DNA of 64,000 nt from Octopus vulgaris (Eukaryota): NCBI GenBank assembly GCA_951406725.2, contig OX597828.1, positions 63,116,001 through 63,180,000 of the forward strand. The letters are read 5' to 3'. This document shows positions 1 through 64,000 of this stretch, in pieces (within the stretch, counting starts at the first letter, position 1; every line of letters begins with the position of its first letter). The notes under the pieces are model-generated. The model did no database searches and was not told where the DNA came from. It was given only the letters and a program-made list of their open reading frames with translations. The position numbers were made by a program, and so were the translations under genes.

Positions 1-1419
1 TGTGTGTGTATATATATATATAGACATATATGTATGTGTGTGTGTATATATATATATATATATACACACACGTCTGTGTGTGTACATACATATATTTGAT
101 AAATATATGCATTGTGCACTGAATATTTTGCCATAACCTTAAATTGTAGTTCTTCCGGCTTTTTTTCTTTCTCGAAAACGTGAATTTATAACAGTTGTGT
201 GTGTACATGTGTATGTACATATGTATGTGCGTGTGATATACTCTATTGAAAGTGAAAAACCTCGCAAAACTTAGTCCGAGGTTCGTTTCTGATTGTCGTG
301 TGTTCACGTGCGTACAGAAAAATTAGAAATAATGAAATCGTGTCTGTATGTTGTTATGCTTAATTTGCATTAGACTTGCCGTGCCATTAGTAACATCATG
401 AACATCACATCTTCACATTGTTCCTCATTATATGGAAGCAGCTCCATATTTGTCCTAAGAATTCTGACAATGCTTTTGTGTGTGTATCTCTCTCTTTGTC
501 TTTCCCTCTGTGTTTCCAGTGTGTTCTTTGCATGGACGTCTTCTTCCTTGTGTGTGTGCACGAAACACGTATGTGTTTTGAGATATGGAAATAAAACGAT
601 GATGGTGTGTGTGTGTGTGTGTGTGAGATCTAGTTTATTGTCATTGAAAAATGAATTCCATCCCGAGTTTAAAAAATTGAAACATTTACTGCAGTAACAA
701 CGGCAATCAATACATCTCAAATTGCATTGTTTTTTATTGACAAATATAAACAATAGCATATACACACCACTGTGTGTATGTGTAATACGTTTTCTGCTTT
801 GTTGAACGTCCATCAATCAGGTGATGGAGAGTTTTTTTTGGCCATGTTAAGGGCAGTGTACACATGTGAAACCACTTGGGGTTGCTGATGTCTTCAAATG
901 ATGCTGTCTTGCTCTGTCTCCTCTTCCCACACCTCTTTCTACAGCTAGGAAGACGACTTTAGTATGTTTTCGCCATGGACGGAGGTGAAACATCAATAAT
1001 GTTTATGTGCAGCAGCAGCAGCAGCCGTCCTCACTACCAGCTTCTGGGCCTTGTGGTCAGCGATAGAACAACCAGATTACACAGACCACACCACACTGCA
1101 ATGCAGTAGTAAGGTCAGGATGCTCTCTCACTTGTATATGGGGGAAAGTTGGAGAGTAGCCGAGAAGGAAAATTAATTTAATTTTCTTTCTCCAAAGGAA
1201 ATCCAGACTCGACTGGAACTTGCTTCACTATAAAACAGGTGGGCTACGAGAGGATCTCTGTTGCAGGTTTTTAAAATTTAAAATTTTTAATAGGTTGGTA
1301 CTCAAAACTTTTTGTAAGGCCTCAGAGTGATGAGGTCTCTGCAGCCGATGCCCCACTTGACATCTGTAGTGGAAAATCTGGACAGGAGTAAACTGGGGTA
1401 GGTGGGTAGTGGTGGAGTG

Positions 1420-1610
1420 GTTTGTGGTTCTGGTCTGAACATGGATGAACCAGGGTTAGTGGTGGGCCTGGTCTAAATGTAGATGGAGTTAACCAGTTTG
1501 GATGGTGGGTCTGGTTTGAATGTGGGTGGACTGGACCAGTGTAGGTGGTGGTTCTGATCTGAATGTGGGTGGAGTAGACCAGGGTGGGTGTTGGATTCTG
1601 TCCTGAATGA
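1420..1610. repeat. G-rich minisatellite, 43-bp unit, about 4.5 degenerate copies
   Basis: Units start at 1461, 1504, 1547 and 1590. Consensus is approximately GGTGGKYCTGGTCTGAATGTGGGTGGAGTAGACCAGKGTRGGT. Confidence 0.8.
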
Positions 1611-2289
1611 TGCTTGAAACAGTAAACTTCATCAAATGCATCTAATGGTGGTGGTGGTGGAGTTGAACCAGGTAGAGGATCTAATCAAGAAATGTGATGA
1701 TGTTTGCCATTGCTATAAACAAGTATAATCAGGTGAAAGAAGTGCAAATTGTTTCACACACACACACCAAATCTCCTGCACATGTCTTTACCACAAACTT
1801 TGATAGTTTTATAACAGTTTTTTTGTTGGACAAATATTTTTCACCATTGGTTGTATTTGACATTTCTTCATGCAAACTGGAGATAATACCAACTTCAGTG
1901 AATACTTATTATTATTATTGTTAATAGTAGAAGCAGTAGTTATGATATTTGTAGATAACATATTGTAATTGTGTTGAAAAACAATGTTTTCCTGGAAACA
2001 CAAAAGTTTACACAATTCCACATTCTTAAATACACTTGTAAACATAATCTAAATGCTCACGTAAACCTCGGGTTGTAAACATCCCCCTCCCCATCATTGT
2101 TTTATGTTTACTTTCCATTGTGGTCTGGATCATTACATCCTCAGTCAGATGCTCTTCAGGGTTATTGTTCCTCTAGGCAGGTTGTGTCCCATAACTTACA
2201 AACATTCTACTTATAGCACGTTTTCTATGGTTGGCTGTCCTACAAAGTATAGGGTCACTTGAAGAGTGTCTTGGGGTGTATTTTATTAT

Positions 2290-2570
2290 GATATTAGCAT
2301 TAGAAAGGTTGTCAGTGCCCTCAGCAGAATTAAAGGGTTCTGTCAACCCTAGACCTCTCTGATAGTGGCATTAGCACTAGAGATTGTTATGCTCTTAATA
2401 AGACAAAAGGATCCACTTAACCCTTGCATTTCCTAACACCAACGACATACAGAGTGTATTGGCACTTGCTCTACAGAGGTTGTTAATGCCATCAACAAGA
2501 ACAAAGGATCTTCTCAGCCCTGGCTCTTCTTAATTATGGTATTAACACTTTTGAAGTTGTCCATGTCCTT
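2290..2570. repeat. Degenerate tandem repeat, 3-4 units of roughly 75-90 bp
   Basis: Recurrent pattern ...TTAGCA(C/T)TAGA..G(G/A)TTGT..TGC....A..AGA..AAAGG.TC....AACCCT near 2295, 2370 and 2462. Confidence 0.5.
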
Positions 2571-2789
2571 GGCTCCTCTTGACTCTGTAAAGTAGTACAC
2601 AAACAATACAAAGTCTACGTAACACATTGTCGTCAGCTGTGTGTCATAGATACGTTAATGCTCAACTGTAAACATAATATCTACAACTCTTCATTAAAAT
2701 ACACGTGCACATATTAAAAATTCAAGAATTAATGATTATAGTTTGTTGTACAGAGAAAATCATTTTTTTTTATTCAGGCTGCAGAGTCA

Positions 2790-3099
2790 TTGGTGTGTCA
2801 GACAAAATACTTTGCAGCATTTCTTCTGATTCTTTACATTCAAGGTTCAGATTCTGTGAATGTTGGTGTGCCTTTCATTCTTGGAGGGGTGGGTCATTGA
2901 AATATGTGCTAGTTGAGCATTGGGGGTCAGTGTATAACTGACTTACCCCTTCCCTCCCCTACAGTTGCTGGCTTTATGCCAAAATTTGAAATCATCAAAA
3001 GGTGCTGAGTTGGTTGTCTCAGTAGCACATCACTCAAGATACTAAGTGGTATTTCTTCTGGTACTTTTTGAGTTCAAATCCCATTGAAGTTGACTTTGC

Positions 3100-3101
<2 letters not shown>
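2790..3101 (+). mobile_element. Two adjacent decayed SINE pieces (AAGGCGGC-headed family); the second stops at the LINE junction
   Basis: Similar to the better preserved copy at 22281 (GAGTTCAAAT...GACTTTGC.TT, CCAAAATTTGAA tail). Confidence 0.6.
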
Positions 3102-8786
<5,685 letters not shown>

Positions 8787-8791
8787 CAAGA

Positions 8792-9106
8792 ATGTCCAGA
8801 ACCTGGAAACGTGACGAACTGGCGTGGTTCCTGCGAGGATGGCAATGCGCTGACGGAGAAAATCCAAATAATATAATTACGGCTGCGCTGAAGAACAACG
8901 GATACAAAAGGACGTCAGCTCAAATAGAGCGGAAGAAGCAAGAATTTATACGCTCCTACGCACTTGTCAGATCGCACATTAACACGCTGATGCCATTTTT
9001 GACAGCGAAAAACGCGCACAAAGTAAAGATGGCAAGGATAGAGACGCGGGCGCTGATGAGGAGGGTCACCCCCACCTGGTGGACACCCAGGAAGAAACTC
9101 CAGTGA
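8792..9106 (+). CDS. LINE ORF1 N-terminal part, 104 aa, trihelix Myb/SANT-like domain candidate
   Basis: [17 protein letters not shown]...[29 protein letters not shown] fits the trihelix pattern W-x3-E-x3-(L/F)L ... I-x2-L-x3-GY-x-R(T/S)-x2-Q-x3-K-x6-Y. Pattern recognition only. Confidence 0.6.
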
Positions 9107-9122
9107 GAGGCCTGCCCGGGAG

Positions 9123-9689
9123 ATGCAAACCCAGGTGCAAGATGCTCCTACCAGCACCAAAAGCCATGGACATGGAGATGAAAAAGAAGAAAAAAAGGAA
9201 GAAAAACTGAAGCTAAAACTCAGACAAAGCCAAAAGGGGCAAGGCAGCCAGGATAGAGGCAAACCTAACTATCCATATGCCAAAAAGGATGGAAACAAGC
9301 AGCGCACACGGGTGTGTAGGTTCTACCTGAAAGGTGCCTGCTGGCATGGAGAGGAAGGTGCAGGCTGCCGCTTTGCACATCCGGGACCCAGAGCCACAGA
9401 AACCAACCACCAAAAGGAAATGGGATGGACCACGCATCACCTGCCCCAAAACGGAGGTACGCAGATGTGGTGCGTACCACAACCACCAACATGTGTTGTT
9501 GAAAGAGCAGCTGCTGAGCAGGAATCTTTTTGTGCATGGCACAAAAGATTGTACAGCAGCCTAACCTGGCTCCATCAGGCTCAGGCTCGCAGATGGAACT
9601 GCCCACAGTTCACAAGACCGCCACAGCAGATGGACCCAGGGTGGACACCGCCGGCAACAGCATACACCTCACCTCGATGCTCCTACTGA
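9123..9689 (+). CDS. LINE ORF1 C-terminal part with CCCH zinc finger
   Basis: VCRFYLKGACWHGEEGAGCRFAHP (C-x7-C-x8-C-x3-H), preceded by a Lys/Glu-rich stretch. This frame is open back to 9060 and overlaps the upstream ORF. Confidence 0.7.
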   Translation: MQTQVQDAPTSTKSHGHGDEKEEKKEEKLKLKLRQSQKGQGSQDRGKPNYPYAKKDGNKQRTRVCRFYLKGACWHGEEGAGCRFAHPGPRATETNHQKEMGWTTHHLPQNGGTQMWCVPQPPTCVVERAAAEQESFCAWHKRLYSSLTWLHQAQARRWNCPQFTRPPQQMDPGWTPPATAYTSPRCSY

Positions 9690-12588
9690 ACATCAGAGGA
9701 CTACTAACACACAGTAACAGGACAAAAGTCCCGTTCCTGAGAGACTTTGTCGCATGCAATCAAGCCTTATGCATAGCACTTACGCAGAAACGCATCTGAA
9801 ACCGGACATAGCAGATGCGGAATTACACATACCACAGTATGTTGTACTACGGACCGACAGAAAAGAAAGGAGTCATGGAGGAGTTGCTATGTACATCCGT
9901 GGGGACCTCACACCCCAGGTCCTTTTGTCATACTCAAACTCGGTGTGTGACACACTAATTGTACATATAAGGCAACTTGATGTAGTTGTGTGTGCTACAT
10001 ATCGCCCTCCAGATGCCCCAAGTCATATGGGCAAGTTTGAAGACTGCCTTATAAAAATAGAAGAAGTTCTAATCACATTAGAACAACACATAAGTGTACT
10101 TCTCATGGGAGACTTCAATCTACCCAATGTCAGATGGCCCGAGGGCCTTTCTCTCCCAGGAATGACAAGATGTGAACGAGGACAGGCGAGGTCCCTCCTG
10201 AACCTCATCAACACCCTGTACATGGAGCAAGTAATACTCCAACCAACCAGAGCAGGTAACACACTGGATCTCTGCTTCACAAATAATATGGATCTCATCC
10301 ATAATGTGAAAGTGACACCGACACTACTCTCGGATCACAACATGGTAGAGCTGACCATGTACGGGCCAAAAGAGAGCACGGACATGCAGCCTACAAGAAA
10401 CCCTCAGAATCTTTCCAGCTTGAACTTCAATAAGGCAAACTGGAAACAAATTGAGAAAGAGATCCTCAAACAAAACTGGCCTGAATGTCTCTCCTCGCCG
10501 GACATCGACATGATACTTCAACAATTCATGTCTGTAATGCAAGCCATATGCTACAAATGTGTCCCAGAGAGAAAGGCCACTGTACACAAGAACAAAATCC
10601 CCAGAGAGAGGAAAATTTTAATGAGACGGCGTACAAAAATTTCAAATCGCCTAAACAAACAAATTGAAAGCAGTGAAAAGTCCCGCCTGAAAATAAAACT
10701 GTTGGAAATTGAAAATTGTCTGCAACTCTCCCATGAGAAGGAAAGAGCAGACAAAGAAGCCTGGGCTATAGACAACATAAAAACTAACCCCAGAGCTTTC
10801 TACAGGTATGCCAAAGAAACAGCTACGGTGCACTGTAGGATAGGGCCACTCCTTGAAAAGGATGGCACACTCACAGGAAAACCAATGAGGGTAAGTGAAA
10901 TACTGAATGAACAATTCAAGAGTGTTTTCACTCCACCCCTTGGGCATTTCCAAATCAGCAATCCAACTGACTTCTTTACCACTGCAGATATAGAATCAGA
11001 GGCGGCGACGATAAATTACATCGATATAAAGGAAGACGATGTAATAAAGGCTATAGATGAAATGAAAACAGACTCAGCTATTGGCCCCGATGGATTCCCG
11101 GCAATCCTCCTAAAAGTATGTAAGAGAGTCCTAGCAAGACCACTGCAGTTCCTCTTTCAGAGCTTCCTTGCAGCTGGCAAACTTCCAAGAAAACTGAAGG
11201 AAGGTAAAATATGCCCTATTCATAAAGGAGGTAGCAGAGCGGAGGCCAAGAACTACAGACCTATCTCTCTGACCTCACACATCAGCAAGGTCATGGAACG
11301 AATAGTCAGAAGGAAACTAATCACCTTCCTTGAAGAAAATGACTTGCTGCCTGACACCCAACATGGTTTCCCGACCAGGAAGAAGCTGCTTAACTCAGCT
11401 CCTGCAGCACTATGACTGGGTGCTGAAACAACTGCTCAACCACTCAAATGTGGAAGTCATATATCTCGACTTCGCAAAGGCCTTTCGATAAAGTCGATCA
11501 TGGAATGATATGTCACAAACTGCGTGATCTTGGCATAGTTGGAAAACTAGGAGAATGGCTTCATGACTTTCTGAAGAATAGAAGCATAGCAGCCAATGGG
11601 GCCACTTCCATTAGCACGCAAATAGTGAGCTCCACAGGGAGACCACTACTGTTCATAATGGCATGCCCTCAGCCACGCGGAGAGCCACGATCACAAGTTA
11701 TGCAGATGATACAAAAGTTTCACAGGATACAGAACCCTGAAGACACTAAGCACCTCAATGTGAGCTGGACGAAATATAGAATAGCATGCAGTTCAATGAA
11801 AAGTTTCAAGCTTTATACTATCAGCATGCAAGACTGAATGCAATACCCAATGAATACACTGGACCCGGAGGGATTGCAATCCCAGAGGCACAATCAGTGC
11901 GTGACCTGGGTATTCACATGAGTGATGACGCGACCTTTCATGTACATGTTGCTAAACTGACAATGAAATGCAGACGGCTGGCTGGCTGGATTCTTAGAAC
12001 CTTTAGAACAAGAGAACAAGAAACCATGATGGTCCTCTGGAAGACACTTGTCCTAAGCCACTTTGACTATTGCTCTCAGCTATGGTCACCATCCAGTGTC
12101 AAGTTGATCACAGAACTTGAGGCGATCCAACGAAGCTACACGAAGAAGATAGCCTCTATGCAGAATGTAAGCTACTGGGAGAGACTCAAGAGATTAAAGC
12201 TCTATTCCCTGAGCGTAGGCGAGAAAGATATGCCATAATATATATCTGGAAGATCCTGGAAGGTCTTGTCCCAGACTTTGGCATCGAGAGTCACACAAAC
12301 GCCAGAACCGGACGCCACTGCGTAGTACCAAGGACTCCAAATTTGCCATCAAGATGTAGAGAAGATATTGTGATAGCCTGGGCTTCAGAGGCCCACGGCT
12401 CTTCAATGTCCTCCCGAAGAACCTGAGGGACCTGCATGGTGTAGATGCGGATGTCTTTAAAGTAGGACTGGATCTCTTCCTGTCAGGTGTCCCTGATGAA
12501 CCAACTTCACGGCAGGAGGTGCAGATGAGGGCAGCTGCATCGAACTCTCTCATGCATCAGATGGCGTTTGCTAAAAAGCATCCGTGAG
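9677..12588 (+). pseudogene. CR1 ORF2 (APE endonuclease plus RT) with multiple frameshifts
   Basis: APE motifs LLLNIRGL, ETHL, DR..RSHGGVAMYI, YRPP, MGDFNLP, NTLDL and SDHN. RT motifs GPDG, NYRPISLTS and FDKVDH are split over ORFs 9530-9799, 9754-11415, 11448-11837 and 11786-12238. Confidence 0.9.
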
Positions 12589-12668
12589 GTAAACCCGTGT
12601 AGCAAACCAAATGGCGGTGCCACAGCATGGCCACAGCTCATTAGCTGAAACTGGAAAAATCAAAATCA

Positions 12669-14304
<1,636 letters not shown>

Positions 14305-15784
14305 CTAGCAGTATCGCCCGGCGTTGCTCGGGTTTGTAAGGGAAATAACTATATAAGCATTTTTAGAGAGTTATAGCCAAAAAATTGCAAAAAAATGCAT
14401 TAAAAATGGAAAAAAAATTAAGGTAAATTCTTTTAAAAAATCGTTGACACATCGTAGATATTTTTAGAGAGTTACTTCCCTTATATAATAGCGAAAAAAT
14501 GCATTAAAATGGAAAAATATGATGGTAAATTTTTTTTAAATCGTAGACTCATCGTAGACGCGCGCTAATACCCAGAAGGGCTCGATATGAATCACGACTA
14601 TAAGATACCCGGTTTTGGTTACACTGCACCGCAAAATGTGGGAGTGGTTACGAATCTAAATCGTAGGAGACAGACACACAACTTCGCTTTTACATATATA
14701 AAGATATAAGCCACGTAGTTATATACACATACTTTGTTATATACACATTCTGAAAAGAAAATGTTATTTTGAACACAACATTTATAAAGAATAAAATATT
14801 TTTTGGTTTTTCTTAACCCTTTCGTTACTATATTTCTGACCAAAATATGTGTTTCGATTAATTTCTAACGTAATCATAAATTTAGTCTGGTTTCATTAAA
14901 CAACTATAACTTTTTTATTTATCAATATATTAACATGAATTTCGGAAGATAATTTAATGAAATGTTCTCAACCAATTCTATACTATAATTTTTGTCACAA
15001 AGTGACTCTAATTGCAGGTAGATACAGGTAAATTCAACAAAATATAAAATTATTAAAATTTTGTTCAAACATCGCTATAGAAAATGGGTTATTAGCTAAT
15101 ATTCAATTGGGTATACAACAAAATTTTACGATAGAATTTGTTATTCTGGGTAACTTTCTGATACCCATAATAATATTTATGGCAAAATAGGCCTTAATTT
15201 CATTTAAGGTTGTGGGAAATAACAAACTATCCTTTCTTTCGTTTTGTTTACGTTTAGCGTAACAGTTCGTTTCCGCCGTAATGATTTCAAATGGGCTCAT
15301 TCGAAAAAGTAAAAAGAAATAGTCTAAGGCTTTACTCTTCTGGGAAAGTCTGTGGCTTGGTCCAGTTTCTTCAGAAAAATCACCGAAAGAAACAGTTTTT
15401 AAATTTTCACTCCATTCATGTGCCAATTCATTTTCTTTATCGCTGTCGGATTCACTGTTTTCACTTTAATCGTTGCAAACTTGCAAAGAGAAAGGAGAAA
15501 TTAGGGTGATAGCGTCAGTGAAACAGTTCGCTCCGTTTGTGTGTGTGTGCGTGTGCGTATGCTGTAGCCCACACTAAAAAAAGCATTTGACATACACACC
15601 ACAATGTGAGTTTTCTCTAAATTTTACTTAATTGGGGTTGAAATTTTAAAAACTGGACCTGGCACGACCCGATGCATTCTACTCTTAAAAATGCTAGGTA
15701 AATTGTAATTGAAGAAATCCTATATTGTAGATTTCTATAAGAGACAAAGGGAGGCAGATAAAATCTGCCTTTTATAATAAGAGA
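14305..15784 (-). mobile_element. Composite non-autonomous Helitron
   Basis: On the minus strand it starts A|TCTCTTATTATAAAAGGC (15784) and ends with hairpin CCCGAGCAACGCCGGG plus CTAG|T (14305). There is no TSD. A second Helitron-like 5' end (TCTTTATATATGTAAAAGCG) lies at 14704. Confidence 0.8.
15103..15426 (-). pseudogene. piggyBac (PGBD-like) transposase N-terminal fragment
   Basis: FSEETGP...ALDYFFLLF...IITAETNCYA...TTLNEIKAYFAINIIMGIRKLP matches the piggyBac N-terminal pattern. A piggyBac-like end TTAA|CCCTTTCGTTAC lies at 14813. Confidence 0.85.
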
Positions 15785-15798
15785 TATATATATGTATG

Positions 15799-15831
<33 letters not shown>

Positions 15832-16036
15832 CTGTATATATATATATGTATATATATATATGTATATATATATATGTATATATATATATGTATATATATA
15901 TATGTATATATATATATGTATATATATATGTATATATATATATGTATATATATATATGTATATATATATGTGTATATATATATGTATATATATATATGTA
16001 TATATATATATGTATATATATATGTATATATATATG

Positions 16037-16109
<73 letters not shown>

Positions 16110-16124
16110 GTATATATATATATG

Positions 16125-16155
<31 letters not shown>

Positions 16156-16156
16156 G

Positions 16157-16201
<45 letters not shown>

Positions 16202-16210
16202 GTATATATG

Positions 16211-16293
<83 letters not shown>

Positions 16294-16472
16294 GTATATA
16301 TGTATATATATGTATATATATATGTATATATATATGTATATATATGTATATATATATGTATATATATATGTATATATATATGTATATATATATATGTATA
16401 TATGTATATATATATGTATATATATATGTATATATATATATGTGTATATATATATGTATATATATATATGTG

Positions 16473-16503
<31 letters not shown>

Positions 16504-16608
16504 GTGTATATATATATATGTATATATATATGTATATGTATATATATACATGTATATATATATGTATATATATATGTATATGTATATATATACATGTATA
16601 TATATATG

Positions 16609-16643
<35 letters not shown>

Positions 16644-16663
16644 GTATATATATATATGTATAT

Positions 16664-16709
<46 letters not shown>

Positions 16710-16743
16710 GTATATATATACATGTATATATATATATGTATAT

Positions 16744-16793
<50 letters not shown>

Positions 16794-16934
16794 GTATATA
16801 TATATATACATGTATCTATATATATATATATATACATGTATATATATATATGTATATATATATATACATGTATCTATATATGTATATATATATATGTATA
16901 TATATATATGTATATATATATACATGTATATATA

Positions 16935-16977
<43 letters not shown>

Positions 16978-17351
16978 ATATATATGTATATATATATATA
17001 TACATGTATATATATGTATATATATATGTATATATATATGTATATATATATGTATATATATATGTATATATATATGTATATATATATATGTGTATATATA
17101 TATGTATATATATATGTATATATATATATGTATATATATATGTATATATATATGTATATATATATGTATATATATATGTATATATATGTGTATTATATAT
17201 ATATGTATATATATATGTATATATATGTGTATGTATATATATGTATATATGTATGTATATATATGTATATATATGTATATATATATGTATATATATGTAT
17301 ATATATATGTATATATATGTATATATATATATGTATATATATGTATATATA
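15785..17351. repeat. About 1.6-kb (TA)n array with TATG/CATG variants
   Basis: Direct reading of the sequence. Confidence 0.98.
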
Positions 17352-17533
17352 TCATCATCATCATCATCATCGTTTAACGTCCGTTTTCCGCGCTAGCACG
17401 GGTTGGACGGTTTCGACCGGGGTCTGGGGAGCTCGGGACTGCCCCAGGCTCCAGTCTAGTCTGGCAGTGCTTCTACAGCTGGATGCCCTTCCTAACGCCA
17501 ACCACTCCGCGAGTGTAGTGGGTGTTTTTTACG
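17352..17533 (-). mobile_element. Short 3'-end copy of the RTE family with (GAT)n tail
   Basis: The reverse complement matches 61195-61370 (GAGTGGTTGGCGTTAGGAAGGGCATCCAGCTGTAGAA...CGGACGTTAAACGATGATG). Confidence 0.85.
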
Positions 17534-17935
17534 TATATATGTATATATATGTATATATATATGTATATATATGAATATATATATGAATATATATATGAAT
17601 ATATATATGAATATATATATGTATATATATGTATATATGTATATATATATGTATATATATATATATGTGTGTATATATATATGTGTATATATATATGTAT
17701 ATATATATATGTGTATATATATATGTATATATATATATATATATACATATATATGTGTGTATATATATGTGTATATATGTATATATATGTGTATATATGT
17801 GTATATATATGTGTATATATGTATATATATGTGTATTTATATATATGTGTATATATATATGTATATATATATGTATATATATATATATGTGTATATATAT
17901 ATGTATATATATATATATGTGTATATATATATATG

Positions 17936-17966
<31 letters not shown>

Positions 17967-18034
17967 GTGTATATATATATATATGTGTATATATATATGT
18001 GTATATGTATATATATATGTGTATATATATATAT

Positions 18035-18072
<38 letters not shown>

Positions 18073-18122
18073 GTATATATATATGTGTATATATATGTAT
18101 GTATATGTATATATATGTATAT
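17534..18122. repeat. (TA)n/(TG) compound array
   Basis: Direct reading of the sequence. Confidence 0.97.
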
Positions 18123-19030
18123 AAAATCATCATCATTATGTAGATGAGAGAGAGATAAGTAGTAGTAGTAGTTGTAGTCGTCAAGGTAATGTTCTTAAAA
18201 TAATGCCTTAACCTATAGTTTAATACATAAATCAGAATTGCTATTTCTAGACTAGTAAAGGAAGCTTGAAATAGTATATTAAAATGAGCTGATGTTACTA
18301 ATATGAATTATCTACTCTATGGAGATAATTATCATTAAATACTTAAACTGTATTTGTAAAACAAGAGTGAAACCTGTCCTCGTTCTTTTGAAGGACATAA
18401 CAAAAAATAAGTTTGTATTTATATTTGTTTCTCTACATTTGTTCATTCCTTTTATGTCCTTTTGTTTTTTCATGCTAGTATAGGTTTTGGACAGTTATTT
18501 GTGACAGGATTTTATGGCTGGATACTCTCTTTGTCACCGACCCTTATCTATTTTCAAGTGAGGGATACATTATTCGTGAAGTGTGGAGCAACCATTCCCA
18601 ATGTCAACATCCCCACCACTTTGCTTAAGCTGTGACAAGTATGAAATCGCAATGTCTATGCACATTTGAATGCACAAACAAACACTTGTACAGAAATGTA
18701 TGTTTGATGTGATGTGGTGGTTTTTGTCTAATACTGTTTTAGTTTAGTCACAGAGATTGAAGGTGTTCCAGTTATGATGGCTGAACATGTCACCTGATTC
18801 TGCACTTTAAAGACTTCTTTGAACCCTTTACTGTCCAACCTATACCAGCATGGAAAACAGAAGTTAAACATTGATAAGGATTTATATATATCCATATATA
18901 TTATGCATAAGATGTTCAGACTAAATTTGCCAGTTTACATAAAAGGAAAAGAAAACAATGTCCCATTCGAATATAAAAGTGTTTTAACAATCACAAAATC
19001 TGAACTAGATTATGGTGGAGAGGTAACATT

Positions 19031-20090
19031 TTACTCCAAGTAGCTGCCTTCATAGGCTCAACATGACTCCAGAATATGGTACATGTGTTCCTCACTGTCT
19101 CGCATGGCAAGATCTTTGAACACCTCCTTGGCTTTCGGGTTGCAGGCAGAGGGGTTGGTGTCTTTCTTTACTACACCCCACATATAGTAATCTATAGGAT
19201 TACAATCAGGGGAATTAGAGGCCAGAAATTGAGGCTGGTGAAGTGGAAGAAATTCTCTGATAACCACTTCTGACTCTTTCTGGAGGTATGACAAAGAGCT
19301 GAATCCTGTAACCATACATGTGGTTTTCCAGCATCAACTCTCTCCAGCCAAAGCTTGATCACAGTCTCCAGATAGCTTCACATAGTCATCTGAATTGAGC
19401 CTAAGGTCCTGTTCAAAGATATGGGGTGGCATGATGTGACCCTCACTGGAGACATGCCCAAAGACCATCACAGTTTGGAGAACTTGGTTTTCATGATACG
19501 TGGGGCGTTATATACATTGTAGGCAAGCCACCTGGTATTCTAGTGTTGTACAACTGATCCTGTTAGAAGTTCTTTTCATCTGAGAAGATTCAGATCCTCT
19601 CAGCCTCAACAGGATGCCTCAACTTCTCCAGGAGGTTTTTTGCCTTCATCATGTAGTTCTCTTTGTCCTTGGCTGTCAGAATTTGTTCCTTGTGCTTCTA
19701 GTATGAGTGGTAGCAGAGGTCCTCATTCAAGGCCAGCTTCTTCATGGTGGCAACTTCCACACCCATCTCTCTCACCAAAACCTCTATTCCATTGTCCAGC
19801 AGCTTCACATAGCCATCAGAATTGCAAGATGGAGATGAATTTCAGTATGTAGACAGTCAGAATGCCTGTTGTGTCACTCCCTGCTGGCCATGGTTTCATA
19901 GTCCCCCATTGCAGCTGTCCATGTCACATCTTACAGCCATTCCAGTGTTCACACAGCACTGAGCCGCAATCATGATGTCATCATTTTGATACCTGGTGCA
20001 AATCCTCATAATACAGGTAACTCTTTTCCGATATTCCATTAGCTTCCAGCCCTCCATGTTAGCTTCATTTCATGTTGTTGCAGCCCACTC
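19031..20090 (-). mobile_element. Decayed Tc1/mariner transposase, DD37D (maT-type)
   Basis: Minus-strand fragments IFSDEKNF, WLQDSALCHTSRKSQKWLSENF, NSPDCNPIDYYMWG and EGSYLE*. There are 37 residues between the 2nd and 3rd Asp after repairing one frameshift. The 5' boundary is approximate. Confidence 0.85.
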
Positions 20091-20675
20091 AACTATAAAT
20101 GAATGACTATGAATGGAATGGTGTCCTGTGTCAGGACAGTGTTGGGATCTTGGTTACTTAATCTGCTATGGAAGCTGTGTAATTGGCCCTGTGAGTCCCA
20201 GGACTCAAGACAGTAATCTTCAAGTTGATGATGATATTTTTTACAGTGTTTTGATAATCTTCTTAAGGGGTCAGTGCTGTAAAGGTAGGGTGCAGTATAT
20301 AATGTGTGGAGCCCAGAGAATTGAGTGGAGTAAAGAGATTGGGATATCATTTATTCACCACAATTGCTGAACATAAGCAAACGGTGGTAGAGTTCAAATT
20401 TAACCCATTGTGTTCAAGCACACAAATTATAAGAATATTTAGATACACACAGAGTCAAATCTAGTGTGTACATATGACTCATACATTTCAAAAGACTTTG
20501 TATATTGTTTATCTATCTATATAAATGCACACACACACACATTCCAGCCTATATTAGCATAGAAAGCGGATATAAGATGATATGACGTTTTTGAATGTTA
20601 ATATCTGAGGAATGAATGAAAACAAGTTCTCACAAAGGTGTTATTTGTCTCACATTTGAAAAAGAAAAGGGTGTA

Positions 20676-20850
20676 TCATCATCATCACTTAACATCCATT
20701 CTCCATGCTGGCATTGGTTGGATGGTCTGACAGGGACTGCCTGGGCTCCGTTTGTCTGTTTTGGCATGGTTTCTACAGCTGAATGCCCTTCCTAATGCCA
20801 ACCACTTAACAGTATGGAATGGGTGCTTTTACATGGCATCAGCATGGACA
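20676..20850 (-). mobile_element. Decayed RTE 3'-tail copy
   Basis: CATCATCAT..TTAACATCCATT.TCCATGCTGGCAT...ATGCCCTTCCTAATGCCAACCACT. Further copies occur near 31210, 32750, 46030 and 51520. Confidence 0.7.
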
Positions 20851-22130
20851 CTTTTATATATAATTCTGTGTTTGTTTTCCCTGTTGATAGTTTGACTGGA
20901 TTTATTCGGTCAAGAAGAACAGGTCTTGCTCCAATGTCTTAGCTTTGATACGATTTTAATGGTTGGATACACTTTCTAACACTAATCACTTTACAGAATG
21001 GACTTAGTGCAGTTTTTGTGGCACCAGTGTTACAGAGGTTGCCTTGCCATCAGCCAAACTAAAAGGGTTCCTAAATGCCTGCTTTGTCAGTGCTTTATTT
21101 AATTTACCAACCACTTACAGAGTTTACTGGGTATTTTTGTACTGCCACCATTAGAAGGACGGCTTAGGAGTTCAAAATAACAGCAGAAGTTAAAGTATGA
21201 AGGAAGAAACAGATTTTTTTTTTGATAGGGTGGTAGTGAAGAAAATAGCAGAGAGAAGAATGTTAAAGGGAGATAATGGAGGAGAGAAGGGAGGAATAAT
21301 ATGAAAGAGATGGGGACAAAAATGGCAAGGGTGATGGGAGGGGTTAAGTAGATGAACTCTGAAAGTGTGGGTCAGATTGGGTTGGATGGATCATCTGTCT
21401 GAGTTGGTTCTTAATGGAGTTACATTGGTTTATTGTATGGGGTGGTAGTAGGAAAGACAGCATTGGGGAAATAATAGGGAAAGGAAAGAAGTTGTGCTGG
21501 GGCAGGGGGGGGGGCTAAGTAAGAGGAGATACAGTGCTAATCTATGTTGTATGTTGGTTGATAGAATGGTGTATGAGAGAGAGATAAGGGGATGATGGAG
21601 TTTGGGGTTGGGGAATATTCAATATTCACAGATCAGGTGATTTCCCCCCAATTATCAGGGGTTCCATGGTGAGTTGAAGAGATGATGGAGAGATTAGAGG
21701 TTATGTAATAGGTAAAGAAATGTGTGTTGCGGTTGTGCATGTGTGCACTATTTTGCTATTTTAATGTTTTGGCAAGCTTGCATGGGGGTCAGACCTTCTG
21801 CAGCATTGTATAATCACTCAATGCACACGCACATACACACATGTATGTGTGGGTGTGTGTATGTGTATATATATATATAACAAGAATTGGTATTCAAAGA
21901 ATCAGACCTCACCACATTAAGCACTCTGCTTGATGCATGGCTATCAAGAAAGACTGTGTTTAAAGCTAAGATGAAACATCTGTGTCATTCTGAAAATATA
22001 AGAATTACAATGGTGGAGAGTATGTATAAAAATTGATCAAATAAGAGAAGTGGAGGGGATAGATGTTTATTCAACCAGTTGACAGCTGTTTCATAAGCCA
22101 TGGTAATATTCGGCATTACATCATTTATCA

Positions 22131-22232
22131 TACATATATACAGTATATATACATATATACAGTATATATACAGTATATACAGTATATATACAGTATATAT
22201 ACATATATACAGTATATACAGTATATATACAG

Positions 22233-22272
<40 letters not shown>

Positions 22273-22280
22273 CTGTATAT
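22131..22280. repeat. (TATATACAG)-type minisatellite grading into (TA)n
   Basis: Repeated CAGTATATATA units. Confidence 0.85.
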
Positions 22281-22487
22281 AAAGGCGGCAAGCTGGCAGA
22301 ATCGTTAGCACACTGGGCGAAATGCTCAGCGGTATTTTGTCTGCTGTTATGCTCTGAGTTCAAATTCTGCTGAGGTCGACTTTGCCTTGCATCCTTTCGG
22401 AGTCGATTAAATAAGTACCATTTATGCACTGGGGTCGATGTAATCGACTTAATCCCATTGTTTAGCCCCCTGTGGGCAGTAAAGAAA
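22281..22487 (+). mobile_element. tRNA-derived SINE (AAGGCGGC head, Nin-domain-like centre)
   Basis: AAGGCGGCAAGCTGGCAGAATCGTTAGC...GAGTTCAAATTC...GACTTTGCCTTGCATCCTTTCGGAGTCGATTAAATAAGTACC. Relatives occur at about 30790-30980 (+), 38290-38500 (-) and 49390-49600 (-). Confidence 0.75.
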
Positions 22488-22565
22488 TATATATACAGTG
22501 GGACTGAACCCAGAACCATGTGGTTCGTAAGCAAGCTACTTACCACACAGCCACTCCTACGCCTA

Positions 22566-22860
22566 TCACTGTGACCGACCAGGCTATCAGATGTTGCTAC
22601 ACATCGCTGGTCACAATGTGCTTCGCATTGTTTAAGCGTTCAAATGACGCCATCCTGCTGGCTAAGCGAGCAGGCCAACAGAAGAAAGAGTGAGAGGAAG
22701 TTGTGGCGAAAGAGTACAGCAGGGATCGACACTACTCCCTGCTGGAGCCTCGTGGAGATTTTAGGTGTTTTCGCTCAATAAACACTCACAACCCCCCCGG
22801 TCTGGGAATTGAAACCACGATCCTACAACCGCGAGTCCGCTGCCCTAACCACTGGGCCAT

Positions 22861-22862
<2 letters not shown>
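22566..22862 (-). mobile_element. tRNA-headed SINE with CpGs retained
   Basis: The minus strand begins ATGGCCCAGTGGTTAGGGCAGCGGACTCGCGGTTGTAGGATCGTGGTTTCAATTCCCAGACC, with A-box and B-box-like motifs. Confidence 0.75.
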
Positions 22863-22907
<45 letters not shown>

Positions 22908-23265
22908 CTCTATATATATATATATATATATATATTCTTTTTATTCTTTTACTTATTTCAGTCATTTGACTGCAGCCATGCTGTAGTCAAGCAAATCAAC
23001 CACAGGACTTATTCTCTGTAAGCCTAGTACTTATTCTATTGGTCTTTATTGGCAAACTGCTAAGTTATGGAGATGTAAACACACCAGCATTGGTTGTCAA
23101 GCAATGGTCGGGGGACAAACACAGACACACAAATGTATCCATATATATGACAGGCTTCTTTCAGTTTTCATCACTCAAATATATATATATATTTTTTTTT
23201 ACAAAGACGTACTTACATAGTTGCATAGCAAGTGATTTGATCAGAGATTGTGTGCTGAAACAAAA

Positions 23266-23549
23266 ACAATTGTAGCATGGAAGGTGTTTGTAAGCCATTT
23301 AAGAACACCAAAAACTGTCAGTTTCACATAAACATTTAAATTTAATTTGTGCAAAAATATTTCCATCACTTTGAAACCACAACCTGTTCACTGATAAAAC
23401 TTTGTGCTGTAGCATGAAGTTTTGTCAGTGAACAGGTTGTGGTTTCAAAGTTGTGAAAATGCTTTTACACAAATTTAAATGTTGAAGTAAAACTAACTGT
23501 TTTTGTTTGTTCTTAAATGGCTTACAAACATCCTCCACACTGTAATTGT
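23266..23549. repeat. Foldback palindrome with ~140-bp arms and almost no spacer
   Basis: CTTTGAAACCACAACCTGTTCACTGA / TCAGTGAACAGGTTGTGGTTTCAAAG and TGTTTGTAAGCCATTTAAGAAC / GTTCTTAAATGGCTTACAAACA. The centre is at about 23409. Confidence 0.9.
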
Positions 23550-24983
23550 GTGTGTATATTATATATATATATTTATAAAGATATATTGTTTACATAGACA
23601 CATAAGTGTAACCTGCCACGAAATGTTCTGAAGAGTAGTCTGTTATGTGTTTATGTGTGTGATAGAGAGAGATAAATGATTTAGTGTCAATTATGTAACT
23701 AATATGATTTATGAAACAGCTGTCAACTAATGGAATAAATATCTATTCCTTCACTTCTCTTATTTGATCAATTTATACATACTCATGCATACATTATGCA
23801 TTTTCTTGATTATGAATAAAACATGCTTATGTGGAGGACATGCAGTAGCTTGTGTATATGTGTAAATGTAGGATACCTTATGAGAATGACCATAATGTAA
23901 GTATATCCTGCATATATATAAAACTCTATTTTAGGATCTGGCTGGATCATAAAATCACAAATTTAATATATTTCCGCAAAAACGTTGCATGTCTTGTCCT
24001 TTTTCACAGCCAACTTCATTCTCTACAACTCTCATTCACTGTCATCACTTCCTCTTTTACTTCTTGTATTCATTTTTAACCTAGATTCAATTCTTAATTA
24101 CTTCCACAACTCAGTCTAAATTAAGCTCTTACTCTCTACATCTGGAGCAATTACGATTTTTAAAGTAATGAAGATGGTGCTCCAGTATGGCTACAGTGCA
24201 ACAACTGAGGCCATGCAACAGAGTAAATAGTGCTTGTGCCATAGCAAAACAAAGCAAAAACTAAATTACTCATTTCTGATTTTCATTACAAATGTTCAAA
24301 ATTAATTATGTCCTGGGAGGGAAGGGTGGAAGAGGCTCCAGAGAGGAATAGAAGCAAGTACCAGGAATTAGTAGAGGGCTGCTGCTAGAATGGGTGGCAG
24401 AACAAGGTTTTTTGGCCAGTGAAGGTTGGAAATTGAGAGTTTGCTCATTATACTCTGAATAAAAGCCTTTGGAACTCTGAGCTTACCAGGTACTTGCTGA
24501 AGAAAGGCCATCAAGTGCAATGCAGAAGCTGATGTAGAAGTAAGTAGATGGCTCTGGTTGAAAAGTGGTGAGTGGTGGGATTATTATGCTCCTGCTTTGG
24601 ACACAAGCTTTGGCTTGATCAATCTAGATTGTGTTGTCTGAATGAAGATGTATGTTGTAAGACCAGTCACTCTAGGATACAGCACTAATGATGTGTCCAA
24701 GTATTGCAACTGAAGATGTACGCCAGAACTAACAACAAAAATAATGGGATGACACTACATGCATACCATTTGATGAAGGAGCTTTGGCTGTGATGAGTAA
24801 CCCCATATAGGTTCTGTGGTTATATGAGGTTGACAAACTGAAACAAAAGTGTGAAAAGCAGAAATTCCTACATTATAGCTCAAAGTAATGAGTGTTAAAT
24901 TCAAATTTACAATTTAAACTCCTACAGCAGTTTTAGCATAAAAGAACCTAGATTAATACTTTTTTATTATTTTATTATCAAGT

Positions 24984-25086
24984 GGGTGACTGCTGGTCTT
25001 CCATAAACAACCTTGGCCAGACTTGTGCCTCGGAGGGTAACTTTCTAGGTGCAATCCCATTGTCATTCATGACTGATGGGGGTCAC
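24984..25086 (+). mobile_element. 103-bp retroposon-like insertion with 10-bp TSD
   Basis: ATTATCAAGT occurs at 24974-24983 and 25087-25096. There is a small 3' hairpin GTCAT-TC-ATGAC. Confidence 0.6.
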
Positions 25087-25269
25087 ATTATCAAGTCAGA
25101 AAGTTTGAAATTTCATTGTAATGTTTAATACTTTTGGTATCAAGCTGCTAAGAGTTCTTTGAAACAAACTTCTTGTTTTAAGCCTTTTGTTACCATATTT
25201 CTGTTGACATGCACTACCTTTATGTCAATTTTGATATAAATATGCACGTATCTCTCATATATATATCAG

Positions 25270-26074
25270 AGTATTAATTTGAAAGAGACAAGTTCCATGG
25301 TCAAAGCCGACACACATCTAAACACAGAGGGTATATATAAGCCATTATAAGCATCTGAGCAGATAACATACAAAACCCTATATATACATATAATAGTATA
25401 TGATTCTGTGCCCAAATCAAAATCAGGTAAGTAATTGCATAAATACACACAGATAAATTAAGAAGTCTCAAGCTGATGAGATAACAATTCACAATAATCC
25501 AAAAGGGAAGTCCTCAAATGAATTCAATAAATAGAAAGAGCCTTACGGATGTTTCTGGGAATGTGCAAAGAAGTGTGTAGGTAAGACCTTTTGAACTTTG
25601 GTAATTCACATTTTCTTCGTCAGAGAATATGCACGGATTTAATTTAAACATATTTTTACAACCCCATGAATAATTTTATGACTTTGTTTAAAATTTCCAA
25701 ATCCGTACATATTCTCTGATGAAGGAAATGTGAATTGCCAAAGTTCAAAAGGTCTTACCTACGCACTTCTTTGCACATTCCCGGAAACGTCCGTAAGACT
25801 CTATTTAATGGATTCATTTGAGGACTTCCCTTCTGGATTATTGTGGATTGTTATCTCATCAACTTCTTAATTTATCTGTGTGTATTTATGCAATTACTTA
25901 CCCGATTTTGATTTGGGCACAGAATTATATACTATTATATGTATATATAGGGTTTTGTATGTTATCTGCTCAGCTGCTTATAATGGCCTATATCTGCCCT
26001 CTGTGTTTAGATATGCGTCGGCTTTGATGGGGAGTATTATTGACCTTGGAACTTGTCTCTTTCAAATAAATACT
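25270..26074. repeat. About 800-bp inverted repeat (two ~385-bp arms) with hammerhead-like cores; Penelope-like terminal repeat candidate
   Basis: ORFs 25266-25448(-) and 25880-26089(+) translate almost identically. The arm ends are AGTATTAATTTGAAAGAGACAAGTTCC / GGAACTTGTCTCTTTCAAATAAATACT. Confidence 0.9.
25713..25798 (+). ncRNA. Type I hammerhead ribozyme-like motif (mirror copy at 25541-25626, minus strand)
   Basis: TCT-CTGATGA-A-GGAAATGTG...CACATTCC-CG-GAAA-CG-TC-CG-TA-AGA. Core boxes are in the correct order, stem II is long, stem III is minimal, and the cleavage triplet is GUA. Confidence 0.55.
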
Positions 26075-27172
26075 TTAATTGCTCAATAAATTGAGCCCTA
26101 CATTATTGTTTCTTGAAAAGAGTTCACCTCTATAATTTTTATTACCTATATATATATATATGAACATGTACACATTTATACATTTTGAGAAAACTACCAA
26201 GGGCTGGGGGGTGGGGGTGTTTCTTTTACATAATAAATTCAAACAGCTACAAATGTCACTGATACAATTGGAAATATATACATCATCATTGTGTGTGTTT
26301 ATGTACTCTGCATGTTTCCTTAGAAGTGTACACACAAATAATTATGTGTGTATAATTATATAAATGTGTGTGTGCATGTGAAAATGTATAAATAAGTAGC
26401 TAGGTAGGACGAGCTAATTATCAAAGCTCATTCCTCACTTTCATAAACTTGAGTATCAAAGTCAGGTGGAGTGTTGGCTGATAGTGGGAGTATATATTTC
26501 TGATTCTGGCACAAGGCCACACTTTTTAGGGGAAGTGTGTAAACTATGTAATTGGCTACACCTCTCACCTCCAGTATTTGATTGCTTCTACTAGGTCACT
26601 TGATTTGCTAGTAATAACAGTCAAATTACACTCAAATCAGTCATATCATTTAAAAAAAGCATGCTAAAAGAAATAGACCAAATGGTTATGGTTGGGACAT
26701 TTTGAAGCAACGGCTCTGCATAATCAGAGCTGATTTGGGACTAAACAACAATTAAATTGGTATTTGTTATTTTCATTCTCAAAGGGAAGAAAAGCTGTGT
26801 TTATCCTGCTGGGATTTGAACTCCAAACATAAATGAATGTCAAGAAATTTTTTTGCAGTGTCACAAATTACAAACTGAAATTGAAATGATTTTTTTTTGT
26901 ACACTAGCTCACATCTTTCTTTGTTTCTCATTATATATACACCCACATGTATGTATATTAACAAAACAATGTATAAATAGTTGTTTTGACATTATCATCA
27001 TTCCTTTTTGGTGCCAGTTTTCTGTTGTCTGCAAGGCAGGGAGAAATGATAAACCAGTTGTGATGATATTGAAAGTGCTTCATTTCAGTGTGTTGTTCTG
27101 AGTCAGGGAAGGTGCAGCAGACTTTTCAGGCAGGACCACCCTAGCCTTATATAAAACATGGTGTACCTAACA

Positions 27173-27320
27173 CCACTAGCATAGCTACAGTGTGTTCCAC
27201 CCAGGGCGGCCCTTCCGTTTGCTGCCCCTGAACTCCACAAAAAACACACATTGCCTACAGCAGACCCAAAAGTGCTGCCCCTTTAAAAGTGCCACCCAGG
27301 GTGCCCCACCTACGCTAGAG
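27173..27320. mobile_element. Possible GC-rich hAT-like MITE remnant
   Basis: Ends CTAGCATAG / CTACGCTAG are imperfect inverted repeats. CCACCCAGGG is repeated internally. Confidence 0.35.
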
Positions 27321-28147
27321 CCTAGGCCTACAATATCTAATGTGTCCTTTCATTTTTTGATATTTAGCAACAAGTCAGCAAGTCAAAACATGTTCTTACT
27401 GACCTCTGGTCACATGTTTCATCTGTGGCCATGTTGGTTCTTTTCTTTATTTTGACATAGTAATATTTAGGACTACCATTCTCTTTAAAGATGGTTGGGT
27501 GTGGATTTCACTGGGCAAGCAATCATATAGATCCTGTCTTGTTGGTTCGTTTTTTTGTGATGTTGTTTCATTGTTTTGGTCTGTGCCCTTACAGAATATC
27601 AGCAAGTAGTTTATTTTTATGTTTGTGTAAATGCCTATCAATTTGTTAAAAGATATATCATGGGTCACTGTTTTGTGTCATGAGTCATATGTATGGGATA
27701 GCTGTATATGGTGATAGTGAAAGATAATTATCATACATTGTGTGTGCATGTGTGGTGTTCATTACTCATCAAGTTATCAGGGAGCACCATAGGGTATCCC
27801 CACATTGCCTTCATATAGTGTTATCAGCTACAAGTCTACCTAATGTCTGTCTGTCTGTCTCTCTGTCTCTCTCTCTCACACACACATAGGAATCAAGCCA
27901 ATTGTTGTAAGCCAATAAAAACATTGCGAACTCTACAGGCTGATTGAATGATAGCAGCAGAAGGGTGATGCAGTAAATGCCTTGATGTATTTACTTACAT
28001 TCCTTTGCATTCTGAGTTCAAATTCCCCCAAGTGCAAGCCTTTTCATTGTTGCTTGCTTGACCTGCTAAAAATATCAACTGAATCTTTTTCAAATCACAT
28101 TCTACCATCTCATTAGAAAAAAAGTAGTAGTAGTTGTGTGTGTGCGC

Positions 28148-28179
<32 letters not shown>

Positions 28180-28229
28180 GTGTATGTATGTATACATACA
28201 TACATACACACACATACATATGCACGCAC

Positions 28230-28395
28230 TGGCATGGCTGTTTGGTAAGAATCTTGCTTCCTGGCCACATGGTTCAGGGTTTAGCTCAACTGTGTGGTAT
28301 CTTGAGTGTCTTCTGTAGCCTTGGGCTGACCAAAGCCTTGTGAGTGGATTTGGTAGACGGAAACTGAAAGAACCTTGTAATATATATGTATGTGG

Positions 28396-28435
<40 letters not shown>

Positions 28436-28512
28436 GAGGTTAATTCAGTTGACTAAAAATTCAAGGGGGTGCCTTAGAATGGCCACAGTCTAATGACTGA
28501 AACAAGTAAAAG
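28230..28512 (+). mobile_element. CORE-type SINE with internal TA tract and CR1-like tail
   Basis: GGCATGGCTG head, GACCAAAGCCTTGTGAGTGGATTTGGTAGACGGAAACTG, and tail GGCCACAGTCTAATGACTGAAACAAGTAAAAGA. Confidence 0.8.
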
Positions 28513-29439
28513 ATATATATAAACTAGTCAATACTGTCCAGGGAAAAAAGATGTGATGATCAAGGCTGGCACTACTTTCATTGTAGGTCTGCTTGATTAA
28601 GGCTGACCTAGGGCTAAAATAAATAAGTATCAGTTATATATCAAGGTCAGTTCTCTTGTATTGGTTATATTCCTCCTCTCCCTCTCTGTTACATTTTTTT
28701 TGGCCATATGCTAATATAAGAAATCAATGAAATGGTGAACCAGTTGCCTACTGCAGAGAACTGTACTTTTCCGTGGTGTTTATATATTTTGATGTATTGC
28801 ACCAACTAACATGAACATCTATGCAGTAGAGCAGACTTTGAATTGTATACTTCCCCATAAAACACAACATTTGGAGTCTTTTAATTGATATTCAAGCCTT
28901 TGCTCAACCTCACTTTCCATCCATGCCTTCTTCATTGATAAACTATAATCTCTCCAGTTCTCTCTAACTACTGCAACTGCTCAGGTCCTCTTGTACCCTC
29001 ATATATGTGTGTGTGTGTATATGTGGCACAACATGGTCTTGTGGTTAAGAAGCATTTCTCTGTGGTTTTGGGTTCAGCATGGTTCTTTGGGCAAATATTT
29101 TCTTTTATAGCCTCTGACTGAACAAAAGCCTTGTGAGTGGATCTGGTAGATAAAAACTGGAAGAAGCTTGTGTCTGTCCTTGTCTTGACATCATGTGATG
29201 GTTGCAAAAGAGCATCAACATCTTATAAGCAACATTGTTTTTTTTTTTTTTGGTCTTCCATGAAAAGCATGTCAGGCTGTGGGGAGATGTTACTTTACCT
29301 GGATGTTACCTTACCTTACCAGGTGAGGGTTAGCAACTGGAAGGGCATCCAACTATAGAAAATGTGCCTCAACATAATTCTGACTCATGCAAGCATGGAA
29401 AAGTAGGATTTAAATGATGATTTTTATATGTGTATATAT

Positions 29440-29493
<54 letters not shown>

Positions 29494-30299
29494 ATCTATA
29501 TACATTATATACATAAATCAACTTTATTAAAATTCATTTTTCATTTGCACCTCTCCACATAGTTTCCTGTTAATAGTTTCTGTGTGTCCTTCACTATAAA
29601 CCCACCATTTGCACTGAGCACCCTTTCTAGCAATCCTTCTTCTCCAGCCTTATATCCCACCAATTTACACTAATTGCTTCTCTCTTAATTAATAACCTGC
29701 AGTTTTTGAACTTATCAAACATAATTGACCATATTAGCTTTATCATAGCTAATCAAACCAAATGAAATCAGAAGAGCCAATGGGGCTTGCCTCCAATGGT
29801 TCATTGGCTTGCAAGAAATAGCAGTCAAACTACACTTTACCATCTCTTTAACGAATGATATTGAGTATAAAGTTAAAAGATATGTTGTTGAGGAGACAAA
29901 GTAGGATGTTTTTCATCATAGGTTTTTTTTTTTTGATCAGGGCTAACCTGTTAGCAGGTTAACTAACAACAATAAGCTGAAATCCAATAAACTTTTAGAG
30001 TTAGTCACTGGTGACTCACTCGACAGAAGTGATGTAATGTCTTTGAAGAAGAAATCACCTGTGTCCAGTCATCTGATGACTTCTTGACAGAGAGTAGAGT
30101 TATTAAATGGTTGCTATCTTTTATAGAGCAGATAGTATCATTGAAAAGATCTACAATTGTCTCTATTCACCTATTTGCCTGGCTGTCCAGCTGTGTATCA
30201 GTTTTGTTTGTATGTAGTGTGTAGGTTTCATTCATTTGTTTTATCTTTCAATTAAGATGAAACACACACACAGATTCTTTTTGCGTGTAAAACACATAT

Positions 30300-30471
30300 A
30301 TATGCTGGAGCACTGCCATAAACTGTTTTAGTCAAAGAAATTGACCCCGGGACTTATTCTTTGTAAGCCTAGTATTTATTCTAGCAGTCTCTTTTGCTGA
30401 ACCACTGAATTACAATGACATGACTACACCAGCATCAGTTGTCAAGTAATGGCAGGGGAACAAACACACAA

Positions 30472-30528
<57 letters not shown>

Positions 30529-30700
30529 CACACACACAGAAGACAGGCTTCTTCCAGTTTCTGTTTATTAAATACACTCACAAGGCTTTGGTTGGGCTGA
30601 GGCTATAGTAGAAGACACTTACCCAAGGTGACACACAGTGGGACTGAACCCAGAATCATGTGGTTGGGGAGTGAGGTTCTTACCATACAGCCATGCCTGC
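30300..30700 (-). mobile_element. CORE-type SINE
   Basis: Reverse complement of the 57200 family. Similar copies occur at about 22935-23170, 36625-36975, 38530-38850 and 39240-39865. Confidence 0.8.
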
Positions 30701-33346
30701 ATCTATGTATAAAAGAGTATATGCAAAATGAAATCGGAATGGCTTCACTGACTATTTCCCCTCTTTGATAATTTGCTGTTTATTCAATGGATAGCTGGCA
30801 GAATGTTTTGTGGCAATTCACTCTTCTTTACATTCTCAGTTGAAATTCTGCTGAGGTTGACTTTGCTTTTCATCTTTTCAGGGTCGATAAAATAAGTACC
30901 TGTTGAGCACTGGAGTTGATGTAATTGACCTACTCCTCCCCTGAAATTGCTGGCTTTGTGCCAAAATTTGAAGCCAATTATTAGATGTTTATAAGTCATC
31001 TAATTATTAAAAATGGAAACAAAATTATCAGAAAAGCCATTCTTATTTATTTTTTCGAATAGATAATGCTGATGCCATCCAGTCCACTCTAGACAGTGGT
31101 TGGTGTTAGGGAGCAGGGTATTGAGTGTAAAAGCCATGCCACAGCAGGCAGTGGAGTTTGGTGCCAGCATTTAAGACAGATGTTAAATGATGATGATTAT
31201 ATATATATAATCATCATTTAATGTCTGTCTTAAATGCTGGCATGGGTTGGACAGTTTGACATGGAGCTGGCCAGACCCCAGCTGTGGCATGGCTTCTATG
31301 GCTGGATGCCCTTCCTAATGCCAACCACTTTACAGAGTGTGCTGTGTGTGTGTGTATATATATATAGACGCATAATCTCAACATGATTTTCAGATAGACT
31401 CAGTATGATAGGGAAGTATAAGCTGGACTTTTTGTATATCAGATGGACTGTACTGGGAATTATTTTCCCTCTACTCCAATGTACTCACAAGGCTTGGGTC
31501 ACCTGAGGCTTTGGTAAATGCACTTAGCCAAGATGCCATGCAGTAGGATTGAACTTAGGACCTCATTATTGCAAAAAGACCTCCTTAACCATTTAACCAT
31601 GCCTACACACACACAACTGCACACACAGAATTTTTGTGTAAATGTCTCAAGACTGTTTTTCTGTTTATCTGCTGTTTTATAATGTCTTTGTGTATGCTCA
31701 GATATAAACTCGTGTACACACTCACAACTAGCTATGACAATCTATAAATTAACCTGTTTCCTTAGCATTGCTATCAAGAATATTAGCAGTAACTGAGGTG
31801 AAGTTAAACTTAAAAATAAGTGTTCCTCTGTGTGTGTGTGTGTGTGTGTGCGTGCATACATTGATGCCTATAGATCTTGGCTATTGAAGTTTATACATAT
31901 TGAGTCCTGAGTTTGTATATCGATACATTGTGTATATAATATAAAAATACACACAAAACTTGATCCAACTTAGAAGACTTTCATATAAGGACCTGCCATA
32001 TGCTCTTGGTTACCGTCTCTGCCTGACAAGCATCTTTTGATGAGGTTTTCATTCTAAAAGTTACCATCAGTCTATGGTTTCACCGAAATTCTATCTGCAT
32101 CTGGTGTATTTTTAGATAACTGTGAATATTGCCAGAATAGCGAACAATAGCTAAAGCTTGTTTGGTGGGCTGTTAAACTAAGATACATCTAATTTCTATG
32201 GGATGGGCACAGTGTGGCAGGCCTTGAATTTATTTACTAATTAATTTTTAAAAATTTCTTATTTCAGAACTTGGTTTATATATTTCATTTGGTAGTAAAG
32301 TCTGTGGAATTAGGTACACATATTTGTTTGCTAGGTATCTAATAATAATTATAAACCTGCATTTGTTATTAGGATGATGAGGTAACAGGATCATTAAAAT
32401 GTTGCAAGAAATGCTTTGCAGTATTTTTTCTAGTACTTTATGTTCAAATCCTGCCACAAACTCATTTTATGAACCTTGAAGGGATTAAAGCGAAATACTA
32501 TTTAAGCACAGTGGGGTGGGATTTCAGTGTAAATCGACTAACCCTCTCCTGCTAAAATTACTATCCTTGTGACAAAATTTGAAGCAGTTTATTATTATTT
32601 CTTTTTATACAAAACAAACTTTGTGTGTATATATGTAATAAATATGAGGCCTGAGAGATGTGATATATCTTTCTCAAAGCTATTAACAATATGTAGAGTG
32701 ATTCCAACTGTATGTAATTTTGTTGTGGCACATGTGCATGCATGTATGTGTTTTGGTGTTAGGAAGGGCATCCAACTGTAGAAATCATGCCAAAGCTGAC
32801 ATCAAGGCCTGATGCAGCTTCTGCAGCTCATCAAACACTGTCAACATTCATTCCATGCTAGCACGGAAAATGGATGTTCTATGATAATTAATGATGGTGA
32901 TTTGTGTGTGTGTGTGTGTGTAAATGAGTATGCATGTAACACATTATTGTATGCATGCTTGTATTTGCTTCTGTGTGCTTGTAGCGTTAGCTTTGTGCAA
33001 AGTGTTGCTGTTTCAAAAGCTGCAAAAGAAATGCTGACATTTCCAAACAGACCGTTGTAAATATTAACAGTGATGGAAACCACAGCAAACATGAGATATA
33101 TCTGTGGCAGTTGAATTGATTCTAATGTCTATTTATGTTAACAAAGGGTGGTGGAGTGGGGTTGGGGCATGGGAGGCAAGTTGACATACATAGGAATTAC
33201 AAATTGTGTCGTTAGCTATTGCTTAGTACAACCACTAAAGGGATTTATTTATTTAGTAGAGGCAAGAAACACATATCTAAAGTAAATTATTAAAAGAAAT
33301 AAATGTTATTTCTTTTTTATCATTTCATCAGTATGATATCAAATAG

Positions 33347-33399
<53 letters not shown>

Positions 33400-33430
33400 G
33401 TCAGTATGATATTATCAAATACTCTTTTAC

Positions 33431-33484
<54 letters not shown>

Positions 33485-33638
33485 TGCACTCACAATGCTT
33501 TGGTTGGCGCAAGGATATACTTACATCGTATTCTGAAATAAGCCACACTACCAAAATATTGCACTGGCCCATCTTGCAAGACACTGATCTAGGCCTACTA
33601 GAAATAGAAACTGAAATCTTCCTTAAATTGTACACATT

Positions 33639-33753
33639 TTAACCTTTAGCACACTGTATCTGCATCATGTCACCGTATGAGTTTCTCCCTTGTAGTAGCA
33701 GGGCAGTGGCAAGGGAAACAATTCTAGAGAAAATGCAGTGTGCTAAAGGTTAA
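33639..33753. mobile_element. TTAA-flanked MITE (piggyBac-like), 107-bp body
   Basis: TTAA|CCTTTAGCACACTGTAT ... ATGCAGTGTGCTAAAGG|TTAA; the TIRs match at 16 of 17 positions. Confidence 0.8.
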
Positions 33754-35384
33754 ATAAACAACTGCATGCATTAAGGATGAGCTGGTCATGGTTGGAATAG
33801 TTTTGATCTTCTTGAATAGGATTGATCTGGAGTTAAGCAACAACACAAAAATATTTCACCATTAAAATTGTAATTTTAAAAAAATATATTAATTTCATAT
33901 ATAAAGCACTAGAATAATCATATTAAGGTACTGAAATGCTAAGGATATGACTATGCTGGCAGGAGTTTTACCTTGGTGTAACCAAAGCAAGCCAGGATTA
34001 GACTATATAAGAACCACCATCATAAGCCTTCTGAAACTGTAAAATGCTTGTGCAGTTATGGTAGAGGAATCAAGCAAAGATTAATGGTGAAAGTCACCAG
34101 ATATTGGAAGATGAAATTGTATTGGTGACATTGACTAGGGTCACCTAGTTTTCAAAGTGAAACACTGCTAACATCACTGGTGATCATAGAAATCATTCAG
34201 CCAAGGTATTTTATTCTTAATAAGCTCAACCCAGTGCTGATGATTTCCCTTAGATATCAGATTAAAAATTTATGAGAACCCCGAAGAATGGTGTTGAAAG
34301 ATGTTAAAATATTTTTTGTTTAAACTCCAAAACCTTGTTATTTCTCCAAGTTGAAAAACAAAAAACAATTTTTTAAAAAATCAGTGTAATATTAAGTTAA
34401 ATTTTGAATGAGTTGGTAACTTAATAAAATTCTCAAGATGTTTCTTATTAAAGTTCTGACCAGATGGTAAAAGGCATGAGAAAAAAAAATTGTGTTGCCT
34501 CTGTAAAAAGAAAAGAAATTAAAAATAAAGCAAAATACTTTCTCTAAACATCATGGGTGTTTTAAAGAGTGAGATGAGAAATAATTGTGGCAGAATGTTT
34601 TTTCTTTTTTTTTTTTTGGTATACTGGATTCCATTACCATTAAGTCTGGATTAACTCTTCATTATCATCTTCAGTGTAATTGTTCATCATCAGTGTTCAC
34701 ATCATTGTTATAAATTGTGTTTTACCATAACCATGTTCTGCATTAAAAAAAAAAAAATCTTGTTTTTTTATTTGGAATGTTATTCCTTAAATATTTTGAA
34801 ATCTCCTCCTCTTCCTTTCCTGTTCTATCACTTTCTCCTAGTTTCTATTTTTCCATTGCCGCCAATTATCAAATTTCTATCTTGACTAGAAAGTAGTGTA
34901 ATTCTTGCTGTAGGCTGGATGTTTCCTCGTCAAATCTATTTATTTAGCGAGGTTGGATGAAAATATCTGTTGTTTATGTTGTTGTTACTTCCTGTCCATA
35001 AATATTGTTGCAGGAATGGGATTAGTGTGCCAAATATTTCTTTGAAATTCTTTGGAGAGTAGGAAAAAAGCAAAATCACATTTTATCATGAAGTTCTATT
35101 TTTTTAAGAATTAAGTAATTAATGAATATTTGATTCCTTTTAAATAATAATAATTGTTATTAGTTTTCTTTTTCTTTTGGATAACTGTTTGTGTGGTATG
35201 TTGGAAAGGTTTTGCCAAAGCAAATGATTTTGATGAAATAACTGTTGTGTTTCTAACATCAGTTCTTTTTGAGCAGATCAAAGTCATAAAGGTAGCCATT
35301 TGATTGGTTAAAAGCAATGTATAGGTCTTAGATTTTGACTGAAAGGTCACAGCTCCAGTACAATTAACATATGATTAGAATATT

Positions 35385-35590
35385 GCAGAAAAAGAGTCAC
35401 AAGATAGATTCATGAAGCCAAGTCAACTGACAGGAAACCTCGGGGTAGACCAAGAATGAGATGGTTGGATAATATCCATTGTCTCAGTTGGTCATGCTTA
35501 GGAATTCAGCCAGAAAGTCTAATTAATGATGGTTGCTTCTGATGGACTTATATGGAGGAGGTGCCTGAGGACCTTTCTGGAAATAGCGGG
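35385..35590 (+). mobile_element. RTE-like LINE 3' coding remnant
   Basis: Reads RKPRGRPRMRWLDNI, a typical RTE C-terminal motif. Confidence 0.6.
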
Positions 35591-38500
35591 CAGACAAAAT
35601 CGTGGGATGGCTGTTATTTGGCCACAAGGTCAAAATATAGAATTATTACCTTGTCCAACCTTGAAAAGCACCGCTCTGAGCAGAACTTGTAAATTACTGA
35701 GATCCCTGTGATTCCCCTATGCAAGGTCTATTTGTTACTAAGAGCTTAGTGATTCAGGGAAATAGTTTTGTACATTGGTCTTGTGTTAAGAGATCCTCAC
35801 AGCTGTTAAATTTTGGGGCAAATAACCATTGTCATTCAGTGTGGTTTCTATTAAAAACTGGCTTAAGCAAGTGTACATCAGTTGTTGTCCTTCAGAAACC
35901 TCTATAAACCCTGTATAAATATTTTGGTTAGATCATTGAACTGACACAAGTAAGGTTAGCTGAACCTCCTCTTATATAAATATACCAAATCGAAGCCAAC
36001 AACACAACACTTTCCGTTGTTTTTTCTCTCTTCTCTTTTTTTTTCTTCTCATTTCTAAAGTCAACTTTTCTTCCTGCAGTTTACTGCATCCAAATCAATC
36101 CTTGGCAAGTGTGTCTTAAATACCAGTTCAGTGTTGTTGATAACCACTTGATGTTTGATCACTGTGCCATAGTGCTTATTTATTTATAACACTTCAAAAA
36201 TCTCTCCTCTGTAGTTTCTAATCTAGAAGTGTAGGCATGGTTGGATGTGTGGTCTTGGCTTTCATCCCACTGTGTAGCACCTTGGGCAAGCATCTTCTAG
36301 TATAGCCCTGGGCTGGTCAAAGCCTTCTGAGTGGATTTCGTAGATAGAATCTGAAAAAAGTCCATTATGTGTGTGTTGTTTTTCTGTGTACCCTGTTTTG
36401 ACATCATGTGATAGTTGTAAATGAGCATCACTGTCGTACAAGTGATGTTGTTTGTTTCCAATCTTCCATGAAAACATGTCTGGCCAAGAGGGGAATATTA
36501 CTCTGCATGAAAACAGGTGAGAGCTAGCAACAGGAAGGGCCTGTAATTGTAGAAAATCTAGGTCAATAGATTCCGTTCCATCCATGCAAGGATGGAAAAG
36601 TGGATGCTAAATGGTGATTGTTCTTCCTTTACTTGTTTCAGTCATTAGACTGCGGCCTTGCTGGAGCACTGCCCTACATTTATTGTGAATGAATTGACTC
36701 CAGTACTTTTTAAGCCTAGTACTTATTCTATCAGTCTCTTGCCAAACTGCTAAGTTATGGTGACATAAACACACAAGCACCAATTGTCAAGTGGGACACT
36801 CACACATGCATGCACGTGCATACACACACACACACAACAGGCTTTCAGTTTCTATCTACCAAATCTATTCATAAGGCTATAGTAGAAGACACTTGCCTAA
36901 GGTGCCATGCAGTGGGACTGAACCTGGAACCATGTGACTGGGAAGTAAACTTCTTACCACACAGTCTTACCTGTAGCATGATGATATTTTCCATTCACAT
37001 TTGTTTCCCATGCTAGTTTTGGTTGAAATGTGGAATATTTTGCTGTAATTATTACAACAAATACAGCAATCTTAGCCTCCTTTCTACTCTTTGCTTATTT
37101 TTTCTGTGATATGGTCTACTTCTTTCAGAGCTGACCAGAAAACATTCAATTGTATTTATACTTTGTTGATGTGTGTGTGTAGCATTTAACTTGATATTTC
37201 CATCTATTTACAAGATTTTCATACATTATTAGCAAGTGAAAATTTTGAGGAAAAAGCAGGAAATATTTTTCAGACCAAATAGAATTGTGCTACCCACCAG
37301 ATAATAACCTGTGGGAGGAAGGCATTGACATTCATATCCCTGCTAATGGTATACACTAAGTCACAGAGGCGGAATGGCATTTATTTTTCACTCAACATGG
37401 ATTGTGACACTTGTGGGGGAGGTGATGTGCTTTCAGTTTTGAAAATATTCCCTCATTGTCAGGGAGATATTGTTTTTTACTGTTAATTAGCCCCAATGGT
37501 CTTGCAGCAAGACAGTATAAATAATATCTGCTGAAACTGTGCAGTTTGTCAAAGCTAGCCTTGACCACATTTAAAAGGGAAACCTGCCTGCTTGATAAAT
37601 AAACATCACCTTCCTGAAAATATTCAACCTCTTGTCTCTGCCTCCCTTCTACTATTCATTGATTCTGGTCTTTAACAGGTGCTACTCTTTGTCTAACTCA
37701 TTGACCCCTTCCTTCTTGAGACACTGTACCAATCATTTCATTCTACTTCTCCCACCACACTCTGTCACTCATTTCCTTTCTCTCCTGTTCTCATTAGACA
37801 CTAACTTCTAAACAAACTGAAAATGTAACACCTCTTACTGTCACTTTGATCCCAAAGTGCTGACCCACGGTTACAGGTCAGGTTACCCTTCTAACAAGAT
37901 GGTTAGAATTTAAAAAGAAACAAAACATATGTTATGTGCCAGTTTTATCCAATATGGAGGAGAGTGAGATGTAGGAATATTAATTGATGATTAGATTGTG
38001 TTATTGAATCTGATTCTGTCCCAATGAACTTTTGGAGCCATCATTTAACCCTAACCTATCCCAACCCATTTCTTTGTTCTCCAATTAAAACAAACTTTTT
38101 TTGTAAGCAGAAAGTTTTGTCTATTACAGACCAGTTGTGATAATACTTATTTTTTGGGGATTGATTTTTGCTTTAAGTTGGCATGATATATATATAGGTA
38201 CGTGTTTGTATAAATACATATGTGTGTGTGTGTGTGTATGTTGTATATACATACATGTGTGTGTGTGTGTGTGTATTTTATATTCTTTTCTACTCTAGGT
38301 ACAAGGCCTGAAATTTTTGGGGAGGAGGAAGCAGTCGATTAGATTGACCCCAATATGCAACTGGTACTTAATTTATCGACCCCAAAAGGATGAAAGGCAA
38401 AAGTTGATCTTGGCGGAATTTCTACTCAGAACATTAAGACAGATGAAATACTGCTAAGCGTTTCGCCCGGCGTGCTGTTTCCATCAGCTCACCACTTTGT

Positions 38501-38959
38501 GTGTATTTTATATTGTGTCAGTTATTGGGCTGGGGCACTGCCTTGAATGGTTTTAGTTGAACAAATCAACCCCAGTACTTATTTTTTTAAAGCTTGGCAC
38601 TTATTCTGTTAGTTCTTTTGCCAAATTGCTAAGTTATGGAGATGTAAACAAACCAACCCTGGCTGTCAAGCAGTGGTGGGGAACAAACAAACACGTACAC
38701 GACACACGATGATCTTTTTTTTAATTTCCATCTTCTTCGGCCATTCACAAGGCTTTGATTGGCCCTGGGCTAAAGTAGAAGTCACTTGCCCCAGGTGCTA
38801 TGGAACCATCTGATTGGGAAGCGAACTTTTTACCACACAGCCAGGCCTGATGTATCTTTGAATATGTAATTCTTTATATTCTTTTAATTGGTTCCAGTCT
38901 TTGACAAAACTGCGCGGCTGCAGTTCAATCTCTATTTATTGATTGGCTAAGTCTACCTT

Positions 38960-39142
38960 TGGCCATTGTTTTGAATTTAATTATGCATGGTCTCATAGCT
39001 TTAAGATTTCGATGATGTGATTGTATATTTTTAGAATCGACATTGCAGGGTAGGTGTGAGAGGCCATATATGGCCAGTTTGAACCTAGTAGAAGTAGAAT
39101 ATTTGGGACCAGTAATGGCTGGTTTAAATGTTAATGGGTTAA
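38960..39142. mobile_element. Partial TTAA-ended MITE
   Basis: Ends TTTAAATGTTAATGGG|TTAA. Shares TTGTTTTGAATT(T)AAT.ATG with the fragment at about 41750-41822. Confidence 0.5.
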
Positions 39143-39404
39143 ATGTGGACATTTCTGTCTCAGTAGTCTGTCAATTTGATTAGTTGCACTAATTACAAGT
39201 CCTCTACTAATTACTAGACTCATTTCTTCTCTAGAATCTTTTATTTTTTCCTTGTTTCAGTCACTGAACCACAACCATGCTGGAGCACTTCCTTGGAGAG
39301 TTTAGTCAAACAAATCAACATATAATTTTAAATCTGGTACTTATTCTATCAGTTTCTTTTGCCAAACTGCTAAGTTATGGGGATATAAACAAACCAACAG
39401 TTTG

Positions 39405-39640
39405 TCTTTTTCTTCTTCTTTGAATCCCTAGCTGACAACTGGATGAGGGGGGCTGCTGTGGGTACTGGGCTCTGGTGATGATATTCCACACTTTCCAATC
39501 CATGGCCTTAGCATGCTTGTGGTTGAGGTGCTGATACTTCAGGTCTTCCTCAATTTGTTTCACCCAACATCTCCCTAAGGACCAAGATTGTCTTCTCTGC
39601 AGGCTGGTTTTGTCGGTCCTCCTCTACCTGGACCATCCTC
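39405..39640 (-). mobile_element. RTE-like LINE 3' fragment with (AAG) tail, inserted inside a SINE
   Basis: Reads WVKQIEEDLK...AKAMDWKVW. SINE halves lie on either side. Confidence 0.55.
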
Positions 39641-41824
39641 AAACAAGACCCGAACACAGGTTGTCAAGCTGTGGAGCAGACACACACACACTCACATAGA
39701 TAACTTTCCTCACCACCCCGTAGTTTCCGTCTACCAAATTCACTCTCGGGGCATTGGTTGATCTGAGGCTATATATTAGAAAGCATCTGCCCAGATTGCC
39801 GTGCAGTGGGATTGAACCCAAAACCACATGGTTGCAAAGTGAGCTTCTTAACCACACAGCCATGTTAACTCTTCAGAATTTCCTTTCTGCACATTTTCCT
39901 GCAACCATTGACTTGAAATTATTCAAGAAGAGCATTAACTGCAGGCCTCTAAAGAACTTCAAAAGCTCTGAGTGGGGTCCTTTCCTCCAGATCAACCCCA
40001 ACCCACTGTTTTTTTCTCCCTCTCCTCTCTTTCTCTCTCTAATATATTTACGTTTCCTTACATCTCTTTCTCTGTTCCTTTCATAAATATAAATCTCATC
40101 TCTGAACAATTCTTTTTTATTTCATTTTATCATGGTGTTCCCCCACCCTCACCCCTCTTCTATGTCCATCATCTTTACCTTTGAAGGACATATTTGACAC
40201 AGTGTAGTCCTTGAACTAGTTATACTAAAAGGCAGGATGGCCACAGCTGGAATACTGTGGATTATAGGCCTCCTCAATCAGGGCTGCGGTGAAAGTAAAC
40301 AACACCAGTATTAAGTTTTAAGGATGTGTTTGATGAGCTAAAAATAACCTTAGCAACTGTTATTTTCTATAACGTAATTTTGAAATGTCCTCTGCTTCTG
40401 GCCTTCCTGTGGTTAAATACCAAGCAAACTTTGATTCATATGATTTTAATGTATTTTACACAATGCTACTGAACAACAACAATGTTGATGATGATGATGA
40501 TGATAATCTGTTTTTCTTCTCGTTAGAAGATATTTTCTTCTTCCTATTATAATCTATTGAACGTTTGAGGAGGGATTGCTGTCTATTTTGTTGTTCTTCT
40601 ATAAACTGATAATTATGCTCTTTGTTTCTTGTTTTCTTAACTTTATCTCTCAAGTTATTAGAGCTTATGCCTCTGGTGATTGTTACAGCACCAACACCAC
40701 CAAAACCGTCACCACCACATCTCTTTTTTTTCTTTTTTGGAGGGGCTTCAGTGAACCAAGACGAAATATCGATCCCACTTGCCCTTCACAGGTTATGATG
40801 ATTGACATTAGTAAAACCAGTGAGTTGTAAAAAAGAGAAGAAAAAAACCGCACACAGATCAAAGACTTGTAATCACAATTCATGCAGATATGTTAGGATG
40901 ATGAAACTGATGGAGAAACGTTGACAGAACCGCAATGGAAAATACGCATGGCACATCTCCCTCGCCAGCAAGCCTTAGTTTAGAGGGTGTTCATTGTCAA
41001 ACCTTTGTCTTCTCTTTTATCATTGCATCTTCTCAATATGGCCTTTTCTATGTAAACGTATCTGATAGCTGCAATATAATCTTATTTTATTAAGTACCCA
41101 GCAGATCATTCTGATTGTCTATTCAAGAGTATACCTCATGTGCACCCCCTCCCCTCCACGAATAAGGTACACTTTGTAATGTTGTTGTTGTTGTTTACTT
41201 CCAGTTCAGCCCTGGTCATGGTCTATGATCAAAAACATTCCACCCGTGGCCATCCTGTCTTTTTTTTTCTTTTTGTGTCCATATCTGGGACTACTTTGTG
41301 TCCAGTATGTCTTTCCTTTCTTAAGATGTTAGACTGGGATTTAGCAGAAAATTTGGCTGCTATTTCTAGCAGGTCATGTAACCATGTGAGTTTCCATGTT
41401 GGTTTGTTTAGATGGCTTAAATCCTGGATGATGCAGTATTAGGTCAGCTCATTAAAAGTTGAACAAGCTCCAAACATCATCACCAATAATTGGAAAATCA
41501 GTTTAAAATTCAGGTTTCTATGTTCGGAACGTATTCAGTATTAAAGTGATAAGGACCAATATTGGTGGGTTGGTGTATTGTTGTGTCGTTACATAACATA
41601 CTTCATGTATGTTAAGTAAGTCAGTTTGGGGCAGGTTTTTGTCCTACCAGCCAAATTTCATGAAGGACTTGTAGATTATACAGTACAGCCTAGTACCATA
41701 TTTTATGGCATATAGTTTTATAAATAACTGGCTGTGCAGTGTGCTGCATTTGATCTTTTAGCATTTGGATTACTCTGTCAAATTTAATGTTTCTCTGTTT
41801 ACCTTGTTTTGAATTAATCATGGC

Positions 41825-42125
41825 AATGAGTGTTCCAGTTGATCGGATCAGTGGAACAGCCTGTTCCTGAAATTAACGTGCAAGTGGCTGAGCACTTCAG
41901 AGACAAGTGTACCCTTAACATAGTTCTCGGGGAGATTCAGCATAACACAGAATGTCACATGGCAGGCCCCTTTGGAATTACAGGTACAACTCATTTTTGC
42001 CAGCTGAGTGGACTGGAATAACTTGAAATAAAGTGTCTTGCTCTAGGACATAAATGCACTGCCAGCAATTGAACTCACAACCTTACTATCATGAGCCACA
42101 TACCCCAACCACTAAAATGTGTTTT
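41825..42125 (-). mobile_element. tRNA-derived SINE of a further family
   Basis: Shares CATTTT..CAGCTGAGTG.ACTGGA..AAC.TGAAAT.AAGTG..TTGCTC and a tRNA-like head with 53060-53200. Confidence 0.65.
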
Positions 42126-43390
42126 CACTTATGGCATGTAAGGCAGACTGGTTTTTTTTTTTTTTTTTTTTTTTCCAAAACGTCGCAAAATATCACCCCA
42201 CAATCTATATGTGAGGCTGTATTGCTGATATTGCACCAAAATTAGAAAGAATTATTGTGATTAACTTCTAAAAAAAAAAAAAGAAAACCAAATCCTCTGA
42301 ATAAACACCTGTTCAAAGACTGATCTCTTTGCCAATGTCCAGCCTGAAAAGCTTGACAATAGTCTCCATCCATTTAGCTCTTAGAAGTAACAATAACAAC
42401 AGAAAAGAGATCCTATCAAAGTTGATTTTAGAAAATCCCATATTGGGTCATTAAACTACGACTGGGAGCAGATTCTCTTCTTTCACACCTATCATGAACA
42501 CCACTGCTGCTATTACAGATACAGTGTTATGGGTTGAAACACTGGAGGGGCCTAAGCTGTTACTTGGACACTTCTTAATAAAAGATGGGACTGTCATAAA
42601 TGAAATGCCTTTGATTATAGGCCTGTCCTGACCTGAGGCTAAACAACAACAAACAAACAATTGTTTCAATAAGCAACGGTTTAAGTTTTGCTGACACAAA
42701 AATCCCAAACTGGGTCATTAAACTAGGACTGGGAGCAGATTTTCTTAGGTTTTTCAAGGTCCATTGACATTAGCTTTAAGACAACATCCTTGTTAACATT
42801 ACAAAACTGGATGAGAATTCAACCCTGCTAGAAATAGCAGTGTGTCTTGATGTTAATTTGATTGATGAAGATTTGCTAGGAATTTTCTTTCAGTTTACCT
42901 TGTTTGTTTTTCTCTTTTGTATATATTATTTTTTAAAGAAATCTATTGTTAATAGTTCCTTTGGTCTTCCATGAAATCTTTAGAACCTTCCATACTTGTC
43001 ATTTATCAGTCCTAATAAATATCTCCATATGTTAGTTAATAATAATAGAGGCCAAATTTGGTTTCTTTATTTTGTTTTCTTTTTAGTAACTTTCACAATT
43101 TTTAATTTTACTTTTAAGATATAAAACTCATTCAGAAATAGTTTTATGAGTTTATGAGGTTTTTCTCCTTTTCATTTCTTTTTCTTTTGCATTCCCTCTA
43201 AACTTATCACATTTTATGCCAGATATACAGCAAATCCATTTTTTTTTCCTGCTATTATTGTGTAATTAAAAGAAAGAAAAGACACACAGTCACTCTGCTA
43301 CTGCTTGTATTGTCTCTTTCTTCTTATTCAGAAAATGAAAAAAAGGAAGGAAAAACTATTTTGCTGATATCAATTCATGCATAAATATTT

Positions 43391-43401
43391 TACGTCATTA
43401 A

Positions 43402-43446
<45 letters not shown>
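43391..43446. repeat. (TTA)n microsatellite
   Basis: Direct reading of the sequence. Confidence 0.95.
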
Positions 43447-43799
43447 AGAAACCATTGTTAAAACATCTAAGGAGCCATTATTATTGCTGCTGTTATTCCT
43501 CCTCCTCCTCCCCACCACCATTATCACTATTAAAGACATCACCATTATTGCTGCTTCTACTATTGATAATTTTTTTTTATTAGCCACAAGGGCTGATCAT
43601 AATGCAAAACATCATAGAGCAGTGTGTATACATCCCTAGATGTGGAGATATATACACACACTGAATGGACATGAATGAAAAACATAATACAACTAGAAAC
43701 AACAGGTTAAAAATTTTAATACATTCTATAGAATAAAGGTGGGGGGGAACCATCACCTGTGGTGGATCAAAGCATTCTAAAACCTCCACCCACCTTGCA

Positions 43800-44530
43800 T
43801 TCTTGGTAGTTACCCTTTCCTGACTGCATTCCTGAAGTAAATTTCAAGGCTTGGCCCTCTTACCTGTATGTACTCAACACTAGGATTCACTTATCATATC
43901 TTATCATATCTTCCTCTCCACCCTCCACTTCAAGTTGATAAGAGCTTGAGTAGAGAGCAGAGAGATAATCTTATGTTCAACCCTCTCAAATGTGTCTTTT
44001 GCCATAACCACGAGGTGAACTGCTGGCTTTGTTAAAGGTGTCCAAAAGGGATGAACTTTAGAAGGATTCAGCTGACAGTTGGATTTGTTCTGCAAATGAA
44101 AACAGCTGTTTGTTATAGTTCAACATATCAGAATTGATTGGTCACTGAGTGACTGTATGAAGAACTCTGCACTTTGACATACTGACTGCATGTTGTGAAG
44201 CGGATACTGCCATATTCTGTGGTGAATATCAGATTTAAACTGGCTGTGAGTAGTTGAGCTGCCAGATATTGATGGTTGACTCTTATCAAACTCTTTAGAC
44301 AATCCCATCAAAACCAGATCTGTACCTGATCCTCTTGATGGTGATTTACATGAGATGGAAACTATCTTCAGTGGATCTGCTTGAAATGGCATTACTTTGT
44401 GAAGGCTTGGCAACACTCTTGGCAAGAAGCACCATTTTGTGTTTTGTCAGTACTTTTGACCATAACCTTTAACTCTGCATTCAGCAGTCTGAGGTCTGGT
44501 ATTTTCTGTAATGTCCTACAAGACCCTCAG
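43800..44530 (-). mobile_element. Highly decayed L1/Tx1-like LINE 3' region (tentative)
   Basis: Minus-strand fragments HLVVMAKD and QALINLKWRVERK resemble Tx1-type ORF2 C-termini. No catalytic motif is seen. Confidence 0.35.
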
Positions 44531-44904
44531 GTGTAGGCGTGGCTGTATGGTTAAAAAGCTTGCTTGGTGTCAGCAATCCCACTGTGTGGAAGCTTGTGAG
44601 TGGATTTGGTCATTGGAAACTGAAAGAAATCCTCTGTCTGTGTGTGTGTGTGTCATTTTAATGTCAACTTTTCTATACTTGCAAGGGATGGACAGAGTTT
44701 ATTGAGGCAGATTTTCTATGGCCAGGTATTCTTCTTGTCAGACTCACTTGTTTCCAAGTAACGCAATATTTATCCATGGGCAGTCATGTTTTCACAGAAT
44801 AATGGAAATGAATCACATTGCTTATATGATAGTGACAATCATTTACAACTACCAATGTGATGTCAAGACAAGGCAACAGAGACCCTCATGCATACACGTG
44901 TATG

Positions 44905-46190
44905 GTCTTTGAGTTAACCTAGCAAAAACCAAAGTCTTAGTAGGAAGGCAGACAAATCACAAATCCCTTCAGGTAGATGGCCCTGCTTGATCTATAGAAA
45001 AGGCATAGGTAGAAATTCCGTCATATGTACCTGGTATAAGCTTTGGGCACATAAGAAGTGCAGCAATATCAGAGGAAGGTTAACAGGGAAACTAGCTTCT
45101 GTGTGTGGAAGATGCACAGCTACAATAAACACCAAAATGTACATAAAATAGACTCCATCAACTGCCAGTCGCATAAGTAGATGTAGTAGATAGCTTCCAT
45201 CACCAAGTTAGTAGCAGAGGTGGATGCTCCGAGAGCGTAGCTGTGAGAATAAGAATAGGTTGGGTAAAGTTCAGAGAGCTCCTACTTCTGCTAGCAACAA
45301 AGGGCCTCTCCCTCAGAGTGAAAGGCAGATTGGATGATGCCTGTGTGCAAACAGCTATGCTACATGGCAGTGAAACATGGGTTGTGACAGCCAAGGACAT
45401 GTGTAGGTTTGAAAGAAATGAAGCCAGTAAGCTTCGCTGGATGTGTAATGTCAGAGTACATGTATGACAGAGTGTAAACATCTGAGAGAAATGCTGGGCA
45501 TAAGAGGCATCAGATGTGGTGTGCAAGAGAGGCGACTGTGCTGGTATGGTCATGTGATGCATATGGATGAGGACAGCTGTGTAAAGAAGTGCTGCTCTCT
45601 AATTGTGGAGGGAACCTGTGGTAGAGGATAGACTCAGGAAGACATGAGACGAGGTGGTGAAGCATGATCTTCAAACTTTGAACCTCATGGAGGTAATGAC
45701 TAATGCAATATGCTGTGATTGAGAAGGAGACCCACCCATCAAGCCAAGTGAAATCATAGTTGTGGCTGATGCTGGTGTTATGTAAGTGGCACTTGTGCTG
45801 GTGGCATGTTAAGAGCAACTTTTGAGCATTGGGCCTCACAGAGGCAAGGTGGCTGATGCCAGTGGCATGTGAAAAGCACCTTTCGAATGTTGGGTCTCAC
45901 AGAGGCTATAACAAATGACAGAGATCTTTGGCATTATGCCGTGCTTGAGAAGAAGACTCAAGTAAAATCGCAGTTGTGGCAGATATCGGTGTCACACAAA
46001 TGGCACCCATGCTGGTGGCACATGAAAGCACCTGTCACACTCTCAGAGTGGTTGGCATTGGGAAGGGCAGTCAGCAGTGGAAACCATGCCAAATCAAACT
46101 GGAGTCTGGTGCAGCCTTCCAGCTTGCCAAGCCTGGTCGAACTGTCCAACTCATGCCAGCATGGACAATGGATATTAAATGATGATGATA
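44905..46190 (+). mobile_element. 5'-truncated, decayed RTE LINE with PHD-like insert
   Basis: Reads RVNLAKTKV, a Cys/His cluster, RIRIGWVKFRELL, MLHGSETW and RRLCWYGHV, then a 3' UTR ending (GAT)n. Homologous to 60340-61370. Confidence 0.88.
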
Positions 46191-47343
46191 TATATAAGGC
46201 TTCTTTCAGTTTTCATCTATCAAATCCACTCACAAGGCTGTGGTCAGGCTGGGGAAAACCTCAATGTCATGTGATGGTTGTAAGCAAGCATCACCATTAT
46301 ACAGGTGATGTTGTTTGTTTCCAATCTCCTGTGAAAAATATCTCTAGCCAATAGAAATATTACGTTTGGCAATAAGTGAGGGTTGGTAACAAGAAAGGCA
46401 TTTGGTTATAAAATATCTGCCTCAACCAATGTCTGACCAATGCTAGCATGGAAAAGTGGATGTTAAAACTATCATATTGAAATCTCCCTTGATTTTGTTC
46501 ACACAGCTGAGAATTCTTGCAGTTTGCTTCCAGTTCCAACTCTGTTAAAAGAGAGTGTCAATAAGTCTGGTATACCGCAATAAGTTTTGAAGGGAAGACC
46601 ATCCAGTCTTGGGGACTTGACTCTTGCATAGTCTGTGAGAACCCCTGCTATTTCAGAAGCTAAAATTCAAATTTCTGAGCACATCTCTGAGATTTGAAGG
46701 CAGACTTTTACCACACAAACACTTCATGTGTTCGTATTAATGTGGCCATCAGTTTTTCACACTGTATAAGGTTCATTGTTTTTTTTTCTAAAAGTTGTCT
46801 GTACTGTTATAAACATTTTCCTATATAATCCCTGTATCTGTACTCATTTACTTTCCAGTGTTGTAGTCTCCCTTATTACTGACATAAAGAATTATTATTA
46901 TTATTATTATGATAATGTCACTGAGTTGAAAACTGTTGCCTGGGTTCATTTTGTTTAGTTTTTGTTTTTTCTTGCTGTGGCTTCTTTCCTATCGTTCTCT
47001 TCAGCTCTGTAAAACAAGATTCAGTGGATTTATACACAGCTTGGACAAAACAATCTTCCATAGGTCTTGTCAAGCAACTCATTACTATTTTGGTTGTCAG
47101 TGAAGTAAACAACACATGCATGCATGCAGGAGCACGTGCGCATGCATGCACACACACACACATACACATTCTCTTTCATCTTTGGAGTTTGATATTTCTT
47201 ACAAGGCCTTCATATGATTTTCATGTTGAGCTATTTCTGCTTGACTACACTGCTTCTTTTCAAAGCTCATCATATTGCCTGCAGATATATATTTACATAT
47301 ATATATATATATATATTGTATGTGTGTATATGTATATATTGTA

Positions 47344-47379
<36 letters not shown>

Positions 47380-48176
47380 CATACACACACACACACACAT
47401 GTTTATCTCAATGCAATACATACATTGTATGTATGTGTATATATATATGTGTGTGTGTGTGTGTATTCATGTACATATATCTCAACGCAAAATATTCATT
47501 AGTAGATTGTTCAGAAATGTATTATTTTTAGTTTCCATCCCAATGCTGTGGCCATGCTCAGACTCTTGAAAGTGAATTTGGTTTGTTATTCAACAAAGGA
47601 ACAAATGGTTTGTATATTTGAAGGAATGCATTTACAGATTTTCTTTTATCAAAAAAAACATGGCTTTATTTCTTTTACAATGAAGGAAGAGGGGAAAACA
47701 TGGGGAAAACATATACACACACTTTTATGTATGTGGTTGTATACTCTTTTACTGGTTCCATCCAGCCAGCCATTATTTTCATGTTATGCATTGAGAGCAG
47801 AATTGATTATAATATCCGTTTGTTATTATTACATCCTTACCACCTTTCAAAGTGTGTTTGAAAGCGCGAGGGAGAGTGTGGGCACCTTTGACAAATAGGA
47901 ATTTGTATAGAGGTGGTATAGCCTACTAGGTAAAGAGTTCCACTACAAACTCTTTGGTCACGAGTTCATATCTGTCTCTTCAGGTGTTTACCTCTGGATT
48001 GAGCCATTTGATTTCCTCATTCATCATAGGTGTGGCTGGGAAATTTGCTTCCCAACCACATGGTTCTGTGTTTAATCTTATTGCATGGCACCTTGGGCAA
48101 GTTCTTCTATAACCTCAGGCCGACCAAAGCCTTACGTGTGGCAGATGGAAACTGAAAGTTCTCTCTCTCTCTTTCA

Positions 48177-48246
<70 letters not shown>

Positions 48247-51017
48247 TTCTTTACAGTGACTTTGAATTTGCGAATAATAAATATGTACTTTTACAAAAAG
48301 TATTGGGTAATCTGTCAGTGGAATGTAAAAATTCTTTTTATTATAACTTGATATAAAGACAAACATTATAAGTTTGTCCCCTTGGCTTGGCATTGTGTGA
48401 TTGTTGTAAATAAATGTCATATGATATTTCCAATATTTTGTGAAGAACATGTCTGGCCATGGGGAAATATCTTGCTTAGAAACAGGTAAGGGTTGGTGAC
48501 AGGAAAGGCCATATAGAATATGCTGTGGTCAGCTCCATCTGACCCATGCAAGCTTGGAAAAGTGGACATTCAACTGTTGTTGTTGATGATAATTGTGATC
48601 AGTTAAACTAACTGATGGAAAGTTGCTACCAAATCAGTGAATGTTGGTACTCTGTTCATTTGGAGATACATTTCTTATCTGTTGAATGCAATGACACCAG
48701 AGCTAAACACTTCATCACTGTATGGCTTTTGATGACACCAATGCAGTGCATGAAAATAATGGTACTGGCTGTATATCTAAAACAGTTAAATTTGGTCAGT
48801 TCTATCACAGGTGAAGGAAAATATGTTGTTAATCCTGTTGGTTGGGGTGGGGTGTTAAGGTACTGAACTATTTATTAATGGGAATCTTGAGACACAAATT
48901 TAGATTCAAGTTATGGTACAGGACTCCACAACAAGGCAGATAATAAATAGGTTCCATTCTTACTTTGTTCAGGGATTCAATACTTAAGATAACAATGGAC
49001 ATGTCTTTTATATTTGTTGTAAATATTTGTATTGCCAGTATCACTGATCTTGCAAAATGATTGTTTCCAAATGTCGTATTCCATTAGCAAATGTCAATAG
49101 ATAAAATATAAAAAAAGAAAGAAAACAAATGGTCGATGGGGATTCTTCCTCAAGCAAGCAAGCAAATTGACATCAAAATTATTATTGTATAGCTAATACC
49201 ATCTCCGTAATTGGACAGAAACCACACATGACAAGAGCAGAAACATCAAAGGGAGACAAATGCTTCTAGTTTTGTTTACATGTGATATGGTAATTGGTTA
49301 TGGACAGTGAATACTGCAACAATAAAGGATAATCATGGTTAAGAATAAATAAAAGGTGTGCTGTGAGTAATAATTAAAATTGTCTTTTAGTTTCAAGGTC
49401 AACCATTTTGAGAAGAGGGGCAAGTCGATTACATTACCCTAAGTAGTTGATGGGTACTTCATTTTATTGACGTTGAAAAGACGAAAGGGCAGAGTTAATC
49501 TTGGTGGGATTTGAATTCAAAACTTTAAAATTCAGAAGAAATGCCACGAAGTATTTTGTCTGACATAACTAACAATTCTGCCAGGTTGCCACCTTAATGA
49601 TAATAATTATGTCTAATATAGGCACTAAAGCTTGAACTTTAAGGAAAGGCTTTGTGTTGATCTCATCAACCCTGGTACTTGACTAGCACTTTATCAACCA
49701 TAACCTGCAAGTATCAGGTAATACATTGTCATATCATCATTTAATGTCCTTTTTTGATGCTGACACAGGTTGGACAATTTGGCATGAACTGACGAACCAC
49801 TGGTCTGAGATGAGCTTTAGTGTCTGCTTTGGTGTGTTTTTTTCTAATGCTAACCACTTGACAGAGTATAATGGGTGCCTTTTCATGGCCTTAGCACTGG
49901 TGAAGTCACCAAGTCCCTGCAAGACAAGCCCTTTCTATTGAGTGGGGTATAGTATTGAAAGATGTGAAAGCAGTGTAGAGAGACAAGAGCAAGTGTCTGG
50001 CTGAGGGTGAATACATGGGCTCCTCATTTGGAAAGAGAGAGAGAGAGAGAAATGTGAGGTCAAAGTACAAGGTGAATAGGAAAGAGAGAATAAGATAGAG
50101 GAGCTGAGAATGTGGGTGGGTAAGTGCGCTAGAGTGTAACTAGTGTGACAAGTGATTAGAGATGAGAATTGAAGAGGATACAGTGTATATTCATGTTTAG
50201 TGATTGATACTTCTTCATACAACTGTCCTCAGCCATCCACATCACATGACCAAACCAGAGCCCAATACAATATAATACATATATAATGATACATTTATTA
50301 TTATTATTATTTGCAACAGATAAGTTCTAAGTCTAATTAAACTGTAACTGGCATTAATTACAATGGAGTACAAACAACTGATGGTAAAGAATAGTATCAA
50401 TGTGCTTCTGTTGGATATAGGACTCCCTGTCACCCTCTACATGGAGGGTCAATTGTGAATTGGTTTCTTTTGATTTTTAATTCTTCTCTCTCTTTCTCAA
50501 TCTGTCAACACCACTGATAATAATGTTAGTAATTTTTTTCAACTAAGCACAAAATTAGTTTTGCTGAAGTGAGTTTGATGTAATAATTATCATATCTTAT
50601 TTTATGGCAACCATGGCAACTAGTTACTTAACATTTTATGAAGCTAGAGGATGAAAATTCACTTAAGCTTAGAGTTGAATTTAGAACTTGAAATCTCAAA
50701 CTAGCATCAGTGAAACGTCTATTTTGGCTTTTCAGTTTTTTTGCCAACTCCACTTGAATAGATAACGATAATATCTTACTGCATTGGTACATGGCCACAC
50801 ACATTGTAGGGAAAGGCTATCATTGACACTGAAGTGACACCAGTGTGTGATTGGTGCACATTTTATAATCAGGAAGAGATGAAGTGGAATTTGTATTCAT
50901 ATGGTACTATATATATATATATAGTAAATGTTTTATCTTTTTGATAAACTAAAACAATATGAATTATGAGAGAGATAAGTCAATGGTTTGTAGTACTTTT
51001 ATTACTTTTATCTTATA

Positions 51018-51055
51018 TTTCTATATTTCGGGATTAAGGCCTCCTCTTCAGGAAA
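51018..51055 (-). ncRNA. Minimal (Penelope-type) hammerhead ribozyme motif
   Basis: The minus strand reads TTTC-CTGAAGA-GGAGGCCTTAATCCC-GAA-ATAT-A-GAAA: 4-bp stem I, intact core boxes, and palindromic ATAT in place of stem III. AATAAA lies about 15 nt downstream. Confidence 0.55.
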
Positions 51056-52175
51056 AGGAAATGGGAGATTTGGTGTTGCAAGCTAACTTTTCTGCTTTGT
51101 TGTGTGTGTATGGAGGGAGGAGTGCTTTGCATGTGTAGAATTGCATGACTATAGTAACAAATCAGCCTCATACAACTTAGTTCTGTTATTGACATGAGGT
51201 TCAGTGTTGCTAATGATAATGGCTTCTTTTATTCTCAAATCCCAATGTTTCATTCCGAGAGACAGAGAACTAGATATTTAGTCTGTCACCCAACCATTTC
51301 TATCTCTTTACTGCTTTTGTAGAGATGAGGATGATGAAAATGATCAAGAGCTGTTAAAAGACATAAACAAAAAAAACTCCAGCTGCTTGTGAAGTTTGGT
51401 TGCTGTGAAAGTTCCTGCACAAGAACATGTTAGTTACTAGTCATGCAGTACACAAGATAGTGCAGAGAGACTCGATAAGCACTACTTCTGTGACCTTAGG
51501 CTTGAGAATGTAATATATATCATCATCATCATCACTTAACACATGTTTTCCATGCTGGTATGGGTTAGACAATTTGATGAGCAAGTGGCAAACTGCAGGG
51601 CTGTGTTGAGTTCCTCTGTGTGTGTGTGTGTGTGTGTATGAATGATCAGTATAGGTTGATTAAGGCAATGATTCAACACCCATCAAAGATGATCAAGTTC
51701 TCATTCTGTCACTCTAATTATCAGGTTATTTGTAACACTAGGAAATTGGTCTGCTAATTAGTTTACCATTTCATTAGCAGGGTGTAGAAAATACTTCCTG
51801 AAACATGGCCTTACTGACTTGTGGTCATAAATTTCTGCTTTCTGATTCTTCCAGGTACAAAATAGGAGCGGAAAAAGATCTTTTATTCTGTCTTCTAATG
51901 GGTATCATTAATTTAATTAAGGTTAACGGATGGTAGAAGTAATAGATGGGTCAAATCTTCCTTTACCTTCTCACTTCAATTACTGCTGAACTTGACTTCC
52001 ATCCTTCCAAAGTTAATAAAATAACTGTACTACCAATAAACTGTGGCGAATTAAATGGACTCTACTCTTCTGTCCATTTCATATCAAAGGAAATTGTTGT
52101 TTTTGTCTGTCTATTTTGTCTGACTTCTTCACCACTTGATTATTTTAGATTTTTTTTTAAGATAGTAGGATGTGA

Positions 52176-52400
52176 TTAACCCTTTTATTACTGTATTTTT
52201 GTTAAAATACACTAGCTTATGTTTCAGTTAATTTTGAAAATAATGGAGAGTTTAATAAAATAACTTTACCATTATTAAAATGGTGTTTGAAACATAAATT
52301 AGCATACAATTTTACAGCAAAAGTTTTAAGTTAGATAAACAGAAAGTTTGTGTTATAGAACCTGGAGCAGACTCAGGTGGGTTGGTATTAAAAGGGTTAA
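52176..52400. mobile_element. piggyBac-type MITE
   Basis: TTAA|CCCTTTTATTAC ... GTATTAAAAGGG|TTAA. The left part resembles 14813-14900. Confidence 0.85.
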
Positions 52401-54396
52401 CGGAAATCTTAACGATTTCTCATGAGTCGGGTAACTGTATAGCACAATATCCCAACCTTTACTGCCTCGAGGTACCCTTGCCAAGCCTTTCAGAAATCCA
52501 CAGCACCCCTATTAGAAAACCTAACAGACAGTTGTTTTTTGATTCAACATCAATATAACAAACTTTGTCCCTGGATAATAACATCTGTGTAAGCAAACTG
52601 TGTCCCTGGAGTTGATAATAAAAGATTTTCTTTATTTCCTCAATGTTGATATAATAAACATAAAATAGATGACAATACAAAAATGTAATAGACATCAATA
52701 AAAAATATAAGATGACAATTATGTTTATAGTTAAAATAGTATCAAAGTATATTTTTTTACTCTAAGCAATCAATCATGGTAGCACATACGTATGTACATT
52801 TTGTGGGACCCCTCGGTTGATCTCACAGCACCTCAGGGTGCCATGGAACACTGGTTGGGAATCTGTGGTGTATAGGGTCCATGTATTGTATAAGATACAG
52901 TGTGACAGATATGTTAGACTACCTCCACTGGGTGTGATACTCCAGAAAAGACGATTGGATGGCCATGCATTGGATACTGGTTGATCAGTCCACATTACTC
53001 TGTAAGGCGCACAGAGCCAGTTTACTGGTTTCTCTGGATGGGATGCCGGTCTGTTGCAGAATCACTCATTTTTACAAGCTGAGTGTATTCGAGCAACATG
53101 AAATGAAGTGCTTTGCTCCAGAACACAACGCATCACCAGGTCCAAGAATTGAAACTGCAATCTTACGATCATGAGTCCAACACCCTAACCACTAAGCCAT
53201 GTTAAGCAATAAAGATTTTAAAAAAACTGGTTAAACAATAAAAATTCAGTACAGGAACGGAGGAGAAAGAGTTCTGCCGTGAATTATTAAAGGAAGGTAA
53301 ATCATGTGTAAATAGATAAGAGGAAGTGACTGGCAAAAAATGAAACTTAAGTGAAGGGTTAGCTTCCGCATGGTTTTAGTGCCAACAAATTGGCCTGCTG
53401 GACATAAAAGTGTAAAATGATTGTTAAAAATAAATGATCACACTCTGTAGAAAGAGTGTGAAAAGACTGTGTGACACATCAATAAGTGACATACTAGACA
53501 GACATTAAAGCAAGGCTTGTTATACCTGGAGAACATTGTTTTAGAAAGTCTCTAGTTCTCTAACGACAGACAGCTTTTTTCCCAGCAACATGCCAACTGT
53601 AATTAATGACTGCTGGGAACGAGCTTCTAATTACAAAAATTAATACCCATTAATACACTGCTACTACTACTACTATATAATCTAAATGAATAAAAAACCT
53701 ATTCTGTCCTTTTACATTGAAGCTGTTTTTGTTTTGATAGTGGATCAACTCCCCCCACCAGCCTCACACCAGTTTCTTCTTCCTGTGTCTTTTTTTCTTC
53801 TCCTGCAGGCATTTTACATGAGCATCAGCTTTTCCATTCTTCTCAACAAAAATGCTGGTTAAAGTCATGGTCACTTCTGCCTCTGCAGGCATTTTCCATA
53901 TTGGCTGGGGTGAAATGTATGCGTGTGTGGCTATATATATAAAACTGAGGATGTGTGTGTGTGTGTGTGTGTTTGAACCCACATAAATTCTGAAGTTCAC
54001 AACTGATTTTCTCTAAACTGGGGTACGTACGACTGCCCATATAGTTCATGTATTGCTTCTGTTCAAACTGGAAAAAACACTTACTGAAGTTATATAAGTA
54101 GGTTGTATTAAATAGATGAACCAATGTAGACTTCAGACTGCATTGTCTAAGTGGTTGCAATAATAGCCTGTCCCTGTAGCACCACAGGTAGCAATTAACC
54201 GTTTGGAATGCACTATGTTTATTATGAAAAATATGCTAAAGTATGTTAAGTCCTGAGCAACTGTTCAACTATTTTTTTAGCTTCAGTATCAAAGTCTCCC
54301 TTCTAAGCATAGACAAAGCCCATACAAATATTCTTCAGCTTTTGATTACAATCTGAAATATCGCATTGTACATTAACCTACTAATTTGTCTAGGAC

Positions 54397-54710
54397 CCAA
54401 CCATGTTAGTTAGACATCATGTCCTTAATGTGAACTTGCGTGCTTGGATGCTGCATCCAGAATTGTTTTTGCTTGGGAGCTGAGTTATCTTCCCAATGGC
54501 TGCACACTGTTTATGTGGAGGAGTGTGCATTTGAGCCACAACTATTGATTCCCAGCCATGTTTGTTAGAGACCGTGTCCTTAATGTGACCTTGTGTACCC
54601 CAACGCTGCACACACAGTTGTTTCCATTTGGGAACTGAGTTGTCTTCACAATGGTCCCACGTTGTTTACGCAAAGGAATGCATGGTTAAGCCACAACTAT
54701 TGATTCCAAA
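54397..54710. repeat. Diverged tandem duplication, 2 x ~154 bp
   Basis: TGTCCTTAATGTGA.CTTG, TTGGGA.CTGAGTT.TCTTC.CAATGG and AGCCACAACTATTGATTCC each occur twice. Confidence 0.85.
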
Positions 54711-57199
54711 CTGAAATATCACATGACAGTGTTGTTTTCCTCGCCAATCCCCACCCCTTTACCACATCAATTTCTTTCATGTGGTTCTTTTGAGCACACC
54801 CACAGGCTTAATATATCATATACATGTAGTTCCCATGTCTGCTGATTGTTTAGCGTGGTAGCAGCAGCGATGACTGCTGCAAAGGGGAGTATATCCACTG
54901 AGAGCTTTTTGGTGTGTTCAAAAATCACATACCCCACCCACTTTTCCATGACAAGGTTAGGTTTTGAAATCTTCCAAACAGATGCTTGATATGTCACTTA
55001 GTTGAATTAGCCCTTCATTTTTTACTCTACAAATGTCTTGTCGTCAATGCTGCACTTCCCTGTATCACGTGTTGCAACTTAACTGTACCATTTATACAGT
55101 CCATGCCATTTAAATCTCTGGGTATCTCTGCTATTTTATCTATAAATATTCTTAAAATTATTACTGTATTTGGTGGAATAAAAGGCACACAGGTATATTA
55201 GTCACACCCCAATTTTAGCAGTGCCTATTCAGGAAAGAAAAAGCTTTTAGCGCAGAAGGTCCAACTTCACATATGACCTGGGCTTATTTTTTTTGAAAAA
55301 GTACATCTTATGCTATCAAATAGGGTAAGTATTATGGTGTGTTTAGCTATAACTTCATATTTTGTTTGGTTCAGTATCTCACAGGTAACTGTGTTTGTAC
55401 TCTAGAGTTTCATCAGAGGACACAATCATAAATTAAAGTATTATTGCCAGGAGGAATATGGCTGGAAGAGAATTCAAAGACGATTTTTATGATGTGACAA
55501 TGCTGGGAAATATTGTTTGTTTGTGCTTTTAGCTTTATTTTAGTTTTGTTTAAATATTGTCATGAGAGTTGAGTAGGTGGGGTGGAAATACTTAGAAAAA
55601 CTGTCTCTTTCTGTGTGTGTGTCTCTCTCTCTTCTCACTTTCTCTTACTTCCTTTGTCTCTTCCCCCCCCCCCCCTCTCAAAAATGTGTCATGGAAATCC
55701 AAAGCAAAAATCTTTCTTAAATCATTGTTTTAATGCCCATTTTCCATTCATGCATGGATCAGACAGAATTTGTTGAAGCATATTTTCTGTGGCTGGATGC
55801 CTTTCCTGTTGCCAAGCCTCATTTTAAAAGCAAAGTGATATGGGTGAACATATTTTCAAAGAAGAATAGAAACAAACTACACTGTATGACGGTGATGCTT
55901 GTTTACAACTATCATATGATATCAAAATAAGAGTACACACACACACACACACACACATGGTGAATTTCTTTCAATTCCTGTCTCCCAACTATATTCGCCA
56001 GGCTTTAGTTGGCATGGGGCTATAGTGGAAGATAGTCAGCCATGGTGCTATGCAGTGGGACTGAACCTGAAACCACATGGTTTGGCAGCAAAATTTTTAG
56101 CCACACTTCCACGTCTGCACCCATTGGTGTGTATAAATAGTCTGAAGGTTAGATTCTAAAAGAATCTGTGTGAAACACTTTGTAATTTCATCTTCCTCCT
56201 CTTCACTCATTCAGCACTAAAATTACAAATTGCTTTTTCTTTCTTTATTTGTGTCTTTAATTTTGTCTATTCCTATTCACATTTTTTTCCTTCTTTGTTT
56301 TGCTTTTTCTTTCTTCCTTCTATCCTCACTCCTTCTCTTATTCATATACTCTTTCTTTTACTCACCCCTCTCTCCCCTCGTCTTACTCCTTTCTTTTTTC
56401 TGTAGTTTCTGTGTATATATTTGCTGCCCTACCCACATCCAGTTTCTGCTGAGTGTTTATGTGTAACACTCAACAATTGAACCTACCATCCACCCACCCC
56501 TGCATACCTACATCCTACTTTAAGCTACATAAATTACACTGCCACCTTCCTCCTATGTTTTTCGTTAACAAAACTGTATTGATTGATTGGTTACAGATAA
56601 CGAGCCATTTCCTGTTCTCTTCTAAGCTACATTCCACCTATGTTCCTCATCAGGTCCCATTCTTCACTCCATTTAACCTTTGTAATAACCGAAATGAACA
56701 GTACCCAAGATCATGTAAGACCAGTTTAAGCAAAGGTTTTATTAATATGGCTTCACTTGATATTGTAAATGAACTAAAATATAGAACTAAAATATGCATC
56801 CTACACAAGTTGGTGTATAATCTTCATCATGTGTCATGCTTACAGGCACTGGCAATCATGGATCCTTAACCTTCTCCTCTGCGACACTTAGTACATCATT
56901 GGGTCTGATAATATTGGATCATTCTTGTAACCAGCTGGTAAGGCCATCGAGTATCTTCTCTCTCTTTCTCTCTCGCCAGCTAGTTCTTACTTTCACTTTT
57001 CCCAGCATGTATTACTGATAGAGAAATATGGTGGAGTGGCTGTGAAATTAAAAGCAACAGTTGGGATTTTCGTAGATTAGGAAGATTTGAAAAGAAAGAA
57101 TTTCTTTTTGTGTGCATCTGTGTCTTGGGTTGGAGTTTAGTGTAGGTTTCCATTTGTAAAAGTGAATGGATTTATGAAAGATGCTAAATGTTGTCAATA

Positions 57200-57610
57200 T
57201 AGGAACAGGAGTGGCTGTGTGGTAAGTAGCTTGCTTACCAAGCACATGGTCCTGGGCTCAGTCCTACTGTGTGTCATCTTGGGCAAGTGTCTTCTACTAT
57301 AGCCTTGGGCTGACCAAAGCCTTGTGAGTGGATTTGGTAGACGGAAACTGAAAGAAGCCCGTCGTATATATATATATATATATATATAATTAAGTGTGTG
57401 TGTGTGTACATATGTTTGTGCGTCTGTGTTTGTCCCCCAGCCATCACTTGACAACCGATGTTGGTGTATTTACGTCCCCCATAACTTAGTGGTTCAGCAA
57501 AAAGAGACTGATAGAATAAGTACTAGGCTTCTGTAGAAATAAGTCTTGGGGTTGATTTGTTTGGCTAAAGGTGGTGCTTCAGCATAGCCGCAGTCAAATG
57601 ACTAAAATAT
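57200..57610 (+). mobile_element. Full-length CORE-type tRNA SINE
   Basis: Head GGAGTGGCTGTGTGGTAAGTAGCTTGC, CORE-like TTGGGCAAGTGTCTT, internal TA/TG tract, and tail GGTGGTGCTTCAGCATAGCCGCAGTCAAATGACT followed by TA. Confidence 0.85.
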
Positions 57611-58249
57611 ATATATACTGTAAACTACGAACACAAAAGATGATGCATCACAGATAAGCATTCCTTTAAATTCAACCCGTTTAACTACCATGTATTTCTG
57701 CGCGATTGATTAACCTTTATTAGTTTATCTCTCTTCTGTTTTACTCAGGTTAAATATATAACTCTATAGTTCCTTCTTACTTATCGATGTCTAAGATAAA
57801 TTTAACTCGTGTATTTCCCCTAAATTTGCAACACTCATGAAAGTCCATCACACAGACATTTAGTCTCCAATTTTGTCTTAGACTGGCTCTCAGATTCTTC
57901 AATTCTATCTACTATTACCAACATTTGCTGTCCCGTTAAATTAACTATCTCTCTCTCTCTCAATTATGTTTCTTAATACCTACAACGAAAAAATACCTTC
58001 CCCAAGAGATGCGCCCCTTCATGGTTGCTAGTTTTCGCAGTGCTCCCGCCCTCCCACCCCTCCACCTGTAGCGGAAGTCCCAATTTTGTCATCCTTGGTT
58101 GTCTCATGAACACTTCTAAAGGCTTCTGCCACCCCCACCTCCTGCTATATAAGGTAGTGATCATACAGTGGCAAAATATGATAGTGTAGTGTACGCGGTT
58201 TGAACTTAAGTCTATTGTTGTTTGCCTATGAATCCTGCCAAATGTGAGC

Positions 58250-61200
58250 TCTCTTTTCAGGTACATGATGCTGCAGTCCCCCGCCCCAGGGTCTCAAGGC
58301 CTCATACCTCCCACACCCTCAGGGTTGGCACTCTCAACGTTGACACACTGAAAAGTAGGTCTGGTGAGATTGTTGAGATGCTTGAACGGAGATGTGTTGA
58401 TATGTGCTGCATCCAAGAATTTAGGTGGAGAGGAGGTTCTGCTAGGTTCCTCACAGGCAAAGAACACTGGTACAAGATTTTCTGGGCTGGGCACACTGAC
58501 GGGGTTGAGGGTGTGGGTATACTTCTTGCAGAGAAATGGGTAGATAAGGTAATTGAGGTAGTCAGAGTATGCGACAGAATACTTAAGATTAGATTAGTGC
58601 TCCACCATGGGTTAGCAACCATTATCTTGGCCTATGTCCCTCAGCCAGGGCTACCCGATGGACAGAAAGACCGATTCTATGATACCCTCTTGCAGACTAC
58701 CGCGTTGACGAATGACAGGGACCTTCTCTTTGTGGCTGGTGACTTCAATGGACATGTTGTCAGCATTTCGGGGGCTTCCATGGCATACATGGAGGCTACG
58801 GTTTTGGCTCTCGCAATGAGCAGGGAACCAGACTGCTGGAGTTCCGTGATGCAAATGATCTTATGGTTTGCAATACTAACTTCAGAAAACCTGCCAGCCA
58901 CCTAGTCACCCACCGCTCCGGCAGACACACTAGTCAGATTGACTACATCCTCACTAGAAAAAGGGAAAGATGGCTGCTTATAAACGCCAAAACCTTCCCG
59001 GGTGAAGAATGTACCCCACAACATAGACTGGTAGTTAATGACTTCTGGGTAAGGGCTAAATGGATGCCCAGAAGACGACCAGCAAGGAGAAGAAGGGTCT
59101 GGAGACTTAAAGATCCCGCAAATGGACAGAGATTTAGAGACATATTACTCGAAGCTTTTGACGAAATAGAAGGGGATATAGCTTCACATGAGATAGAAGA
59201 CAACTGGAGGTTCCTAGGGGACAACTTGCTAAGGGCCACCAACCAGATCTGTGGATGGTGCGAAGTCCCCTCTAGACACAAAATACCATGGTGGTGGAAC
59301 AATATTGTTGACAGGGTTATTAGACAAAAGAAACAGGCTTGGAAGAACGGAGGTAGCAGGGAATTGTATCAGACTGCCAGAAGGGAAGCTAGGAGGTAGG
59401 TTTATTTAGCCAGAGGGGAAGCAGATAAGGAAAAATTTGCCAGTGTTCTGTGCTGTGAGGATGAAAAACTCGAGGTATTTCGTGTTGCAAGACAGTGTGT
59501 GAGAGAGAATCGTGATGTGGTAGGAGAGAAATGTGTTCGCATGGATGATGGTTCACTTGCGCTAAATGAGGATGCAAACAGAGAGGTTTGGAGACGCCAC
59601 TATGAAAGGTTGCTGAATAAAGAAAATGAATGGGATAAAGAGATTCTGCCGAATGTCAACCCAACAGAGGGACCAGTTATCCGAGTTGACAGTTCCTTGG
59701 TAGTTAAGGCAATTAGAAGCATGAAGACAGGGAAAGCCCCAGGCCCATCATGAATTACTGCAGAGATGCTCAAAATATCTGGCAGTGTCAGCTATAGCCT
59801 AGTCACCTGTATAGTTAACCAGGTGATACACGAAGGAGTCATACCCAATGACTGGTGTAGCAGCATACTAGTCAACTGCTACAAAGGTAAAGGTGATGCC
59901 TTAGATACAAATAATTACAGAGGTATCAAGCTGTTGGATCAGGTAATGAAGGTTACGGAGAGGGTCATAGCCCAACTGATTAGGGAGAGAGTCAACTTGG
60001 ATGAGATGCAGTTTGGTTTCGTGCCAGGGAAAAGCTCCACTGATGCCATATTTCTGGTGAGACAGCTGCAGGAGAAATACCTAGCCAAAGATAAGCCCCT
60101 GTACTTGGCTTTCGTTGACATGGAGAAAGCCTTTGACAGGGTCCCCCGATCCCTTATCTGGTGGTCAATGAGGAAACTAGGGATAGATGAATGGTTAGTG
60201 AGATCTGTGCAAGCCATGTACAGGGACGCTGTAAGTAAGGTAAGGGTTGGCAACGAGTACACTGAAGAATTCAAGTTAGAGGTTGGGGTCCACCAGGGTT
60301 CAGTCCTCAGCCCCCTCCTATTTATCATAGTCTTCCAGGCCATGCTACATGGTAGTGAAACATGGGCTGTGACTGCTGAGGATATGCGTAAGCTCACAAG
60401 GAATGAAGCCAGTATGCTCCGATGTATGTGTATGTCAGTGTGCATACTCAACAGAGTGTAAGTACCTTGAGAGAAATGTTGACCTAAGAAGCATCAGATG
60501 TGGTGTGCAAGAGAGACGACTGCACTGGTATGGTCATGTGGCGAGAATGGATGAGGATAGCTGTGTGAAAAAGTGCCACACCCTAGCGGTTGAGGGAACC
60601 TGTGGAAGAGGTAGACCCAGGAAGACCTGGGATGAAGTGGTGAAGCATGACCTTCAATCATTAGGCTTCACCAAGGAAATGACTAGTGACCGAGACCTTT
60701 GGAAATATGCTGTGCTCGAGAAGACCCGGCAAGCCAGATGAGACCATAACCTGTGGCCTATGCCAGGAGCATAACCTGCCCACTCATGCATACCTTTTCC
60801 TTCTTTGGTCACTAAACTTTGCTTGCAAAAAACCTGTTGAGGCAAGTGAAATCAAAATCAAAATCATTTCGATGACTGGCATCCGTGCTAGCGGGGTGCA
60901 AAGAGCACCATACGAGTGTGATCGTTGACAGAGCGGCGGCTATTTGAGTATGATTGTTACCAGCGTCGCCTTACTGGCACTTATGCCTATGCTAGTAGGG
61001 TGCCAAGAACACCATCCGAGCGTGATTGTTGCCAGAGGAGCCAACTGGCTTCTGTACCCGTAGAACGTAAAAGGGCACCATTGGAGCGTGATCGTGACCA
61101 ACATCGCTTGACTGGCCCCTGTGCCGGTGGCACGTGTAAAATGATTCGAGCGAGGTCATTGCCAGTACCTCCTGACTGGCCTTGTGCCGGTGGCACGTAA

Positions 61201-61370
61201 AAAGCATCCACTACACTCTCAGAGTGGTTGGCGTTAGGAAGGGCATCCAGCTGTAGAAACTGCCAGATCAAGACTGGAGCCTGGTGCAGCCATCTGGTTT
61301 GTCGGCCTTCAGTCAAAATCGTCCAACCCATGCTAGCATGGAAAGCGGACGTTAAACGATGATGATGATA
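58250..61370 (+). mobile_element. Long RTE-clade LINE (APE plus RT, disrupted) with repeat-containing 3' UTR and (GAT)n tail
   Basis: APE motifs LRVGTLNV, CCIQE, AGDFNGHV, SQIDYIL and QHRLVV. RT motifs GKAPGPS, NYRGIKLL, QFGFVPG, AFVDMEKAFDRVP and GVHQGSVLSPLLF. C-terminal GRGRPRKTW. Stops and frameshifts are present. Confidence 0.93.
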
Positions 61371-62437
61371 CATATTTATCCTTTGATCAGTTCTGATTAA
61401 GCAGATCAAAACATTCCATTTATGACCATTCCATCTAATTTCTTGACAATATATTTACAACTAAATTATCATTCAATGAGTTGTTTCTCCTATTACAAGC
61501 AAGGTGTGTTTTTTGAGGGTTAGTGTGGTTGCACTTTCTAGCAGTTTGTAGAGGTTACCTTGTTATCTTGTTCTCTTTCTGTTATTGTGTCAATGTATTA
61601 TTTATTAAAGCTTCAGTAGTTGAATGGCTTGCATTGCATTATTACTGTGTAATGTTCTCTTAAAGTACATTAATTACTTTGCTTGCTTCAGTTGATCTTC
61701 GCTGAATTTATTAAGTACAGCTGACAGTTTAGCATCAGGATACTGGTAAAATAGTTGACCTGAAAATTCTTAGGAAATGATCCTGAAATTTACAGAGCCA
61801 TTCTGACTGAGATTAATATGGAAAACGAAGGAAGAAAATTGAAATTTACCTTTGGAATTTAGAACCTACCACTAATATTGTGTGTTGGTTTTCTATTTTC
61901 TAATCTTCATTATTGATATTACTCTAGGGATATGGTAGTGGTGGTGGAGTGATTGGTATTATTGCCAGTGTCAGATAAAAATGCCTTGAGATATTTATTC
62001 TAACTCTTTATGTCCCTGAATGTAAATCCTGCCAAGATCAACTTTACCGTTCATCTTTCTGTCCCTCCTCTCAAAAATTTCTGGCCTTGTGCCTAAATTG
62101 GAAATCATTTGTAGCATTACAACAGCCTTCTTTCTCTCTCTGCTAAACATGATTCTATGGGGATTTATGATGTACTGTGTTTTAGTTTTGACTTTAAGAG
62201 TTTCAAGTGACACTGAGCTGAGCTTAGTTTTCATCTCTTTCAAACAAACTTGGTTGTCAGTTGTTGTTTAGCCCCAGGTCAACCTTGATTTGAGCAGACT
62301 TATGATAGAAAAGAGGTTTCAGATATGACCACTCTGATATTTAGACTACAGTCTTCAGGACCTGTCAGATCCTGTAAAAGTGTCCAACCCATGCCAACAT
62401 GGATCTTAAATAATAGCAGTAATAATAATAATAATAA

Positions 62438-62801
62438 CTAGCACTATGACCTGGCAACGCCGGGTCATAGTGCTAGTGCATGCATATACAGCTGCATGCA
62501 TGCGCACATACATGTGAATACTGTCCAAATCTCCGACCAATGACATACAGCTAGTTGGCATTCAATTGGCATATCAAGTTTCGGGCATTTTGATTGGGTT
62601 TTGGATAGAAAATTCACAAAAAAGTCACTTCTATTGATTTTTTAATAGCTTTGTGGGGTGACTGGGGAAATGTAAAGATGTGCACGACCAACCTTGGACG
62701 GTTTTGAATGATCATAGAAAGTGTGAGCCCTCTAACTGAAAAATTGTGGATTTGTATAAAGGACACACACGCAGACATTTTGCCGTTTATATACATAGAG
62801 A
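62438..62801 (-). mobile_element. Non-autonomous Helitron, 364 bp
   Basis: The minus strand runs A|TCTCTATGTATATAAACGGC ... CTAG|T with a terminal hairpin. It is inserted in the (AAT)/(GAT) tail of an RTE-type repeat, with no TSD. Confidence 0.8.
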
Positions 62802-64000
62802 TAATGATGAGGACTATATTATTTGATGTAGCTTTCCTTTTTTTTCTTTCTTTCTTTTAAATAGACAGGTATGATTTCAGTGAAGATTGACTGTGATTTC
62901 TAGCTGGTTGGGTGACTATGTAGAGAGCCTTTCATTAGTTTGTAGTTATTTATGAAGGGTTAATTCAAATGATGATACTGCCTCTTTACAAAACTTGGCT
63001 TTTCACTTTGATAAAAAAGAAAAAGAAAAAAAAAATCAGTGTAACATTTCCAACTGAAAAGTCAACAGGTTTTTATATACTTTACCTGTACTCCTTCATA
63101 CTCTTTGATACTCCTTTTATTTGTTTTTGCTTCTTATTTATTCACTTTTGTTTTCCAATAAAACCACTTTCAAAGTCTTCTTCCACAACTGGTTAGATTT
63201 GCTGACATTTCAACTCAGAACTATAACCAACCTACCTTCCTTTCTACCTGCCTAACCAGCCATCAATGTACATATCATTCCTCCCTATCTATCTATGTAC
63301 CAATGTACCTCTCTACCTATCTAATTACTTCTTAGTCAATCAGGCCAGTACCTGCCCAGCCTTTCCTATAGTTTAGTTTACCTAATTAGTGGTGAAGGTT
63401 AAGTATGTGTTACATAAAGGCACATCCTGGCACAGCTCACCCAGAAGCACAAGTATGGAGAGCCAAGACCTGACACTCTCAGCAAGGAGTCATTGTTGCA
63501 TCAATGAAGTAAGCTGCTCTGTTTATCATATTTTCTGTTTTTAACGTTTACTCGGTCACTCTTGCTGCAGCTATGAAAACTGAAATTGTCGTTTTAGCAT
63601 TTCATGCAAATTTTCCTGACCAGTTTAATCATCTGCACAAAATCAATGATGAGACAGTTATCTGTTACACATACACACATCCTCACTTCCTGCTGTAGAG
63701 ACAGTTTATTGTTTTTACTCAATTTCAGGGATATTGAGCCAAAAATCTAAGTGATGTGATGTCAGCCAAGAAGCATTATTGATATTTCAGGGTGAAGTAA
63801 TAGAATAAAGCAATTTTCAAGTTGTAGACTAAAAGTTTTACACTAGAGGTTGGCTGAAATGTTTTAACTTGTTAAATATCTTTAAGTCTGTGATTTTTCT
63901 TTATCTTTTGTGTTTATAATAATAATAATAATAATAATGATGATGATAATAATTTTAACATCCACTTTGCTATGCTTGCATGAGTCAGCATTTGAGGCAG

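Follow-up and report, generated by a model that had tools for sequence, protein, structure and literature searches.

The ORF1 proteins of LINEs are regarded as RNA chaperones, and the PHD fingers found in them are a proposed link to chromatin. The survey of 448 Jockey-superfamily elements by Metcalfe and Casane 2014 (PMC4120745) lists for the CR1/L2 ORF1 (Table 1) only PHD, RRM, CCHC, Tnp22, coiled-coil, zf/lz and esterase components, describes ORF1 domain shuffling as the rule and suggests general genome targeting for the ORF1 PHD; within the accessible portion of its text, the terms CCCH, Myb and SANT have no occurrence. The Octopus CR1 clusters reported by Martelossi et al. 2023 (PMC10294476), whose reverse transcriptase (RT), compared by eye, is closely similar to that of the element described here, were classified by their RT domains, with ORF1 appearing once in the main text and the octopus ORF1 left undescribed in the available parts of that article.

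The window analysed here (64,000 nt of Octopus vulgaris DNA) contains a 3.9-kb LINE copy with APE endonuclease and reverse transcriptase, placed between two (TA)n arrays, and a second copy of the same family. The features on which the following argument is built are given below (coordinates, strand, description and, where appropriate, evidence).

8787..12668, plus strand: CR1-clade LINE copy (endonuclease and RT Pfam matches; 89% identity to the second copy; RT likeness)
3091..4835, plus strand: second copy of the CR1 family, 5'-truncated and without ORF1, with a TCAA-repeat tail followed by (TA)n
4835..8786, no strand: (TA)n/(TATG)n array on the 5' side of the first copy, interrupted by a short repeat near 5630-5990
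12668..14304, no strand: (TA)n array directly after the 3' end of the first copy (sequence)
8792..8988, plus strand: ORF1 N-terminal Myb/SANT/trihelix-like domain, predicted, residues 1-65 (AlphaFold2, fold matches, PF13837 E 0.061, synonymous excess)
8989..9314, plus strand: ORF1 linker, acidic then Lys/Arg-rich (indels, stop-free path, composition like that of relatives, predicted disorder)
9315..9380, plus strand: single CCCH-type zinc finger (PF00642 E 0.0018, 18.6 bits; same spacing in four intact relatives)
9458..9472, plus strand: Y-A-D-V/A-V motif, in a frame that differs from that of the finger (present in P0007, P0015, P0023 and P0026)
9498..9587, plus strand: conserved C-terminal helix, predicted to be amphipathic (tblastn with P0015, P0023 and P0026; helix in the P0023 model; heptad check)
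9677..12587, plus strand: broken ORF2 with APE endonuclease and reverse transcriptase, candidate ATG at 9677

When 1.84 billion representatives were searched with a profile restricted to residues 1-66, 26 matched, among which four (P0015, 371 aa; P0023, 291 aa; P0024, 262 aa, from O. vulgaris; P0026, 289 aa) have a complete finger downstream in the same frame, and one (P0007) a degenerate finger with two Cys lost. The initial annotation had suggested that a trihelix Myb/SANT-like domain and a CCCH finger are combined in one LINE ORF1 and that frame repair could give a protein of about 300 aa; the four natural single-frame proteins (262-371 aa) bear out the combination and the size, and show the fusion without any frame repair. 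We are thus very confident of an ORF1 architecture in which a Myb-type domain and a CCCH finger reside in one protein. As tblastn of the relatives against the window places domain, finger and C-terminal helix (the last present in 3 of the 4 finger-bearing proteins) collinearly, we infer that the four intact proteins are themselves LINE ORF1s. With pairwise identities of only 19-34% among the four, and with finger-bearing rows in both branches of the main split of the domain tree (support 83/89, not starred), the layout looks old in the family. The remaining 22 matches, which have no complete finger, are mostly short (P0003, 277 aa, continues without a finger), and these finger-less relatives are read as probable broken copies; P0027 (a multi-repeat PF13837 protein) and P0028 (a repeat protein), which are among the 26, were taken as unrelated or remote. 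A word-index search with the 209-aa finger ORF among longer proteins found none in 972 candidates, one with the 5-protein alignment recovered only 2 of its own members, and an Atlas search with P0023 gave no usable match. The sole locus of a metagenome scan (L001, 266-1198, on a contig of 1.5 kb) was rejected, as its 310-aa ORF encodes four CCCH fingers, lacks the N-terminal domain and is unrelated.

The N-terminal segment is found in other copies, and the motif by which it had been recognised (W..E..FL / I..AL...GY.RT..QI..K......Y) is present and conserved among 23 aligned relatives (W5 14/17, L33 20/22, R40 21/23, Q44 20/23, K48 22/23, Y56 22/23). In the best-supported 40 of 174 rows, 12 substitutions fall in 8792-8988 (9 of them at third positions), and because 8 of these 12 are synonymous (22% expected, p ~0.001 among the substitutions listed) the domain is under purifying selection. 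The Myb-type fold that the initial annotation had anticipated is recovered by AlphaFold2 (23 sequences; helices 7-19, 25-35 and 42-63; pLDDT 87), with helix 3 extending a few codons into the next frame, and by structural matches of the predicted model, which shows a three-helix helix-turn-helix fold with a moderate Z (7.6, rmsd 2.5, 58 aligned residues). The first three VIA ranks are the RAD MYB (Z 7.6), the DNAJC2 SANT (Z 7.0) and GT-1 (Z 7.0), and the best 50 rows are mostly Myb, SANT, TEA or homeodomains (TEA and homeodomains scoring up to Z 6.9); the best Z is below 8, a level that small helical folds, according to the tool, commonly reach. The top Foldseek match is the GT-1 trihelix domain (TM 0.66, E 1.1, with all E values at or above 1.1), rows 1-5 for the Atlas model of P0003 match PF13837 clusters (TM 0.64-0.68), and the best hit of an Atlas feature search with the domain (0.84) serves as a lead only.

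With regard to Pfam, the expected Myb_DNA-bind_4 family (PF13837) is indeed the one weakly matched by most members (6/23), but the scores (14.2 bits and E 0.061 for the window, 19.2 bits for the best relative) stay below its cut-off of 27 bits. A sequence search of solved structures with the family profile returned chance matches only and no solved Myb, and against a true PF13837 protein the profile produced only a 23-column match (3.7% probability). Canonical Myb repeats have three regularly spaced tryptophans, two of which are absent here: W5 is kept and a second W stands at 17, with N/I and K at the helix-2 and helix-3 positions. In trihelix domains of the Myb_DNA-bind_4 type the third helix is long, with the motif G-Y/F-x-R-S/T-x-x-Q followed later by a Tyr, features that the family also shows (helix 42-63; G37, R40, Q44, K48 and Y56 conserved). 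Furthermore, the conserved basic or polar residues of helix 3 (R40, Q44, R47, K48 and K49) and the positive net charge of the domain in 22/23 rows would fit nucleic-acid binding. Taken together, the models make it highly probable that the domain has a Myb-type fold, apparently of the trihelix type in its predicted structure and not filed under PF13837, and by analogy it probably binds DNA.

The linker that follows the domain is spread over three frames in the window copy, its predicted disorder coming from the model of P0023. The finger has three Cys and one His with flanking aromatics, spaced C-x7-C-x8-C-x3-H, in the window and the four intact relatives (5/5); it departs from the canonical PF00642 spacing (C-x8-C-x5-C-x3-H) and from the 20.5-bit cut-off (18.6 bits), and is, by its sequence pattern, a non-canonical finger of the CCCH type. 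At the second position past the second Cys, all 5 aligned relatives (including P0007) share an additional His, which may represent an alternative zinc ligand. The C-terminal helix, split over two frames in the window copy, shows a 3-4 hydrophobic repeat over four heptads in 3/3 proteins checked, and is thus a predicted oligomerisation or coiled-coil helix. The full-length model of P0023 (built on 5 sequences, mean pLDDT 58) runs from the domain through a linker of low confidence (78-171) to the finger and the helix (236-275, pLDDT near 85). The heptad helix, absent from the initial annotation, would complete an ORF1 of about 300 aa.

In the window copy itself the reading frame is heavily disturbed. 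The 104-aa ORF that had been proposed does start with an ATG at 8792 and runs for 104 codons to 9106, but only residues 1-65 are in frame: other copies have an extra base after 8988 (in 4/4 runs), homology of the ORF to P0003 ends at residue 66, and under a family profile from which the window was left out the alternative frame reaches 118 bits as against 109 for the annotated one, and residues 66-104 are for these reasons off-frame; the alternative frame also has the acidic composition of the relatives. The microsatellite ORF from 7079, at the end of which it had been placed, is an artefact, as (TA)n contains no stops. The ATG does lie 5 nt past the end of the (TA)n (8786), but contigs of other copies (public runs; 3 records) reach ~33-83 nt further upstream than 8787, so that the element start is probably not at 8787, the window copy is probably cut inside the 5' UTR, and this truncation would account for the closeness of the ATG to the edge. 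As for the ORF at 9060-9689, it holds one CCCH-type finger (9315-9380), but much of its 209 aa is off-frame, and in place of the single frameshift that had been assumed in the 9060-9106 overlap, contigs of other copies from public runs differ from the window at 8 indel places between 8988 and 9250 (after 8988 and at 9094, 9126, 9139, 9183, 9187, 9234 and 9250), followed by no fewer than 4 others as far as 9560 (9391, 9480, 9526 and 9560), i.e. at least 12 listed.

Long contigs in runs X9, X17 and X20 cover 9018-9345 with 9 gaps, and their net of -5 carries the frame into the finger. The indel-guided frame path (with X at the breaks) is stop-free over 8792-9478, which ~2/100 random paths achieve, and the joined product aligns with P0015 over residues 8-287 (E 3e-32). 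After 9478 the path departs from homology and, with the indels listed, runs into a stop at 9562; the list probably lacks one indel near 9480, and the C-terminal part of ORF1 beyond 9478 is still placed by homology. Overlapping contigs tile 8863-9370, and others bridge the end of ORF1 into ORF2. Contig depth, which does not measure copy number, goes up about tenfold beyond 9286. Many contigs join the window sequence only from 9284, preceded by a shared different sequence, and may come from a subfamily with another linker or N-terminal half and a common finger and ORF2.

The LINE copy at 8787-12668 is, as read from its sequence, a broken octopus CR1 LINE with many indels. The assignment to the CR1 LINEs of octopus follows from the origin of the ORF1 relatives (5/5 named ones looked up are from Octopus vulgaris or O. 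sinensis) and from the match of its RT to Octopus clusters classed as Jockey/CR1. In the alignment of Martelossi et al. 2023 the RT agrees almost letter for letter with O.sinensis_104_LINE and its kin (a likeness judged by eye and not from a tree of our own), a 6-residue RT motif occurs in at least 20 sequences, all from Octopus, in the part of the alignment available (PMC10294476), and six of the motif-bearing clusters with checked rows in Table S7 are classed Jockey/CR1, the clusters near-identical to the window RT being tree-classed CR1. Endonuclease (PF14529, E 2.6e-11, in ORF2 of the first copy) and RT (PF00078, E 4.9e-24, in the second copy) follow each other in the order expected of a CR1-clade LINE, and a CR1-type short tandem 3' tail is present (TCAA repeats in the second copy, degenerate in the first). 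The two copies are 89% identical, with 18 gaps across ORF2 and the 3' end, and the gaps in the window copy may be decay or assembly error, which look alike in the sequence. The start of the second copy (3080-3100) lies inside short-repeat-like sequence that is not (TA)n, with few shared letters at the junction. The candidate ORF2 ATG (9677) overlaps the ORF1 stop (9687-9689) by 13 nt (9677-9689); the C-terminal residues of P0015 are compatible with the same overlap, and this, judged from protein only, hints at coupled translation. Rfam gave 0 matches on 2800-19000 of the window, and the 3' motif had no match among the prokaryote genomes or viral contigs searched.

On the basis of this layout, we propose that ORF1p packages the element RNA and docks generally on chromosomes via its Myb domain, a reading drawn by analogy to which we give an even chance. 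The protein (~260-370 aa) would comprise a predicted Myb/trihelix-type domain, a charged linker predicted to be disordered, a CCCH-type finger and, at the C-terminus, a helix predicted to form a coiled coil. If it behaves like the ORF1 proteins of other LINEs, it would self-associate through this C-terminal helix and hold the element's own RNA with its finger and basic linker (RNA binding by a lone CCCH finger being weak), and the basic third helix would read double-stranded DNA with a broad or AT-rich preference. The Myb domain could then dock the RNA-protein particle on chromosomal DNA, taking the position that a PHD reader has in other CR1/L2 ORF1s, and the ORF2p endonuclease, not ORF1, would pick the cut, after which ORF2p would nick and copy. 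A more specific role, in which the Myb domain recognises (TA)n or a comparable AT-rich sequence and directs insertion to such microsatellites, is suggested by the surroundings of the copies: three long (TA)n arrays make up 12% of the window, both CR1 copies end directly at one of them (a random place would lie that near in ~2.4/100 cases each), and a second, broken LINE with endonuclease and RT (58210-60738), presumably RTE-like by its motifs, has no TA flanks in the stretches examined. R2 elements, moreover, put their N-terminal Myb domain on the target DNA (PMC11204384, in its accessible part). Against it, the two copies, being neighbours, do not count as independent cases, the second has no (TA)n on its 5' side, and unrelated repeats adjoin the same arrays, such as that at 14305-15780, which has (TA)n on both sides and contains a piggyBac-type transposase piece (15106-15465, minus strand, PF13843 E 2.7e-07). 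The start of this repeat may be Helitron-like. Furthermore, a (TA)n array can arise by expansion of a tail once the element has inserted, and the site of APE-type LINEs is usually set by the endonuclease, both of which argue against steering. The two neighbouring copies, with unrelated repeats also beside (TA)n, thus speak weakly for (TA)n targeting, and we consider it unlikely that a CR1 lineage captured a trihelix domain into ORF1 and that the particle is steered to (TA)n by this domain instead of the endonuclease.

The domain could also be a protein- or RNA-binding module that binds ORF2p or host chromatin factors, or aids the finger with RNA, a role with which the SANT domains among the top fold matches, the absence of two of the three canonical Myb tryptophans and the ability of Harbinger Myb-like proteins to bind both DNA and transposase (PMC9392472, available part) would agree. 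The conserved basic and polar helix 3 suits nucleic acid better than a SANT-type function, DNA and RNA not being separated by this. As the SANT surface is acidic, in contrast to the basic helix 3, such a module seems to us rather improbable. Trihelix domains are typical of transcription factors, and other copies seem to carry a 5' extension, both compatible with an ORF1p that regulates itself, its Myb domain binding the element's own 5' promoter and tuning transcription. Harbinger Myb proteins likewise bind the ends of their own element (PMC9392472, same part). The 5' UTR has, however, probably been lost from the window copy. As we also know of no LINE ORF1p that acts as its own promoter regulator, we regard self-regulation as a distinctly improbable account. 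Weak Pfam and Foldseek statistics would be expected if the domain were a chance, generic three-helix match, or the segment a piece of another element lying before the LINE; against such a patchwork stand the four natural single-frame proteins, the contigs that tile 8863-9370 or bridge the end of ORF1 into ORF2, and the agreement of the Atlas model, Pfam and VIA on the same fold family. This explanation is largely refuted for the fusion, and scarcely credible overall.

With a DNA-binding-type fold in an ORF1, the question whether ORF1p has a part in landing-site choice, which is of long standing, becomes testable on a domain of 75 residues. The layout is new to the ORF1 catalogue and belongs to an abundant octopus family, ORF1 shuffling being already so well known that the surprise is limited. 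If (TA)n steering were true, target choice would be made by a sequence-specific DNA-binding ORF1p, which could partly account for the clustering of these elements in the very large TA arrays that octopus genomes contain, and the domain would represent a swappable targeting part for RNA-based gene insertion. In the openly accessible literature searched, no Myb or CCCH domain was described in a CR1 ORF1; the accessible parts of two octopus repeat papers (PMC9115989, PMC8967140) are without this ORF1, and that of PMC5786205 holds nothing on it. We therefore consider the ORF1 layout real, conserved and apparently undescribed, within a known CR1 clade and with prior annotation in Repbase or Dfam being possible.

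Among known systems, R2 resembles the octopus LINE as a non-LTR element that pairs a Myb domain with zinc fingers, there on target DNA, but it has a single ORF in which CCHH/CCHC fingers precede the Myb domain, its endonuclease is restriction-like and its target in the rDNA is fixed (PMC11204384, available part), whereas in octopus the Myb domain and a CCCH-type finger form a separate ORF1, and the neighbouring endonuclease is of the APE type. The same predicted fold, N-terminal and with a long third helix, is found in the Myb/SANT-trihelix proteins of PIF/Harbinger elements and in MSANTD/NAIF1 (PMC9392472, as far as accessible). Fold and long third helix are shared also with plant GT-1 trihelix (2jmw). 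Unlike the Harbinger Myb-like genes, the octopus ORF1 has as its neighbour an ORF2 with endonuclease and RT, and not a DDE transposase between terminal inverted repeats. To our knowledge, no Harbinger or trihelix protein has a CCCH finger. None of the 26 profile matches looks like a Harbinger protein, and a Harbinger-type protein as donor of the Myb domain is a guess. As regards the CR1/L2 ORF1 components, RRM, CCHC, Tnp22, PHD and esterase gave no Pfam match at E 0.5 in the four intact proteins, in whose sequences no CCHC or PHD ligand pattern occurs, and with no folded beta domain in the P0023 model (shallow alignment) a hidden RRM is unlikely. The octopus element is nevertheless like the CR1/L2 elements with ORF1 types I-V in being a two-ORF CR1 LINE with a modular ORF1, and, judged by the accessible part of the survey (PMC4120745), this ORF1 would fall in 'type V, unclassified', its layout being comparable to theirs, with an N-terminal genome-reading module (PHD in the CR1/L2 types), an RNA-binding part and a coiled coil.
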